Below, one piece after another: positions 1-64,000 of a stretch of 64,000 nucleotides of DNA. The position numbers and the translations under genes were made by a program. The notes beneath the pieces are model-generated. The model worked only from the letters and a program-made list of their open reading frames with translations. It searched no databases and was not told where the DNA came from. Origin of the DNA: Picochlorum sp. SENEW3 (Eukaryota); contig CP120458.1 of assembly GCA_034226945.1 (NCBI GenBank), positions 310,001 to 374,000 on the forward strand, read 5' to 3'. The number at the start of each line of letters is the position of its first letter. Positions within the stretch are counted from its first letter, which is position 1.

Positions 1-596
1 CTTTTATTTGCGCTTCAAGATGCTCATCTACAGGTATTCGGCTTTAACAGGCAGGACTTTCCAAATTTGAGATACACCCAAGACATCAATGAAGGTATCA
101 GAACCATCCCCCCAGCAATTCTGGCATTCTATGTCTGCAAGGTACGCGGATGCAAGACGTTGCTTGATCCACCTGCGTCAACAGAAGTTTAATTATGTAT
201 ATTAAGGAGAGATCTATCAATCTCACTCACACATGTCTATACACACGTGCAGTTTGAATGCCTTCTTTCACCCGAAATATCCAGCATGCAGAGCTGGTAT
301 ACACAGGTGCTTAAGGTGGTCAGCAGACGCACGAGTGCATACGTCAGATTTCCTATCAATTACGAGCAGGCTTTCAGGCCCTAAAGTTCATGGGGCCATG
401 CTGAGCAAATATGCTTTGGATGCAAACCAGCTATATACCTACGGGACGAGTGCTCTTGTGAGTCACAGGAGAGAGAAGAAAGAAAGATCCTAGTCGTCTT
501 GCCAGGATCAAGATGGCCCCTCATGCTGTCCAGTCCCACACAAGCATAATAATATTCTTTTCATGTAAGAATACCTGAATGTTATAGAACAATACC

Positions 597-1842
597 ATGG
601 TACCATACAATGCACGCACATGGAATGGGTCGTGCATCCCTGTCCATGTTGCAGGGGTCTCCTCTCCCAGTCTGAGACATAGATTCAACAGTATTTCACA
701 TACAAGTACATCATATAGCAGTAGTAGGCTTATTGTGAGGGCAGAGAAACGCCCGTCGTCGAGAAAGACTCGTCAAGTTTCGGGTAAAAGGGATTCGGGC
801 TTCTTTGCCGATGTGGATCCGAATGGTGCGTTGTTATGCACATATCTGCATTATATAGTTCAATACTGAACGATTTCTATGCGCAGCGACGATATATCCG
901 GTGAAGGGAAGCTTGAAACAAGACCCAACCAAACGAGGTGGGAGGTGGGAGAGCGATTTTGTATGGAATAGCAATTGGAAGGAGGCTATGGAGTATGATG
1001 ATGCGATACGAGAGAGTAATAATGCCAGGCAGAAGAAGACTGAGGAGAAGGAGGAGTCGAGCAAGGGCAAATTGTCTTTGGTGCAGGCCAAGAAGGACTT
1101 GAATGATGTCAATGTGGATCTGTCTGATCAGCTGCGGCAACGTAAAAGGGATGACGATGAGAAGAACAATTCTAATGTGATCATTCAGGTAGAGAAAAAG
1201 CCTCGAAGGAGTTCGGGTGATGCAAAGATGACGCAGAGGGAGGGGCGTGCATGGCGTCGCAGTGACAGATATGCCATCAGAGGAGGATCAGGGACACGTG
1301 CAGGCGAGGAGGAAGAGAAGGAAAAGGCACGAGAGATTGAGCGAGAACGATATGACCAGTTGAAGAGAGAACTTCAGTTGTGGAGCGTGGGGCTGACTGC
1401 TGTGTGCTTTGGATGCACTGTTGCATTTTATGGAAGAGATGTGGGAGCAAGCTATGGCATTGGAGCTCTGGGAGGGCTCTTATATCTGAGATCTTTGTCT
1501 CGAAGTGTGGATTCGTTTGGAGTGGGTGGCGTGGGAGGAGGCCCTCGCTTGCTGATACCAGTCATCCTTGCCTTGGGGTACAACAGGTACAACACATTGG
1601 TTGCAGAGCAATCAGGCCTGTACCTGCAATTGCTCCCCATGCTGGCAGGATTCTTCACATACAAGGGAGCCGTCATTGCCAGACAGAGCAAAGCATTGTT
1701 TGACGAGTATACAGGCAAAATACAGCAATGGGATGATGATGACATGGATGATGACATGTCTGACCAAGACAGAGAGCACAAGCAAGAGAGTGTTGCCAGC
1801 GTGGATAGAGCCTTCTCTCGCACCATGCTGACCAAATACTGA
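597..1842 (+). CDS. CGL160: CGL160/Atp1(AtpI)-like thylakoid ATP synthase assembly factor; 2 exons (597-825, 887-1842)
   Basis: S/R-rich transit-peptide-like exon 1. GT-AG intron 826-886 joins in frame to ORF 901-1842. WESDFVWNSNWKE motif and a C-terminal hydrophobic Atp1-like region (GASYGIGALGGLLYLRSL; PRLLIPV; GFFTYK). Confidence 0.8.
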
Positions 1843-1983
1843 TTGATTGATAATAATAGTAGTACGATGCATATAGCCAATGCATCATCATCATCATCAT
1901 TATAGAATTGTGTTGATTTTTAAAAAAGAAACATGTATCCTTACATACAATGCCAAACCAATTGGACGAGTACCAAATCCACA

Positions 1984-2562
<579 letters not shown>

Positions 2563-3105
2563 CTAAACAATTGTTGTCTGATGATCACTCGTCGCACACC
2601 AGCACGAATCCACGACAACGCTCAGCCAAACACGCACAAGACTATACGTATTAAACAACCACACAGAGACGGATATACACGCGTCACCTGCAATACAGAA
2701 CACCCGTCAGAACCGCTATCAACATAGATCCACCCCCACCCATCCAACACTCCCTTCCATGGGACTCTCTCAACATCCCCTACCCGCCCCCACAACAACG
2801 ACCACAGCACCCCCACCACAGCCACAGCAACCATCTCATCTTCCGGATAGGAATTATTACAATTAATTTATATGGATGAGACCATGGCAGATAGCTGTGC
2901 CTGTCAGTCTATGACAAGACTGCAGATGAAATCAGCAGCAGATGGCGATCCATCCACTGACACTCATTCTCTCATCAAAGGATGAACAATGTCATACCAC
3001 GTACTTTATAGTTGTTGATATTAATTCAGTATGACTGTCTACTGAATGATTCATATGTCTTGTCATGGGAAGAGTCCTCCATCTCTGACAATCTGTCCCT
3101 TCTTC

Positions 3106-3157
3106 TTCCTACAGGAGATCTAGAGATCGGATCTCTTCTTCTTATTCCTACAGGAGA
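3106..3157. repeat. Short direct repeat (TTCCTACAGGAGA x2) with nearby small palindromes
   Basis: Identical 13-mers at 3106-3118 and 3145-3157 in CT-rich sequence upstream of ORF 3227. Confidence 0.6.
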
Positions 3158-3229
3158 GATCTCTCTTCTTACTACTAGTAGATACTAGAGGTCAGAATGC
3201 CTCGTATACTCAATGTAAATTTGTAATTG

Positions 3230-3631
3230 ATGGCATACTATTACTATTCCAGTTCGTCATACTATTGGTATGCGTGGCTGATCCTGGGGATTGGGATTAT
3301 TGTCATTGTCTTCCTGTTACTATTTCTGTATGGTCGGTACAGGAAGAGGAAGCAATTGATGCAACAGCAGCAGCAGCAGATGGAAATGCCTCCTTCCATG
3401 GGGGCAGGAGGAGGATACCCAATGCCAGGAGGAGCACCACCACCACCACCAGGAGGAGGTGGTGGATACCCACCTCAGGGATATGATCAATATGGACAGG
3501 TTCCTCCTCCGTATGGGTATGCGCAGCAGCAGCAGCAGTATCAGGATGATGGCATGGTGTATGGGTATCCTGTGAATGATGCTGGTGCATCGAATGCTGT
3601 TGCTGGGACCCCAGCCCAGCAGAGCAAGTAG
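3230..3631 (+). CDS. Small single-pass membrane protein with Pro/Gly/Tyr/Gln-rich cytoplasmic tail
   Basis: Hydrophobic WLILGIGIIVIVFLLLFLYG followed by basic RYRKRK, then PPPP, YPP and PPPY motifs. First ATG at 3230. Confidence 0.7.
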   Translation: MAYYYYSSSSYYWYAWLILGIGIIVIVFLLLFLYGRYRKRKQLMQQQQQQMEMPPSMGAGGGYPMPGGAPPPPPGGGGGYPPQGYDQYGQVPPPYGYAQQQQQYQDDGMVYGYPVNDAGASNAVAGTPAQQSK

Positions 3632-3928
3632 TAATGGTAGTCATGGAAATTTCTCTTCTCTCTCTTTGAGTGCGGCATGGATTGGTTTATTCCTTGTTTT
3701 TTTTGCTTTGAGAAAGATATAGAGAGGGATATTGTACTAGTCTAATAATAATAAGATACATAGATACAGTATGTTGATTCGTTATTGTAATAGAGTTGGG
3801 CGATGGGCCAGTGGACATGGCGTAGCACACTGTGGCACTTGGAAGAATGCGAATCGGATTCAAGGCGGCTCTTTGAGGTGGGTTTATGTTGATATACGTA
3901 TATATGATATAAATAAGATGATCATACT

Positions 3929-4702
3929 GTGGTATTGTATAGGGGGCGGCATGTGTGCAGTCGGGCTGGTGGGCAGGAAGGAGGAGATTCTGTGGTTGTG
4001 CTGCAGCATTCGGTGTTGGAGCGAGAGAGGGCGTTGAAGACTGGTCGGATGGTCAAGGTGGCTCATATTTTGTTGCAGAATGAGGGTGATGTTGGACGGG
4101 TGATGGGTGATATTGCTGGGATCCGGGTGGGGGATCTCTCCAGTGTGTTTGGGGATTTGGCACGGGAGTACTCGGCATGTCCGAGTGGGAAGAATGGGGG
4201 AGAGTTGGGGTGGGTTTCTGTGGGGCAGATGGTTGGAGAGTTTGAGGATGCCTGTTTCAGATCACAGCCAGAGGAGGTGGTTCAGTGTAGGACAGAGTAT
4301 GGTGATCATATTATTTGGATACAGGATGAGAAGATGCAGGGGGAGATCAAGCCAATGTCGGTGGAAGAGCTGTCAGGGTTGTTGACATGTGAGAGGACGG
4401 CAGATGGGCAGTTGGAGCTGGATACTGTGCAGCTGATTGATGTGAGAGAGCCATCTGAGATTGACATTGCCAAGCTGCCAGGGTTTTGGAAGGTGTTTTC
4501 GTTGAGTGCATTTGGAGAATGGGGTCCGAATGCCGAGTACCTGTTGGATCCTGACAAGACAACCATTGTGTTGTGTCATCATGGTATCCGAAGTGCTCAG
4601 GTTTGTCAATTTTTGCTCAAAAAGAATTTTAATGATTTACGGAATGTGACTGGGGGGATCAATGCCTACTGTAAGATTGATCCCTCCATTCCAGAATATT
4701 AG
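3929..4702 (+). CDS. Parvulin (PpiC) PPIase + rhodanese domain protein (STR12-like); N-terminus uncertain
   Basis: HILL, FGDLAREYSACPSGKNGGELGW, GQMVGEFE (parvulin). LIDVRE, CHHGIRS, GGINAY (rhodanese). Confidence 0.9.
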   Translation: MVLYRGRHVCSRAGGQEGGDSVVVLQHSVLERERALKTGRMVKVAHILLQNEGDVGRVMGDIAGIRVGDLSSVFGDLAREYSACPSGKNGGELGWVSVGQMVGEFEDACFRSQPEEVVQCRTEYGDHIIWIQDEKMQGEIKPMSVEELSGLLTCERTADGQLELDTVQLIDVREPSEIDIAKLPGFWKVFSLSAFGEWGPNAEYLLDPDKTTIVLCHHGIRSAQVCQFLLKKNFNDLRNVTGGINAYCKIDPSIPEY

Positions 4703-4729
4703 AACATGTAACAATCCTTTCAGCTATCG

Positions 4730-7700
4730 TTATAGCTGTGGTTGGAGCACTTGATCGATGCGAGCCTGCATTTCAAAAAGGCCAGCATGTAACGAGACTG
4801 TATCTTTGCTTATCTGGATGACTGTAGCATGCGCATTGATGGAGGGGACAAATACTCTGTCCCCAATTTTTGGCTCCCAATCTCCTGACGAGAAATTTTT
4901 CTTGTTTTCATCTGTGGCGAGTTTGTTCCTTTGATGCGTTGATTTGTAGTTCAACATCAAATCCTTTCGAGCCTGACGAACTGCATTGAAAATTTTCTGA
5001 GAACCTTTCACATCTCTGTTGGAAATCCTTTCCAGGATTTGTCTCCTGCAGGGTACATGGAAAACAATGTTACGAAATACATTCATCTCTCCATCGGTGT
5101 GGCCTTCCCTCGTAAATCCCCATGTGTATAAATTGGTCCCATGCCTCCGCCTCTGGATCTTCTTCATCCCAAATTTCAGACAAGTCTTGCTTATTGGCAC
5201 CGAGGTAATACTCCCAATCAAAACAAGACATATTCCTCCTATGTGCATCAGCCAGGATTCTATCAACCTTGGTATCAAGCCACAAATTCTGTGACGCCAC
5301 AAGAATGTGTTCGGTGATATTGTCCGACGTAGCTTCATCTCTCCACAACGATAGCCTCTCGGCTCGAACAGCACTCGGCCATTCTGATTCTAAAAATGCC
5401 CTTTTGACCTTGACAAACATGACCTCCATTGGGTCGATATCAGTGCCATCGTAAAATCCAGGTTGAAGTGGATTCAAGTCCCCATTACACCCGACTTCGT
5501 TCAGCAATTCTCTCGATCCCTGCCAATCTATGCCCTGGTACCGAGACATGAGCGAATCCATGCTATATCCAGCATTTAGAATTGCCTCACTCATACCTTG
5601 CTCCGAATGGAAAACAACATCCTCCATTTCATCGTAGCAATTGAATATTGTACTATTTGATCGAAGGACATTTAATCCCACAGGATCGGTGGCAACTGCA
5701 TAAGACTGCACATGCAGGGCTGGAAGGTGATCACCAGAATGTCCACAACAGATTGTTGGCCCAACTAGTTTCACACGATCTGACAATTTTTCTGTGAATG
5801 CCCTACTCCAATGATATTTATTATTCAAGTATGATGGCAGGAATGGGCCCCGCACTGATGAGTTCAACCATATAAAGTAGGAATATGAGTCAAGGTATGC
5901 TGAATCAGACATTTCAAGAACAGAAAACACCCATCCAACAGTGCCAATATCAAAGCACTTGTTTTCATGCTTCATCACTCTCAGATTCCCCATATTCACA
6001 CTTTTAAGCACGTCAGGTACATCATCTTCCATGTCAGATACCTGAATCACGATGATGTAATCGCAATTGTCGTTTTCCTGAGGATTGGAATCACAAACAG
6101 AATTAGCTGCAACAAGGACAATCCTCACAACCATGTGATTATATGACTCACCTTGATCCCCTCTTTCACAAAATACGATAGATTTCTCTCATATTCTGGA
6201 TCTGAATCGCTGAAAACATAAATCACCAGGGTAGGAGCCTGGGCCTTCCATGCTTCCTCTTCACCAACCTTGCTTGTCTGTGTTGACCCTCCATTCCCCC
6301 AGATCTTCAGGGCAAGTAGAACAACAATGAGGCTTATAGTAACTTTATGTTTATAGCAATTAGTTCGCTCGTATTCTGATCCTTTCGGCGACTTATGGAG
6401 GCTTTTCGATCTCTGTGACCTCATGGCAACAACATCGCGAAAGTGCTAAACTTCCAGCAAAGGCAGAATCTGATCCTTTAAAATCTTTCCATTGTTATTT
6501 TTATACGCTTTTTGGAGCATTACTTTGGCGATGGAGTAGGGAGATGTTGCAAATAAGCCAATTATTTTCATTGTTCCCAGGCCAATAATGGCTCCCTCTG
6601 GGCACACATGGCCAAGGTGCACAATTAACAAGACATGTACGACGGGGACCCACGAGAGAAACACTCACCAAATACAAAAAGCATTACATACCTGGAATAT
6701 TGCAGGATACCCTTGGACCTCTGCCTTTTGCTCCTTATTTGACTGATTTTGTATGTGATATTGTCTTCTTCTTTTCTCAGAGATTCCAAGAAGGCCAGGC
6801 TGTCATTGACTTCGTGGGCGTCAGTTCCTAACAAGGCACAAGCGTTATGGACAATTTCATGCCCCAAGTGGAGATTCTCGGCGATATTAAGTGCGCAACT
6901 TCGTCCTGGGACGCCCCAGAGCAGCTTGTAAGTGGGCTCTAGATTCACCTCATCAAATTCTACACTGACATTCTCGAATACACCCGGTTTGGAATACTTC
7001 AGGCTCGTCAGGGCACTGTGATGTGTCGTTGCAAATGTTATGCAAGATCCACCGGGTTTATCCCGCGACAAAGCATCCATGACAGCAAGACCCAGGGCAG
7101 CTCCATCAATGGCATCAGTCCCAGTACCCAGTTCATCCAATAGAACCAATGATTTACCGGTTGATTCTTTCCTGATGTTTTCAATGCGTTTCAAGTGTCC
7201 ACTAAATGTTGAAAGATTGGACGATAGGCTCTGTTCGTCACCTATATCTGCAAGAATGGCATCAAAGCATGGTATACTAATTGGTGCCTCTGCTGGGATT
7301 GGGATACCACATTTGGCCATCATACTTGCTAAACCCACCGCTTTCAGCACCGCAGTCTTACCTCCTGTATTTGGACCTGTAATGATAATACCTTTCGTAC
7401 TTTGTCGTGCAAAAATATCCACAGGAACAGGACCAGAATGCGTTTCCATGCCAGTATCTGAGCATTCCATTGATTGATGCCCAGAAGAGGGTCTTCTCCA
7501 CCCAGGTAGCCTTTTTCGGCTACCTTCACCAGATTTTGTCGCCACAGCAGTAGTTTCACTCGCAGACGCTTCCTTCTCGAGAAGATACTTGGCCATTAGA
7601 AGGGGGTGTCTTAGTTTTCTAAGGAGAAGAAATTTTGATTCGTCTTCTACCTGATTTTTTAATGCTCCCTTCATTCTTCGAGGCTTCCCTGTTCTTTTGA

Positions 7701-8847
7701 ATGAAGAAAATTTAGTCACTAAAGACCCTGAAATCCAATTACCAAATCTATAGCGCGCATAAATGGTGTCCAACCAGACTAAAGAGGACAGATATTGCTC
7801 CAAAACAGAATCAACCATTGAAACCTGATCTGTCAGGGACCACAGAACAGATTCCTCAGCGATTCTTAGTTCCTCTTTTGCTTGTACTAGATCATTATTA
7901 ATATTTACCGCAGCTTCAGGCTCTATAATCCAAGCTGATCCTCCAAATTTCGAACCTACCATGACACAGCCTTTTGGTGGATCTCTACCCTTTCCAGAAA
8001 CAACACAAAGGCGGCCCTTATGTTCCTCAATATCTTCACCATATTTGTTTAAAATTCCTTTCAGTCTCTTCTCCAATGTCCTTACTCTTCCCGACGCCTT
8101 CCGAACGTCATCACTGGATCCCTCTTTTACACTGCCACACTCATCAATCTTGGCAAAAATAGCAGATGCCACACCTGAAGGCACATCTGACGATATATCC
8201 AGAAATTCTCTCGAGATGAAACTAATGCGTTCACCTTCACCTTGTTCTTCAGCCTGGTAGACGGCTTCCCGAATTTTTCTCTGAACTTTGAGGGCTCCTC
8301 TTATAAGGGAAGCAATTGCCAGTAACCCCTCCCCATGCAACATGCCTCCGCGCTTGACTCGCTGAAGACATTCTCGAGATTCAAGAGTCTGTATTCCTCC
8401 AAAATCGATATCAAGCAAGTATTCCTCTTGAAGCAATGTGACTGCTTGCGTCTCGTTGATCTTCTTGAGAGATTCTTGTTCAGTGGTTGGAGGAGTCATA
8501 TCTTCCAAGCAAGCTCTCTGTCCAAGACTTGTTTGCGCAAAACCTGATACGTACTTGCAGAGCTCAAACCATTCCAGGGCCTCCATTGTTGCCTCCTGAG
8601 CAGTTCGATGTACCATTGATGACTGACCAGCTCGCACGCCGCTCCCTTTGAGGCCAGACGACGGGGAAGAAAAAGTCAAAATTTTGCCCAGCCCCCCAGA
8701 CCGAGTCATACATAGATTCTTAGAGTAATAATATGCTTTTAATTCATTTTTTGATCTTCTAGGTCCATAGTAACATGGCAGCGTGCTAGAAACACGCTGA
8801 GAATTGGTAATTCTCTGCTGACCACAGGTATCCACTCTCCAGGACAT
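4730..8847 (-). CDS. MUTS2: MutS2-family ATPase, probably plastid; exon 1 8847-6692, intron 6691-5046, exon 2 5045-4730 (coiled-coil + KOW); no Smr domain seen
   Basis: LEW N-terminal motif, LRHPLL, ITGPNTGGKT, ADIGDEQSLSSNLSTFSGH, LLDELGTGTD, TTH. Donor AG|GTATGT and acceptor CCCTGCAG|G join in frame to a KOW-like KIGDRVFVPSINAHATV tail. Confidence 0.88.
5070..6424 (-). CDS. Type II membrane glycosyltransferase-like (RgpF/GT-A-like) protein, 426 aa, 2 exons (6424-6152, 6077-5070); nested in the MutS2 intron
   Basis: Signal anchor ISLIVVLLALKIW. Phase-0 GTGAGT..CAG intron 6151-6078. HENKCFDIG, YFIWLNSSVRGPFLP and HVQSY motifs. C-terminal FDWEYY..N..DL...G..EGR module. Confidence 0.75.
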
Positions 8848-9211
8848 TGCCTCCTACTCTATTTCATCCATATTACAGTATAATTTTCAAAAATGATTGC
8901 GAATATGACAGTCAAATCCACATTCTTGGCCGCATCCATCACAACAATGCTCACCACAACATGTGAACCATCAGTGGGTACCCAGTTGATATTCACCAGT
9001 GAATGGATCATCACGTTGCACTCACGATTCAAGGCATCTGGTCCGTGACTATGCTTGGCATGAGTAGTTCATGATCATGAGTAGCAGCCAAGATGAGGAA
9101 GGAAGCTTCTAAAGAAAGTTGCAGATCTGAAGTCGGTTGTACTGAATTGCACCAAATCTACAATTCGTGCTATAGATGCCTCTAGTCACCGTGCTATCGC
9201 AATACCCATGA

Positions 9212-10348
9212 TTATTGAGATGTTTCTTTCAATGCAACCTTTGCCATCTGCGTAACACCTTCAAGGGTCTTATTTCCACCAATAAATCCAGACGCATGCA
9301 CAAATATGCAGCCAGGAATACCAGAAAGCTCAGATAAGGCATCATCACGAAGACCTCTCCATTCTTCTGGCAGTGGCTTTCTCGAGTTGAAGCTTTCCGG
9401 TGCTACTGCCACGGCCTGGATTCTCCAGGATCCATCCTTGTCATCATTATATATGACATATTTGATGTCACCTTCAATGCCCATCTCCTTCTCCAATTCA
9501 TAAATATGATTCTTCCAGGGAACGAATGTCGACAATTTCATCACCTGGCCTGATGGATCCACGGACTTTCTGTTTCTAATATCTTCTTGGACATATGATC
9601 TTGCTGGAAGCCAGGACTTGATTTGATACTGTAGACAGCCCATAAACTCTGATCCAGTCATATCCATAGCCTGTCTGAATCTCCCCATCGTCTCTGCATC
9701 TGAAATACTTTCATACCATTGCGCATTGAGGTTGCCAACACGAGCAGACAGGTGCGTGTTGTTAATGTATCGTGGAGGCTGAGATGACTCATATTGATTC
9801 ACCCCATTATCAATGGCGTCCACCGCCTCCATGAACGACTTGTACACCTGTAAATATACTGCTTGTATATCTTCCTCGTTTGCTGAATCACCCATCTCCT
9901 TTCTCACAATCTCCTTTCCAAAATGCTTGTAGACCAACCCAGCACTGGAAAGTTTGGTGGAGAACCCATGACCAAATACTTCATCGAACCCCTTCTGATG
10001 ATGATCATATCGATCCTTTGCGGGATCATATACTCCTCCTACATCTATGACGACATTGAGGGTATCCAACAGCGACGGATCTCTCGATCTAACAACCTCT
10101 GCTCCAGCAAACTTTTCAGTCTGTAGCAGTAAGAAACAACCCAGCGCCTCATCGCAATGGAATGTTCCACTATGCGTTCCGACTGTCTTCATTGATTTAT
10201 GCTTTTTTATTGCTGCTGCGCCCTGGATATCGTTGTTGCTGGCCCTGAGGTTGTTCGACATGCGGCGCTTCAGAGGTGACCCAGAAGGGAAGAAGAGAAG
10301 ATTTGGCCCTCGTGTCCTGATCAACTTACAGAAATTAAATGATGACAT
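9212..10348 (-). CDS. MYG1: MYG1 (UPF0160) exonuclease / metal-dependent hydrolase
   Basis: GTHSGTFHCDEALG, DVGGVYDP..RYDHHQ, KLSSAGLVY, DAIDNG, FVHASGFIGG. Confidence 0.95.
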   Translation of the reverse strand: MSSFNFCKLIRTRGPNLLFFPSGSPLKRRMSNNLRASNNDIQGAAAIKKHKSMKTVGTHSGTFHCDEALGCFLLLQTEKFAGAEVVRSRDPSLLDTLNVVIDVGGVYDPAKDRYDHHQKGFDEVFGHGFSTKLSSAGLVYKHFGKEIVRKEMGDSANEEDIQAVYLQVYKSFMEAVDAIDNGVNQYESSQPPRYINNTHLSARVGNLNAQWYESISDAETMGRFRQAMDMTGSEFMGCLQYQIKSWLPARSYVQEDIRNRKSVDPSGQVMKLSTFVPWKNHIYELEKEMGIEGDIKYVIYNDDKDGSWRIQAVAVAPESFNSRKPLPEEWRGLRDDALSELSGIPGCIFVHASGFIGGNKTLEGVTQMAKVALKETSQ

Positions 10349-10736
10349 GAAATAACTGTTTGGAAGGATGCGAGTTGGCCTACGAATAAGATGCTCCTTT
10401 GCGGAGCAATTCTCTTATTGCAGATTTGCTGCTCTGACTCAAGCAGCAAAAGTACACACGATGTTCACACACAAGTGTGCCAATACAATAGTTCCATGCC
10501 CAAGAGTATGTTACATACAGAGAGATATGACAAAAATATGTTGATTGAGAAAATTCTTCCAAACATACAAAACATGAAAATGTCCAACCACATGCAACTC
10601 TCCCGGACAGGTTTTTTTCATCTCAGACCTGAGTTGATGACACAATCATGGGATCCAGATTGAATGATCACCTCACTAAAGAATTCAGCTTGGTACAGAA
10701 TCTTTAGCACTCAAATCAAGCAACACTCTCACCAGC

Positions 10737-11608
10737 TTAGGCGACAGAGCGCTTCTCTGGGGACTGGTGGTCCTTGGCACCGGTTGGGCGGTGGACCAAG
10801 AGGAGGGAGCACTGCACCTGCTTGACATTGTCAAAAGCGACGAGTCTGATGTAGGCATCTGGGAAGGCCTTGGTGCAAGCCTTGATCTCGGTCACAACCT
10901 GGGCTCCATCAGTGCATCCGAACATTGGCAACTTCCACATAGACCAGTAACGGTTATCGAAGTAGTTGCATGTAACTCCTCCAGACATACGTCCAGTGTT
11001 GGTGGACTTGACGTAGGCAGTCTCTGGGGAAGAGAACTCCAAGCATGGGGTGTATCCATTGCGGACAATGTAGTCAACCTGCTTGATGATCTCCTCCTCG
11101 GAGAGTGGTGGGAGATAAGAGAAGGTCTCGAAGAACTTGTTGTCAATTGGGTTCCACACCTGCATGATGAATAGTTGTTTAGGTCAGACAGGATCACCGC
11201 AACGCGAGTACGCCATATCACTGCCTAGGTCAAAACGCTCTCTTCCCGATGTGATGTTCTCGCCGCATCCGTGACGATCGCCACAATGTGTTATCCATTA
11301 TAGTCAATAACTATTATTAATCACATATCCGCGCTAGATGACGACTGGAAGAGGACAAAATCGGTCATCGAGAGCGTAGTAGGAAGTTGAAGGCGGCCCT
11401 CCTTATCCATCGACTCCATGGACGTTCATGACGCCCATTGGCCTGCTACATTCACGATCAAACAACTATAACTCACCTGGAAGGCATTGGTCTTCTTGGC
11501 AGCAACGTTAGCAGCCTTGAAGGAGACAGCCTTGGAGGCTGGCTTCATGGCAGTGGTGCGAGAAGCAACCACTGGGGCGGAGACGATAGCAGCAGCAATA
11601 GCAACCAT
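10737..11608 (-). CDS. RBCS: Rubisco small subunit precursor; exons 11608-11477 and 11159-10737
   Basis: Ala-rich transit peptide, [29 protein letters not shown]. Phase-0 intron 11476-11160. Confidence 0.98.
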
Positions 11609-11685
11609 TTTGATTCTTGAGAATTAGATTGACGACAGGTGCGGGCCAAGCACAAGTTTTTGATCGATTAGTATTAAATGTGAGG

Positions 11686-11720
11686 GCTCTTATAGAGTGG
11701 CAATGCCGTCTTATCCATCG
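11686..11720 (-). promoter_or_regulatory. Putative RBCS promoter: TATA-like (CTATAAG) and I-box-like GGATAAG
   Basis: On the minus strand, ATGGATAAG at about 11718-11710 and CTATAAGA at about 11695-11688, roughly 80-110 bp upstream of the ATG. Confidence 0.4.
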
Positions 11721-11857
11721 GCGGTGATGACATTGTATTCTGACTTTCTTTTCTCCAAGGATACCAGGATCGAATGCCTGGTCCTTGGTTTCATTCGCTC
11801 TCATCATCAGAGTCGCCATCATTGCATTGGTAGAAAGAGAGAGTGTGTTGTAACGAC

Positions 11858-14647
11858 TTACACGTTAGAATTTGGTCTAGAATCATTCAGGGTTGGTTTC
11901 GATGGTGATGTAAGTGCCCCTGTGCTGACAGCCACCATGCTTTTTCTGTCAGTATTCATGGCATTCATTGGGGGTGGAGGCCCCATTGATCTTGCTGGCG
12001 TAGCCACAAATCTCTTTCGCTCCAGTTGCTTCAAATGCTGATGCTCATATGGCCCCACGGTTGACCTCCTCTGAGTGGATGGTGATTGCCTCAAACTTCT
12101 TGATGGTGTCGCTGGGAGAGATCTTCTTGGCGTCATTGTAGCAGATGCAGGAACCATGTCCAGGGTGCGTGGAGAGCGGTCTGGAAGTGGTGGCTTTGGT
12201 ATTCTGGATGGTGTAAAGCCCGGAGTGCTGGCAGCTGAGCGGGGATACATTTTTCTAGGTGTCTGAAACTCCCTCATGCCCATGCCACTAGCATTCATGT
12301 CCTGCCCATGAGATCCTGAGGATGACCTGGAACGTTGGTAGCTATTATTAGATGTCTTGCTAGTGTGAGAGGATGAAGGAGAGGAGCTTTTGCTTCCAGA
12401 TAGTTGAGTCTCCAATAACTCCCTTCCACTGATGACACTTGCAGTTTTTGTCATCGTAGAATTGCTCCATTCTTTGCTTGTTGATCCTAAACTTTGGTTC
12501 AACCTTCTTTGAGACACTTCCGGATCTCCATGTGAATTTCCATTGCTACTGCCTGCGCCTGAGGGATGAGATGGCCTTGAACTTGTGGTCCAACTCTGAG
12601 AAGCATCCCAAGGTAGGACAGGTATGGAAAAGTCATTCGAAGAATCTGCAGCGACGGTGTAAACTATAGGACCTTGACTTTTCACGGTGGCACTACTGGT
12701 GCTTGTTTGGTTGGTTCCTTTGGAGCTCCTATTTCCACTTTCGACACAACTTTCCAGACAGCGAGATGCTTGGAGGGACATAGCACGACTTGGCGCCATC
12801 ATTTTGTTGGATTTGTCCCACGTTTTCTCATTTGCGAGCGGCATTGATGCTTTTAAAGAATCGATTGCACTTCTTGCTTGCTGATGGATGCCTTCTGGCT
12901 CCTCCACAGGATTGAAACTTGCAAAACTTCCGCCTGATGTAAAGGCTGTGCCACAAGAGTTGTGTCTGGACTTTTCGGTTTCATCAGAAGCGGACACAAT
13001 TTTTAAATCATCTTGAGAGGCCTGGGAAATCTGACGGTTCTCCAAATGGGCACACTGTTCCCTAGAAGACACAACTAGTTCTCTAGATGATTGATCAGGC
13101 ACCTCAGAGGATGAAGCACTCGCTCCTGATCTGGCACAAGATAATTTGTTCTTTTCAGTAAAACCTGAACATCCGTTGGATCGTTTCGAGGACAAAGATG
13201 ATTCACTTGACCTGCTGAGGCTTTTCCTCTCAGGACAAGGGAATGATTGGGTTGCTACACTGTCCGCCTTGACAATTCCACTAGACAGTGCGGAGTCCAA
13301 CTGTAATTTTCGTCGAGCTCCTGATACTTTTTTGACACCGTCAGATCTGCCATCCTCGAGATTATACGAGCATGCTGGGCCGCCCTCTGAAACAGCTGTA
13401 AAGTTGGATGTAATTTTTGTACTTCTGTCGCCTTGGCGGGGATTCAAATCGCGAGTTGCTCCTTCAGAAGTGCCGTAATTTTCTTGAGACGTTTTAGATA
13501 CACGTTGCTCCGAGCTCCGTGGCTGTTCACTGACATGAACTCCTGGGCAATTCACATTTGCCAGGAAAGGATGGTCTAGTAATGTCGTTGCTGATGGCCT
13601 CTCCCTCCAATTGCGATTGAAACAAAGATACAGAAAATCTTTGCATTCTGGAGAGAGATCCTGAGGGATCAAAGGAGGTCCCTTGGACTTTGCAATGTGG
13701 AACATTGCAGATACTTGTGATCCATACTGACTCCATGGGGGCTTGCCTGTGGCCATCTCGATAACGGTGCAGGCCACACTCCATATATCCGCCTTTCTCC
13801 CATGTCCCGTTTGGGTAATCACTTCAGGTGCCATCCAGTACGGAGTTCCCTTGACACTATTGGCTCCAGATCCAATGGTCACAAGATCCTCAATCTTCTT
13901 TGAAGCTCCAAAGTCAGCCAGTTTCACCAATCCAGTATTTTCCACCAATATGTTAGCCCCTTTGATATCCCTATGCATGATTCCATTATTATGAAGATAT
14001 TCTAGGCCAAGTAAGATTTGCTTTGTGTACATCTTGACTACTGGCTCTTTGAATGGTCCAAAGTTTGTGAGCAGAGAAGCAATTGAACCACCAGGAACAA
14101 ACTCTAAAAAGATGTTGATTAACTTTGTATTCCTTTCAGTGCCAATATATCTGACAATATTGGGGTGATCAAGAAGTTTGAGGGTGTCCACCTCAGACTC
14201 AAGAGACCTGATATGCTCTGCAATCTTGGCACTGCTTGCTCCACCAGCATGCCCCAAGGATACCTGCTTCACAGCCATCAATCTACCCGTATCATTATCC
14301 AAGCCAAGGTATACACTTCCAAAGGCACCCTGCCCTAGCAAATCGCCGCAAGTCCAATTCCTTGGAACTTGATCCTTCGCACGTGTTTCAGACTGACCCC
14401 CCTCTGCTAACGTGTGCTTTGAATCCTTTGTTACCACGGCGGCATAGGACATTTTGCTCGAGTCACTTGGCTTCGAGAGACCGCTGGACCTCATATGAAC
14501 AACTGCATTCCTCATGGGAGATGCTGGATGTTTCCTCTGCTGCTTCAAGGGGGATGATACCCTCAAGCTACCATGCTCGTCAATTGGCGCCAGTCCATCA
14601 TGATCATCAGACAAGCATCCTGATTTCTCCCCTCTACCCCCATACAT
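11858..14647 (-). CDS. MEKK-type MAP kinase kinase kinase (NPK1/ANP-like) with a long Ser-rich C-terminus; first ATG at 14647
   Basis: [21 protein letters not shown] and the [14 protein letters not shown] signature. Confidence 0.92.
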
Positions 14648-15446
14648 CCCGATGTCCGCCTGCACAATCACCCATGACAAATTCAGTGATCCACCCCACA
14701 AATAATCAGAAAGACTCAAGAACACACCGTCGTCGCAGTCACTCCTCCAGAAATATTTGCTTTGATTCTCTGCCGCTGATCATTTTCATACCCTATATCG
14801 TTCCACTTTGCTCTATACTTTTGCTCAGTCTCTCTGCCGTGAACACTCCCCACAGATGGAGCACTGAAACACTGTCCCATACTTTGTTAGCCAATACCTC
14901 CTATTCTGTTGTCCAAGTATACTTAAAAATACAACTTCTATTCCTCTTCGCCAATGACAATCAAGATCAATTCGTTGGATACTCTCGAAGACGCTGCAAC
15001 AACCTATGAACCAAGCATCATATCGGACAGCAGTGGCATCTGACGGTATCAAGACACGTCTGAAATTATTAATGTATCAAAATATATCTGACTATCAACA
15101 GAGCACGTGTTGACCCCTGCGCTATTCAGGGATAACAAGAATGACGATCTACTAACGACGTGTAAACCGACAAAGCCTCACTGACCCAGAACAGATTGCC
15201 TATGCTTTTTTAAGGTTCTCAAAGACGATAGTATATATTTTATATCTACCTCTAGTCGTTTTCAAAGGAATCGTGTCCTGTCGAGGCACTCGGAAATCGG
15301 CAATGTCGTTACGATCACCTTCAGGCAATCCCTCTGTCAAATGCAACATTTGACCGAGAGGGATGAAACTGAAGACGTATAGAACGATTCGTCCTTTTCA
15401 TACAGTATCTTGGCATTTCAACTTGATTAGATGAAACTATGTTATA

Positions 15447-17321
15447 ATGAGAGACCCGGAGGAAGAGCAATATGCTCATCACCATAGGACAAGGCTGCCA
15501 GGAAGAGGCATGAACTCTCCATTGCAGGAAGAATACCAGGAGGACAGGGACGTCTATTCGCAACAATCACAGGATGCATTCGAAGGAAAAGAAGAAATGG
15601 CATCTCATATGCAGATGTATGCTGTATTGGGGGTTGGAAAGGAGGCCACGGGGGAAGAGATAAAGAAGGCATACAAAAGCTTGGTGGCCACTCTGCACCC
15701 GGATAAGATGCATCATCAGGACGATGAGGAGGTACGGCAGGCAGCGAAGGAGCATTTCATTCGGATTCAAGAGGCCTATGACATACTGAGCAATCCTGAG
15801 ACGCGCGATGTGTACGATGTGTATGGGTTGGAAGGAGTTCGGTCTGGGTTGGAGTTGTCTGTGTTTGATGGTTCCTCAATGACGGAGGAAAAGAAGCGAC
15901 GGTGGGAATTTTATCAAAGTCAGAAGAAGAAGATGGTGGAAGAAGCTATGTCGTCACAGCAAAAGGGGGTGTATATCTTCAAAACGGATGCATCCTCTCT
16001 TTTTACACCATATGCGCCTGCCAACATTGTGTCACGAGTGCCTCAGGTGACACATGTTTACATATCCAGTGGCATGGATATACCGATTGGATCATCCGAG
16101 GATTCGAGTCTATCGGATTCTGACCAGGACTCTCTGCATCTAGGAGGTATGGTGACTGTGAGGGATGGCATTGGTGGAGGTTCGTTTGTGGCTGGATATC
16201 ATAGATTTTACTCGAATGGGGCTCAGGGTGGAATTGAGGGGTCTGTGGGATTGCAGACCTTGTTAGGATTTCAAGCATCGATTCCAATGTATTCGGATCA
16301 AGATTGTACGATTTTCGCATCCGGTGGCTGTTCGTGGAGTCCTGATAGTGGAGTTGCCTTTGATGTGGGTACAACGTGTCAACTGGGTCCACAGACATCA
16401 GGGGAGTTTACATGGACACTTTTCCCACAAGAACTTTCATCAATGGCCATATCAATCAGACATAAAATAGATTCAACACTCTTCGTCGCCAAAGCTGAGG
16501 TAGGAGCCATTACAGGTTTGACAATCAGACTGATTCACCAGCTGACCAACAGTCTATCTGGTAGACTCTCTTTGAAAGCTGGAACCCAGGGAGTTGAATG
16601 TGAGGTCGGGGGAAACAGAAGGCTTTCTCAAACATCCTCTACTGGTATGAGTGTTATAACCGGGCTACAGGGAGTTTTGTTGAGATTGAGGTTCCAAAAG
16701 GGGGGCCACAACTTTGAGTTTCCCTTCATCCTGAGTACCATCCTTGATCCATGGATCATTGTATGTGCTCATGTCGTCCCGCCCCTCACTGTCACTCTTT
16801 TCTCACAATTTCTTATGTCTCCTATATACAAAAGATATAGAAGCAAGCGGGCACATCAGGAGGAGGCAATGCGAATAAAGCACATGGAGGTTGACAAGAA
16901 AGAGGCCATAACAGCCCAGAATATAATCAAGCCTGTAGCGATTCGTAAAATGGAGAAAGCGATGAAAGATGATTCCTTAGTAATTCTAAAAGCACTGTAT
17001 GGAGATTCTAGCCTTGTTTCGGAGATGCAAGTTGAAGTGATGGATAGTATTCTCAGATCTGGTGCTTTTGAGATCCAAGACACTTTGTCTGTAATAGATG
17101 TCACAGTTTCTGTACAATACATGTGTGACAGTGGAAGAGTGATTTTTCATTCTGGGTATCCTAAGGCAAATCTGTTTGGATTTTACGACCCAGTTCCGAC
17201 CGTGCCCAAGATGCTTTTTGTTCTCTTCAAGTACCAAGGACAGAACATGAAAGCTTGTTTGGAGGACAGGGAAGGGGGCATCCTCCCTACCAAGGGCGTC
17301 CCTTTGGAAATTGATGCTTGA
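15447..17321 (+). CDS. DNAJC11: DnaJ subfamily C member 11-like (J domain + C-terminal DUF3395-like region)
   Basis: J domain with HPD, VYDVYG motif, FEFPFIL, VIDVTV...GFYDP C-terminus. Confidence 0.85.
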   Translation: MRDPEEEQYAHHHRTRLPGRGMNSPLQEEYQEDRDVYSQQSQDAFEGKEEMASHMQMYAVLGVGKEATGEEIKKAYKSLVATLHPDKMHHQDDEEVRQAAKEHFIRIQEAYDILSNPETRDVYDVYGLEGVRSGLELSVFDGSSMTEEKKRRWEFYQSQKKKMVEEAMSSQQKGVYIFKTDASSLFTPYAPANIVSRVPQVTHVYISSGMDIPIGSSEDSSLSDSDQDSLHLGGMVTVRDGIGGGSFVAGYHRFYSNGAQGGIEGSVGLQTLLGFQASIPMYSDQDCTIFASGGCSWSPDSGVAFDVGTTCQLGPQTSGEFTWTLFPQELSSMAISIRHKIDSTLFVAKAEVGAITGLTIRLIHQLTNSLSGRLSLKAGTQGVECEVGGNRRLSQTSSTGMSVITGLQGVLLRLRFQKGGHNFEFPFILSTILDPWIIVCAHVVPPLTVTLFSQFLMSPIYKRYRSKRAHQEEAMRIKHMEVDKKEAITAQNIIKPVAIRKMEKAMKDDSLVILKALYGDSSLVSEMQVEVMDSILRSGAFEIQDTLSVIDVTVSVQYMCDSGRVIFHSGYPKANLFGFYDPVPTVPKMLFVLFKYQGQNMKACLEDREGGILPTKGVPLEIDA

Positions 17322-17378
17322 TTTGTTTACAAATTTCAGAATACATGTATTTATTGAACAAAATTACTTTGGATTCTT

Positions 17379-18844
17379 CTACTTTTTGTCAATCTTCTTC
17401 AGGATGGATTCAATCCATGGTTCGAATTTTGCTACATTCGTGTATCCTCCTGGAACATTCTTTCGAGCACAGCCCTCCCCAAATGAAGTGATTCCGTATA
17501 CAACATCATCTTTTGCGCTCTTGCCTCTGGATATCAATGGTCCCCCCGAGTCACCTTGGCAGGCATCCTTTCCTCCCCGAAGATCCCCAGCACAAATGAC
17601 TTCTCTTGTCAATTTGTATTTCACTCCATATCCATTACCTACCTCTTTGTTCAACAACTTCTCACATTTTTTTCTTGAAACATACTGTACTCCTACCTCG
17701 CGAAGGTTGTTGCTCATATCAACTTCAAATTCGTCTGTTTTGCCATATCCAATCACTTGAAGATTCTTTGGTATACGCTTGTCAGCTGCAGCATTCATAG
17801 ATACAAGAGCATCAGACACACTCAATACAATGGTATCTTTAACTATCTTCTTGATGAAACATACATGATGCTATTTTTGCGATAGGCCAGTTTCTCACAG
17901 GAGAATCTAACTCCAAAATTCCAATATCTCCAGTTGGCTGGAGATTATCCCAGGAAGATCCATACATCTTCTCGTAATCAGGATGGTACCATTGTCGCTT
18001 AACTTTTCGGGTGGTATATTTTCGCCCATAAATGTCGTCGATTTGCCAATTCAAGCTTCCAATCTTCACACCTACGGTGCTATCATCTACGCAATGCCCT
18101 GCTGTCAAAATAGCCTTGGGACTGATGAGGACTCCAGAGCAGAATGGACCTTCGTCATCAAAAAGTCTGCATATGACACATTAGATACTATTCATGACTG
18201 CTTTCGAGGGATTCATTCAAAATTTTCAATGACGCACAGGGCAGTATATGGATATCGCTCACTGTCTTTGACTCGCTTGCCACCAACAATCCTGCTGTAA
18301 TTCCCCGCTGTTCCATCTCCTTCGTTCACCAAAGAAGAGCAATTCAAAGATACTCCTACTTGCACTAACCGAGACTGTGTCTCGTGACCTATTCTATTCT
18401 CACCACATGCCTCCTCCTGAACAACAATGGGATCAGTCCCTCCAATCCTGAAAACTGCATCATCGCTCTTCTTGCCAGATATGATTGGCAGCGTGTGCCT
18501 CGAATTGATCTCACCGCTACATTCAGTGACCAGAAGAATGTCAGTGCGTTATTGCAGGAAACGTCAACACGTTATCCAACTACTCGTTCCAGGTTCGTAC
18601 ACCTTTCCCTCCCACATCCCCGCAACCATTCAAGATGGAAACTTTTTACCACTGTAAACATTCCGTTGCTGCTTCAGAGAATCAATTCCATCCCAGTCAA
18701 TGATATTCCCCCAAAGTACCACGTCAGCGGAGCAGACGGCGAAGCAACCTGTAGAGACATGATGTGTACAATTGACACGTACTTTACCCTATCTATTCCA
18801 CATGTTATGCATATTACTGTAAGAAGTGTGAGTAGATAACGCAT
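17379..18844 (-). CDS. Trypsin-like (S1) serine protease, multi-exon; exons upstream of about 18520 are uncertain
   Basis: R|IVGG activation site near 18290, TAGHC (His), GDIGILEL (Asp), DACQGDSGGP (Ser, Asp S1 pocket). Introns at about 18235-18168 and 17864-17786. Possible signal-peptide exon starting at 18844. Confidence 0.85.
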
Positions 18845-20984
18845 AGTACCAAACTTCGCGCAGTCTCGAAGGTTCCACCTCAAACGCGTGGAAGCCAACA
18901 GGCACGAGAGATATACACCACTTGCAGTAGAATATCGGTTATCGAAATTCTGTTTCTTATTTTCTAATACTACAGGAACTTTTGTATCCCGTGAAATGAT
19001 CACGGCGTGCCAATGTACAATTTTTGCCGCGGGAAAATGAAGGTGCTACCGGTGCCCAATTGGGCACTGCCCATGCATGGGCAATCATCTGCGGAGGTAC
19101 ATAACTGCCCTGCAGTCTCGAGCCAGTGCGCCGAATTCTCTTTCATTTCCACCAGATGATCCGAAGAAGGCGCCCTTGAATCTGTCTCTGCTACAGCTGC
19201 GCCTCAGCATTGGTCCCAGTCACGCCCCTGGATTGAGTTCTGAGGAAGAGGGCCGACTGCCTGCATGTTGTGGAAGATACAGAAAATGCAGTGGTAATGC
19301 AACTCTTGCATCACTACAATGCATGTTGATGGCTTGTTCATCACAAATGTGATGTTCTCGGGATCAAGGTCGCATTCTTAGACAACGGTAGAGAGAAACC
19401 AATTCCATTTTGAGGCATTTTCATTGCCAGAGCACAAGCAGAAGGTCGCCTTTGTCTACAGACATCGACGTCTATGTATTTTGTAGCTGTACGCATGATA
19501 TTTATAGGACAATCTGAAAACGTGCTCGTCTACACGTGTTCTAATCCTGTATCTTGCAGGTTTGTTAAAAATACATATTCAATACCAAAGCATGCAGAGT
19601 GGTTCACAATTACAGTAAAGGTATGGTGCGACAGAGAATCTTGAATGCGATGCCCTTATTAACGCGTGATATCTTCATCCTGGTAAAGAAAGTCTTGTCC
19701 AGAATGACGAGACCCTTGATGTCCTAGAGCAGAAGAAAGATGCAGGCCATCAGGACTAACTGCCCTATGGTATGTATTACGGTGTACATCCACCGCGTGT
19801 TTTGGCAAGACCTTCGAGTGTCGAGTCAATGAGTGCTAAGAAGCATTTGTCGAACTGCAAAAGTCAACAGAAACCATTCTTGCACTGACTTGCCCCAGGG
19901 GAGAGCAGAAAGCAGGGGCAAAAACGAGCAAGCAATGAAAGAAAAACAACTGTGAATACAACTGGCTCACGATCGTGAATTTTGCGAAGTTTCGAGGCAA
20001 TTTGTGCTGAGACGCTTCAGACGCACGCAAACCACGAACCTAATTCTGGAGACTAACGAGAGCCTTAGCCACCAAGGTTGATCAGCCTCTTCATGGCGAT
20101 GGCATTGACAAACTCAATGGAATCCTCACCCCTCTAACACACCATTATCAGGTCCACTATTGGGTTGAATCGTGTAACCAGATGCCGATATACTCCGCAT
20201 AAGATCAAAAAAGTTTCTTGAAACCTTTCAGAAAATGCTCCTAGCTTCAAAATGTTTCAAGAATTCTTGTCTTCGAAGACAATCCAAGTGTTCCGAGAGC
20301 ATATCAAACAGGGATACAATCACATACGTATGTTACTTCATGTTGCTCAACATCTGGGCTCGACCCATTACAGTCCTTGGACCATCTGGGTCCTGAAGAG
20401 AAACTCCAGAAATCTGTCCATATCAAGAACAATGCTCACGTTCACTCGCTGTGGGAACGGGCCTATTCAGCACCAAGCCATGGCTCAAGTTGCCACATTG
20501 CTAGAGTTTCAATCAATGGCGTTCACTCTCAGGCCAACTTGGCGGGTACCCTTAACGGACAATAAGAGACGTTGAAAGTATTGTAGATGTCATGCTCGTT
20601 TCAATGAACTGTTCTGTCTCATAGACATGATTCACAGTTCATTAATCTGGAAACACTGAGATGAATCGTTCATCATTCATCAACAATATTTTTTTGGTGG
20701 GGATTCATGCCATCATAATTCAAACAAACATGCATGTGCACCAAGTAAGACCCTCAAATACGGCGGTGATCCCGCTTATAAGCGAGAATGCAAGTGGTAC
20801 TTCAAAAGTAAATTCCAAATTTGGAAGACCAGCAGCTTGGTTCGAACCACGGAATTCAGTGCATCTATAGTCTGGGTTCCGATAGATGAGACAATGTCAA
20901 AAATATTTTGCACTACTGTTATTTACAATTCAAATTTCAAATGGGAGTGAAAGGAAAAAAACTGCACTACTATGGCGCGTCCGA

Positions 20985-22499
20985 CTAAACCCTATTCAAA
21001 GGTCGGCTGAAAGACCAGCCAGGCAACGAGTTTAATTGACCAGTTCTTTCCTCAGAAAGATTGCCTCTGTTTTGTCCTGATATCTGCGTTGAAACCCATA
21101 ATGACAAACGTCTATCTGCAGTTGAAATACCTTTTTCCCAATGCACGGGTGGATACCTTCCATCGTTCTCTTTCAGAAAAATTGACAGCTCATTGAATCT
21201 CTGCATCCATGCAGAAGCATTTGGTTTATTGGCAGACTTCTCACTGGCATCCCATGTCCATCCCGGAATTTTTTCTAACAGTATTTTTCTTTCTAAAACC
21301 AATGAATTAGGCCACCCTCGACGTGTACTATTTGACGTCTTTGCACTATGATAAGCGACTCTTTGCGTTCGAATCCACTTACCTAGGTAACTCTTCTTTG
21401 TCATTGGGAGCGCACCTTGCTGATCAACAAATTCTTTCAGCTGTAGGTATATTTCCATCCACCGATTCTGATACTTTTGTTCTGATGGTGTCAACTTTAT
21501 TGTCACACCCAGATCAATTTTGTGCTCGAGAGTTGGCTCATTATGGTCCCAGGTCCATCCAGCCAACTCTTCAAGAAGTCGTATTCGTTCCATTGCAGAT
21601 GGTTCTATTTGCCAAGTCTGTTGCCAACCGTTCTTGAGTTTTTTGCGCAAAGTTCTTTGTGTGCTTGTCCATTTTCCAAGTGATCCACTTGATATGGTTG
21701 GATAGCATTTATGTTTTTTCACATAGGCCTTTAGCATGGCATACTGACTCATCCATTTCTTGCCATGCTTTCCATTCTTCCTCACAGAAACCTTCTCTTC
21801 TTCGTGTGAGACTGCTGGTACATGCAAATTGTATTGTTTAGGATAATCCTCTTCCGTCCCCTCTCCTCTCTGAATGAGTCCTGTACAGGAATTCCCGCGA
21901 AGATGTGGACTTATACTTTGCCCAAATTGGCCTCTTTGCCATTCTGGCTGATGTATTCCAACGTCCCTAAAGTTCCCATGCAATCTAGAGCTTGAAGCTC
22001 CAGCTATTTGATCATAGTGGGTATCTTTAATTGGTTGATATGGAACGAACGCACTAGATTTCGGTCTTGATTGAGTCGCCTGCATCATGGCACCACAAGG
22101 ATTGCGTGCATGACCAAGCAGACTGGCTGCCTGCTGATCATGTTGCTCGGGGAAGATCCTACGGCTTTCGTCACCACGTATCGCATTACTCAAGTGCGTC
22201 AAAAACATGCTCAGATAGTCGTTATTTGGATTTATGGTCATATTTGATTGACAGCCATCGAGCAGTTTTGGCCCGGCCTGGCAAAATTGTTGAGCCAAAA
22301 GAGCCCTATGTTCGATGGCCATGCTGGAGCCCTCCAAATTCTCCCTTGGATCGGCGATACATTTATCAGGAGATTCACTTGATACCATGGTATAAAATTT
22401 TGAGTCGTTCCGGGACAGCAATTCCAAGGCTATTTTTTCAATTAGTGGACCAAGATCCAGCAAAGGTCCACTCGCGCGAGTTGTTGTCACGTCCTCCAT
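20985..22499 (-). CDS. Helicase-associated (HA) domain repeat protein (3 repeats), no helicase domain
   Basis: Three repeats of W...Y/F..L..F/Y....G/C..P....L..W...QR/QI...ER...L...GW.W. The ORF begins at TTG 22520; first ATG is at 22499. Confidence 0.8.
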   Translation of the reverse strand: MEDVTTTRASGPLLDLGPLIEKIALELLSRNDSKFYTMVSSESPDKCIADPRENLEGSSMAIEHRALLAQQFCQAGPKLLDGCQSNMTINPNNDYLSMFLTHLSNAIRGDESRRIFPEQHDQQAASLLGHARNPCGAMMQATQSRPKSSAFVPYQPIKDTHYDQIAGASSSRLHGNFRDVGIHQPEWQRGQFGQSISPHLRGNSCTGLIQRGEGTEEDYPKQYNLHVPAVSHEEEKVSVRKNGKHGKKWMSQYAMLKAYVKKHKCYPTISSGSLGKWTSTQRTLRKKLKNGWQQTWQIEPSAMERIRLLEELAGWTWDHNEPTLEHKIDLGVTIKLTPSEQKYQNRWMEIYLQLKEFVDQQGALPMTKKSYLGKWIRTQRVAYHSAKTSNSTRRGWPNSLVLERKILLEKIPGWTWDASEKSANKPNASAWMQRFNELSIFLKENDGRYPPVHWEKGISTADRRLSLWVSTQISGQNRGNLSEERTGQLNSLPGWSFSRPLNRV

Positions 22500-24010
22500 T
22501 GTGCCAAGAGCTCTCGACAAGATATATTTTGATTAACCAACTATATATCTGGAAAGTATAAATTTTTTCGGTTCTACTAGTACGCTTCGCTGCGCTTTTT
22601 GTCCTGCGTTCGAATTTGATTTTGGGATCCGGCGATGGTTTGATTTTAAGGCAATGCCGGTTGCGACCGCGGTCGCCGGATATATATCCGGGCACTCCGC
22701 GTGACTCAATTCCTAGGAATGCTACTTTTCATAAAACCGGTAAGTACGCTATGCTTTGCGGAGAGGAATGGCCCAGCAACTCGAGCATTTATTCGTGATA
22801 GATTAGGATTTTTTAGTTCCTATCACGAATGATCAGTATCACTGATTTACATATGATATTAATTACAGGGTCAATTGACGCTCAGCAGCACACTCAGTGA
22901 CCTACAATTTTATTTCATGCGGGTAGAGAAAATCCTCTCTCAATTTCAAAATTGTAATCAACATCTTACACCGTCTCTTCAAAGGATCTGTTTTTCTTTG
23001 GAGGTAAATCAATATACCTAATACTGATATTGGCAGCATGGCCATGTGATGGCACCACCTGTGTACTGCTGCCCTGCGCTGGTGACCAGCGGACATGTCG
23101 CCATGCATGCAGTAGTTACATGTCGAGTGCTACACACACGGAATACAATAACATTCGTCAAACAAAACTCGCGAACACAATACCATACCAACTACCAAAA
23201 TAGATTATAGAGCAGTATGGTACGGAGGAGTCTGTAGGCAGTGTTGAGTTCCACACCAAAAGCATGTATAGTACTACTATTGACCTCTTCCCTAAAAAGT
23301 TGTCCCCCATGTTGTAAAGATGGAATTTGATATAGCTGTTTGGTCCAGCAAACATAGATTCTCACTTTAGAAGTATGTTGACCTGTTTTGCAACGGGGCA
23401 TTCCCTGGCTCAACACTGCATCGCCCCTAGTTGGCATGGTGGTTGCAACCATGTGAGACTGAAAACTGAAATATCAATGCCTTTAATTGTCCGCATTTCT
23501 TTTCTGATATTTGAAACCTTGACTGTGTATCATTTACATATACATGTTCCATTGCATTTATCATGATATATGAGTGATTACTCACACTGTGTATCCAAGA
23601 AGTTATGGTTGGTCGCTTGCTGCAGGGTCATCTGAGTTGTCTGCAGGGAAGAACGCGAGCGTCCTCTCTGACATGATCTGGATAGTATCCACTTCCTCAC
23701 ACCTATGCTCAAGAGTCCTACGCAGCAATCACTCATCATCATAAAGACTATACTCTTACATAAGGCTGTGACCAATATTGGTCAGTGAGTTGGCTCGAGA
23801 GATGGTAAGAGTTGGGCCATCAGAGTCCGCACCCATCCAATTGCTGACCAATTGAAACTACTTATATTCTAAATATACTGTATATATATTCTAGCGTTGG
23901 CTGTGCAGGCGAGTGCTCTGTATACCAGAGAGGCACGCATGTCATGCAAAAACACTTTATCCGAGGAGAAGGCATATTCATTCTTGAAACTGGTGAAAAA
24001 TCACAGGTAA

Positions 24011-24892
24011 ATGACAGAATCTAATGGATTTCGGGTAGTGATCCCAGGAGACGTTGTGTTACCGCAACTTCCGAAGGAAGGGATCCTTCAGATGGGCTCT
24101 GGTGTATTTGTTTCTGAATCAGGTCTCGATAGTATGGGAGTTATAGCCAACCAAGCAGGTGTGTTAAAGGAAGAACAGCATGGCAACAGTGCAAGTGTCT
24201 GGGTACTATCTCGACAGAAATTGTATTCCCCTAGTGTGGGTGATGCTGTTGTTGGCACAATTGTGCATCGATACACAGAGCATTACGAAGTCGACATAGA
24301 TTCTACAAGCACTGCGCTGTTGCCTATTCTTGCTTTTGAGAATGCGAGTAAGAGGAATAGGCCAATGCTGAGGGAAGGTGATGTTGTGTATGGGAGGGTG
24401 GTGCATGTCGACAAGGGCATACCTAGGTATATACTGAATTGTACCGATGCGTCTGGAAAATCTTCCGGGTATGGACCTCTTTACAACAGCTCTCAGACAT
24501 CATCTAATAAGAAAGGGATGATATATCGGATTTCAACAATCTACGCGAGAGAATTGCTGTTGCAGACATCGTCTTCAGCAGCAGAGCATCATGTTCCTGG
24601 CATTCTCCACATTTTGGGGACTCGAATACCATTTGAGATTGCGATTGGAATGAATGGATTGTTTTGGATAACTTCAAATTCTTCAAGCAGTGCTTCCAAA
24701 CAGTATGTAGAGACGTGCATTCTCGGGACTACAATCCAGGCCTGTGAATCTTGCACAAAGCAGGTGGTGGAAGCCTTGCAACGAGAGCCGCACGGCAGCG
24801 AGGTTGCAGAGAATAGTTCTTCTATGTTCGCGACATTACTTGCGAGGCACGTTCTTGGTCAATTTAAGACTCAAGTTAATAGTTGGTCATGA
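24011..24892 (+). CDS. RRP40: Exosome complex cap subunit RRP40 (EXOSC3)
   Basis: VVIPGD, YSPSVGDAVVG, LAFENASKRNRP.L..GD.VY, FEIAIGMNG.FW. Confidence 0.88.
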   Translation: MTESNGFRVVIPGDVVLPQLPKEGILQMGSGVFVSESGLDSMGVIANQAGVLKEEQHGNSASVWVLSRQKLYSPSVGDAVVGTIVHRYTEHYEVDIDSTSTALLPILAFENASKRNRPMLREGDVVYGRVVHVDKGIPRYILNCTDASGKSSGYGPLYNSSQTSSNKKGMIYRISTIYARELLLQTSSSAAEHHVPGILHILGTRIPFEIAIGMNGLFWITSNSSSSASKQYVETCILGTTIQACESCTKQVVEALQREPHGSEVAENSSSMFATLLARHVLGQFKTQVNSWS

Positions 24893-25335
24893 ATATGACC
24901 GGCGTACGGACCATGACATGGGCAGTCAAAGAAGGAGCCTGGTCTCAGACCAGTGGTCTGGGCAGGCAGCTTCCTATTCGTGTACCGGCATTATTCTGCG
25001 AGCGGGAATCTTCACAGATGAGTTCAGCTTTGACATCTGGTTTGTCCTCTATCAGTATGCGGCATGGACGCCTGGAAGATGGATAAAATAATTCTATAAA
25101 ATCTGTGAAATAGCCTTTGACGTGGCTTGGTGGACTAGAACAAGTAGTAGTATGGTTTGCAACTGACGTGGCTTTTGATTGCAAGAACGCGAGATATCAT
25201 CAAGAATCTCTGTTGTTTTTGAATTCATAGTTCAGCAATATTTCAAGTCTATTGAAAGGGGGGAATCCAAATCCGAGGCCTCTGCTGTGTTTCTTTGTAA
25301 ACGGGAAGAATCCTACACATAGATAGAGGGTGCAG

Positions 25336-26424
25336 ATGGAAACGCTGGCAGGGTCAGTAAGTAATTCTGACTCGCCATTGTCAGAGAAAACATTAGACAC
25401 TAGCATTACAAAAAGTTCGGCTCAAGGTATGCTAAAAAGGAAGGTTGAATGCGATGGTGCTCCAGAAAGAAAGAAGAGCAGGCATTCACGCCATCACTTG
25501 CTCAAGCATGTGCTTGATTCTTCAATGACTGGTGATGCGGCACTCAAACATTACGATGGTGTCAGCACAATTGAAGATGCATTAGCTCTTACATCTGCTA
25601 TGTCCCAGAAGGATCTCCAAACGACTTTTGCCAAGGTATATGGGATAAAAAGCTCAAGCAACAATAACAATTGGCTGAGAAAGAAACTCATGGAGGCTCT
25701 TTCTCCTACAGGCTGGGGAGATGCATGGAATCATTATATGAGTAATCCTTTTTCAAACAGGGGCAAAAAGGACAGATTGAGAAAGATTGAACGGGCAGAG
25801 AAATTGCAAAAGAGTTACCGCTGTGATGTGATCCCACCTTTGACAGAGTCATTAGCAAAGCACGGCGAAATAGGACAATGGATCAGGTCCCATCATCAAA
25901 GAGAATCTACACATGCATCGAACAAAATATCTGACAATTTCCAGGGATGCGTGACATTTCAGAAGCAGTTGCAGCCATGGCCTCAACATCTGCCACACAT
26001 TAATTCAATGGCACCACTCCACCCAGGACTGTTGCCAGGGATGTTGCAGATAAGGGAATCACCTGCGTTTCCTGATATGCCATCGCTCCCGTTGCAGAAG
26101 TCTAACATGGCCACTCGAGAGATTATTGCTCTTTTGTATGATTTGGTTTATAAGAGGAGGGACCAACATCGATGTGTTGAAAATGGCAACAGATCCAATA
26201 TGACAAAAATCATGAAAGAGTCCACTGTTGAAGCATCATCTCTGATTTCATCGAGCCAGAGGGGCAATAATCTTTATCCTCCAGTGATGATGACAAATGT
26301 GAAGACAGAGCCTTCACCTAGGATAGAGGGTGCTAAGGAACATGCCCCTCTCTTGACAAACTTCCAACCTGATAGTGAGGTGATAGACTTACTTCAGTCT
26401 TGGATGAAGAGTAAACAGCAGTAA
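25336..26424 (+). CDS. Hypothetical nuclear protein with an LQ..F..VYG....NN..WLRKKL helical motif
   Basis: Long ORF with NLS-like KRK..RKKSR. The motif resembles the 'F..TFGR.T.VKDK.WLKRRI' segment of plant TRF-like proteins (recalled, not searched). Confidence 0.65.
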   Translation: METLAGSVSNSDSPLSEKTLDTSITKSSAQGMLKRKVECDGAPERKKSRHSRHHLLKHVLDSSMTGDAALKHYDGVSTIEDALALTSAMSQKDLQTTFAKVYGIKSSSNNNNWLRKKLMEALSPTGWGDAWNHYMSNPFSNRGKKDRLRKIERAEKLQKSYRCDVIPPLTESLAKHGEIGQWIRSHHQRESTHASNKISDNFQGCVTFQKQLQPWPQHLPHINSMAPLHPGLLPGMLQIRESPAFPDMPSLPLQKSNMATREIIALLYDLVYKRRDQHRCVENGNRSNMTKIMKESTVEASSLISSSQRGNNLYPPVMMTNVKTEPSPRIEGAKEHAPLLTNFQPDSEVIDLLQSWMKSKQQ

Positions 26425-26480
26425 TATATACTTTGTCTTCTAGGTAATGATTTCGATTACTTCAAGGCTAGCAGTGAAAT

Positions 26481-28466
26481 TCATAAACTTACATTTTTGA
26501 ATGGAACCCATTGAAGTCGCATTGTCAGAGTGCATGGTTTTGTCCTATCTGGCAGAGCATATTCAGGAACAGGATCTATTGTCCAAGACTTTGTGATATC
26601 CCCCATCGATGCATGAGCTATATCATCTAATGGAATCTTCACACTACCAAGAAGATCATCTTTCGAGAACTTGTCATAATCAAAAACCTTCACAGAGAGT
26701 ACGGACTGCCGTTTAATCTTAAACCATTCTAGTTTGCAATCATCCCACTTTGGAGAACACTCCATGTACATGACAGGGGACTTCTTTGTAATATTAGCGC
26801 ATGAGAATTTCACGTATACATCCGATGTTCCCAGAACAATATCAGCTATAGGCATGTTTGATGCTTCGATCAGCGTCACTAGCAATGCTCCAACTGGCTC
26901 ACTTGTGTGTCCTTTGATCAACTCCAGAGGCCAGTACGTGATTTCAAGGCTCACTTCTCCCCTCCCAGACCCGCACCCTGCCGGGTTACTGAATTCTTCT
27001 TCTCCGAGAGGAGCCTTTATTGTGATCTTTCTTCCTGGATTGGCAGAAATATCTGCCAGTGAGACCTTGGCCCTTCCAATTAAATCAGCCGAACCAACAA
27101 CTGATGCAGCTCCTTTGACCAAATTCACTCTGAAGAGCTCCTTCATATTCACCATGTCCACGTCAAACATTTTTAGGTGCAAAAATTGGTCCCCTGGTTC
27201 TTGAACAAGGAGCCAGTGTGTCTCTTCCCAAATAGGATTCAGAGTATTTGCCTTTTTTGACGTGGTCTCTCTGTCTCCGTTGGGATCAACAAAGAGTTCC
27301 AAAAATGGATCAGCAGATCCAAATTTGTCCATTCTTGGAAGCCCATTTCCAGACTTGACGAAGACTTCAATGGCTCCTTTATTCCGCATATACAAATCCA
27401 AAAGAGGTCCGGTCTTTTCTTCTGGGAGAATTGGCACGACAATCCGCCTGGGCCACACAAGCATACTTGTGAAGGTTTCTCTCAAAAAGGGATCGAGCCA
27501 TGCTTTCACAGCTTTTGCTGATAAACTTCCACCAAAAGCAGCTCCAAAATCAAGATGAAATTTGACCAATGGAGGTGTCATCAAGGATACTGTCGCAGCT
27601 CCAAAGCCAGGGATCTCAGGCAACAGAGGGGACAACACAATCTTGGCTTCCCCTGACACGGCCAAATCGGTGACTTTAGGCACCATTCGAGTTGCTGAAC
27701 CACCTGCCATCAGTTCAATGGCCAAAAATATACTCGCATCGCCTGACCATCGAAACCCAACATCAATCTCAATGCTTTCAGAATCACCCTTATCGGGTAC
27801 TTGAATAGCCTCTATCCGAAATGGGGAGTCTCCAAACGTCAACTTCTGAAATGAAATCTTACGGATAAACGAGGGCCTGTATTCATCCAACATGGGTTCG
27901 ACTTGATGCTTGATTTCGTCGCAAATGGCTTTATCATAGAATGGCCATGCCTGCCGAATAATGGAATTCAACCACTCCATCTTTTCAACATCCGAAAAGC
28001 TCAGCCACAATGGAATGTTATGCAGCAAAAACTGAGTCCCTTTCTTCCCAGGAATCATCCCCAGTCGCTGATTACGCTCATCCTTCCATTTCTGATTTTG
28101 ATAGTACATGGCAGTGCCAGCAAACCCAATGATCATCCCCACCACAACACTCTTCAACAACTCTGAGGATGCATACAATTTCCAATGCAGAATCGCAGAT
28201 ACAATCAGCGTCAACCACACTAGCCAGAATGAAGCAACAATTTTGGACCCCTGGATGTTGCTCTTGGCTATTATTACAGTCTGCACCCCAGATTCTTCGA
28301 CAGCAGTTCTACTAGCACTAGTAGAGTCCGCCCCTCGACCTTGCACACCTTCAATACCCGATACCTCCACCCTGGAATCGTTTAATTTTATTTCTTCTCT
28401 TGATTCGACGGAAGAAACCCTTCCGTGATCATCTGAAACTCCTCCCTGGCGCTTGCTCCGCTTCAT
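26481..28466 (-). CDS. Synaptotagmin-like membrane contact-site protein (TM + SMP + 2 C2)
   Basis: Two N-terminal hydrophobic segments, EKMEWLN..I.Q.WP, LTFGDSPF, C2 motifs (D..GSADPF, TLNPIWEE, DYDKFSKDDLLG). Confidence 0.88.
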   Translation of the reverse strand: MKRSKRQGGVSDDHGRVSSVESREEIKLNDSRVEVSGIEGVQGRGADSTSASRTAVEESGVQTVIIAKSNIQGSKIVASFWLVWLTLIVSAILHWKLYASSELLKSVVVGMIIGFAGTAMYYQNQKWKDERNQRLGMIPGKKGTQFLLHNIPLWLSFSDVEKMEWLNSIIRQAWPFYDKAICDEIKHQVEPMLDEYRPSFIRKISFQKLTFGDSPFRIEAIQVPDKGDSESIEIDVGFRWSGDASIFLAIELMAGGSATRMVPKVTDLAVSGEAKIVLSPLLPEIPGFGAATVSLMTPPLVKFHLDFGAAFGGSLSAKAVKAWLDPFLRETFTSMLVWPRRIVVPILPEEKTGPLLDLYMRNKGAIEVFVKSGNGLPRMDKFGSADPFLELFVDPNGDRETTSKKANTLNPIWEETHWLLVQEPGDQFLHLKMFDVDMVNMKELFRVNLVKGAASVVGSADLIGRAKVSLADISANPGRKITIKAPLGEEEFSNPAGCGSGRGEVSLEITYWPLELIKGHTSEPVGALLVTLIEASNMPIADIVLGTSDVYVKFSCANITKKSPVMYMECSPKWDDCKLEWFKIKRQSVLSVKVFDYDKFSKDDLLGSVKIPLDDIAHASMGDITKSWTIDPVPEYALPDRTKPCTLTMRLQWVPFKNVSL

Positions 28467-28806
28467 CTTGTCGTCAGACTTTGAGAGAGACACTCTATGA
28501 ATTCAACTAGATTCGCTATGCATGGGATCTATCATTAAATTGATTCTTATCAATTAGACAAGGGTTTTAGCCACGTGATAACCGAGGATTGAGCCAATTT
28601 AAACCGTACGATGCCGTAGCAACGCAACTCTTGGCGCCCATGCCCACTAGCACTGGTGCTGCAGTACTGCCCAATGATCTCATCGGTCAAAAGATCTCAA
28701 GTTGGTGATCGCTACCCATCAAAGTGATGGATAGCAGTGTGCTTTTGTATAAAAATTGCCATAGGAAGGAAATCCGTCATAGAAATCTCCAAGGTATAGG
28801 GTGGAC

Positions 28807-30719
28807 ATGTCAGAATTCACGAAGACACCTTGGCACGTCTCAGTGTCTTCAGATTGTGTGCGGGCAAGTCCAAGTAGATTTATTGATATCACAGATGGTG
28901 ATTTGGAAGAATACTGTATAGGTGCGTGATGGACTGGAGGGTATCTTAGGATTGTACTTGTGGTTGACTGCAGTATCCTTGTTGTGCAGGAATTTTATCT
29001 GACTATCCAGCAAAAGACATCAAGTTGATTTACAGTCTTGGACAAGCCATCTGTAGTGCGAAGAATAGTGAGTTGAAGATCGGTTTGGAGCAAGACTTTG
29101 AGTACTTTGCTCGGGCGTATGATGGCTTGGAGATGCCAAAGCATCTCAAGTCATTATCTGAGGATGACATTGGTGCTCGAGAAGAGAGGTTTCTTTCAAA
29201 CATGATGACAGTTTTGATGAAGAACTATTATCATATTTTGACAGAGCAGGAATGGGAGGCAGCTGCAGCAGAAGATTTTCTGTTGACCTTGCCGGTCAAT
29301 GTGAAGTGGGATTCAATGGATGATTCTTTGTTACATCGTACCGTATGGAAATCTTTTCCAGAGATGAGGGATGCGTATCCTGCCTGTTTAAGGAATAGGA
29401 TTTTAATTTTTCACAGGGGAGTGACCTGTGCTAAAATGGAGGGCAAATACTTTGCACAGAAAGTGGAGATGTTGATTTCTTTTCTTGTCATCCAGCCAAT
29501 CCTGAGGCTTCTTTTGTGGACACTGGATAGACTAGGATTACGAAAGATTGAACGATTGAATGCAAATGTGGAGAGTTCGTCATCTTTGTACATGCGGCAG
29601 TCATCACTCGAGGGCACCACAGACCTGATTCAAGTGCAAGGAGATGATCACGCTGCTTCAATTTGTATTGACAGGCGTACTTTTCACCATATATTTCCAG
29701 ATGCTCGATCGGTGCTAAAATTGATGTTTAAGACGATTCAATTGCAAGAGGCCTGCTGGAAGGATGTGGTTGTTGTGTACAGAATGGCCAATACCTCTGG
29801 TGCTCGCCATGAATTTGATATCAAGTCATCCATGGCTGACGACGCGATAGAGAGAAATATTGTCTTGAAAAGATTTTCCTCTATTCCCATTGCGGATATG
29901 GAGATTGTATTTCCAGAGAAGAACATACACATGCCCCCAAGTGTACTGGTCAACATTGCCGTCACTCTTTTTGGGGCCATTCTGACACTGATAGCCACAA
30001 TACGAGGAGGATTGAGTTTGACAAGTTTCTGGACAACTCTCACAATGCTTGGAACTCGACTGGGACAGGTACTGCAGACGAAAAGATCTCAGAAATCGGA
30101 AATTGAAAGATCAATGAGCCAACTCCTGTCACAGAGAACTGTTGCGTCACAGAATGCTGCCTTATCATCAATCATCAATGATATGTTTTCCCAGCTGGTC
30201 AGACAGGTTGTCTTTGCGTACTTTATCTTAGTGAAGCATCATGGGAGTACCATGGCCCAATTGGATGAACGTTGCGAGCATATTCTCAAGCAAACATTTG
30301 ATTTGTCTATAGACTTCACCTGCCAAGAGGCAATTCAGGTTTTGAAGAAGTGGGGCATCGTCACAGAAGACCCAACAGGACGATTGCTTCCTCTTGAAAT
30401 TGAAGAGTGCAAAATCAAGCTGACAGATGTTTTGGTAACATCGTCAGCCCAGCAGAGAAGCACCATTCAGGAAACTCTCAAAGGCCTTGGGCTCCAGTTT
30501 GGGTCGACAGTGAAAGAGTCTACGTCATACAGCGTCAGGGCCATTGATGATATAAGGAAAACTTCTGTGCAAGCCATTCATGGCATTGTGGGATTACGAT
30601 CGAAGAAACCTGCAGAATCTGAATCCACCCCATGGGGCCATATGGCTGACCAAACCCCAGATCAAAGCCAAAAGAATTCAATAAAATCGTTCTTCATGAG
30701 AAGGCGAAGAAAGCATTGA
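28807..30719 (+). CDS. DUF3754-like membrane protein; exons 28807-28921 and 28990-30719
   Basis: In-frame GT-AG intron 28922-28989. FLLTLPVNVKWD..D, IFHRG, LKRF..IPIADMEIVFPEK, LDERCE..L...F...IDF. Confidence 0.75.
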
Positions 30720-30803
30720 ACTGAGCATAGTAGATGAAATATATTGCATTGTCAACATTGAATTTGCATTGCGGAACAACCCACCCACGGTAGCATAGTG
30801 CAA

Positions 30804-32938
30804 ATGCTGGTTTCCTTGCTTGTTGGGTTTCCGTTGGGTTTGAACCTTGGAATACTGGTATGATGGTTAGATGATATCAATGCATGTAACCATGTAGATG
30901 ATGATATGTATTGAGCCCTTGCCCTGTAGGTCGGAAACATTTTCTGCAAGAATGTGTACAAGCGGGTTCCCAAGGCCTTTCTGGCCCTATGTGACGAGTC
31001 TGCTGATAGTAATACTGAAATAGAGTTTCCTCCTGGGGAGAGCAATGTTTCTTTCTTCAAGCAGAGGCTGCTGAAGGACACGTCTCCGGCTCTGTCGGAA
31101 CCTGACTACGAGAGAGTATGTACCTTTGTGGTGACGTTCATGGATCCATCGAATGATACGCACTGATGCCATCTGATGACATGCAGATTCGATTCATGAA
31201 CACATTGTTACGGCAGCTATGGCCTCACTTATCTCCAGCACTGCACAAGGAGATTATAGTTCAATCCAAAGCACCTGTTCAGGAAATGGTCAGGAAACTC
31301 CCTCTTCTGACGAATGTTCGCGTGGATACGATGGATTTAGGAACAAGGCCGTTTCGGATTGACTCGGTCAAGTCGTATTCTGTGGGGGAAAATGTGATCA
31401 TGTTGGAAGCGCCACTCTTTTGGGGGGGAGATATTATGGTGCGGGTTGTGTTTGAAGCTGATGTTGCTGGGAAGACAGTGGACATTCCCATTCAAGTCTC
31501 TCGCGTGCAATTCAAGGCTCTTGCTCGCATTACTTTGTATCCACTTGTGGAGAAGTTGCCTTGTGTTGGTGGTGTGACCATGTCACTCCTGGAGCAGCCA
31601 ACTGTGGATATGGATTTTAGGGTTTTGGACTCTCCAGATTTGCTCAGCATTCCTCCAATGGCCATCATGCGAAAGATTGTGTTGAGTTTGTTGGCTGGAA
31701 AATACCTTATCTATCCCAATGAAATATCTGTCCCGATTATGCCAAACTTTGGCTTTCCTGAGCCTCCAAAAGGGATTCTGAGGATACACATTGCGTATGC
31801 CAGGGACCTCAAGTCTTCTTGGCTGGATGAAGTAGATCCTTTCGTTGAGATTGAGGTTCGAAAGGGAAGGAATATGCGCACTAAAGTAGTTGAAAATGCG
31901 AGGAACCCAGAGTGGAATGAAACAAAGGAAGTTGTTGTGGATGATTTTGAGTCACAGAAACTCAAGGTCACGGTACATGATGATGATCTCATCACATCGT
32001 CATTGGTTGGAGGCGTGCAATTGGAGCTCTCATCAGCACCATTCATTCAAAATCCAAATGAGATGTATCGCATGCTGCTTCCCGTGTATGTTCCAAAAGA
32101 AAAGGGTGTGTATCAAACCATAAAAGGCTCAGACATGCGCAGTGCACACGATGCTGCCTATGTGGAAGACAAAGTGAAAGAAGAGGTTGCCAAAAAGCCT
32201 CAAGCCAAACTGCTTATTCCAATGCTCATGAGGAAACGGGCAGCAAAGAAGGCAAGGAAAGAAGCACTGAGCGCATTGACAGATGCCAACCCTGAGCTGG
32301 ATCCCAATGACAGTGGCTCCTTTGCATCTTTGGCTCAAGGTAATGCACCTGAATCGATGCCAAAAGATGATAAAAAAACAGTGGGTGGCCAAGTATGTCT
32401 TGATGTGACATTCATTCCATTCGCAAATAACAGCCATGAAGAGAAATCAGAGAAAGATCTGCGGCCAGATTCTATTTTGAAAAGAACAATCACCTTTTCC
32501 AAATCACCAAGATGCAAAGGTGTGCTCTCTGTTCATGTATCCAAAGCTATGTATCTTGGAGATAGCAAGACTACGTATGTAGAGTTGGTCGTCACCGACC
32601 CATTACGACAACCCAATCCAGATATCAGTATCATGTCACCAAAAGAGGTCAACGAGCAGAATCCCAAATACAACTACAAGGCAGACTTTGTCAACATATC
32701 AACACAGTCAACACTGACACTGACTATCTACGAGGTTGCTGGCATGGAAAATATGTTGAGCGCTGGCCTTGGTTTGCTGAGAAAGCGTGAACCTCGGATA
32801 GTTGGCTTTGTCATCATTCCAGTCGGGGAAGTGTCCGAGATAGGCCACCAGAGGGGTAAATATACTTTGAGTGGGGCACAATCTGGAGAAGTACATTTGG
32901 GCCTGTCCTGGCTTGAATTAGAGCTTGATGACATTTAA
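30804..32938 (+). CDS. Second SMP + C2 synaptotagmin-like protein; exons 30804-30857, 30930-31115, 31187-32938
   Basis: Hydrophobic exon 1. PDYER|IRFMN.LL.QLWP SMP start. VDPFVE, NPEWNE C2. Both introns are phase 0 and in frame. Confidence 0.82.
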
Positions 32939-33227
32939 TGCTATCCCTTTAGGAAGCAAGCTCACCAGTTGGTATAGACCCATCGGGATCTACGGTCAGT
33001 CGGGATCGCTGACTGTTATGAAACCAGTGTGCTTGGGACATCAATACTGCGCATAATAACTCTCTTTGTATTTGTTAAAGAAGCGTATTCCCATTTAAAG
33101 CACATTATTTGCGAAAACCGAGTTTGTTCCGCACGGGCGTGGCCAGGGAAAAGGACAAAGCCACAAGGGTATCGAGGCCTGACCATACCCTTGGAGTATC
33201 ATTCGCTCATCTGATATTCATTTTATT

Positions 33228-34853
33228 ATGAATGGTCGTGGAAACGGGAGAGGGCGAGGGAGATCGGGGACAGATGGTTGTCAATCAGCGCCCCAATCGG
33301 AGTCAGATATCAACCCCGCCCAGTTGCTTCAGCTTACAAATATGTTAAAAGAGACGCAAGAAAACCTGAGAAGGCAGGGTGTGGATCCAACACCGGAGAA
33401 TATGGCTGCATATTTGCTCCAGGCACTTTTGCAGCCCTGTGCTCCGCAGCGGCAGCGGCAGCAGCAAGCTGATTTTGACTACGAAATGGAACCAGAAGAT
33501 CAGAATGAAAGGGAACCAGAGCCTGATGTTTATTATCCAATACCTTCTAAGGCTAAGGATGTACCTGAAAGACTCTTCAGTATGCTTGAGGATGTGTACA
33601 GGGCAAGAGGACTACCATTTCCCCCCATTGTGTCTGAAGGAGATCTGGCAAAGCGCCGACGAACGAGTGCGGCATTGAATACATCCATCTTGGAGCAAGA
33701 CAATATGCGAATGGGTTTCCAGCGGCCACCTGACAAAGTGAGGGTGCAGGATAATCCTGACAGGATGATTGATAGGATTGCCAAGGCCAGGATAAGGAAC
33801 CGTGAAGCACAACAAAGATTCAGGAACAGGCGACGTGAAAAGATTGTTGGGATGGAAACAGATTATACAGATTTTTGTGATATGTGTCGTAAAACTGAAG
33901 AAGATAATATTGCCTTGGAACAGAGAGCGCACTATCTGTCGCGCATTATCGTCATGAGAGAGATTATTCTGCATTCATTGACGGGTGAGCCTCCTGAAGA
34001 AGGCAGCATGCTTCGCAGCATTCTTGGGGATACAGAGTTTGGAAAGGCGAGTGACTACACACCTGAAATAGATGGCAAGAAGAGTAGATCAGAAGGAACA
34101 GACCAAACTGAAGAGCCCATCGAAGAAGTGATGGAGGAAAGGCCTGGCTCTTCTGGTTCGGAAGAGATTTATCGGATTGCACGGTCATTGGATGATCCAG
34201 AATCATTCTTTTTATATTGGAGGGAGTGGCAGATAGAGATCAAACATACTCTTGCGGAATACGAACAATTCAAGAATAATGAAACACGAGAAGAAATGAT
34301 TCGCAAATTTGATAAAATGGTGAAAATCTGGGCTGTGAATAGTCGATTATACCCAAACAATTTTAAAGTAATGGTTGCGGAGCATTCCATATCTGAAGAA
34401 GAGGGAGGTATGAGATGTAGAGATATCGCCAGGAGGGTGTTCGAAACTATGTCTGAGGACAAGGTCCAATTGTTGAATGAGTATTGGGAGAAATTCATGG
34501 CAAAAATGACTGACTACTACTCAAGGAGGGTCGATGTTGAACAAAAGCTTGCTCACCAGCAAGATTTGATCAAGGACCACAATCCTGACAACTACTGCTT
34601 AAAAGATATGAGCAATAATCATTTGTTATTGGGATATTTGACAGGAACTCTCAATTATTTAAGTGAGAAGACCTGGATTACCAATGTGCGACTGTCATCT
34701 GGATGGAATGTTGCAATTGGTGAGTGGAATTCCTGCATCTGTAATGCTCTTGCAGCTCCATATCCTCCCAACTGGGTTGCCATCACCAAAGAAATTGTAG
34801 AGATTGGGAAATCGATGAACGTCATTAAGAAAACTGATGATATGGATAAATGA
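33228..34853 (+). CDS. bZIP basic-region protein (putative transcription factor)
   Basis: KARIRNREAQQRFRNRRREK basic region followed by a degenerate heptad. Confidence 0.7.
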   Translation: MNGRGNGRGRGRSGTDGCQSAPQSESDINPAQLLQLTNMLKETQENLRRQGVDPTPENMAAYLLQALLQPCAPQRQRQQQADFDYEMEPEDQNEREPEPDVYYPIPSKAKDVPERLFSMLEDVYRARGLPFPPIVSEGDLAKRRRTSAALNTSILEQDNMRMGFQRPPDKVRVQDNPDRMIDRIAKARIRNREAQQRFRNRRREKIVGMETDYTDFCDMCRKTEEDNIALEQRAHYLSRIIVMREIILHSLTGEPPEEGSMLRSILGDTEFGKASDYTPEIDGKKSRSEGTDQTEEPIEEVMEERPGSSGSEEIYRIARSLDDPESFFLYWREWQIEIKHTLAEYEQFKNNETREEMIRKFDKMVKIWAVNSRLYPNNFKVMVAEHSISEEEGGMRCRDIARRVFETMSEDKVQLLNEYWEKFMAKMTDYYSRRVDVEQKLAHQQDLIKDHNPDNYCLKDMSNNHLLLGYLTGTLNYLSEKTWITNVRLSSGWNVAIGEWNSCICNALAAPYPPNWVAITKEIVEIGKSMNVIKKTDDMDK

Positions 34854-34866
34854 TATACATGCTGTT

Positions 34867-35680
34867 CTAGCATTTCCGTGATGTGAGCGATTGACGTAAA
34901 CTGCCAGCTTCAGAAAGGCATGTAACTGACAAGAATCTACAAAGCTCCTTGCATATCTCCTCATCTATATCAATGTATATGCTTGGTTCAATCTGCCGTG
35001 CAATTGATACTTTACTGGCAGCTGAATTGCAAAATATGACCCTGTGGAAAGGTACCTGCGCGTGTGCTGTCTCACCAACTACTCCTGCGTGTTCCAAGGC
35101 ATCTGATACCACTGCCTGTCCTATGTCATCTTCTACTTCACACACCAGAAATACATCCTTCTTTAATCCAATCATCTCTTTCACAACCTCCACTGCCGAG
35201 TCCACCAGACTGGCCCCCTGAGTTGACAACTCTTCAGGCGTTCTCTCATGTACAAGTACACCACCGACTGACACAACAATCGATGAAACCCTAGACAGTC
35301 GTCGCTCAAGAGAAGAATCGCGTCCTACTCTGTGCAAGTCCTGGGAAGCTTGCTCAGGACTTGAAGGCTCCACTCCTACCCTATCCGAAGCAGCTCTAGC
35401 TGCCCCATCTTCATGCAATCCTGTGGGCCAATGAGATACGTTTCAGAGTACTATGCACAGATCCGTCGTCGAATTAGGTCACGTACTTTTCTTTTGTTTA
35501 TAGTAAGCATACAGAGCTGCCCCAAGAGCCAAACCCAAAACACCTCCAGAGAGCGATATTCGAGATAGAAGCCTCTGAGCACACATAATATTTGGATAAT
35601 ATATTTGTAATTGGAGATTCACATATTCTGAGATGATTGTTGCGTACCAAGACAAAGGAAAGGAGACGAGAAAAAACCAT
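34867..35680 (-). CDS. PEX22: Peroxin PEX22-like (plant type), 3 exons
   Basis: N-terminal TM (GGVLGLALGAALYAYY) in upstream exons spliced in frame. C-terminal HRVIFC...KVSIARQIEP.IYID is typical of plant PEX22. Confidence 0.75.
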
Positions 35681-35804
35681 TGCAGACCATACTACCACTG
35701 TAGCGATACGTGTCTGTAATACCAACTTCAGTAAACAAAGTTGCTGATTTAATATTGGAAATAGTATCGACGTAAGACTGTCAGGCTGTCAAAAATCTGT
35801 TAGC

Positions 35805-37398
35805 ATGGGCGAGACAAGTCGGGAAGAGTTGGTTGCGTTGGGAAGGAAAAAGGTACGGCATGTGGCTCACTGGAAAATGGATTGCTGCAAATTCATTACA
35901 TTTATCTATTATGCTCTAGTTGGAAGAATTCAGGCAGAGGAGGCGTGATGAAGAGAGGCAAAGCAAGGCTTTGTCGTTGCAACTGAAGGAAGAAGCACCA
36001 GGGCCACGGCATGAAGATACAGCAATCGTGACTAGCAGTGCCAGAGGGGAGTCTGAGGATGACAGTGAATCCGAGAAAATGGCAGCGAATGCAGACCAGG
36101 TTTCCCTGGCCTCAACGCAGTCTGAAAAGCAGGCTTTGGGAACAGACGTTCCTCAATGTAGTACAGTTGCAGGTAATCCCACGGTACCTAGGGAATCAAT
36201 GAGCGATCAGGAACATCCTGCTACAAATTATGACTTTGATGAACCTAGTTGGGGTGGGGTGGAAAGCCGAAGGGATTCAAACTTTGATGAAATTGACCAT
36301 GTTGAGGTGGCCAATCTTCAAAACAGCTCTGCTGCAACAGGACAAGATGAGAAAATTCAATTTGATGCTAGTGCTTTCTTGATTCCAAGAGATGATGCTC
36401 AAAGAGATCGCGATATGTGCACAGAGGAACTGGATGGAGCAAGCCCTGATGATATTTCCAAGGATGACGGGGAGGAGGAAGAGGGTGCTGACATCAAGAG
36501 CAGTGTGATCTTTGCGAAAAGGTGCGCGCGATATGTATTTGTATGATGCATTCACCTTCTTCTTAGTAGGGTCCTTGTGAATCTTGCCATATCACATTGA
36601 ATTCTGAATGTGTTCAGGAGGAAATTTGAAAGACTCCAAGAGCATATTGATGCTTTGACTTCAGAAAAGATGGATCTTTCGTTGTGTCTACAGCAACAAA
36701 CTAATATTGTTCGACGTCTAACAGAGGAGAATGAGCGAATGATTAAGAAGCTGAATGATGCTGCCAGCAAGGAGGAACACCTCCAGGAATTGGTGCTGAA
36801 TTTGGAGAAAGATAAAAAGGCCATCGAGACTCGTGCTTTGGTTGCTGAGAGAGAACTAGACATCAAAGAAAGGGAGAACAGGGGTCTTACTGCAAAGGTC
36901 AAGGTACTTGGGAGTGAACTTGTCAATTTGGAGGAAAATCTCTTCCACGTAAAAGAGAGGATGCAGTCAGAATCCATTCATGAAAAGGGCAGAGATGCAG
37001 AGGAGCATCACGTACGTACCTATCAAAAGGAGAATGACGAGCTACGGAGCGAAATCTGTGTGTTGCAAAATACCATCGGAAAGCTGCAACAAGCATTGAG
37101 AGAATCAGAAGTTCAGCGGGTTGCTGCACTTGAAGCTCAAGATGCTCAAAAGCAAGAGCTTGTTCAAACAAACAAAGAGAACCGATCATGCCCATTGACT
37201 AGGACACTTGCATTGAGATCTATATCAAATTTGAATTCATCAGCTGAAGGAAGAGCGCCTTCAAATGTGTTGCCCGTGGAGACCCAAGCACTGCTCCCCA
37301 ACAGAGCGTGTCTTCTGAAGAATGATCTCTTCCAGGAAGACATTGAATCGCTTGCAGAACGCGTATATTTTTTGTTAGATAGGTATCTGAGAGATTAG
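35805..37398 (+). CDS. BLISTER-like coiled-coil protein; exons 35805-35852, 35920-36521, 36618-37398
   Basis: N-terminal ALGRKK|LEEFR. FERLQEHIDALTSEKMDL matches the recalled BLISTER motif F..L.QHI.DLT.EK. Long coiled coil. Confidence 0.65.
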
Positions 37399-37671
37399 TT
37401 GCAAGAATGATTTCCCTTTTGTGAGGAATGTGTATCGCGTAGTGGTCAGGCTGACTGGGGTCTGAGCAAGATGGGGTCCAATGCGCTGCATGCACTATCA
37501 TCGGGGTGTCGACCATTTCGTGTCGAACCCGTCCCAGGCATGGTCATACTGACAAGGATGATCGAAAAGGAATATGAGTACATAGGGTGATGCTATGACA
37601 AGCGTAGATAGTTTATAAACTTGTTCACATTTTCATACTATTGGTGCAAAAACGGGAGAGAAGAGTTCAGC

Positions 37672-38122
37672 ATGGCAGCAATCACTTGGAGAGTGTTCTT
37701 GCTCTCCTTAGTCATGTTGGTATCAAGCCTTTACACTGGTATTGCACGTGCTCAGCACACTACAGGTGCGTTTCAATGCGTCTCGGTCTCTTGTGAAGGT
37801 TTAGTATGACTTTATGATGCAATGATGATCAAGATGTAGGGGCTGGATAGGGATCCCCTTCCTTCCCCTTAGCATATGCATTCTGAATGAAATATGATAG
37901 GTACATATTTAATGTTGGTGATTATTCGATTCTTCAGGTAGCTCAAATGCAATAAAAGAGGCGCTTGCCGATAGCATTCGGTTAAGAGCAGAAGCAAAGA
38001 AGGCGAGCACCCTTGCCAAGCATGGAGGGAATGTTGGACCACAGGTTACTCCTCAGCCAGCAAAGACCAAGAACTTTGCATTTACAAAGATCGATGTAAA
38101 CACAGATCCTGCAAATCAGTGA
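37672..38122 (+). CDS. Small secreted protein (about 92 aa), not in the ORF track; exons 37672-37765 and 37938-38122
   Basis: Signal peptide MAAITWRVFLLSLVMLVSSLYTGIARA. In-frame phase-1 intron. Exon 2 is similar to a segment of the adjacent 38871 gene. Confidence 0.75.
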
Positions 38123-38870
38123 TCAGCGAGTAAGTCCCGAGAACAAGCCATTTGTGCATCTCTCTCGGTCAAGATGTGTGTCCCTTGCAGCCAGCAAGAG
38201 AAAAGTTTGACGTAGTTTGATCCAGGAGGGGAATGTTGGCAATCAATAGTAGTTGAACGTACACACGGTGCTAATAGATATTGATATGTGAAGGGTAGCG
38301 AGTGCATTGTAGGCTATCATGTTGTGGCATGTCTTGCTCATTTTGATTGATTTGATTCAACTTTGGCCAGTCTCCCTGGTGGCAGTGTAATGAAATTTCA
38401 TTTGACATCCGATAATTGCCCTTTGGTGAGAATCTCGTGATGAGACATAGTGCATTTCTTAATCCTGGGATCCTGAATCAGGACCCCTCAGTCAAACTGA
38501 CTGCAGATCAGTACTGGTCAATTTGCTCGCGTGTGTGACTTCCGCAAGGTCGGACCTCCGAGGGTTGACCAGGCGAGCCAACCCCGATAATAGGCCAATT
38601 TTTTCGAATTCGATGGATCCAAAAATGCAAACAATTTTGAATGACACATATTATATCGTAGTTGGGTCAATTAGTTATTGTGGGGTCACTGAGTCTGTTT
38701 GTGCGAGAAAGTTAGACACTGCTGGAACTGGGACATTCTGGGGCATACGAACAGCTTTACCGGCACAGATATTTTGATCAATATGCTCGATAAACCAGCA
38801 GTCTACTGTATTTATAGCACGATTAATGATATGAATATCATTTTAGAAGGAGTGGGAACAAATTATTAGC

Positions 38871-39921
38871 ATGGGTGGCCTTTCTTCACCCATCAGAACT
38901 TTGGTTTTCACTGTGTGGCTGCTCATGGTAGGACTTTGGGCAGCAGAGGCCTTGGTTGCTCCTCGTCAGGAAAGTTTAGTTGAACCGGCAACAAATGAGC
39001 TCCAAGAACAGACCCAGGTACGAAGGCCAAATGATAGGAGACTTAGAGAACGAATAATAGCTGATGCTGTGGCTAATGCTGTGGCTGATGTTATCAGGAC
39101 AAAAGCAGAAGCTAAAGCAACTTCAGCTGTACAGCAGACACAGGTGACCCCATCATCTCCAACAAACACAAAAGAATTTGCATACACTAATATACGATTT
39201 AAATCCTTTGTTAATGAGGATACATCCAGACAAGATGACTCTTTTCTTCAATCTTTACAGGAATCTGCCATGCATGATGCTCATGAGCAGGAGCAAAAAG
39301 AGGCAACCAAGGCAGACACACCAGAAGATACTGCCGATGCCGATCTGGAATCTCAACTAAACTTAAAACTCGCGCAGGTGCAGAAGGAAATGAACGAGTT
39401 AGAGGAATTGAAGAAAGAACTAGCTGCCAGGAAAGCCAAGGAGGCCTCTTCGACAAACCAGAGGAGGCTCCTATCATCCAACTTGAAGTGGCAAGACAGA
39501 TTCCAAGACACTGGTATTCGTGGATGGGATCCTATGAAGCTTGTCAACAAGGTATGTACACAACGGGATGCGCCGCTCCTTGATTCCCTCGAAGTCTTCA
39601 ATTATGTACTATTATTATTACTTGCAGAAGAGCGACATGCTTCAAGATGACATTTCTCTTCTCCAGAAAAGGTTTGGTGATAAAGCTGCCAGCGTCAATG
39701 ATCGCCTCATAGACCTCCTCAATTTCGGTACGGAGACACTGGCAGATGTTGTTGCTTCCCAAGGTGACAGGCAGATTGTCAGGAGTGATGCCATGCGAAC
39801 ATTCCTTGATGCAGCCAGGGATGTCCATCTGGGCAATCTAGGCAAATTCCAGAACATGCTCGAATCTGTCATGGACAATCGCGAGAACAAGTATGAGAAG
39901 ATACTGGATCGCATCTTCTAG
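38871..39921 (+). CDS. Secreted coiled-coil protein of unknown function; exons 38871-39551 and 39628-39921
   Basis: Signal peptide (LVFTVWLLMVGLWAAEA), RRLL motif, phase-0 GTATGT..TGCAG intron. Confidence 0.75.
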
Positions 39922-40084
39922 AAAGGCACCCATTCGCGCAGGCATGTGCATTCGATCGCCGGGATTCCTGAGGGCCCTTGCCAATGGCAGGAATGGAACA
40001 ATAAACATTTTGCACACATGTATAACACACAGATATTGTCAATTTTACACTGTTTGTAATCTTTGTTACTCAAGAGAGAGCAAT

Positions 40085-41047
40085 ATGAGCCTTAAAGTAG
40101 CAACATTGCAAAAGCACAGGCACACTGCTGGAGGGTGTTCGAGTGCATCCACATTGTGTGGCAGAGGAATACATAGATTTGGAGCAACTATTCCTCTTCT
40201 CAAACCTATTGCTGCTTCTATGATTAAAGAAGCGGCAACTGGCGTTGAGTTTCCTCTGGTTGAGAAACTATGGTACGTTTTCAGTCTGAGAGAGATGTTT
40301 CTGCGTTATCTAGACCGATGCAACACGTATGCTGATTGCTCACGGATTGATCGACAGAGTGCTATATACTTTTAGGGTTGGTGATGAGATGAGATGTATG
40401 GGAGCGAGCAACAGAGTGAAGAAAATTGCTTTTGTTGGTGTGAAACTGTATGCTATTGCCTTGTCTGTTGAGGCACAACTGGCGGCGAAAGAGCTGGGCG
40501 TGAGAGACAGAGGGAATTTCTTTGAAACTGATGATGATTATTGTTGTGCTCTGGTGGACGGGGCATTGATCAAATCATTGGAATTAGTGCTGGTCAGGAA
40601 CATTCAAGGGAAGCAATTCATAGATGCTATAGATGATTCCTTGCGACCTCGTTTGGCGCTCTCTGGCGATCTAGGGTCGTTGGAAAAGCTTCAGAACTTT
40701 TTTGTCAACCTGAGTCTTTCAAAGGGAACTGTCATCAAGATGGCTTTCAGTCAAGACTCAAAGGTGGATATTTGTGTGAGGGAGAGTCGTCCCCCAACAT
40801 TTGAGAATGTACGACACCTTATTCTAGTATAATTTGGTTCCTAGGACTCTAATTTGTGTCACTTGCGTTGTAGGAAATACCTGATCTCTGCATTGAGTCT
40901 CCATCTCTATCAAGAGCACTTTTGGAGTTGTATTTGGGTTCAGAGAGCATCATTCCAAAAGCCAAGAAAGAATGGGCAGATGGTGCCAAATCTTTGTTGG
41001 AGAGCGAAAAGATTAGGAGAGATACACGCCCGGGAGGATCTGGATAG
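40085..41047 (+). CDS. Chalcone-isomerase-fold / fatty-acid-binding protein (FAP-like); exons 40085-40272, 40376-40808, 40874-41047
   Basis: EAATGVEFP, GASNRVKKIAFVGVKLYA, L.LVRNI, LSRALLELYLG..SI.P. Both introns are in frame. Confidence 0.85.
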
Positions 41048-41497
41048 TCTCTTGGTGCATGGTTGCAACCGGGTGGTGGAGTGGAGATACACAGTAGTCA
41101 CCCATGCATGCAGTACGTACTGCAAGCGTGTACGCTTAAGAATGAGACGGTATGATCTTAAAAAGGATTTTTTAGTATTCTCGAACTGGCGAGTTCGTGC
41201 ATCCCATGTACACCCACCTGCAATTCCGTTGTCTTGTTGAGCCTGTCGCCCATCTACGTTGACCGGACAGTATACCCAAAGGAAGGGCGCCTGCCTCGAC
41301 AAGCGGGTTCCGCACAGTGGGTGTGTCCCAAATATGGTCGTTAGAACAAGATTGAATCTCCTATACAGATATGTTGCTAGGACTGTGAGACAAGTCATTA
41401 CAAAATTTCATTGAATTTGTAAGACTCCCGCCCCATTCTGTTGATATATCATAGATCCACAAACACTAGGTGAAGTAACCAAGCATATTAAACAAGG

Positions 41498-42378
41498 ATG
41501 ATTCGTACCACTATTGGTCTTCTGGCGATTATTGCAGCTGCCAAGGCTGGATCTGTTGACCAGACAGGTATGTGTTGAATGAGTTTCAATCGATGAGGTG
41601 TTGCTTTAGTTTGCCTGGGGAGTTTGTTTCCTAGGCAAGAAACCAACCACCTGGTGCACCTTGACATATCCTACATCATTCTCCAAAACTCCGCAATCAT
41701 GTGTGTTGGCCGTTGTCGTATGCAGGAATCAATGAAGTTGTTGAGAATATCGGTTCTCAGTTGGCCTCTGTCTTCAACTCTGGAAATGGACGCCGTCTCA
41801 ACAAGGCTGATGGGGCATTGATTGCAGATGCCAAAGGATTCCTGGCAGACGCTTTCAACCTGATCAAGGACGTGACCACGAAAGCTGGTGACAAAATGAG
41901 GTACACATTCGATGAGATCAAATCAAGCGACAGAATTCTGGCAGACATCATGGGGGACTATCTTCCTCACGATTACAAGGATATTTTTGATGGCAGTGTC
42001 ATTGAAAAGCTGCAGGCAGCTGGGAGCCTTGACGAGGCCTACGAAGTCCTCGAAGAAGCTTCTACAGACTATTGTACTGGACCAGAATATGAAGAATCTG
42101 TGAAAGAGCCAACTACGTGCGAAGGCCCCAAGGTTGAGCTGTCGTTCAAGCCAAAAACCTGCACCATTGATTCAAAGACCCACACCATCGACTGTGTTCC
42201 AGCTAAGCTAGTCCTTTCCAAGACTCCAGGGTCATGTACATTCAAACATCATACTCCATACAAATGGACAGGAAAAGAGTGCAAGATTGAGAAGACTTTC
42301 GGGAAAGAGGATGTCGTAACCAAGGGAGGAGATGAGTACTGGCTCTATCTGGACAAGGATGGTGTTGCCAAGCAGTAA
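41498..42378 (+). CDS. Secreted protein with a Cys/Thr/Lys-rich C-terminal domain; exons 41498-41567 and 41726-42378
   Basis: Signal peptide MIRTTIGLLAIIAAAKA, in-frame phase-1 intron, GRRLN motif, six Cys in the C-terminal ~100 aa. Confidence 0.75.
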
Positions 42379-42563
42379 GCCTATTTCATTCTCTGTCCTT
42401 TGCTCTTAGTACCTTATTTCATTCAGAATAGATGGACCTACTATTTTGATTCTGTAGTCGATTGTTGTAACAAAAGTTTCTTAACCTTAGAAATGGAACA
42501 GGTGATATTAACTAGTAAGAACTACTTTACATGCGATTTTATATGATTGCTGACAACGATGTT

Positions 42564-44554
42564 TCATTTGACCGACTTTGTTGTGTCACAGATTCTATCC
42601 TTTCGTTGTCTCTCCATCGCCAGAACCTGCTGCCAACGTTCTGGCGTCAGCTCAGTTTCCCCATAAGCTGTGCAAAGTAATCTTGCAATCTGCGCCAATA
42701 AAATTCATGAAAGTAAGATACATTGGTAGAGAATGCATGTATTCCAAAATAAACGCACATTGAGCCAGCAATGGAAAGATCCTTCATCGACATTTCCAGA
42801 GCCTTTCTTCCTCGACTCAGCAGTCATATCTCTGAGCAAGACCTCTTCTAGTTCCTTGGGAATCGAGAATTCTGAAATTCTTGCGGAGACTAGGTAATCT
42901 CTTACCAGCGATATGTCTCTAATTGGTAGCCTAGAGCAGTCTGCCATGTTTGTTTTGGCACTTTTAGAAAGAGGAAGCTGAATTTCCCCAACACCTTTCA
43001 AAACAGTCCTTCCCTGGGACAAAATCACGGTAGGATAATCCGTCGCCTGATCAATCTGATAAAATTGGAAATCATAAGGTAACTTTTGCGATTGCATGAT
43101 GGCTTGAAGAGCAGACAGGTTCTTGAGGCCAATTTCTGATAATTCACCAGGTGTCATTGCAGTCTCATCCAACAGTAGAATGCAACCATTGGGCAGCTGT
43201 AGCATAGCATCTGACAAAAACAATTGATCCGCAAGCCGAGTTGGGTACCAAAGACTTCTATTCAGTTCAGTACAGGATAGTTCTAGGTTCATGACACATG
43301 GCATCAGGTCAGAGAGAATTGATCTGACCGCAGCACAGGACTGTTTGTCACATACTCCGGTGATATTCAAAGATATGATTCCCAAAGCACTTTGATTAGT
43401 TTCCCTTGGCCTCGAATGCACACGAGAAATAAGCTGTAAAAGCAAGTATTCTGCAGCAAGATCATCGCCACCAAGCACTTCTGTGAGGCTATGCTTCAGC
43501 ATTTCTCTTACCTGGCCCACGATGCTCTTATCAAAACGACACGTGTCGCCCGGGACAGGTGAACTGAGCTTCTTGACCACTATACCATGCAACCTCGGAG
43601 CAATTGACGTTGGAATCTGTGATGCATTCGCATCTTGATCTAAATCCATCGTATTGCTTTCCTGTGCCATTCCTGGGACCCTTGAAAGGATCCCATAAAC
43701 TTCAATAATGTCATTCAATTTGACATTTTTCTCGCCATAGATATGAACGACACAAGTGCCTTGAGGTATTTGTTTCAATTGGATCTCCAACGGGCTCGAT
43801 GCTCTCATTTCCCTGGATTGACCAGGGGTTGGAGTTCGTTTCTGTGGCATAGCAGTGTGAGGCTCTTCACTTGCGGCGTCAGATATAAGCTTCATTTCAT
43901 CTCCATCACAGCAAGATAAAGATCTCTTGTGTCTCAGATGCGTTTCTCTGGAGAAAGTCTGCTGCGCAGATGATGATGCTAGATCATCATGAAGCTTTGT
44001 GACCCATTCACTGCGACCACGAACTGGAATCACAAGAATAGGTTGTCGCTCGTCGAATTTCTTCTCGCCATGTTCAGATATTGTTTGCGTATCCACGATA
44101 TCCCCATATCGCGTTGATTGCCAGTGCCCGTTGAGGTCCTGAAACTCCGAAACAAAATACTCTGGATTCAACATGTCTTTCACCATACCAATGTACCTCA
44201 CAAGTGTGTTGTTTGGTATCGAGTCCATGGAGTTTGCGGTCAAAAAAGGGACCTGCATTTACGGCAGAATTCATTTCAGATGAATGAAATAATTTCGTTT
44301 GTACTATTCCCAGGCAGTCACTGAGTGGATCGAAGTATGTGTTCAACAAGAACACACCCAAGGACAGGCCGAGACGTCTGATCCCTTCAAACAAGAAACT
44401 CATCACGTGAGGTTCGTACCATTCCTGAAGATGTTTGAGAGATAATTTCCGCAAAGTATTCCTCAACGCCGTTGTCAGGGGGGTGATTCTGCTTTGCCCG
44501 CTGCTCATACAGGTTCTTAATCACAGCCAAAGGTGTCCTTATTGCGGCTTCCAT
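42564..44554 (-). CDS. MCMBP: MCM-binding protein (MCMBP/ETG1); exons 44554-44420, 44252-42759, 42689-42564
   Basis: LVRY.GMV.DM.NPEYF, LGGD.LAAEYLLL.L.SRV, LLDET.M..G.L...G..N, YDFQFY, ARLL...YGE. Confidence 0.9.
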
Positions 44555-44725
44555 GACCAGAGTGGCATTCACGACAAACAGCCCTTAAATTATCACAATA
44601 ATCCAATCAATCAGATATTACACAATAGATGGGATCTTGGACATCGTACCCATTTAAATTTAAACTTTCCGCAGTACCATCGTCCGGGAGGATCCAGGTA
44701 CTGTGAATTTCAAAATTTTACTGTA

Positions 44726-46534
44726 TTAGTACCCATCATAGGACACATGAATGTGATGAAACGGAAGGCTGGCTCGTAATATGCAACAAGTTATCTCATG
44801 AGGCGCTTGCGAGAAAGCACTTGAAAATCCAAATATCGAGATTGTCCTTGTTGATTGGCAAACCTTTATCCTGCCACCTCCCAATACCTCTAGTTCAGAA
44901 TTTTGTAGCTGACGCATCTCATTCTTGGCCACCGTGAGAATGTGATTGTGATATGCTGCTCGAGGATCACCACGAACAATAAGCTTGCTAATCTTCCTGT
45001 CAGAATTTTCAGGCGAGAATGACACGCGTAACAAAATGTACTTCATCTTGGTGTCAGCTTCGAAAGGAATGTTGTGTGGAGGGATATCTGATTCCAAGTT
45101 TGGCTGGCCCAACACTTTTTGGATGCATTCACGAATGAGCCTGTTCGCTAATGCGTGCTTGCCAGGAATGTGGAAACCATATATATCCAAACCCTGCTTG
45201 CTATGTGTACTCAGTTTGTTATGCAGAAAGGAAACATGAAACCACCTTGCATCTTCTAGCTCATCTTGATCACAATTTATTGCTGGTAGGGATAGTCCAG
45301 ATCGAAAAGCATCAACCTCTTCCTCTGAGACACCAACATGCTTTGCTGCTACTTGGCCCTCGTTGCTCAATAAATGAAAGCCCGATGGCGCTACTGAAAT
45401 ATTCCTCGTCTGAGCAGTGAAACCAACCATGAGAGACTGGGGAAAAGGCCATGGTTGGCTACTATGATACTCGATTGAATTTGGATCGAGAGTGACATCA
45501 GATTCTTCTTTAATTTCTCTCAGACACGCAGTTTCCAGGGTTTCTCCTACTTCTACAAAACCTGCAAGCAGGGAGTACCTTCCAAATTTCCACGATGCTT
45601 TCCTTCCCAGAAGAAACCAATCACCATGCATAGCCCCAACAATCACAGCAGGATCTATCCTGGGATACAAAGACCTTGAGGCATTTCTCTTGCCTTTTAT
45701 CCTTCTTCCATGTCCACTAAGAATAATTTCACTTGCCCGATCACCTGTCTTTGAGCAAAATTGAGTATTTGAATGCCAGGTAAAAAGTCCACTGGACAAT
45801 GCCAGAATCGAGGCATCCTCTGCACACATCTTTGGGCCTTTCTTCCTAACATCAATCCGGAATGCGTGACGAAATCCTGCCGGTACATCCTTGGTATTAT
45901 AGGCAAAAACAGCAGTCTTATCCTTCATGTCAATCCCTAGAAATATGCAGTCTGGATCCTCATCGTGCACAGAAACATCTTTAGGAGTCGCTACTGCTGG
46001 GATATACAAGGCCGTGTTGCCCTCTGCGTCTACAGGCCTCTCGGAACTACAAAATGAACCCAACTTACCATCTTCATAAGGTACGACCACGGCACATCCA
46101 TCCAGGAACAGGACAATCTTTGTATCAGGCTGCTGCAACAAGTCAGAGATGGCTGATCCATCCCCCCTCAATGCACCAGCTCTGTCTAGAGGAAGCGAGG
46201 AGAAGTGACAAGGTTGCACAACCTCGTGGCCATCTTTGACCGACTTTAAAGAGCTCAAGCCTCCCTCTCCACCTCGACGCCCGCCAAACCCGAGATCCCT
46301 GCCATCGCAATTCCCCAGAGGAGCATGGGGCTTGCACCTTGGCAACTGTCCCCTCAGTCCAGGAAGATCAGGCAATCCTGGGATCGAATGGGATACAAGC
46401 GACGAACACCGATGCTTTCCTTTCCACAAAAATGCGCTAGAGCCGACACGTTGCGACGCGAACAGCCATCGTGTCTGCCGGAAGTGTTTTGCACCTGTGT
46501 CCACCCCACCACGAATAACTCTGAGCAATCGCAT
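44726..46534 (-). CDS. NADH pyrophosphatase (NudC/NUDX19-like) fused to a C-terminal Janus/Ocnus (PHPT1-like) domain
   Basis: YPRIDPAVI, Nudix box GFVEVGETLETACLREIKEE, SQPWPFPQS. C-terminus KYIL, IVRG...YH..I, GGGRI, FGFS.AF..A.HE, ending in GY. Confidence 0.88.
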   Translation of the reverse strand: MRLLRVIRGGVDTGAKHFRQTRWLFASQRVGSSAFLWKGKHRCSSLVSHSIPGLPDLPGLRGQLPRCKPHAPLGNCDGRDLGFGGRRGGEGGLSSLKSVKDGHEVVQPCHFSSLPLDRAGALRGDGSAISDLLQQPDTKIVLFLDGCAVVVPYEDGKLGSFCSSERPVDAEGNTALYIPAVATPKDVSVHDEDPDCIFLGIDMKDKTAVFAYNTKDVPAGFRHAFRIDVRKKGPKMCAEDASILALSSGLFTWHSNTQFCSKTGDRASEIILSGHGRRIKGKRNASRSLYPRIDPAVIVGAMHGDWFLLGRKASWKFGRYSLLAGFVEVGETLETACLREIKEESDVTLDPNSIEYHSSQPWPFPQSLMVGFTAQTRNISVAPSGFHLLSNEGQVAAKHVGVSEEEVDAFRSGLSLPAINCDQDELEDARWFHVSFLHNKLSTHSKQGLDIYGFHIPGKHALANRLIRECIQKVLGQPNLESDIPPHNIPFEADTKMKYILLRVSFSPENSDRKISKLIVRGDPRAAYHNHILTVAKNEMRQLQNSELEVLGGGRIKVCQSTRTISIFGFSSAFSQAPHEITCCILRASLPFHHIHVSYDGY

Positions 46535-46929
46535 GGAAGACGTGTTTTAGGCCCTAATACAACGGATGTAGTAGATTCAATGAGATCACTGTGGTGATAA
46601 ATGAAAATGAGGAACCCATGCACACGTGTTTCACCAAGGCCAGGTGCTTCTTCTGGCAGTGTTTCCAACTTTTTCCTGGGATATCGTCTAATAATTGGCA
46701 GGCAATCCCAATGTCTACATCCATTATTGAATCATTACAAGTATTCTGACCAGCATTGTACGATGGGGTTTCATATGCAATCAGATCGACCAAAAGGCGG
46801 ATCGATCGGCCCCTCAAGGTGCCCACGTGGTATTCCATAGGACACATCAGAACAACTGATCCATCTTCCTGGGGTCGCCATTGACCACAGTTGTATGAAA
46901 AATCATTCATTGTAATAATTTCCATCAGG

Positions 46930-47871
46930 ATGGATAAAGATAGTCCAATCTTTGTTGCGGGTGCAAGGGGCCTTGTAGGAAGTGCCATTGTCCGTCGACT
47001 GCAGTCTTCTGGATACAAGAATGTCTATTCTCCCAGTAGACAGGAACTAGATTTATCAGATGCAGATCAGGTTCGGAAGTATTTTGAAAGGGTAAAACCA
47101 GAATATGTGTTCATTGCAGCCGCGAAAGTGGGCGGGATTCTGGCTAATAACACTCAGCCAGTCGAGTTTCTCCTCGAGAATTTGAAGATTCAGAATACGC
47201 TGATCCCTGTATCATACGAACTTGGGGTTAGAAAGTTGCTATTTCTGGGTTCGACGTGTATCTACCCCAAATTCTGTGAGCAGCCGATCAAAGAAAGTGC
47301 ACTTTTGAGTGGTCCCCTGGAGCCAACAAATGAGGCCTACGCCATTGCAAAGATTGCGGGCATCAAGCTTTGCCAGGCGTATAAAAAGGAATATGGCTTT
47401 AATGCAATTTGTGCCCAGCCTACGAATTTGTACGGACCAAATGATAATTTCAGTTCTACAGGGTCACATGTCATACCAGGGCTCATGAGGCGCATCATTG
47501 AGGCAAAGGAAGAGAAATTGGAGAAGATCACATGCTGGGGGACAGGCACACCCACCAGGGAATTCTTATACGTCGATGACCTGGCAGATGCGTGTATTTT
47601 TTTGATGGAGTCATATGATGGCATCGACATTGTGAATGTGGGAACTGGGGATGAAATTTCCATCGCTGATCTCACCAGACTCATTTGTGAAAAAGTTGGG
47701 TGGGAAGGAGACATAGAATGGGATACCTCAAAGCCTGACGGTACTCCCAGAAAGGTGTGTGATATCTCCAAGTTGAAGAGTCTCGGTTGGAGTCCCAAGG
47801 TGAACCTGGCAAAGGGGATTGAGTTGACATTATCCTGGTTCAAAGATCACCAGGATTCTATTCGCACTTGA
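46930..47871 (+). CDS. GER1: GDP-L-fucose synthase (GER1/Fcl), intronless
   Basis: GARGLVGSA, AAAKVGGI, LGSTCIYP, YAIAK, SHVIP, WGTG.P.REFL, KPDG.PRK. Confidence 0.95.
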   Translation: MDKDSPIFVAGARGLVGSAIVRRLQSSGYKNVYSPSRQELDLSDADQVRKYFERVKPEYVFIAAAKVGGILANNTQPVEFLLENLKIQNTLIPVSYELGVRKLLFLGSTCIYPKFCEQPIKESALLSGPLEPTNEAYAIAKIAGIKLCQAYKKEYGFNAICAQPTNLYGPNDNFSSTGSHVIPGLMRRIIEAKEEKLEKITCWGTGTPTREFLYVDDLADACIFLMESYDGIDIVNVGTGDEISIADLTRLICEKVGWEGDIEWDTSKPDGTPRKVCDISKLKSLGWSPKVNLAKGIELTLSWFKDHQDSIRT

Positions 47872-48009
47872 ATATACAGTAGCGCTTGCTTTTCACCAAT
47901 ATTCCATTCTGGTATAGTTAGTTTGTTCATATGATGACACCTACATATGTATATACATGTACCCATTATGCCAAGGAAGACTTTGTAGCAATTGACATGA
48001 TTCCTCTCA

Positions 48010-50223
48010 TCATGAATATGTCGTGTTGTTTTCACAAGCCAGTGACCTGATGAGGGATTCTTCGACACTGTCATAAAAGTCTTCAGCTCCCTGTCCACCA
48101 TATGCTTTTGGGATCACAGATTCATCCATCACTTCTCTAAGAGCAGGTAAAATTTTGCCCTTCTTACTGATCACTTTGATTTTCTTCGCTGTATGAGGAT
48201 CCAAGAGTGGCTTTGCCATACTCCATAGAGCGCTAAAAAAACCTGGTACATTTATAATGAATGCCTTTGCCATCCTCTCTGGGTAGTGGTTTTCAAGCAC
48301 ATCCATCATTTGCTTTCCGAGGTGCACAGCCTCAGAATCAGCAACGTCAGAAAATCGTATACCTTTCATATCGTATATCCTAATGAATTGACCTTTTGGG
48401 AATTCTGTTGGGTCGAGCACCTTGGTTATCCATTCAAGGACAAATACGAACTGGTGAATGATTTCCTCTGATTTTCCTGGAACAATGCCTTTCCTTCTGA
48501 GTGCCACCATTGTTTCTCTGAACTTTCCCATACCTTCGACAACAACTGGCATACCGTCCTTCGATCGGCCAATCACTGCATGAACATAGTTCTGTTTCAG
48601 AAGATTGAAGTAAGGAATGGGTGCCTGAAGAATACTGTCAACATTGTGTTCAGCCCTCCATTCTGCAGTAGTTCTGAGTCTCTGCATGGCAAATTGCCGG
48701 TCTCCTTTGCAAGCAGCAATGTATCTCCTGAAAAGATCGACATCCACTGATTTACTGATCTGATTGAGTCGCTTTAATTGACTTGCTTCCTCTTCTGTCA
48801 CAGATATTGACGCCATTGCAATGGATTCATGCGCTAGCATCTCATACTGTTGCATTCCCAATCTGGATATTCTGACAGATCGCCGCACTGAAGTATCTGC
48901 TAAGTTATATATCCCTGTAGATTGCAAAGACATATTCTTAAATGCACGTGCTGTGCCTTTTTGTTCTGAAACCTCATCTTTTTGACTGCGTTCATTGCCT
49001 GATGTCACCCTCGCTTCTTCTACAATTGCTGACCCACAATACACTAGAGAAAAAGTAACCTCGGAGTCTCTCTGGTTCCTTGAGGAGAACAGAAGCAGGA
49101 GTATTGATACAATCACCACTACTGCAGCGAAAAATGCAGGTCCTTCAATTCTGAACTGATTCTGGATTGACACGCCAAGCAAGATTGCTAATGATGAAAA
49201 CACCAAACGCCGTGGTACAATCAATCTGCTCTGAGATTTAGATTCATCTGGTCCTCTTTCCATGGCCATCGAATACTCGATGCTTATGGAGTAATCAGGA
49301 AGAAACCTCTCAGTCTCTAGAATTGGCTGTGCTTTCACTCTGTCTTTCTGATAATCTTCATTTCTTCCAATATCGGCTACTCTTACTGAAGCTCGACATG
49401 GTCCAAAAGGACTCGATAAGGTGAACACCACCAAAGTTGTCTCAATTGTCCATTCTGAAACTGAGACAAGTATCCTTTGGCCTGTTTGGGGGAACTCGGA
49501 GAGCAAGACGTGCCTAGATGTTCCCTGCGCAGCCGTATCCAATTTTACCACTGTCAGCAGTGTGGGTTCCTTCACAAAAGGCAGTCCGTCATTCAGCCAG
49601 GAAATGGCGCTTTGTAGTCGTGATCTATGAAATTCCATTTTTTTCATCAAGTCTATAGCCTCCCGTTCACTCCGCATGATGAAACTAGCTGATACTGACC
49701 TCACATCAAATGATTCGTCAAAAACATTTGAAAGCGATCCAGATTTGTCTTGCATGCTCAGCCTCTCTGGAAGAAGCTTCTGTGCTGACAAGAAGCCGAA
49801 AACTGTCTTATTCCCGGCCTCCACTTTCGATTCCTCACCTTGCAAAATAGAGATGAAGTAGTGGATGACGAGCTTCCTGCCATCTGATTGAATTTCTTTG
49901 ATTTTTGAGAATGGAAGCGAGTACATCAATGTGTCAAATTCTCCAGCCTCTACAGACTCCTTATCCACATTCAATGCTTGGGGGTCCAACAAGGCCACAG
50001 AATCAGTTGCTAGCACCAGCAACTTGGCATCCTCTTCTTTCAGTAGTATCTCACACGAGCTTTCTGTGGCCAGGTGGTCTGTGGTATCTCTATGGAACAG
50101 ATTAGATAATTTGCTTTGAGCTATTTTCAACCCACTGCCTTGCTTTATTTGATTCAGCTTCTCGGTCCCATCTTCCGTCCAAACACTGCAAATAATTAGG
50201 GATCTGTGCGCTGATGTGTCCAT
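48010..50223 (-). CDS. Membrane-anchored CRAL-TRIO (Sec14) domain protein
   Basis: Two hydrophobic segments. C-terminal T.EWR, G.SKDG.PV, IYDMKG, ENHYPER..K..IINVP.FF..LW...KP.LD..T..KI. Confidence 0.85.
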   Translation of the reverse strand: MDTSAHRSLIICSVWTEDGTEKLNQIKQGSGLKIAQSKLSNLFHRDTTDHLATESSCEILLKEEDAKLLVLATDSVALLDPQALNVDKESVEAGEFDTLMYSLPFSKIKEIQSDGRKLVIHYFISILQGEESKVEAGNKTVFGFLSAQKLLPERLSMQDKSGSLSNVFDESFDVRSVSASFIMRSEREAIDLMKKMEFHRSRLQSAISWLNDGLPFVKEPTLLTVVKLDTAAQGTSRHVLLSEFPQTGQRILVSVSEWTIETTLVVFTLSSPFGPCRASVRVADIGRNEDYQKDRVKAQPILETERFLPDYSISIEYSMAMERGPDESKSQSRLIVPRRLVFSSLAILLGVSIQNQFRIEGPAFFAAVVVIVSILLLLFSSRNQRDSEVTFSLVYCGSAIVEEARVTSGNERSQKDEVSEQKGTARAFKNMSLQSTGIYNLADTSVRRSVRISRLGMQQYEMLAHESIAMASISVTEEEASQLKRLNQISKSVDVDLFRRYIAACKGDRQFAMQRLRTTAEWRAEHNVDSILQAPIPYFNLLKQNYVHAVIGRSKDGMPVVVEGMGKFRETMVALRRKGIVPGKSEEIIHQFVFVLEWITKVLDPTEFPKGQFIRIYDMKGIRFSDVADSEAVHLGKQMMDVLENHYPERMAKAFIINVPGFFSALWSMAKPLLDPHTAKKIKVISKKGKILPALREVMDESVIPKAYGGQGAEDFYDSVEESLIRSLACENNTTYS

Positions 50224-50523
50224 TTTTGCTTGTGCGAGATTGAACTCTTCGCCAACAGACCAAGTTTACAAATTAACGAGTCTCATAATACACGCGTGAA
50301 CGCAACGTTTAAGAACCCTTTAGAAGAATCAAACCTTTAAGAAATATGATTAAGTTCGACAAACCCAATGCTACAATGGTTCATAGCATTCATCATCCAG
50401 AAGAGCCGTACTGCCATGACCGCGGCGAGGGGGGCAGTCCTTAAATAAAAACGCAGGCTCCTGTCTTGAATTCTACGAGGCTGATGGCAGAATCATTTAA
50501 ATATGCGTATGTAGGTACTCATT

Positions 50524-51257
50524 ATGTCATGGGGTAGTGGTGTAGCAGTGTTGTTCTGTTCGATTTTCTTGCTGTTGGTATTCAAAAGGCTTTTGGTCAA
50601 ACTGAGGAACACAGGGTCGCAAGAGAACAGCAAACGATCATGTACAAATTTAATGGTTGTTCTGGGATCTGGTGGGTTTCATCGTGTACTATGTGGCTTT
50701 TATTCTGAATATTGTGGCAGAGTTTGTTGGGCATTTTCAACAAATTTTCGTGTTTTTCTTCAAGTGCAGGGGGGCACACGGCTGAGATGATACATCTCTT
50801 ACATTCTATGGATTTAAAGGACCGATTTACTCCCCGATGCTATGTTGTGGCTGAGACCGATCCGATGAGTGAGGAGAAGGCAAGGCTATTTGAAAAGGAC
50901 AGACAACAGGATTTTGTAATCGACCATGTTCCAAGAAGCAGAGAAGTTGGGCAGAAATATGCCACGTCGATATTAAGCACTCTATATGCTCTAGTATGCG
51001 CTGCCATCCTTGTCGTGCGCCACAGGCCTAGAGTGTTGCTGGTGAATGGACCAGGGACATGCCTCCCTATTGTTTTGTGTTGCAAGGTTCTCTGTAATTG
51101 TCGAGTTGTGTACATTGAGAGTATAGCGCGAGTAAATAAGTTATCTTTGACAGGGAGAATCCTATATATTACGAAATTGGCAGACATTTTTTATGTTCAG
51201 TGGGAAGAACTACAGCAGAGGTTTCCCAGGTCAAAATATGTTGGCAGGGTGTATTAG
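50524..51257 (+). CDS. ALG14: UDP-GlcNAc transferase subunit ALG14; exons 50524-50671 and 50770-51257
   Basis: N-terminal TM, VVLGS|GGHTAEM after splicing, PRSREVGQ, NGPGTC, YIESIARV, VQW. Confidence 0.95.
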
Positions 51258-51280
51258 ATCAGGTCAAACAACTCTCAATG

Positions 51281-53821
51281 TTACAGGGTCTTCATTTCAT
51301 TCTTCTGTAAGTAACATCCTGCACTCCAAGACTGCACACAGTTGATTTGGCTCAACCTCTCCAGCAGAATGGGAAGGAGATGTACTGGCCCTTCCAACTC
51401 ATAGTTCATTGAAAAAATATTTGTCGTTTTCTCCTTGGATCCGCTATAGGATAGAATATTATGATTATATCGTGAGATGACATTTGAAATATCTGCTAGC
51501 AAGCCGGACCTATCAACGCATTGGATGCTCAGCCAATACGACTGTGAATTCGTCAGATCTCCGAGATTGTTGCCATTGAGCAGACTATCAACTGTCACAT
51601 CATCTGATGGCCCCATCAAGCCGGAGTTGTCCTTCAAAAATTTTAAAATTTTATGCCGAGCGCTTTTTGTCTGTGCAGCATCCAACCACTGCCGATGCCT
51701 TCTCACGATATTTGCATTTGCTGGACCCTTATAAGTGATCACCTCCACAACTTCTGCATTGGCGAGCCTATGTTCTGCTGGTACAATTTTACCATTTACC
51801 CTTGCTGCGACCATTGTGTTTCCTATATCCGTGTGGATATGATATGCAAAGTCTACAACAGATGCTCCTTTGGGTAAGCGCATCACTTGACCTGATGGGG
51901 TGAATACAAATACACCCTGCCCAAGCAAATCATCAGTAACACAGGCCACAAATTCTTTTGCCGATAGAGTTCCCAGAAATTCTTCTTGCCATTGCCTGAT
52001 CGAGTTCAGCCAGTTAATCCTACGGGTCATTGAGTACGAGTCTAATTTTTGTGGAGACAATCTCAATCTTCCATTGAACACTATTTGATCCTCCTTTTCC
52101 CTGGTAAGCAATCTCCCCCCATTATTACTGGTACTAATTGCTTCAGAGTTGTTCAATTTTTCTTCGACGCTGTCATTTTTTGACCTGGAAATTTCATCTG
52201 CACACTGCCATGAATCGATCGCAATCCCAAATTGTGCTAATCTCTCCATCTCCCCAGTCTTTATCTGAATTTCGATTGGAAATAGAGCCTGTGAGTACTT
52301 TCCTTTTGTTGCCTTGCCGACATTTGAGCTATCATTTGGAATGACCAGTCCTGTTGGAATCACCGTAGTATGCAGCGATTGGTAATTGTTGGGCTTTGGG
52401 GTGGCTATGTAGTCCTTCATTGATCCCGGTATTGGCGCCCAAAACGAGTGGATAAGACCCATGGCATGGTAGCACAGTTGTCGCTCTGATGCAGCTGCAC
52501 CTGCAGCATCACAAGATGCCGATTTCATAGGATCCAAGATGACTCTGATCTGTGCAATTTCAGAGATCTCACGAATGGATCTCCCATTGTCATGAAGCTT
52601 TCTCCAGATACTGTAAAGAGACTTTCTTGATATTTCAATGTCCACTTTTCGAAGCAAATCTGTCAAGTATGGATCATCCTCTATCCTCTGCCGTAGGTCA
52701 TATGATGCAGCCTCTACTGCGATCCTTTGAGACTCCCATACCCGATCCACCGCACGTCTTGTTACTGCATACTGCTGTGGCATTGCATAATAAAAACTAA
52801 GCTCCTCTAGCTCTTCTTTGATCGTGTACAGTCCCAGAAGCCTTGCCAGTGGGGAGAAGACCTCTAAGGTTTCCTGAGCAATCCTTCGCTGCTTGCTCTG
52901 GGGCATTGATGCCATTGTTCTCATGTTATGCAAACGATCCGCCAGTTTAACTACTATAATACGCACCTCTTCTGTCATGGCGAGAAACAGGAACTGCAAA
53001 TCCTGTGCTTTGGTATCAGATTTTGTCAAACAGTTGGACTGCTCTCCTGCTACACCCTTGGATCTCTCAGGATGATGGGTGGGAAGCTTACTAAACTTTG
53101 TCTCTCCTTCCACAATCCTCTGTACCGATTGGCCAAAATAAAATCCGATTTCTTCAAGCCCAACCGTCTCACCACAGTCTTCAACAGTGTCATGAAGCAA
53201 TCCAGCAATAAGGGAATCTGAATCCATGCGAAGTTCCGCAAGAATTCGTGTCACCTCTACAGGATGTGTGATAAAAGGCTCACCACTCTTTCTTCGCTGG
53301 CCTTCATGCGCATCAAACGCAAGAGACAATGCCTCCCTCACCAAACCTCTCTCTTGAGGAGGTATGTACCCAAGCATGGGCATAAGCCTTGTATTCCATA
53401 GGTATTCCTCTGTTATATCATTGTATCTCATTCTTTGGTAAAATCCATAGTCTATCAACCCAACAGAAGGACAGTTGTGCGAGACGCATATCCTCTCTTG
53501 CCCTCGTTCTCCGTCAGAACACCGTTGGATCAAATAAAACCGTCTCTTGTTCCTTGTGTGCAAAATCAATGGTGTCTTCCTCCTCTCAACGCGCGCCAAT
53601 GGTGACAACCGAGTATTATATCCTGCGAAGAAGACTCGTAGTTCACAGACCCAACATCGATATTTGAGGTGGGAACAATAATAGCCGTGAGCAGGGACTG
53701 TGAGTGTCACAAATGACACAAATGAAATCATTATGAACATACCTGAAGTTGCTGATGGCGTATTCTGCCCCAACGGACCTCTCGCAGGCCCACCTCGGTT
53801 CATCTTCTCTGTCGAGGTCAC
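51281..53821 (-). CDS. RSH1: RelA/SpoT homologue, RSH1-like (HD + SYNTH + TGS + ACT); 5' exon structure uncertain
   Basis: AHEGQRRKSGEPFITHP, LLHDTVED, KLADRLHNMRT, YQSLHT, TGS (FTP.G..LP.GA..VDFAY.IH), ACT (CVDRSGLLADI). Confidence 0.92.
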   Translation of the reverse strand: MTSTEKMNRGGPARGPLGQNTPSATSGMFIMISFVSFVTLTVPAHGYYCSHLKYRCWVCELRVFFAGYNTRLSPLARVERRKTPLILHTRNKRRFYLIQRCSDGERGQERICVSHNCPSVGLIDYGFYQRMRYNDITEEYLWNTRLMPMLGYIPPQERGLVREALSLAFDAHEGQRRKSGEPFITHPVEVTRILAELRMDSDSLIAGLLHDTVEDCGETVGLEEIGFYFGQSVQRIVEGETKFSKLPTHHPERSKGVAGEQSNCLTKSDTKAQDLQFLFLAMTEEVRIIVVKLADRLHNMRTMASMPQSKQRRIAQETLEVFSPLARLLGLYTIKEELEELSFYYAMPQQYAVTRRAVDRVWESQRIAVEAASYDLRQRIEDDPYLTDLLRKVDIEISRKSLYSIWRKLHDNGRSIREISEIAQIRVILDPMKSASCDAAGAAASERQLCYHAMGLIHSFWAPIPGSMKDYIATPKPNNYQSLHTTVIPTGLVIPNDSSNVGKATKGKYSQALFPIEIQIKTGEMERLAQFGIAIDSWQCADEISRSKNDSVEEKLNNSEAISTSNNGGRLLTREKEDQIVFNGRLRLSPQKLDSYSMTRRINWLNSIRQWQEEFLGTLSAKEFVACVTDDLLGQGVFVFTPSGQVMRLPKGASVVDFAYHIHTDIGNTMVAARVNGKIVPAEHRLANAEVVEVITYKGPANANIVRRHRQWLDAAQTKSARHKILKFLKDNSGLMGPSDDVTVDSLLNGNNLGDLTNSQSYWLSIQCVDRSGLLADISNVISRYNHNILSYSGSKEKTTNIFSMNYELEGPVHLLPILLERLSQINCVQSWSAGCYLQKNEMKTL

Positions 53822-54180
53822 CTTTGCAACTGTTGGAGAACTAGAATCATTTTATCTCCATGACTACTCTGACAAAGTATTTAATACTTTTTATAATCAA
53901 CTGCTCACTACCTTGTCTATCCTGGCATTAGTCGGGGGTACGAAGTTCATTTTGGCATCAGCAACTACTACTGAGGACTACTCAGGGGAAAGGTCTGCCA
54001 GTAATTCGTCAATGTGGTGACCATACTTGTAGCCCGGAATCAACCATTCTATGGTTTTTCACGCTATGAACACCCTGATGTTGGTGTGAGCAGTTTCATC
54101 TGTTGCAGCACAATTACAGTTTGATTTGGTGATCCATGGACTACTAGCCACAAATCTTACAATAGATTGCATTCGTGAGA

Positions 54181-56748
54181 TCAAATGCTGACTGGATCAT
54201 TTGTAAGGACAACAAAATCACCATCTTTCAAAAGAGTATTCTTCGTGACCTGTTTATTGTTCACGTTGATGAAATCTTGATGTTCACCATCTGATGGCAC
54301 AGCTAGAATTGTATCCCATAACCCACCTGCTGTAGTTCCTTTCGGAACCCTGATGATGTTACTACTGGGCCAAAGCAACACCATGATGTCTCTTTTAAAG
54401 GTTGCATCAAGTTCCACCTCGTTCACATTCGGATTTCTTGTTACCTCATCCTCCACATCAATGCCCCATTCAATCATGGATCGAAGGAGTTTTATTCTAT
54501 TATTCATGTAAGCATTATCTTCGTCGCCTTTAGAAATATTTGGTGGGGGGACGGAGCGAGATTCTGGCGTGCTATGATTGTCTTTTTCTGGAAGTTGCAG
54601 CAGAACACAGGTTGTTGCAAATTTGTGTCCAAATCTGTCCATCTGGTGGTACTTTCCATCAGAACACAAGGTAAAAAGCTCTAGCGTGACATTCATATCC
54701 CCTTGCGAAGGTGAGAAGTATCCTTTCTCTGTGACATATGAGTACAGATGCTCATATAGCTCAGTATCTGCTGTAATAGGAGAACCATTGCCCACAGACT
54801 TGTCAGCATAGGATGATGCCACAAGCAATCTACTACCATTCGACTCAGTTTTGATAACTACTCCATCTCTGAGATTTCCACCCTCAGATATCCTGAGTAC
54901 AGGATGGCCTGGAACGAAAGATGAGAGGCCACCTGCACCCTCCTGCCTATTTTCAGACTTCTCTTTGTAAGCCCAGTGAGCTGCTTTGCCGTACTCTGCT
55001 TCTTCATGCATTGTGGATGTCCTTATCTGGACTTCCATAGGTATCCCTCCGGGGCCCAAGACTGCGGTGTGCAGAGACTGATACCCAGAAGGTTTGGGGA
55101 CAGCAATGTAGTCATCATCTTCACCTGGTACTTTCCTCCAAAGCCTATGAACTGCAGGAAGCACTTTATAACAAATTTCAATCGCTTCTTTTTCACATAA
55201 TCCACATTTATCATCGACGACCACCCGGAGAGCTCTCAGGTCATACACTTCAGTGAGTGGAACGCCTTTTCTGGCCATCTTCTTGAATGAAGAATACATG
55301 CTTTTTATCCTACCCTGCACACTGATTTCCAAATTCGTTGCAATACCCTCGATAACGAGTTCTTGTAGAAGAGCTTTGGCACATCTTTTCAGTACTTCTA
55401 AACCTCGCCTGGCACTGGGGGCAAGTCTAATTCGCTCCATATTGAATGTTGACACATCAAATGGCAAAACTGTGGCAATCAAATCCCTGACCTCTATTTG
55501 GTCATCTGTCAGAAACGATGCAGAATCGTTATATGTCAAAAGAAATGAAGCATCCCACTCTCCTTCATCTTGTAGGCTAGCAGTTGACCCCATCAGCTCT
55601 GGGATTCCATTGGTGCAGCTTTCAACGTTGCTGGATCTCTCACTGGCAAGGTCAATATTCATCATAGATATATCTGCGATTGTTTCTATTCCCCACAGCT
55701 GTTCTAAGTCTCCACGTAAAGCAACATAAGCTGATGGTTCCAGAACTGCAAAGCACAGATCTTCCAATTCACTCTTCAATGCAAACATCCCTAATCTCTC
55801 TGCGAGCGAGCACCAAATCTTCTGGGTTTCCTCTGCCACTGCCCTTTGTTTGTCTGGTTCCAAAGCATACACTGTTCTCATATTATGCAGTCTATCAGCT
55901 AACTTGATTACAATGACCAGAGGCTCGGACACCATTGTCACAATCATTGCTCTTAGCTTATCAATCTGTTTTGCAGTTTGCTTCTCCTGTTTCAATCTCA
56001 ACTTCCGCCTTACCAACTGGTTTGTTGCACTTAGCTGACTCACTTTGGTTACCATTGACATGACATGTTCCCCAAACACCTGTTTAATGTATTCAGGCTG
56101 AATTTCACCATCATCAATGACGTCATGGAGAATTGCCGTGATGACAGCTTCTTCTGCCCTAGCATCTTCTTCGTGTTGTGACAATAAAGCCTCAACAATC
56201 AAAGCCGTTTCGATGCAATGGGTGATGTAAGGCTGACCAGTTTTTCGAAACTGCCCTGCATGTGCCTTGGTAGCCGTGGCTACAGCCTTTTTGACCCTCT
56301 CTCGCCGAAAGAATTTTGACTGAGACACTTCGATTCCAAATATCTCATCCACATCAGTAGATCCAGCATCCTCCGATACATATCCGCTCTCCAAGGCTGT
56401 AGATAACATCAAGGGCTCCATTTGAGCCCAGAGGGAACGAGCACCAGCAATGAACACGCTCCCCATCGCCACCGAAACAACCAGAGCGCTTAGCAAAACA
56501 GTTGCTTCATCCGTACTTTGATTCGCAGTCCATGCGAGAAGAGCATCATGGAACCCGTGAAAAGAACCAGGGGACCCTCCCCGAATCTCCCCTGCACTTT
56601 TGAACCATCTTTGATACACATGTATTACCCCCCTCTGACTCTGAAGATATCTCGGAGATATTTGTCCGAAATACTTCCGTCGTGAGGGATGGTATTGTAT
56701 CCTGGTCCGGCACAGACTTGCCATCCAAACTCGAAGACCAAAAACCAT
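54181..56748 (-). CDS. Second RelA/SpoT homologue (HD + SYNTH + extra domain + TGS-like end)
   Basis: AHAGQFRKTGQPY, ILHDVIDD, KLADRLHNMRT, GRIKSMYS, YDLRALRV, YQSLHT, EVQIRT, C-terminal P.GTTA...VN....L.DGD. Confidence 0.92.
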   Translation of the reverse strand: MVFGLRVWMASLCRTRIQYHPSRRKYFGQISPRYLQSQRGVIHVYQRWFKSAGEIRGGSPGSFHGFHDALLAWTANQSTDEATVLLSALVVSVAMGSVFIAGARSLWAQMEPLMLSTALESGYVSEDAGSTDVDEIFGIEVSQSKFFRRERVKKAVATATKAHAGQFRKTGQPYITHCIETALIVEALLSQHEEDARAEEAVITAILHDVIDDGEIQPEYIKQVFGEHVMSMVTKVSQLSATNQLVRRKLRLKQEKQTAKQIDKLRAMIVTMVSEPLVIVIKLADRLHNMRTVYALEPDKQRAVAEETQKIWCSLAERLGMFALKSELEDLCFAVLEPSAYVALRGDLEQLWGIETIADISMMNIDLASERSSNVESCTNGIPELMGSTASLQDEGEWDASFLLTYNDSASFLTDDQIEVRDLIATVLPFDVSTFNMERIRLAPSARRGLEVLKRCAKALLQELVIEGIATNLEISVQGRIKSMYSSFKKMARKGVPLTEVYDLRALRVVVDDKCGLCEKEAIEICYKVLPAVHRLWRKVPGEDDDYIAVPKPSGYQSLHTAVLGPGGIPMEVQIRTSTMHEEAEYGKAAHWAYKEKSENRQEGAGGLSSFVPGHPVLRISEGGNLRDGVVIKTESNGSRLLVASSYADKSVGNGSPITADTELYEHLYSYVTEKGYFSPSQGDMNVTLELFTLCSDGKYHQMDRFGHKFATTCVLLQLPEKDNHSTPESRSVPPPNISKGDEDNAYMNNRIKLLRSMIEWGIDVEDEVTRNPNVNEVELDATFKRDIMVLLWPSSNIIRVPKGTTAGGLWDTILAVPSDGEHQDFINVNNKQVTKNTLLKDGDFVVLTNDPVSI

Positions 56749-57344
56749 CTCAGGGCAGCAAGCTGCGTATATTTACGTTGTATCATGCATTCGTAAAGGG
56801 TTACAAAACATGAAGAATTACAAAGCCTTGCAATCTGCCAAGTTTTGACTGGCACGAAAAGATAAGGGCGAAAGCGCCTCGTTTTGATTTCCGACTTGCC
56901 AAGTTGGACCTGCATTCTTCTTCCTTTTGCTACAGTCCAATGCCACTGCATACAATGGACTATCTGTCTGCCAGTCCTGGGCGCTTCTAGAATACACCTG
57001 GAATATGAGATCCCAGAGTATCATGATGGTTGCCGAACAATCATGATATGATGATCATACTGTGCCATAGTACACGGTGTAGTTGGTATTGACCATGATG
57101 GCCACCTGCAGAGTGCATGGCAAGTAATAAAAATGGCCTAGCCAGCATACTTCAGTCGTTAAATACGCCTTTAAAATGTCATTCATATCTCATGATTGGA
57201 TCCTGGTGCGTTATACGTGAGTACAGGAGGTGAAGTGTCATAGGTTTGTTGGGACTGTGTACGTTTGGTCGGATGAATCGTTCTGACTCTCGTAGCCCTC
57301 GGGGCAGCTCGGGTAGTGAGGAAATAACATCGACGTATAGAGCC

Positions 57345-58796
57345 ATGTATGGAGGCCCTAGTGGATCTTCTTTCAGCAGGTACGGATGACTACTGGCTAG
57401 TTACTCAACATTCCCACCGTCGCGGGTATTTAGACGTATCTTCCTTTGTTTCTGTAGTTGGAAATCATCCATGAGTCCTCAGCTGTCACCAAAGGCGGGG
57501 AGTGGGAATCTGAGTAAGGGGAGCGAAGCATTGGAACATGAAGTTGAAATGGAGCAGCCCAGTTTGGCTGGTCTAGTGGAAGACCTGCACATCTCACACG
57601 TAGTCGGGGAAGAAAAGGTCCAAGAAACAGGAGAGTCTTATGGTGGATTTTTGACCCCAATTAGAGATGGAGCTCGTAGCAGGGAAGGGGAGGATGATTT
57701 TGATATTCGAGACAGTGTGTCTGTAGCTGTGAGAGATATTTCTGTTCTGACAACCGGCAGTGCTTCAAGCCAGAAAGATGCTCTGCTTTCGCTCGTCACT
57801 ATTATTAATCAGAGTCATGTCGAAGCTCTCCAGGGGATCCACAGTGCGGGAGGGACACATATTCTTCACATGAACATTTCATCTTCAGATAAGCAAATGC
57901 GGCGATTGTGTACAGAGGGTCTTGTAGAAATGATGGAAGTACCAGGAGCTCTGGAAGAACTTTTATCATCGAGAGAAATTTTATCGAGGGTTTTTGGTGC
58001 TGCACTTCGTGATTTGCTCTTGTCAGGTGATGCCATCAGTCAAAGATTACTGACAAAAATAGTGTCTTCCGGAGAAGGACGAGTAGAGGCCTGTTGTGCC
58101 GAGCACAAAATCATGAACAAATTATTGAAAAAAGTAGAGAAAGACTTTGAAGCGCATCCAGATGCGGAAAGCGGCGCTTTGGAGTTGTTGCAATCAATGG
58201 TACTATCTGGACGAGAGTATTTTCTCAACTCTGCTGTCTGGAATGGGGCATTAAACACATTAATACCGTTACTATGCTCAGAGAGAATCAGGAGAAAGGA
58301 TCATATATTGAAAACTATCTGGACTCTTTGTGCAGGCCAAAGAGATGTGGCTAGGATGTTATGTACACCCAATACAATCAAGGGCCTTTCATCCATATTG
58401 GCTGATCCATCATATTCAATGAACACTCAACTGGAGGTTTGCCGTGTACTTTTCAAAATTTGCGCGATATCGAGAAAGGGGAAGGATGTCAAAATTGCTC
58501 TGCAAGACTATTGCTTGCCAAGAGTGAGTGAATTGATCCATCAATCAAAATCTGAGCATCAGAAACAAGCAACGTCACCCCAACAGCAGCCATGTGTCAT
58601 ATCAATTGAACAAAATGTGTGGGCCACATGTGCAGCCATAATATCATTATTAGCTCGAGATTCTACACTGTGCTGTCATATTATATTTCAGGCAGGTGTG
58701 CTGCTGCACTGTGTCCGGCTACTCACGGAATCTTGCGAATATAGATTATGCAAAGAGCTTCTGGATGCTACTGCATCTTATGCAAGCTGCTCCTGA
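57345..58796 (+). CDS. ARM/HEAT-like helical-repeat protein; exon 1 57345-57379; 3' end uncertain (may extend to about 59051)
   Basis: In-frame spliced start MYGGPSGSSFSSWKSSM. Repeated amphipathic helices with G.L..L..LL motifs. Confidence 0.55.
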
Positions 58797-59126
58797 GTGA
58801 CAAAGTGTAAACAATCTTTAGTTCAATGATCTACTACAACACAATGCTTTGCAGAATTGTTTGGCTAGTTGCAGGCGCCGTTCTCTGATTTGCAACTGCA
58901 TTTGTTCCGGAATATTCTCTCACCAGATTCCCTTGGTGCTGCTGCCGTGACCATCGCGGAAACTTTCCCCATCACAGGAACGCTGGATGGGCCGAACACA
59001 CAAGAAAAAGATTCGTTTTCAGGCCCTGGAATCCACGTCGTTCCTGGGTGAAGATGACACTCACGCATATCAAAATCGACCAGAACTCTAATTATACTAA
59101 ATAATTCGGTTTAATTCGGATCCATC

Positions 59127-60888
<1,762 letters not shown>

Positions 60889-60999
60889 TTTGAAAGTTCT
60901 CCGTAAATTCTCATTAGAGAAGTACTATCCGGAATAAAGATGTAAACTAATTTTTCAAAGTAGGAAGAAAACTGTGGAATGAATTTTCAATTGCAGTTG

Positions 61000-61802
61000 C
61001 TATCCAAAACTCCCAAAGCCCATTATTCGGGCAACGTCGCCGTCTTCATCCTCCTTGCCAGTTGGAGGCGATTGTGAGGACTCGGGCTCGTTTAACTCTG
61101 CCGATTCTTCCGGGGATTTCCGACGTGCCTCTAACAATTTTGGCTGTTCGTCTTTGCCCATGTGCTGTCCAAGCTTCTTGCATTTTGCATTTTCAAGGCG
61201 CTTTCTGACTTCATCCGCCGTGGACCTTTTTACTTCCATGCTCATGCCAAGTGCTCTATTATGATATTTTCCATTCAGATGGTCCAAATATGCCAAACTG
61301 TCTTGAAATGTACAATCACAGGTGTCACAATGATAACCTCCTTGCTGAGTGGAAGGTGAAGTCAACGACTGAACATGTGAGCGATTCAACCTTGATGTGA
61401 GGTCAACTTCGCGTTCTCGAGGCTTGAGCTTTCCTCTCTCTACGATGAGACCGAGGTGCAAAGGGTCCCTTTCTACAAACAGTGGAGCTATTGCGTGAGT
61501 TGACATCAACTTGAGAAGCATGCTAGAGGGCAGGTGACGTACCTAGTCTTTTGCGCTTTCTTGCATCTAATTGGGTTTCTTCGAGTTCTTTATCCTGCAG
61601 AAGGTAACGCACATCACGTAATTGCCTTTTGAACAGTCAAACATTGAGACTGAGATCAACACAACAGTTCTTTCATATCCAAGGTCTATTGAGTTCCACT
61701 CACCCGAATTGCCCTGTCCTTGGCTTTCTGATGAAAATCAGCTCTATCCCACGTCTTTCTATGAGTATTATCAACCCCTGAAGCACCTTTTTTGTCGGGC
61801 AT
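61000..61802 (-). CDS. ZMAT2: U4/U6.U5 tri-snRNP zinc-finger matrin protein (ZMAT2/Snu23), 3 exons
   Basis: GVDNT.RKTWD, C..CDC...DS..YLDHLNG..H.R.LGMSM, C-terminal MGFGSFG. Confidence 0.92.
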
Positions 61803-62087
61803 GGCTGCATAGAACGGACTCTTTGCTTACTTTGTTTTTATCAGTCGCATACAGGCGCCATCAAAACGCATCCAGTGAAATGATAGTGCTACATACTTAT
61901 TATTATTCAAATGGATATGCTGTGAGGCTTGTAACAGGCTCTCTCTCATGCGAGCGTGATATTCCGAAATATAGAATTTTGCAACTTGGCACGTTTGGAC
62001 AATGCCTTGTCTTTGCCATTCAGAATAGGAGTTGGTAGTCACAAAGTGGTGTCAGAAGTTTTATACTGCTGCGTAAGTAATGTCAAT

Positions 62088-63285
62088 ATGGTAGATGATA
62101 CAGCAGCCAGAAAAAGCAAACTCGAAGAGTTGATTGAGAAAAAGCGGCAAGAGCAGGACGACGAACGCGAGCGTCAAAGGAGACAGCCCGAGGAAAATAT
62201 TGCAGACATTGATTTTGGAGACGGGTCAGACGATGATAATTTGGATCCAAGACCTGAGGCACAAGGTATGTTTGACCTGTTCAAGACTCTTTGACAGAGA
62301 GTCAGAGTGACCGCAAGCCCCCATCTATGCAGGTGAACAGGTATCGACTGAACATCATGCAGCCAAGCATAATGATGATGATGATGAAGAAGAAGAAGGC
62401 AATGAGGTGCCAAGCCAGAAGGATCTCGATTTCATAGATGATGAAGGTGTTTCACCAGAAGAGAGGATAGACTTTGGAGACGATGAGAATGTTGTCACTT
62501 TTGAAGAGGCTGAAGAGGCCAAAGATGAGATGGACGAAAAATTAGATGGGTTATTCGGACGAGATACGCTGAGAAATTCAGCAGATGCAGAGATAAATAC
62601 TCAGGCAGAGAATCTCATGGCACAGATGGAAGCTGCCCTGGAGGCAGATCTTGAGGCTTTTTCGAAATCAATGCCCGCATTAAACAAGCTTCGAATGCTT
62701 AAAAAGGCGGAAGAAATGTTTTCGATCAGTAGGATGCACGAGCCTTTGATGGCAGGCGGTCTCCTAGGTTTGTTGAAGGGTTGGCTTGAGCCAATGCCTG
62801 ATGGATCACTGCCTAACAGCAAGATACGGACTGGCGTGCTGTCGATGCTCGAAAAATTAAATATAAATTGCGCAAATGAAGACCACAAAGAACAGCTCAA
62901 GCGAAGTGGGATTGGGAAGTTGGTGATGTTTTTGTCCAAACTACCTGACGAGACTGCTGGGAATCGAAGATTAGCTCAGAGTCTAGTGGAATCCTGGAGT
63001 AGACCCATACTTGGATACTCAAGACCTTTGGAAAGTGGATCGATCCAAAGCCGAGATGGACAGGCCAAACCTGCCCAACACTGTCAGGCTAGTAGACACA
63101 AAGACACCCAAGATGCAGAGCTGAGCAAACATTCAGAGAGCAGACACGCAATTATCCCTACAGCAGCCGCATTAGATTACACCATCCGTCCGAAAAGCAA
63201 AGTCAGTATGCCATCTAAAAGCTCTCGCGCGGGCAAACATTCAGAACCAAAATTACTGAAAAAGTTGCTGAAGAAGAGAAAGTGA
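62088..63285 (+). CDS. IWS1: Transcription elongation factor IWS1/Spn1; intron at about 62266-62332
   Basis: Acidic N-terminus, DFIDD, PALNKL, WLEP.PDGSLPN, L..SGIGK..MFL, W.RPI. Confidence 0.92.
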
Positions 63286-63352
63286 AGACTGGTCAGGGAT
63301 GGATTTGGACACATGAGGCACCAAATCCTGTACTCTTTTAGCGATGCCATAA

Positions 63353-63973
63353 TCAATCGTCAACTGTGTCATAATCAACGTCGATAATTGCATCACTAGG
63401 ATCTACATCCACAGATTGTCCTGTAATAGACATCCCTGCTCCCAACAAGAGATTCATCAGAAACAGCACTCCTATAAGCAGTACACCCAGCTTCAGGAAA
63501 GAGGGGATTGCCAAAATACCGACCAATACCCCGGAGATGCCTATTGCACTATTGACAGGTGACACCCCATACGCTGCCGATATCTTATCCAAAATCCCCG
63601 TGACAGCAGATACAGCAAGAACAGCAAGAATGAGGCCAATAGATGGGAGGGCAGTTCCGATCAGGGTTCCTCCCAGCACAAAGAACGCCAACAGGCCCAT
63701 TAACGGAAATAGTATTCCAATAGAATCTGAAAATTGCAGGTCATCTGTTTTCTCTGGTCCTGCGAAACACACACCTCGCCGATTGAGCCTCGGACTTTTA
63801 AAAGTGTCCCTGGGGACTCTGCCTATCGGAGTACAATGGACATTTACAACTATTGGATCATCTCGTCCTTTAGGGACATGCCTCCCTCTGAAAAATGGAT
63901 ACGTACGACGCAAGGTCGCTCTCTCTGTTGGTGCTGTCAACTGTCGGGATACCTGTGAGAATTGAGCAAGCAT
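63353..63973 (-). CDS. Hypothetical, probably plastid, multi-pass membrane protein
   Basis: R/S/T-rich transit-like N-terminus, 3-4 hydrophobic helices, acidic IIDVDY tail. Confidence 0.65.
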   Translation of the reverse strand: MLAQFSQVSRQLTAPTERATLRRTYPFFRGRHVPKGRDDPIVVNVHCTPIGRVPRDTFKSPRLNRRGVCFAGPEKTDDLQFSDSIGILFPLMGLLAFFVLGGTLIGTALPSIGLILAVLAVSAVTGILDKISAAYGVSPVNSAIGISGVLVGILAIPSFLKLGVLLIGVLFLMNLLLGAGMSITGQSVDVDPSDAIIDVDYDTVDD

Positions 63974-64000
63974 ATCTCGGTCCTCCTAACGTATTACACT

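What the first reader, a model, noticed from the sequence alone, without database searches (positions are those of the whole stretch)
4730..6692. A complete gene nested on the same strand inside a MutS2 intron, ending 24 nt from the host acceptor
Seen in sequence: the MutS2 ORF has a strong donor (AG|GTATGT at 6692/6691) just after its ATPase domain. The missing MutS2 coiled-coil/KOW tail lies 1.65 kb away behind an acceptor (CCCTGCAG|G at 5046/5045). The join is in frame: ...GILQYSR-RQILERIS...KIGDRVFVPS...*. The other introns I modelled here are about 60-320 nt. This one contains a whole 426-aa two-exon gene with its own intron, and its TAA (5070) lies only 24 nt from the host acceptor. Inference: the guest's 3'UTR must run into the host's last exon and probably shares its poly(A) site. 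Its promoter or leader would sit in the ~270 bp after the host donor, or both proteins come from alternative processing of one pre-mRNA, with the unspliced form giving a truncated MutS2 that ends at 6625. Same-strand nesting is the less usual arrangement, and the host must skip the guest's splice sites.
Basis: partly seen in the sequence, partly recalled or inferred. Interest (0 to 1): 0.85.

Follow-up and report, generated by a model that had tools for sequence, protein, structure and literature searches.

The report
Gene nested inside MutS2's only intron
In this small green alga a complete gene for a probable sugar-adding enzyme sits, on the same strand, inside the single intron of a chloroplast ribosome-rescue gene (MutS2), and relatives keep the same layout while public annotations misread it.

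Summary
On the minus strand a MutS2 ORF ends its first exon at 6692 (AG|GTATGT). It resumes at 5045 (CTGCAG|G), in frame, and stops at 4730. The 1,646-nt intron holds a 426-aa two-exon gene on the same strand. That gene's TAA (5072-5070) lies 24 nt before the host acceptor.

Contigs of a run that behaves as RNA, from a strain about 96-98% alike, join 6692 to 5045 and 6152 to 6077. Both joints have GT..AG ends.

The tail is MutS2-like: Pfam MSSS at E 5.9e-5, and BLASTP at 6e-11 to the C-terminus of a full-length algal MutS2. The host is a MutS2 without an Smr domain, the plastid "MutS2A" type. The guest is a type II membrane protein, probably with a GT-A glycosyltransferase fold.

The order body, guest, tail, with the same intron position and phase, recurs in five metagenome loci. 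Four more loci show part of it. Chlorella and Parachlorella gene models imply it.

Public models fuse or truncate the parts in at least four ways.

A promoter of the guest's own and a shared poly(A) site are inferred, not shown. This is a real and old nested pair: a new variant of a known kind, of moderate interest.

The parts
6692..8847 (-). Host MutS2 (MutS2A-type) exon 1: the coding body with the MutS domain V ATPase. Start taken at the ATG at 8847, as in public model P0255. A second in-frame ATG at 8709 is the start used in P0108.
   Evidence: ORF. Pfam MutS_V E 1.1e-32. 718 aa identical to the first 718 residues of P0255. RNA-like contig rec21 covers 6876-8529 without a joint. ATG positions.
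5046..6691 (-). The host's only detected intron, 1,646 nt, GT..AG, phase 2, splitting an Arg codon (AG|G). It contains the whole guest coding sequence.
   Evidence: Sequence. Joint 'skips 1646, CT..AC (cut +1)' in run X5, contig rec18, with 215 and 344 letters on the two sides. Same position and phase in L003, L004, L005, L006 and L008.
4730..5045 (-). Host exon 2: 104 codons after the split Arg, comprising the end of the coiled coil and a KOW/SH3-like MSSS domain, then the stop at 4732-4730. No Smr domain follows.
   Evidence: Pfam PF20297 MSSS E 5.9e-5, 23.1 bits, below the 26.8 cut-off. BLASTP E 6e-11 to residues 838-900 of the 900-aa Nannochloris MutS2 P0232. Alignment with tails of relatives. 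Identical to the last 104 aa of P0255.
6152..6424 (-). Guest exon 1 (coding part): 91 codons with an N-terminal hydrophobic anchor at residues 28-46.
   Evidence: Highest Kyte-Doolittle 19-mer at residue 28, mean 1.69. tblastn matches in relatives.
6078..6151 (-). Guest intron, 74 nt, GT..AG.
   Evidence: Joint 'skips 74' in X5 contig rec20, with 404 and 567 letters on the two sides. The X5 depth in bin 6012-6212 (92.2) equals the contig depth (145.9) times the exonic share of the bin. The intron is absent in L003, L005 and L006, where the guest is one ORF.
5070..6077 (-). Guest exon 2 (coding part): 335 codons plus TAA at 5072-5070. Probable GT-A-fold glycosyltransferase domain followed by a helical C-terminal part.
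   Evidence: 106 homologues, none with a known function, 4 of them carrying PF05045 RgpF. Model and fold searches.
6425..6691 (-). Intron stretch between the host donor and the guest ATG (267 nt): inferred guest promoter and leader. About 60 nt before the ATG is conserved. A 4-codon uORF (6435-6421) overlaps the ATG.
   Evidence: Alignment with L010: 84% mean column identity over the whole 334-column alignment, which also includes host-exon and guest-coding flanks. It is nearly identical from about 6480 to the ATG, and the TATAAA at 6505 is not conserved. X5 contig rec20 covers the whole stretch. The function is inferred.
5046..5069 (-). 24-nt spacer between the guest stop and the host acceptor. 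It must hold the host's polypyrimidine tract and AG. It leaves no room for a separate 3' end of the guest.
   Evidence: The spacer is 25 nt in L006, 90 in L001, 120-122 in L003, L004 and L008, and 221 in L005. None holds TGTAA.

Best explanation
This is a true same-strand nested gene pair in a Picochlorum-type trebouxiophyte green alga.

**Host.** The host is the nuclear gene for a plastid-type MutS2 without an Smr domain ('MutS2A'). It has two exons. Its single 1,646-nt intron (6691-5046) splits an Arg codon in the coiled coil between the ATPase and the C-terminal KOW/SH3-like domain.

**Guest.** Inside that intron lies an unrelated 426-aa gene for a type II membrane protein. It is probably a Golgi-type GT-A glycosyltransferase, distantly related to RgpF.

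**Shown.**
- Both spliced forms exist in RNA-like contigs of a close relative.
- The tail is MutS2-like.
- The order body, guest, tail, and the intron position and phase, are kept in relatives whose guest proteins are only 45-62% identical.

**Inferred.**
- (a) The guest is transcribed from its own start in the 267 nt after the host donor.
- (b) Only 24 nt separate its stop from the host acceptor. Its mRNA therefore runs unspliced over the acceptor, uses the host's last coding exon as 3'UTR, and ends at the host's poly(A) site.
- (c) Host pre-mRNAs must pair donor 6692 with acceptor 5045 and ignore the guest's sites. Either cross-splice would shift the frame and stop early.
- (d) The arrangement is old within Trebouxiophyceae and persists because neither gene can be removed without harming the other.
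For: **Anatomy.** The anatomy and the in-frame join are read directly from the sequence.

**RNA-like contigs of run X5.**
- rec18 (559 nt) joins 6905..6692 to 5045..4688.
- rec20 (971 nt) joins 6717..6151 to 6076..5673.
- Both skipped parts have GT..AG ends on the minus strand.
- X5 has no cover in the guest intron (by bin arithmetic) and none at 3600-4001.
- The DNA runs X1, X2 and X15 show no joint.

**Independent trace of the spliced guest.** P0261 is a 426-aa protein, 406 of 426 residues identical, called on a 2,141-nt contig.

**Tail.** MSSS at E 5.9e-5, 6e-11 to the C-terminus of P0232, and an alignment with 10 other tails.

**Host type.** MutS_V only, with no Smr hit. The closest full-length relatives carry PF20297 plus PF00488 without PF01713. 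MutS2A lacks Smr and is plastid-targeted (PMC11275761, passages read).

**Conservation.**
- Of 78 metagenome loci, L003, L004, L005, L006 and L008 show body, guest, tail on one strand.
- L001 and L073 show guest then tail. L010 and L048 show body then guest, up to the contig end.
- Donor AG|GT and acceptor CAG|G fall in the same Arg codon in all loci where they could be read.
- The Chlorella variabilis model P0021 and the Parachlorella model P0019 are guest plus MutS2 tail.
- Parachlorella tags 000131/000132 and Micractinium tags 014012/014013 are consecutive.
- In a tree of 82 guest-family rows, all 9 nested and 8 linked rows fall in one 53-row clade with SH-aLRT 97.

**Own start.**
- 48 ATGs precede the guest ATG in an unspliced host RNA.
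- Green-algal bicistronic loci rely on leaky scanning and are depleted of start codons before ORF 2 (PMC11291117, abstract read).
- The roughly 60 nt before the guest ATG are better conserved than the rest of the intron.

**Cross-splices.** Host donor to guest exon 2 stops after 9 codons. Guest donor to the host's last exon stops after 45 codons.
Against: - The RNA evidence is from assembled contigs of a run whose kind is only guessed to be RNA, and from a related strain rather than the window's own. Contigs show no transcript ends, strand or level.
- No guest 5' end or 3' end was seen, so the guest's own promoter and the shared poly(A) site are inference only.
- rec20 runs through the whole upstream intron part to the host exon boundary (26 letters into the exon). 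This is also what a host-promoter, intron-retaining RNA would give.
- No recognisable TGTAA signal follows the host stop within 430 nt, so the common 3' end could not be placed.
- The TATAAA at 6505 is not conserved in L010.
- The layout is not universal. L011 and L012 lie inside the 53-row nested/linked clade of the tree, and L012 sits in a starred 6-row clade (SH-aLRT 97) with the Chlorella and Micractinium guests. Its guest is 82% identical to Micractinium's. Both loci have about 8-10 kb of flank on each side and no MutS2.
- L007 has 2.6 kb downstream and no tail.
- Nannochloris-like relatives appear to have an uninterrupted MutS2 ORF with the guest as the next gene.
- The guest's function rests on weak fold matches only: Foldseek best E 0.022, best VIA Z 8.2.
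Confidence: 0.8

Rival explanations
1. One transcription unit. Both proteins come from RNAs started at the MutS2 promoter. Spliced RNA gives full MutS2. Intron-retaining RNA gives a truncated MutS2 (stop at 6627-6625) and serves as a bicistronic message for the guest.
For: X5 contig rec20 is continuous from guest exon 2 through the whole upstream intron part to the exon boundary. Polycistronic nuclear mRNAs are common in green algae, including a trebouxiophyte (PMC7896298, listing; PMC11291117, abstract). No promoter motif conserved with L010 was found.
Against: The guest ATG would lie behind a roughly 740-codon ORF and 48 ATGs. The leaky-scanning mechanism described for algal bicistronic loci needs a weak ORF 1 start and few start codons before ORF 2. 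rec20 reaches only 26 letters into the host exon, below the 31 the tool requires for bridging. A conserved leader-like stretch directly before the guest ATG suggests a separate 5' end.
Confidence: 0.1
2. The public reading is right: one long fusion protein (MutS2 body, guest, tail; 1,218 aa), or a guest-tail fusion as modelled in Chlorella and Parachlorella.
For: P0255 ('Endonuclease MutS2', named by its source as Picochlorum sp. SENEW3) equals the window's body (718 aa), guest residues 31-426 and tail (104 aa), letter for letter. P0021 and P0019 are guest plus tail. P0108, P0257 and P0258 are body plus guest.
Against: The RNA-like contig joins 6692 directly to 5045, and no contig joins the host donor to 6334. 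The 1,218-aa model needs a 27-nt 'intron' made of the guest's stop codon and the 24-nt spacer. A stop codon ends the guest in all 7 loci examined. The public models disagree with each other. P0261 is the guest alone at 426 aa.
Confidence: 0.03
3. The tail exon is a relic. The working MutS2 ends shortly after 6692, and the downstream MSSS-like ORF is a decaying remnant left by insertion of the guest.
For: The Pfam score of the tail is below the family cut-off. Several public models end MutS2 at or just after the donor: P0107, P0117, P0125 and P0131.
Against: The join is present in RNA-like contigs. The tail ORF is open, of similar length (103-116 aa), and keeps its conserved tryptophan/proline/glycine/valine-containing motif in all 5 tails aligned from DNA (the window, L001, L003, L005, L006). 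These come from relatives whose guest proteins are 45-62% identical to the window's. A custom tail profile scores the locus tails at 97-124 bits.
Confidence: 0.03
4. Assembly artefact: the guest or the tail was placed here by misassembly.
For: None found. The single full-length DNA contig (X15) may be the window's own source, so it is not independent.
Against: The same order occurs in nine independently assembled metagenome loci (five complete, four partial) and is implied by annotated genomes of three other genera. DNA contigs of X1 and X2 overlap the parts without conflict.
Confidence: 0.01

Closest known systems
Same-strand nested (host/intronic) protein-coding gene pairs, as catalogued in Drosophila and mammals
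   Same: A complete coding gene lies inside an intron of another gene. The host must splice across it. In Drosophila, same-strand guests tend to have few or no introns (PMC3814207, passages read). Here the guest is intronless in L003, L005 and L006 and has one short intron in the window.
   Different: In the Drosophila set the coding sequences and UTRs of the two genes do not overlap (abstract of PMC3814207, listing). Here the 24-nt spacer forces the guest transcript over the host acceptor and into host coding sequence. Fly nested genes are mostly young and on the opposite strand (71%). This pair is on the same strand and is kept across genera. The genome looks compact, though that is an impression from the gene spacing.
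H13/Mcts2-type loci, where an active nested gene interferes with host transcript processing
   Same: A nested gene inside a host intron, whose activity and the host's RNA processing are expected to interfere.
   Different: As far as I saw (title and start of the abstract of PMC13309782 only, listing), that case concerns intronic polyadenylation of the host. Here there is no room for a guest poly(A) site before the host acceptor, so the two most likely share one 3' end. No interference was measured here.
Green-algal nuclear bicistronic/polycistronic loci
   Same: Two unrelated proteins are encoded on one strand in one locus of a green alga. A trebouxiophyte (Auxenochlorella) is among the studied species (PMC11291117, abstract read).
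   Different: Those loci have ORF 1 with a weak start and few start codons before ORF 2. Here 48 ATGs and a roughly 740-codon ORF precede the guest, and the host's mature mRNA removes the guest altogether.
Loci with alternative first exons and shared 3' exons, such as CDKN2A p16/ARF (recalled, from no call)
   Same: Two unrelated proteins come from transcripts that share a 3' exon and poly(A) site.
   Different: Here the shared exon would be coding in one mRNA and untranslated in the other. The guest would reach it without splicing. The sharing itself is inferred, not shown.
Plant MutS2A (Arabidopsis AT5G54090 type)
   Same: MutS domain V ATPase, a C-terminal coiled coil plus a KOW/SH3-like domain, and no Smr domain. 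It is of cyanobacterial origin and plastid-targeted, with a role in plastid ribosome quality control (PMC11275761, passages; bioRxiv 10.1101/2025.09.02.673837, abstract).
   Different: Targeting and function were not tested here. The gene structure with a gene inside its intron is not mentioned in the passages I read.

Membership tests
Same-strand nested gene pair (guest inside a host intron) | The guest coding sequence lies wholly within one host intron, on the same strand | tested here: met
   Guest ATG at 6424 to TAA at 5070, inside intron 6691-5046, both on the minus strand.
Same-strand nested gene pair (guest inside a host intron) | The host intron, with the guest in it, is removed from host RNA | tested here: met
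   X5 contig rec18 joins 6692 to 5045, with 215 and 344 letters on the two sides. The run is from a strain about 96-98% alike, and its RNA nature is inferred from the joints and the empty guest intron.
Same-strand nested gene pair (guest inside a host intron) | The guest is expressed as its own processed RNA | tested here: met
   X5 contig rec20 lacks the 74-nt guest intron. P0261 is the spliced 426-aa product on a 2,141-nt contig.
Same-strand nested gene pair (guest inside a host intron) | The guest has its own promoter and its own 3' end, without overlap with host exons | tested here: inconclusive
   No transcript ends could be seen, since only contigs were available. The 24-nt spacer argues against a separate 3' end. 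Leader conservation is a weak hint of a separate start.
MutS2A (Smr-less plastid MutS2 of Viridiplantae) | MutS domain V ATPase without the mismatch-recognition domain I | tested here: met
   Pfam reports only PF00488 MutS_V (E 1.1e-32) on the 640-aa body at E up to 0.1.
MutS2A (Smr-less plastid MutS2 of Viridiplantae) | C-terminal coiled coil plus KOW/SH3-like (MSSS) domain | tested here: met
   PF20297 at E 5.9e-5, but 23.1 bits against a cut-off of 26.8. BLASTP 6e-11 to the C-terminus of P0232. Alignment.
MutS2A (Smr-less plastid MutS2 of Viridiplantae) | No Smr domain | tested here: met
   No PF01713 hit. The stop at 4730 comes directly after the MSSS domain. A convergent PPIase-rhodanese gene ends 27 nt further on.
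MutS2A (Smr-less plastid MutS2 of Viridiplantae) | Plastid transit peptide and plastid function | not tested
   No targeting predictor was run. The N-terminal extension before the conserved core is only noted.
GT-A fold glycosyltransferase / RgpF-like (PF05045) | Match to the family profile | tested here: not met
   No Pfam family at E up to 0.1 for either guest exon. Only 4 of 106 homologues carry a precomputed PF05045.
GT-A fold glycosyltransferase / RgpF-like (PF05045) | GT-A (nucleotide-diphospho-sugar transferase) fold | tested here: inconclusive
   The model has mean pLDDT 69.8. Foldseek found no match at E <= 0.001; the best is 0.022, a B3GNT2 chain. In the wide VIA search all 50 rows shown are GT-A-type transferases or nucleotidyltransferases, best Z 8.2, rmsd 3.8, 158 aligned. 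The tool says this is near the level of common arrangements.
GT-A fold glycosyltransferase / RgpF-like (PF05045) | Catalytic DxD-type metal/nucleotide-sugar motif | not tested
   No structural superposition of motifs was made.
Green-algal bicistronic locus (leaky scanning) | Few or no start codons between the 5' end and ORF 2 | tested here: not met
   48 ATGs lie between 8847 and the guest ATG. The criterion is from the abstract of PMC11291117.

The most novel reading that the evidence does not exclude
The pair is an obligately coupled unit, not just a gene that happens to sit in an intron. The guest mRNA starts inside the host intron, reads through the host acceptor, and borrows the host's last coding exon and poly(A) site as its 3'UTR. 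Each passage of the locus therefore yields either a host or a guest message. Choices at the donor, at the acceptor and at the internal start set the ratio of a plastid ribosome-rescue factor to a secretory-pathway glycosyltransferase. This coupling would have been kept since early in trebouxiophyte evolution and undone only rarely. One route to undoing it is insertion of a spliced host cDNA end, which would explain Nannochloris, where MutS2 seems uninterrupted and the guest is the next gene.
Probability: 0.3. Interest if true: 0.65.

Novelty: new variant of a known kind. Interest (0 to 1): 0.5.

Why it matters
1. **Annotation.** Public gene models read this locus in at least four different ways:
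   - a 1,218-aa triple fusion;
   - body-guest fusions of 640 to 1,074 aa;
   - guest-tail fusions in Chlorella and Parachlorella;
   - MutS2 models cut off at the donor.

   Comparative work on MutS2A domain structure and on this glycosyltransferase-like family in Chlorellales rests on wrong proteins.

2. **Genome architecture.** Same-strand nesting with only 24 nt between the guest stop and the host acceptor is a natural test case. It shows how splice-site pairing, internal initiation and 3'-end formation coexist on one strand in an alga with tightly packed genes.

3. **Evolution.** The layout is kept across genera, which is unlike the young nested genes of flies. Apparent reversals in Nannochloris-like relatives and in L011/L012 offer a way to study how nested genes are gained and lost.

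4. **Host function.** The host belongs to a family just implicated in plastid ribosome quality control (abstract read). Correct algal models are therefore timely.

Tried and rejected
- a Pfam call failed on a frame slip of my own (exon 1 given one base off). It was corrected.
- no whole genome is held for this window, so genome-wide intron lengths and other nested genes could not be surveyed.
- no RNA holder is listed among the 19 runs. All are 'RNA?' guesses or unknown.
- no X5 contig was laid on 5045-5097, so read-through of the guest RNA over the acceptor could be neither seen nor excluded. rec20 reaches only 26 letters into the host exon, below the 31 needed, so it does not count as bridging the donor. 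Depths were not used to rank the two genes, as the tool warns.
- the algal poly(A) motif TGTAA (recalled as the usual signal) is absent on the minus strand from 5070 down to 4300. It is absent from all 7 stop-to-acceptor spacers, but also absent within 400 nt after 5 of 7 tail stops. The scan is therefore uninformative.
- a TATAAA at 6505 looked like a guest TATA box but is not conserved in L010.
- no Pfam family for the guest.
- Foldseek against PDB gave nothing at E <= 0.001.
- earlier findings of this scan hold nothing on this place, these words or this sequence.
- literature searches found no paper describing this locus. The terms were nested gene / same strand / intron / green alga; Picochlorum / nested genes / overlapping genes; four locus tags; and MutS2 / nested / Picochlorum. 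Only the held library was searched.
- **Not run:** the complex-prediction tool was not used, because no binding is claimed.
- **Considered and dropped:** a splice from near the guest's end into 5045 in the window, which would give a guest-tail fusion. The only GT there would give an intron of about 35 nt (by eye).
Full report
**What is there**

On the minus strand, the ORF 8853..6625 encodes a MutS-family protein. Pfam finds MutS domain V at E 1.1e-32 and nothing else. Just after the ATPase the reading frame meets a strong donor, CAG|GTATGT, with the exon ending at 6692 in phase 2. An acceptor, CTGCAG|G, lies 1,646 nt downstream, with the exon starting at 5045. The first G completes the split Arg codon, and the frame then runs for 104 codons to the stop at 4732-4730.

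Between the two sites, on the same strand, lies a second gene:
- ATG at 6424;
- 91 codons to a donor at 6152;
- a 74-nt GT..AG intron;
- 335 codons from 6077 to TAA at 5072-5070.

It encodes 426 aa in all, and its stop lies 24 nt before the host acceptor. Every coordinate in the finding is exact.

**Is the join real?**

No run is on record as RNA. I laid four runs on 3600-9600.
- X15 covers the stretch in one identical DNA piece and may be the source of the window.
- X1 and X2 are low-depth DNA, without joints.
- X5 comes from an organism about 96-98% alike (34 differences in 1,654 letters of its longest piece).

X5 behaves as RNA on three counts:
- It has no cover at 3600-4001.
- Its depth in the bin holding the guest intron equals the contig depth times the exonic share of the bin.
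- It shows exactly two joints, both with GT..AG ends on the minus strand.

Contig rec18 (559 nt) joins 6692 to 5045, with 215 and 344 letters on the two sides. Contig rec20 (971 nt) joins 6152 to 6077, with 567 and 404 letters.

An independent trace of the spliced guest is P0261. It is a 426-aa protein, 406 of 426 residues identical to the window's guest, called on a 2,141-nt contig.

**The tail belongs to MutS2**

- The 104-aa tail hits Pfam PF20297 (MutS2 and Smr-associated SH3 domain) at E 5.9e-5. The score of 23.1 bits is under the 26.8-bit cut-off.
- BLASTP aligns tail residues 39-103 to residues 838-900 of the 900-aa Nannochloris MutS2 P0232, at E 6e-11.
- The tail aligns along its length with ten other MutS2 tails, sharing a conserved motif built around a tryptophan, two prolines, a glycine and two valines.
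- No Smr domain is present.
- A convergent gene for a PPIC-type PPIase with a rhodanese domain ends only 27 nt beyond the MutS2 stop.

The host is therefore the Smr-less type. The plant literature calls this MutS2A. It is described as of cyanobacterial origin and plastid-targeted, and as lacking the C-terminal Smr domain (PMC11275761, passages read). It has recently been implicated in plastid ribosome quality control (bioRxiv 10.1101/2025.09.02.673837, abstract read). I did not test targeting.

**The guest**

- No Pfam family matches either exon.
- A search with exon 2 found 106 homologues. Nearly all are green-algal or from metagenomes and are named 'hypothetical'. Four distant ones carry PF05045 (RgpF).
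- Exon 1 encodes a single hydrophobic stretch at residues 28-46, as in type II membrane proteins.
- An AlphaFold model of exon 2 has mean pLDDT 69.8.
- Foldseek found no PDB match at E <= 0.001. The best is 0.022, a GT-A glycosyltransferase.
- In the wide VIA search all 50 rows shown are GT-A-type sugar transferases or nucleotidyltransferases. The best has Z 8.2, rmsd 3.8 and 158 residues aligned. The tool itself calls that level borderline.

I read the guest as a probable Golgi-type GT-A glycosyltransferase, with moderate confidence.

**Conservation**

A scan of metagenome contigs with a guest alignment returned 78 loci. I searched them with the window's parts and with MutS2 proteins and tails of other algae.
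- Five loci carry MutS2 body, guest and tail in that order on one strand: L003, L004, L005, L006 and L008.
- L001 and L073 carry guest then tail, with the contig cut upstream.
- L010 and L048 carry body then guest, with the contig cut downstream.
- Of the 46 loci with at least 1,500 nt upstream, 6 have the body. Of the 36 loci with at least 1,500 nt downstream, 5 have the tail.

In every locus where the sites could be read, the donor is AG|GT and the acceptor CAG|G, in the same Arg codon. Introns are 1,543-1,704 nt. The guest stop lies 25 nt (L006), 90 (L001), 120-122 (L003, L004, L008) or 221 nt (L005) before the acceptor.

Named genomes agree:
- The Chlorella variabilis model P0021 and the Parachlorella kessleri model P0019 are guest plus MutS2 tail.
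- In Parachlorella and Micractinium the MutS2 and guest models bear consecutive locus tags.

I built a quick maximum-likelihood tree of 82 guest-family rows. I included 19 of the 78 loci, P0001-P0060, and seven further proteins. I left out L004 (near-identical to L008), the short L010 and L048, and the more distant loci and hits. All 9 rows with nesting seen, and all 8 rows linked to MutS2 by tags or by shared contig length, fall in one 53-row clade with SH-aLRT 97. Six of the nine rows with flanks but no MutS2 fall in the 26-row sister clade, together with Coccomyxa and Ulva proteins.

**Results against a universal layout**

- L011 and L012 lie inside the 53-row nested/linked clade of the tree. 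L012 sits in a starred 6-row clade (SH-aLRT 97) with the Chlorella and Micractinium guests, and its guest is 82% identical to Micractinium's. L011's placement within the 53-row clade is not starred. Both loci have about 8-10 kb on each side and no trace of MutS2, even with a relaxed tail profile.
- L007 has 2.6 kb downstream and no tail.
- In Nannochloris 'desiccata' the guest and MutS2 bear consecutive accessions or tags in five annotation sets, and the MutS2 models include the tail.
- In Nannochloris-like metagenome contigs, JGI/IMG calls give 939-958-aa MutS2 proteins with the tail. In the nested lineages, JGI/IMG calls instead stop at the donor or read on into the intron (P0114, P0138).
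- From this I infer that the ORF is uninterrupted in Nannochloris-like relatives and that the guest is a neighbour there. I could not read that DNA.

On the tree the Nannochloris group sits among nested groups. That suggests secondary un-nesting, but the root and the order of events were not tested.

**Public annotation**

P0255 is named by its source 'Endonuclease MutS2 [Picochlorum sp. SENEW3]' and has 1,218 aa. It equals, letter for letter, the window's 718-aa body, then guest residues 31-426, then the 104-aa tail. That model needs a splice from the host donor region to 6334 and a 27-nt 'intron' made of the guest's stop plus the spacer. The RNA-like contigs show neither.

Other models differ again:
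- Some fuse body and guest: P0108, P0257 and P0258.
- Some fuse guest and tail: P0021 and P0019.
- Some end MutS2 at the donor: P0107, P0117, P0125 and P0131.

**How it most likely works**

Shown:
- the architecture;
- both splices, in a close relative;
- homology of the tail;
- conservation of the layout.

Inferred:
- (a) The guest has its own start in the 267 nt after the host donor. An unspliced host RNA would put 48 ATGs and a roughly 740-codon ORF before the guest ATG. Algal bicistronic messages instead depend on leaky scanning and are depleted of start codons before ORF 2 (PMC11291117, abstract). The 60 nt before the guest ATG, including a 4-codon uORF that overlaps it, are the best-conserved part of the intron against L010.
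- (b) With 24 nt to the acceptor there is no room for a 3' end of the guest's own. The guest RNA must run over the acceptor into the host's last exon and probably ends at the host's poly(A) site.
- (c) The host must pair 6692 with 5045. The two possible cross-splices shift the frame and stop after 9 and 45 codons.

The main rival is a single transcription unit with an intron-retaining bicistronic RNA. It is not excluded. rec20 is continuous through the upstream intron part to the exon boundary, but only 26 letters into the exon, which the tool does not count as bridging.

**Comparison and novelty**

Nested genes are well known. In Drosophila about 10% of genes are in nested structures, 71% of nested genes are on the opposite strand, and same-strand guests tend to lack introns (PMC3814207, passages; abstract in the listing). 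This pair belongs to that kind.

It differs in three ways:
- The guest transcript is forced to overlap the host's terminal coding exon.
- It is kept across genera of Trebouxiophyceae.
- It sits among tightly packed genes.

Four literature searches found no description of it.

I rate it a new variant of a known kind, with interest 0.5. The practical point is that MutS2A and this glycosyltransferase-like family are wrongly modelled in several public algal genomes.

Noticed in passing
window 3917-4732, both strands: A convergent gene on the plus strand (PPIC-type PPIase plus rhodanese domains, ORF 3917-4702) stops 27 nt from the MutS2 stop (4730-4732). The two 3'UTRs must overlap in antisense. 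A plus-strand TGTAA lies at 4707, just after the neighbour's stop, while the minus strand has none from 5070 down to 4300.
   Followed up: partly
window 6421-6435, minus strand: A 4-codon upstream ORF (ATG at 6435, TGA ending at 6421) overlaps the guest start codon in an ATGA arrangement. It is letter-for-letter conserved in L010, inside the best-conserved part of the intron.
   Followed up: partly
proteins P0255, P0108, P0257, P0258, P0021, P0019, P0117, P0125, P0131: Public gene models of this locus in Picochlorum, Chlorella, Parachlorella and Micractinium are chimeric or truncated in at least four different ways. They include triple fusion, body-guest, guest-tail, and body cut off at the donor.
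   Followed up: yes
L012:9741-11196 and L011:9673-11048: Guest orthologues with introns lie in GC-rich contigs, with about 8-10 kb of flank on each side and no MutS2 body or tail. L012 is Chlorella-like (82% identical to the Micractinium guest). This could be relocation, duplication or loss of the nesting.
   Followed up: partly
L049:1-1385 and 3019-4524: Two tandem copies of a guest-family gene lie on one strand of one metagenome contig. The family is multi-copy in several algae (five Ulva proteins and two Coccomyxa subellipsoidea proteins).
   Followed up: no
window 9212-10414 and 10737-11183, minus strand: The genes upstream of MutS2 on the same strand are a MYG1/UPF0160 family protein (E 1.4e-136) and a RuBisCO small subunit (E 7.5e-38). 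Gene spacing of a few hundred bases fits a compact genome.
   Followed up: partly
window 3227-3631, plus strand: An ORF encodes a tyrosine- and serine-rich start, a hydrophobic stretch, then a glutamine-, proline-, glycine- and tyrosine-rich low-complexity tail. No search was made.
   Followed up: no
L003:2726-3071, L004 and L008 tails: The MutS2 tail of these relatives carries a short tandem peptide repeat (three copies in L003, two imperfect ones in L004/L008) between the coiled coil and the SH3-like domain.
   Followed up: no
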